Sequence record: EF517026.1
Length of the DNA: 564 nucleotides
Reading direction: 5' to 3' (one strand)
Source: a phage
Shown: positions 1 to 564 of the stretch, piece by piece
Position numbering within the stretch: position 1 is the first letter of the stretch
How the letters are laid out: every line of letters starts with the position of its first letter
Made by a program: the position numbers and the translations under genes
The notes under the pieces: generated by a model
Told to the model about the DNA's origin: nothing
Databases searched by the model: none
What the model saw: the letters and a program-made list of their open reading frames with translations, nothing else

Positions 1-564
1 CTGGGAAAAAGAAAACCCGCCAGTACAAGCAACTGGGTGTATAGCTTGCTTAGAGAAAGATGACCGTTATCCACACACTTGTAACAAAGGAGCTAACGAT
101 ATGACCGAACGTGAACAAGAGATGATCATTAAGTTGATAGACAATAATGAAGATCGCCCAGATGATTTGAATGGCTGCGGTATTCTCTGCTCCAATGTCC
201 CTTGCCACCTCTGTCCCGCAAATAACGATCAAAAGATAACCTTAGGTGAAATCCGAGCGATGGACCCACGTAAACCACATCTGAATAAACCTGAGGTAAC
301 TCCTACAGATGATCAGCCTTCCGCTGAGACAATCGAAGGTGTCACTAAGCCTTTCCACTACATGCTGTTTGACGACATTGAGGCTATCGAAGTGATTGCT
401 CGTTCAATGACCGTTGAGCAGTTCAAGGGATACTGCTTCGGTAACATCTTAAAGTACAGACTACGTGCTGGTAAGAAATCAGAGTTAGCGTACTTAGAGA
501 AAGACCTAGCGAAAGCAGATTTCTATAAAGAACTCTTTGAGAAACATAAGGATAAATGTTATGC
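1..564 (+). CDS. 1.7: Nucleotide (dTMP/dGMP) kinase, phage T7 gene 1.7-like; partial CDS truncated at both window edges (first full codon 2-4, last full codon 560-562)
   Basis: Seen in sequence: frame 2 has no stop codon from 2 to 564 (187 complete codons plus a partial gc- codon). In-window translation: WEKENPPVQATGCIACLEKDDRYPHTCNKGAND MTEREQEMIIKLIDNNEDRPDDLNGCGILCSNVPCHLCPANNDQKITLGEIRAMDPRKPHLNKPEVTPTDDQPSAETIEGVTKPFHYMLFDDIEAIEVIARSMTVEQFKGYCFGNILKYRLRAGKKSELAYLEKDLAKADFYKELFEKHKDKCY(A). The two other + frames stop early (TAG 42-44, TGA 61-63). From memory: T7 gene 1.7 is about 196 codons and its product occurs as a roughly 22 kDa and a roughly 18 kDa form from two in-frame starts. The window fits this, with about 8 codons missing upstream and the final codon plus stop just downstream. 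The product assignment is recollection and was not verified by any search. Confidence 0.8.
87..92 (+). promoter_or_regulatory. Shine-Dalgarno site (AAGGAG) for internal in-frame initiation at ATG 101-103, giving a shorter isoform of the same protein
   Basis: Seen in sequence: AAGGAG at 87-92, an 8-nt spacer (93-100), then ATG at 101-103 in the same frame as the long ORF. The 155-residue product from ATG 101 (assuming termination right after the window) has a calculated mass near 17.8 kDa by my hand computation, close to the roughly 18 kDa short form I recall for T7 gp1.7. Confidence 0.6.
548..552 (+). promoter_or_regulatory. Putative Shine-Dalgarno site (AAGGA) for a downstream gene starting at ATG 561-563
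   Basis: Seen in sequence: AAGGA at 548-552, an 8-nt spacer (553-560), then ATG at 561-563 in a different frame from the main CDS. That frame is open back to the TAG at 507-509, and 561 is its first ATG. Confidence 0.4.
561..564 (+). CDS. Start of a downstream gene overlapping the 3' end of the gene 1.7-like CDS (T7 gene 1.8-like?); only the start codon plus 1 nt is in the window
   Basis: ATG at 561-563 with an SD-like AAGGA 8 nt upstream. From memory, T7 has a small gene (1.8) whose start overlaps the last few codons of gene 1.7. Nothing of this ORF beyond the start codon is visible, so the call rests on the start signal alone. Confidence 0.3.

Follow-up and report, generated by a model that had tools for sequence, protein, structure and literature searches.

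An internal start codon in gene 1.7 of T7-type phages and a probable pair of nested nucleotide kinases

Can a small phage gene give rise to two nested proteins, one of them begun at a start codon well inside a frame that is already open? The question is raised by a 564-nt stretch of phage DNA (hereafter the window, meaning the whole stretch that was analysed), in which a Shine-Dalgarno (SD) hexamer precedes an in-frame ATG at position 101. The original prediction, made from the sequence of the window, was that one ORF yields two polypeptides, a long form starting upstream of the window and a short form starting at ATG 101. We now consider it highly probable that independent ribosome loading at the internal SD-AUG, together with a primary start coupled to gene 1.6, gives nested kinases of 196 and 155 aa, and that the internal start is the ancestral one and has been kept under selection.

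The locus and its internal start signal

The window is gene 1.7, the nucleotide kinase gene, of a T7 variant. It matches positions 8189-8752 of phage T7 with 98.8% nucleotide identity, within the annotated gene 1.7 (T7 8166-8756), and the encoded protein matches both phrog_2585 'nucleotide kinase' (E = 1e-85) and, over residues 122-184, PF11753 (DUF3310; E = 4e-22, 78.4 bits against a gathering cut-off of 24). The GenBank and RefSeq records of T7 contain a single gene 1.7 CDS with one annotated product. In T7 the gene follows gene 1.6 and precedes genes 1.8/2 in the class II region, an order that is the same in relatives. Its first eight codons are missing from the window; the primary ATG of T7, 23 nt ahead of base 1, follows AAGGAGGTG and shares bases with the stop codon of gene 1.6 (TGATG). 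At the other end, the stop codon of gene 1.7 falls just beyond the window, and the first bases of gene 1.8 (T7 8749-8895 in the T7 annotation) lie inside it, with an AAGGA SD at 548-552, an 8-nt spacer and an 8-nt overlap between genes 1.7 and 1.8, as annotated in T7. ORFs of 29-60 aa on the minus strand were set aside as mechanical, T7 having no annotated minus-strand genes. The features on which the analysis turns are the following:

2..100, + strand: segment unique to the long form (gp1.7 codons 9-41), with a coding signature
38..82, + strand: Cys/His 'knuckle' C21-x2-C24-x8-H33-x-C35 (codons at 38-40, 47-49, 74-76 and 80-82)
87..92, + strand: Shine-Dalgarno AAGGAG, within codons AAA GGA G(CT), i.e. 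Lys37 Gly38 Ala39
93..100, + strand: 8-nt spacer ctaacgat, A/U-rich and unstructured
101..103, + strand: ATG (T7 nt 8289), Met42 of the 196-residue gp1.7 and candidate start of the 155-aa short form (Met42-Ala196)
101..277, + strand: Cys-rich middle domain (residues 42-100), predicted N-terminal folded module of the short form
341..529, + strand: DUF3310 (PF11753) nucleotide-kinase core, common to both forms
561..563, + strand: ATG of gene 1.8, within the final codons of gene 1.7 (from the sequence and the T7 annotation)

Published work describes gp1.7 as a dTMP/dGMP kinase without a divalent metal requirement (PMC7693777), as dispensable for T7 in the laboratory and as an activator of the Avs5 defence protein (PMC11897194). 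The variant represented by the window differs from the T7 reference at seven positions (79, 153, 214, 313, 354, 478 and 520), and every difference is a G:C>A:T transition, read on the + strand as C>T in five cases and G>A in two; this pattern suggests that this T7 line was chemically mutagenised or affected by deamination. Only two of the seven change the protein across the window, giving G59D and S126F. The latter falls where the DUF3310 kinase domain begins (KPSHY), at a position conserved to 90% or more, and the kinase of this variant is possibly impaired. Over bases 60-530, no match of 99% or more was found in any phage record.

The hexamer, the 8-nt spacer and the ATG are present exactly as predicted, and the AAGGAG at 87-92 is the sole copy in the window. 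The hexamer alone is not above chance, with 0.40 copies expected per window and at least one copy in 69 of 200 shuffles. When AAGGAG is required to be followed by an ATG after 5-10 nt, 19 sites are found on the + strand of T7, of which 16 coincide with annotated gene starts and two are out-of-frame sites within genes 5 and 7; the last of the 19 is the Met42 site, the only such site that is in frame and unannotated. The description of the signal as strong and matching the consensus was slightly overstated. At Met42 the SD duplex energy of -7.9 kcal/mol compares with a median of -9.65 kcal/mol for annotated T7 starts, and the Met42 SD is thus only average for T7, although it has the same core and 8-nt spacing as the gene 10 site. 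Annotated T7 genes contain 317 internal in-frame ATGs, and in SD:anti-SD pairing Met42 is nevertheless 8th among them; of the seven sites ahead of it, one is the gene 4B start and three duplicate a real start at codon 2-3.

The mRNA around the site is unusually unstructured. To open positions -16 to +12 takes 5.2 kcal/mol for the window sequence and 5.9 kcal/mol for T7, compared with medians of 12.0 kcal/mol for internal ATGs and 8.7 kcal/mol for annotated starts in T7, and just 2.4% of T7 internal ATGs are more open. The sum of SD pairing and accessibility, -2.0 kcal/mol, puts Met42 in first place among 286 internal ATGs, ahead of gene 4B (0.2 kcal/mol) and within the range of annotated starts (median -0.4 kcal/mol). 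The same scan returned other high-scoring, unannotated internal in-frame ATGs in T7 (V01146, positions 31009, 32770 and 10895; our locus L028): codon 139 of gene 16, with TGAGGAGGG, a 10-nt spacer and an SD energy of -12.5 kcal/mol; codon 726 of the same gene, 2nd of 286 with a net energy of -0.6 kcal/mol; and codon 64 of gene 3.5, with an SD energy of -9.3 kcal/mol.

Consensus scanning of the window (not transcript mapping) revealed no T7 promoter at up to three mismatches and a single sigma-70-like match, at chance level and downstream of ATG 101. Terminator-like matches in the window were likewise at chance level, and neither an Rfam family nor a stable structure was found in it. Within the reach of these scans, nothing points to a short product needing a transcript of its own.

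Selection on the extension and on Met42

No stop codon interrupts the frame of ATG 101 between base 2 and the end of the window, and 33 sense codons stand ahead of the ATG, confirming the predicted upstream opening, and in T7 it is continuous to the primary start, where the pairing energy of AAGGAGGTG is -12.6 kcal/mol. To judge whether the upstream part is coding, codons were compared among 14 related genomes that share the N-terminal segment. Over codons -14 to -6 relative to Met42, pS is 0.56 and pN 0.03 (pN/pS about 0.06), and nearly all changes upstream fall in third positions: Tyr TAT/TAC, Pro CCA/CCG, His CAC/CAT, Thr ACC/ACT/ACA, Cys TGT/TGC and Asn AAC/AAT. By this measure the upstream codons of gene 1.7 are under strong purifying selection and are truly coding, which bears out the proposal of a long form that begins upstream of the window, 23 nt before its first base. 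The original prediction had named one way in which this could fail, namely that the true upstream gene might end at TGA 61-63 in another frame. Gene 1.6, however, ends 23 nt before the window, and TGA 61-63 lies in the frame of neither gene 1.6 nor gene 1.7, and the objection falls away.

The conservation of Met42 itself can be followed in 120 clusters of homologs, 50 of which, including K1F gp1.7 (155 aa), begin at the Met42 position, and 68 of which have an N-terminal extension ahead of it. Met occupies this position in 66 of the 68 extension-bearing clusters, a count that, like our other conservation statistics (14 DNA loci, 68 protein clusters), comes from related, recombining sequences and does not represent independent events; the two exceptions, P0106 and P0119, are both of different architecture. 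The Met49 position shows, as a control within the same protein, what usually becomes of a buried Met: Met is found there in only 15 of the 68 clusters, with Ile in 44 and Val in 6. Residue 39, whose codon supplies in its first G the last base of AAGGAG, is Ala in 53 clusters, Val in 11, Gly in 2 and Asp in 1, i.e. a G-initial codon is present in 67 of 68. At the DNA level, pS drops to 0.06 in the three SD codons, compared with 0.56 upstream and 0.43 downstream, the fifth lowest value among 71 runs of three codons. Codons +2 to +6 (Thr-Glu-Arg-Glu-Gln, window 104-121) show nearly no synonymous variation in a phylogeny-unaware comparison of the 14 relatives, as is expected of an initiation region.

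In several phages the homologue of Met42 is the start of the gene. The annotated kinases of Klebsiella phage KP32, Cronobacter phage vB_CtuP_B1 and Salmonella phage ST17 begin there (MTERE..., MTKHE... and MTNHK..., respectively), directly after the gene 1.6 junction, in the arrangement AAGGAGGT-N4-5-ATG. Furthermore, three genomes have a broken extension. In vB_EcoP-R1 a frameshift causes the upstream ORF to stop at an ATGA overlapping the internal ATG, in the Kayfunavirus EcoIv39_Milel there is a 2-nt deletion in the extension (MGCIACLER*), and in the T7 mutant clone T7_1t2 most of the extension is deleted, with gene 1.6 fused to the linker. The sequence aaAGGAGctaacRatATG is kept in all three and is the only route to the kinase. 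These homologous primary starts elsewhere, and the sole-start use where the extension is broken, support a short form initiated at ATG 101.

The broken extensions lie at 701-780 of L024 (OQ703102), 701-760 of L026 (OX460914) and 720-775 of L025 (OL964749). Two of the genomes are natural Kayfunavirus isolates with different frameshifts, for both of which sequencing error is a possible cause. The kinase is called from the internal ATG in the annotations of YZ1 and vB_EcoP-R1.

The SD is strongly conserved, yet with exceptions. Two metagenomic lineages (L029, 460-475; L030, 455-475) carry GGA>AGA (Gly38Arg), which converts AAGGAG to AAAGAG and leaves the ATG in place, indicating that strong internal initiation is not universally required. 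From these sequences it seems that internal initiation may have been tuned down in some phages.

Domain organisation and module fusion

The position of Met42 also coincides with a predicted change in the protein. In an AlphaFold2 model run on a 69-sequence alignment, which is poor overall (mean pLDDT 54.7), pLDDT is below 50 upstream and 65-90 in a compact domain from window residue 34, which is Met42, to about residue 92. A domain boundary placed exactly at Met42 is consistent with Met42 as a natural N-terminus. The middle domain that begins there has invariant Cys residues at window residues 63, 68 and 71 and a further one, at 59, that is at least 90% conserved. No solved structure with detectable sequence similarity to the window protein was found, and a Foldseek search of the model against the PDB gave no match below E = 6.8; the middle domain is thus an uncharacterised small domain with no PDB relative detectable by sequence or fold. 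Upstream of Met42, the spacing of the Cys and His residues in the knuckle suggests that it may bind metal.

Both Cys-rich modules occur elsewhere in separate genes. The C-x2-C...H-x-C motif (residues 21-35) forms the N-terminus of many gp1.7 homologs that have no middle domain, for example in Erwinia phage FE44, BA14, NC-A, 285P and at our loci L012 and L013, and the middle domain forms the N-terminus of the KP32/K1F-type kinase genes. T7-type genes contain both modules, with the SD-ATG exactly at the joint. The simplest reading of this arrangement would be an in-frame fusion of two allelic architectures in which the start signal of the downstream module was retained. A direct homology between the internal initiation region and the KP32-type gene 1.6/1.7 junction was considered and rejected, the similarity being confined to the SD itself.

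Fusions across the canonical junction, recognisable by the translated ...KEGVLM..., are found in P0068 and P0119, and with such further junction fusions the gene 1.7 locus qualifies as a mosaic hot spot. Mosaic N-termini were seen in P0119, P0068, P0106, P0096, P0120 and P0108 and at 1560-1680 of L012 and L013. In some gp1.7 homologs the knuckle is duplicated, with a translated gene 1.6/1.7 junction (...KEGVLM...) at the join, or is attached straight to the kinase; others have long extensions that are unrelated, or carry an additional Cys-rich insert ahead of DUF3310. Comparison of these sequences suggests recurrent recombination at a conserved ribosome-binding junction. A broader reading, which we think unlikely, is that T7-like phages use the N-terminal part of gene 1.7 as a cassette system, in which short Cys-rich modules with their own SD-ATG are shuffled between alleles by recombination at conserved ribosome-binding junctions and in-frame fusions produce sets of nested isoforms whose ratio is under selection. 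Such selection might arise if the extension alters oligomerisation, partner binding or recognition by a host sensor such as Avs5, which gp1.7 is reported to activate (PMC11897194).

The dual-start model, its alternatives and known systems

In the model that we favour, a single gene 1.7 mRNA would be translated from two in-frame starts. Initiation at the primary start, coupled to the gene 1.6 stop, would give the 196-aa long form, and ribosomes binding directly at AAGGAG(87-92)-N8-AUG(101), in unusually open mRNA, would give the 155-aa short form. The short form would lack only the 41-residue Cys/His extension and keep the middle domain and the DUF3310 core. Elongating ribosomes arriving from the upstream start could partly occlude the internal site. 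As to its history, AUG101 would be the original start of a 'middle domain + kinase' gene of the kind still found in other genera, and T7-type phages would have gained an extra N-terminal module in frame, the old initiation region staying under selection. The rank of Met42 among the internal ATGs of T7, its conservation in extension-bearing clusters and the low pS of the SD codons all argue for the second of the two polypeptides that had been predicted from this ORF.

Two forms of gp1.7 may already be on record. In a 2010 article in Mol Microbiol (77:492), Tran, Lee, Richardson and Tabor are said to have found that purified gp1.7 consists of two forms, of about 22.2 and 17.8 kDa, that either form alone has equal kinase activity, and that sensitivity to dideoxythymidine needs the C-terminal half only. 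The masses, reportedly 22,181 and 17,782, can be compared with computed ones of 22,184 Da for full gp1.7, 17,711 Da from Met42 and 16,807 Da from Met49. The full-length value fits, and the Met42 form falls 71 Da below the smaller of the two reported masses, so either these digits or the assignment to Met42 is imperfect; among N-terminal truncations between residues 31 and 50, none has a mass of exactly 17,782 Da. It is very likely that the two-form behaviour of T7 gp1.7 has already been published. A full-text literature search, whose reach did not extend to the original gp1.7 papers, returned nothing relevant on gp1.7 isoforms, internal starts or T7 ribosome profiling, and papers citing the gp1.7 work mention kinase activity, DUF3310, dispensability and Avs5 activation only. 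In line with the biochemistry attributed to the 2010 study, both proteins probably accumulate in vivo, and the long and short forms may, as the original prediction suggested, have distinct roles.

Could the SD-ATG instead be an undecayed fossil of the module fusion, with negligible internal initiation and only the long form of any consequence? The signal would then be explained historically, by homology to the KP32/K1F-type primary start, and the degradation of the SD in two lineages that have not lost the gene would fit, as would the one product annotated in public T7 records. However, a fossil would not be expected to keep Met42 invariant in 66 of 68 extension-bearing clusters, which span about 60-93% identity, while Met49 is freely Ile or Val, nor to suppress synonymous change both in the SD codons and in codons +2 to +6. 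Moreover, Met42 is the most initiation-competent internal ATG in T7, and two gp1.7 forms have reportedly been purified. Taken together, we regard the fossil as improbable.

A different role for the hexamer, in elongation or at the RNA level rather than in initiation, for instance by pausing ribosomes between two domains to help folding or by influencing mRNA stability, appears to us very improbable. A slowing of elongation has been proposed for internal SD-like sequences, and this one is located exactly at the predicted domain boundary, but such a role explains neither why the ATG 8 nt downstream is invariant nor why relatives and frameshifted genomes start from this ATG alone; it also leaves the low structure around the ATG unexplained, and no Rfam family or stable structure is present in the window. 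That only the short form is made, the frame upstream of ATG 101 being non-coding or a separate small ORF, we hold to be extremely improbable. This would agree with the annotation of the YZ1 and vB_EcoP-R1 kinases from the internal ATG, with the broken upstream frame of some genomes and with the many relatives that start at the Met42 position. It is contradicted by the upstream pN/pS of about 0.06 with its third-position changes in T7-type genomes, by a frame that stays unbroken back to the start overlapping the stop codon of gene 1.6, a start preceded by AAGGAGGTG, by the use of the same N-terminal motif as the N-terminus of kinase genes in other phages and by the position of TGA 61-63 outside both frames.

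We therefore return to initiation at both sites as the preferred reading. The case shows that a dual-start gene can be recognised from sequence alone, although for so well-studied a gene this adds little biology. What is added is the proposal that the internal start is the ancestral start of gene 1.7, kept under selection after an in-frame module fusion, an argument that to our knowledge was not part of the 2010 study, together with the observation that public T7 records still annotate one gene 1.7 product. As gp1.7 is reported to activate Avs5, a possible difference in function between the two forms may merit a modest follow-up.

Among known systems, T7 gp1.7 is the same gene as that in the window, which represents a variant with seven transitions. 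T7 gene 4A/4B offers a likeness within the same genome, with an in-frame internal AUG that likewise has its own SD inside a translated ORF and with a short form that, as proposed for gp1.7, is without a small N-terminal Cys-rich motif of the metal-binding type, although the gene 4 proteins (primase-helicase and helicase) and gp1.7 are unrelated. The zinc motif missing from the short gene 4 product is needed for primase activity, whereas we know of no gp1.7 activity that depends on residues 1-41. The two internal sites also differ, the gp1.7 site having a weaker SD (that of gene 4B is -11.6 kcal/mol) and a much more open mRNA (5.9 versus 11.8 kcal/mol). The gene 1.7 products of KP32 (Przondovirus), K1F and other Kayfunavirus members are orthologous kinases whose genes likewise lie between genes 1.6 and 2. 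Their sequences open with MTERE... or MTTYD... at the homologue of T7 Met42, which follows the gene 1.6 junction (AAGGAGGT-N5-ATG) and is their only start; having no extension, they would have no nested isoforms. Outside this group, infB (the IF2 forms), clpB (93/79 kDa) and lambda S (S107/S105) each give two nested products from one ORF by independent initiation, and gp1.7 would resemble them in having N-terminally nested forms. The lambda S starts are two codons apart and their products antagonistic, whereas no regulatory antagonism is indicated for gp1.7.

Follow-up and report, generated by a model that had tools for sequence, protein, structure and literature searches.

We call window the whole stretch of 564 nucleotides analysed here (record EF517026.1). 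It aligns with positions 8190-8753 of phage T7 at 98.8% nucleotide identity and is an internal part of T7 gene 1.7: frame 2 is open from end to end and, by identity and by the T7 annotation, the coding sequence of the nucleotide kinase gp1.7 occupies positions 1..564, codons 9-195 of 196 in T7, and runs off both ends. This and all features below lie on the plus strand. The identity with gene 1.7, assumed in the original prediction, is also borne out by gene order: gene 1.6 precedes the coding sequence, and gene 1.8, whose ATG at 561-563 (T7 8750) overlaps the final codons of gene 1.7, follows it. Residue 1 of the window protein (W1) is encoded by nucleotides 2-4, and T7 residue numbers are obtained by adding 8. 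Overlapping genes or other frames do not account for the cysteine codons discussed below, since these frames hold short mechanical open reading frames only.

The window encodes the founding member of the DUF3310/gp1.7 family (PF11753; PHROG 2585). The Pfam match, over residues 114-176, has E = 3.9e-22 and scores 78.5 bits where the cut-off is 24, and the match to PHROG 2585, labeled "nucleotide kinase", reaches 2e-85 over residues 12-187; there is also a weak match, with E about 1e-3, to phrog_14146, of unknown function. The DUF3310 core, at 341..529, is the sole part that all members of the family share, and presumably acts as the kinase domain: nearly all of the 1,598 relatives found at E <= 0.001 align to residues ~100-187 alone. 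The Pfam model is confined to residues 114-176, and the cysteine-rich N-terminal half of gp1.7 lies outside every family model.

The window differs from reference T7 at seven positions (79, 153, 214, 313, 354, 478 and 520), all of them C>T or G>A transitions, a spectrum that looks like chemical mutagenesis or deamination. Among the phage records of our collection, none carries the seven transitions across the full window. Two of the seven change the protein: G51D, in a variable loop of what we call module B, and S118F, where the kinase core begins, next to the invariant residues P117, H119 and Y120 and in a column where 117 of 120 homologues have a serine. To judge from this conservation, S118F could affect kinase function. 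The core has its own conserved residues, outside the Cys/His span considered below: among 150 diverse representatives of the family, H119 (353-358) is kept in 147, C145 (434-436) in 145 and C186 (557-559) in 142; H182 shows no such conservation. If the core were a simple helical hairpin, C145 and C186 would not be neighbors.

The original prediction had drawn attention to the cysteines and histidines of frame 2 between positions 38 and 214, and all of its codons are as it gave them: C13 (38-40), C16 (47-49), H25 (74-76) and C27 (80-82), then, after a gap of 31 residues, C59 (176-178), C63 (188-190), C68 (203-205), H69 (206-208) and C71 (212-214). The count of seven Cys and two His in 59 residues is exact, and the span contains no other His. 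When all windows of 59 residues in the 56 annotated T7 proteins, whose average Cys content is 1.2%, are compared, this stretch has the highest Cys density of the proteome, with 7 Cys; the next ones are in gp2.8, with 6, in the RNA polymerase, with 5, and in gp4A, whose known zinc motif yields 4. The gp2.8 window, at residues about 18-76, has 9 residues when Cys and His are counted together. For a single window, the gp1.7 count has a binomial probability of 7.8e-6, which rises to about 0.1 when all 12,476 window positions are conservatively corrected for. Composition by itself is only borderline evidence; it is the conservation of the Cys columns that establishes the stretch as real.

Two modules upstream of the kinase core

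Conservation was evaluated with hidden Markov models of the two halves of the N-terminal region, run over 278 proteins; these include 150 representatives of clusters at 50% identity, taken from an exhaustive search. Searches that rely on word indexes had recovered few proteins with the N-terminal half, and a single one with the profile of module B. The alignment of homologues that the original prediction called for supports its cysteines: each is kept in 124-130 of 132 copies in the second half of the stretch, and each ligand position in 34-41 of 43 in the first.

The second half belongs to a segment at 101..277 that we call module B, and that is best described as an autonomous small domain with an N-terminal helix, a loop region with four cysteines, and a helix containing the motif TLGEIR. 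Its candidate ligands, at 176..217 with the proline that follows, are C59, C63, C68 and C71, or C67, C71, C76 and C79 in T7 numbering, followed by P72 (215-217), in the pattern C-x3-C-x4-C-x2-C-P; in relatives, the first spacing ranges from 3 to 10 residues. There are 132 distinct copies of the module among the 139 found: C59 is present in 124, C63 in 130, C68 and C71 in 129 each, P72 in 127 and N49 in 130, which puts the retention of the cysteines at about 94-98%. In the 120 closest homologues, each of the four is kept in 117-118. An alignment of 62 columns, whose members have 23-79% identity to the window, places all four cysteines among its ten most conserved columns (hypergeometric P = 3.8e-4): N49, C63, C68, P72 and R85 are invariant, and C59, C71, T80, L81 and G82 are conserved at 90% or more. 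The motif T-L-G-x2-R downstream of the cysteines is conserved too, and the consensus reads L-(V/I)-x2-N ... C-x(3-10)-C-x2-(V/I)-x-C-x2-C-P ... TLG-x-(V/I)-R. The ligands are all cysteines, with no interchange between His and Cys in the copies of module B.

One member of the proposed cluster is lost in this comparison. H69 (206..208), the second of the two histidines counted originally, is replaced freely, with S in 38 of the 132 distinct copies, G in 33, H in 20, E in 8, and others in the rest; among the 120 closest homologues the column holds S, G or H, and its neighbor L70 is hypervariable too. Since its column is hypervariable, H69 is not part of the motif, and it is probably not a ligand.

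Modeled alone with AF2, module B obtains a mean pLDDT of 89.3 and a pTM of 0.76, with a helix of 13 residues, a Cys loop that turns briefly at C59 and again at C68-C71, and a last short helix; the prediction of an autonomous fold is thus a confident one. In the model of the full-length protein (pLDDT 62.7, pTM 0.36), module B has values of 66-85, the core forms three helices, and residues 93-124 fall below 50, within a flexible linker rich in Pro, Thr and Asp that joins module B to the kinase core (278..373). The linker is disordered in this model, and the packing of the domains has no confidence, given the pTM of 0.36. Scans of modules A and B against Pfam and NCBIfam gave no match; a search of the PDB returned noise only for the gp1.7 sequence and nothing for the profile of module B, and no fold analogue of module B was found there.

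The first half of the stretch is module A, TGCIACLEKDDRYPHTCNK, at 32..88. Its candidate ligands at 38-82, C13, C16, H25 and C27 (C21, C24, H33 and C35 in T7), form the pattern C-x2-C-x8-H-x-C; the upstream half that holds them reads GCIACLEKDDRYPHTC, and they are kept in 34-41 of 43 distinct copies. Divergent copies have H-x3/4-C-x9-12-C-x-C: His and Cys are swapped at two ligand positions, with DDRYPCTC or DDRYPCDC where others have DDRYPHTC, and C-x2-C replaced by H-x3/4-C (P0167, P0193), so that CCHC becomes HCCC; the spacing is preserved and the number of ligands remains four. Such an interchange with a retained ligand count is behavior typical of metal ligands. In the full-length AF2 model, module A has a pLDDT of 35-48. 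About 7 of the 120 best matches share another beginning, MGLLDGD/A..WEKD/E, of which MGLLDGDAWEKDHDHSHACNKGATIMTEREQE is the one example in full; this variant extension has H-x-H-x-H-x-C in place of module A, with four potential ligands in 7 residues.

The original prediction treated all these residues as one cluster bisected by an internal start. This picture is not supported by comparison across the family, in which A and B occur separately, in reverse order, in duplicate, or replaced by other modules. In P0128 and P0129, module A adjoins the core and B is missing; many genes, including those of K1F and of Klebsiella phages, have B only, and keep all four of its cysteines; B precedes A in P0131 and P0135. 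There are tandem copies of A in one lineage (P0119, L016), and of B in P0139. In FE44, module B is replaced by H-x3-C-x8-C-x-C, and in P0126 and P0127 by H-x2-C-x6-C-x3-C-x-C; four proteins (P0030, P0040, P0096, P0120) have an extra module C-x-C-x10-H-x3-C inserted in the linker. Each alternative module of the family has exactly four Cys/His. A comparison with 50,697 phage genomes gave 410 records with B and 213 with A, each time at the gene 1.7 locus.

Because the arrangements found across the family are mosaic in this way, A and B are optional and self-sufficient accessories of a constant DUF3310 core. The family also bears on the suggestion that bound metal would have a role other than catalysis: of the 150 diverse DUF3310 representatives, 133 have neither A nor B, 44 have at least four cysteines upstream of the core, and 40 have no cysteine there. 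With 40 such relatives, neither module can be needed for catalysis across the family, and the suggestion is supported to that extent.

The tandem copies of A in L016 (IMGVR_UViG_2706795180_000001) have a junction that reads ...PQDKEGVL-MGLLDG..., with AAAGAGGGTGTTCTA-ATG at the nucleotide level. It looks like a recombination of the "IEGV" sequence with which the core begins (GAAGGTGT) with the ribosome binding site of the gene start (GGAGGTGTTCT), and motifs of the form GGTGT at module borders, similar to Shine-Dalgarno sequences, may drive the shuffling of modules.

The internal start and the two products

The boundary between the two modules coincides with a translation start. An in-frame ATG at 101..103 (codon 42 in T7), which is a Met in 116 of 120 homologues, is preceded at a distance of 8 nucleotides by the Shine-Dalgarno sequence AAAGGAG (86..92), itself contained in the codons N-K-G-A at the A/B junction. 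As originally proposed, the ATG at 101 is in frame and falls between the halves of the stretch, and four candidate ligands separate the long product from the short one: all those of module A are upstream of Met34, in window numbering, and the complete set is unique to the long form. The full-length product has 196 residues and 22.2 kDa; the short product has 155 residues and a calculated mass of 17.7 kDa. Two forms of gp1.7, of about 22 and 18 kDa, were reportedly described by Tran and colleagues in 2010. Their studies of 2010 and 2012 are said to find both forms equal in kinase activity, the C-terminal half sufficient for dideoxythymidine sensitivity, and the enzyme to be a large oligomer. 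As the start lies on the border of A and B, the short form has the whole of a Cys4 site, not half of one.

The arrangement AAAGGAG-N8-ATG, with codons N-K-G-A/V-N-x-M, is present at the A/B border of all loci examined that have both modules. AAAGGAG is invariant in ten of them (L001, L002, L004 and L006-L012), and the weakened form AATGGAG occurs in L013 alone, where module A has also lost a cysteine. Genes with A and no B have neither the junction nor an internal start. In genes of the K1F type, which have B only, the internal ATG is the sole start: in K1F, the ATG of module B directly follows the ribosome binding site at the end of gene 1.6, AAGGAGGTGTTCT, which in T7 precedes module A.

Two Logan contigs illustrate how a phage can dispense with the long form. 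In L022 (327-403) and L023 (ERR779990_431 and ERR477264_14171), an expansion of a CA repeat adds 2 nucleotides to module A, CCACACACACCTGT against CCACACACCTGT in T7. The frameshifted module becomes a mini-ORF of 25 codons, MSGCIACLEKDDRYPHTPVTKELKV*, whose TGA overlaps the ATG of module B (ATGA). Given this frameshift, the short form is all that this natural phage, which turned up in two independent samples, can produce. Escherichia phage ZH4 (OM355495.1; L021 707-781) is annotated from the internal ATG in spite of an in-frame module A, MSGCIACLEKDGRYPHTCNKGVNN, with a strong ribosome binding site: the internal start can attract gene callers, and make B-only proteins look commoner in databases than they are. 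The 50 homologues out of 120 that begin at the internal Met are consequently an upper bound for B-only genes, since some are gene-calling choices, as in ZH4, or frameshift variants; about 35, with N-termini of the K1F type, are truly B-only.

We conclude from these comparisons that a "B + core" gene was the ancestral form, and that the internal start was probably its original one. It would have persisted as such in K1F and in Klebsiella T7-like phages, and module A, together with a second ribosome binding site, would be a cassette placed in frame between the ribosome binding site at the end of gene 1.6 and this original start. The long isoform is the short one plus one module, the two differing by one whole accessory module.

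Probable metal binding and competing readings

Modules A and B each have four Cys/His in two closely spaced pairs, and in both the ligand positions are kept while neighboring positions vary. We consider it the probable explanation that the stretch consists of two independent, non-catalytic mini-domains, each with four ligands and most likely one structural Zn2+. Module A would offer a Cys3His site, in the product of 196 residues only, and module B a Cys4 site, in both products, tethered to the DUF3310 core by a linker of about 30 disordered residues. The likely role of the metal would be to stabilize small domains that serve in oligomerization or in the binding of partners. Coordinates, conservation, the independence of the modules, the place and conservation of the internal start and the confident fold prediction for module B are results of the analysis; the binding of a metal, the choice of zinc, and the structural, oligomerization or partner-binding role are inferred. 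The main risk to the zinc reading is that the metal content of gp1.7 may already have been measured by Tran and colleagues in 2012, one of the co-authors reportedly being a trace-metal analyst.

The strongest competitor, which we hold to be unlikely though by no means negligible, is that the cysteines bind no metal, and are kept for reversible disulfides, for thiol redox control, possibly with the host thioredoxin, or for the packing of a small domain. In its favor, module B has no recognizable homology to zinc fingers, zinc being deduced from sequence, and any earlier ICP-MS measurements might turn out to show no bound metal. In addition, as the original prediction stated, gp1.7 is described as needing no divalent cation for catalysis; for its dTMP/dGMP kinase activity, this independence is quoted second-hand in PMC7693777. 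Against this reading, the His/Cys swaps at ligand positions of module A are not expected of disulfides, and every alternative module of the family also has exactly four Cys/His. Moreover, when a cytoplasmic protein has four near-invariant cysteines in a span of 13-20 residues, they seldom turn out to be anything but a metal site.

Somewhat less likely again is an extension of the metal hypothesis, in which module B is an undescribed metal-binding fold, acting as an autonomous domain for interaction or oligomerization, and the family may grow by capturing four-ligand cassettes in frame, each with its own ribosome binding site, nested isoforms being a by-product. Module B might then drive the formation of the large oligomer, or be the surface that is sensed by Avs5.

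It is improbable that module B holds an iron-sulfur cluster, which would make gp1.7 sensitive to redox conditions or to oxygen. The segment C63-x4-C68-x2-C71, with its invariant Pro, does resemble part of the plant-type [2Fe-2S] pattern C-x4-C-x2-C...C, and its "CP" ending recalls ferredoxin motifs. However, of the canonical motifs, C-x2-C-x2-C-x3-C-P and C-x4-C-x2-C-x~29-C, only the sub-pattern C-x4-C-x2-C-P is present; the spacing after the first Cys of the module varies from 3 to 10 residues; and module B has neither a fold similarity to ferredoxins or other Fe-S proteins nor a match to a Pfam Fe-S model. Purified gp1.7 has been extensively studied and, to our knowledge, no color has been reported, which also counts against a cluster of this kind.

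Returning to the two separate mini-domains, they leave very little room for the composite site first proposed, cross-braced or binuclear, which would be incomplete in the short isoform. In favor of such a site, a single polypeptide has all 7 Cys and 2 His in a span of 59 residues; against it, the widespread B-only genes keep their four cysteines, A-only genes exist, some genes have the modules in reverse order or one of them in duplicate, A and B each have their own four ligands, and module B is predicted with confidence to fold without A. Finally, a fluctuation of composition devoid of function, a reading that could appeal to the corrected probability of about 0.1 over the windows of the T7 proteome, is refuted for all practical purposes by Cys columns that are among the most conserved of the domain down to 23% identity.

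Known systems and immune context

The closest parallel is in the same genome. Gene 4 of T7 uses the same device for its products 4A and 4B, an in-frame internal Shine-Dalgarno sequence and ATG, at codon 64 where gene 1.7 has codon 42; its short form is without the N-terminal C17-x2-C20-x15-C36-x2-C39, just as the short form of gp1.7 is without module A. The zinc motif of gp4 is needed for template recognition by the primase, hence 4A and 4B differ in activity. In contrast with gene 4, the short form of gp1.7 retains a second complete module, with four cysteines, the two forms are reportedly equal in kinase activity, and module A is of the Cys3His type with a much shorter spacing.

Non-catalytic sites with four ligands are also known on other nucleotide or nucleoside kinases, namely the Cys4 lid of Gram-positive adenylate kinases and the zinc "lasso" of type II thymidine kinases. 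These are embedded in P-loop folds, whereas gp1.7 has a helical DUF3310 core without a P-loop, and modules tethered at its N-terminal side; they are functional analogies, and the sequence and fold searches with gp1.7 gave no sign of homology to them. As for the zinc knuckle or ribbon suggested originally (C-x2-C...C/H-x(1-2)-C), the modules share with it paired ligands, ligand-like conservation, His/Cys interchange and small size, and to this extent the suggestion holds; as a classification it is not supported, for no similarity of A or B to a known zinc-finger family or fold was found, and module B is mostly helix and loops, with no analogue in the PDB. Two other DUF3310 proteins (P0261, P0207) have N-terminal modules C-x2-C...C-x2-C with sub-threshold matches to zinc ribbons of Pfam.

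Gene 1.7, the isoforms it encodes and the independence of the catalysis from metal were already known, and the device is familiar from gene 4; the modular anatomy, and the un-annotated domain of module B, are apparently undescribed in the resources that we searched. The finding is thus of a common kind, with some modest novelty in its details. It concerns the half of gp1.7 that lies outside the kinase core, in an unusual metal-independent nucleotide kinase without a solved structure. It indicates where constructs for structural studies can cleanly be cut (T7 residues 1-41, 42-100 and about 120-196), defines precisely the natural difference between the isoforms, and corrects the notion of a broken metal site in the short one.

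The same protein has recently entered the field of antiphage immunity: in 2025, gp1.7 of T7 was described as an activator of the SIR2-STAND defence protein EfAvs5, inducing its filamentation and NADase activity (PMC11897194). The main text of that paper contains no data on truncations or Cys mutants of gp1.7. Separable modules allow direct tests of which part of the protein drives oligomerization or immune recognition.
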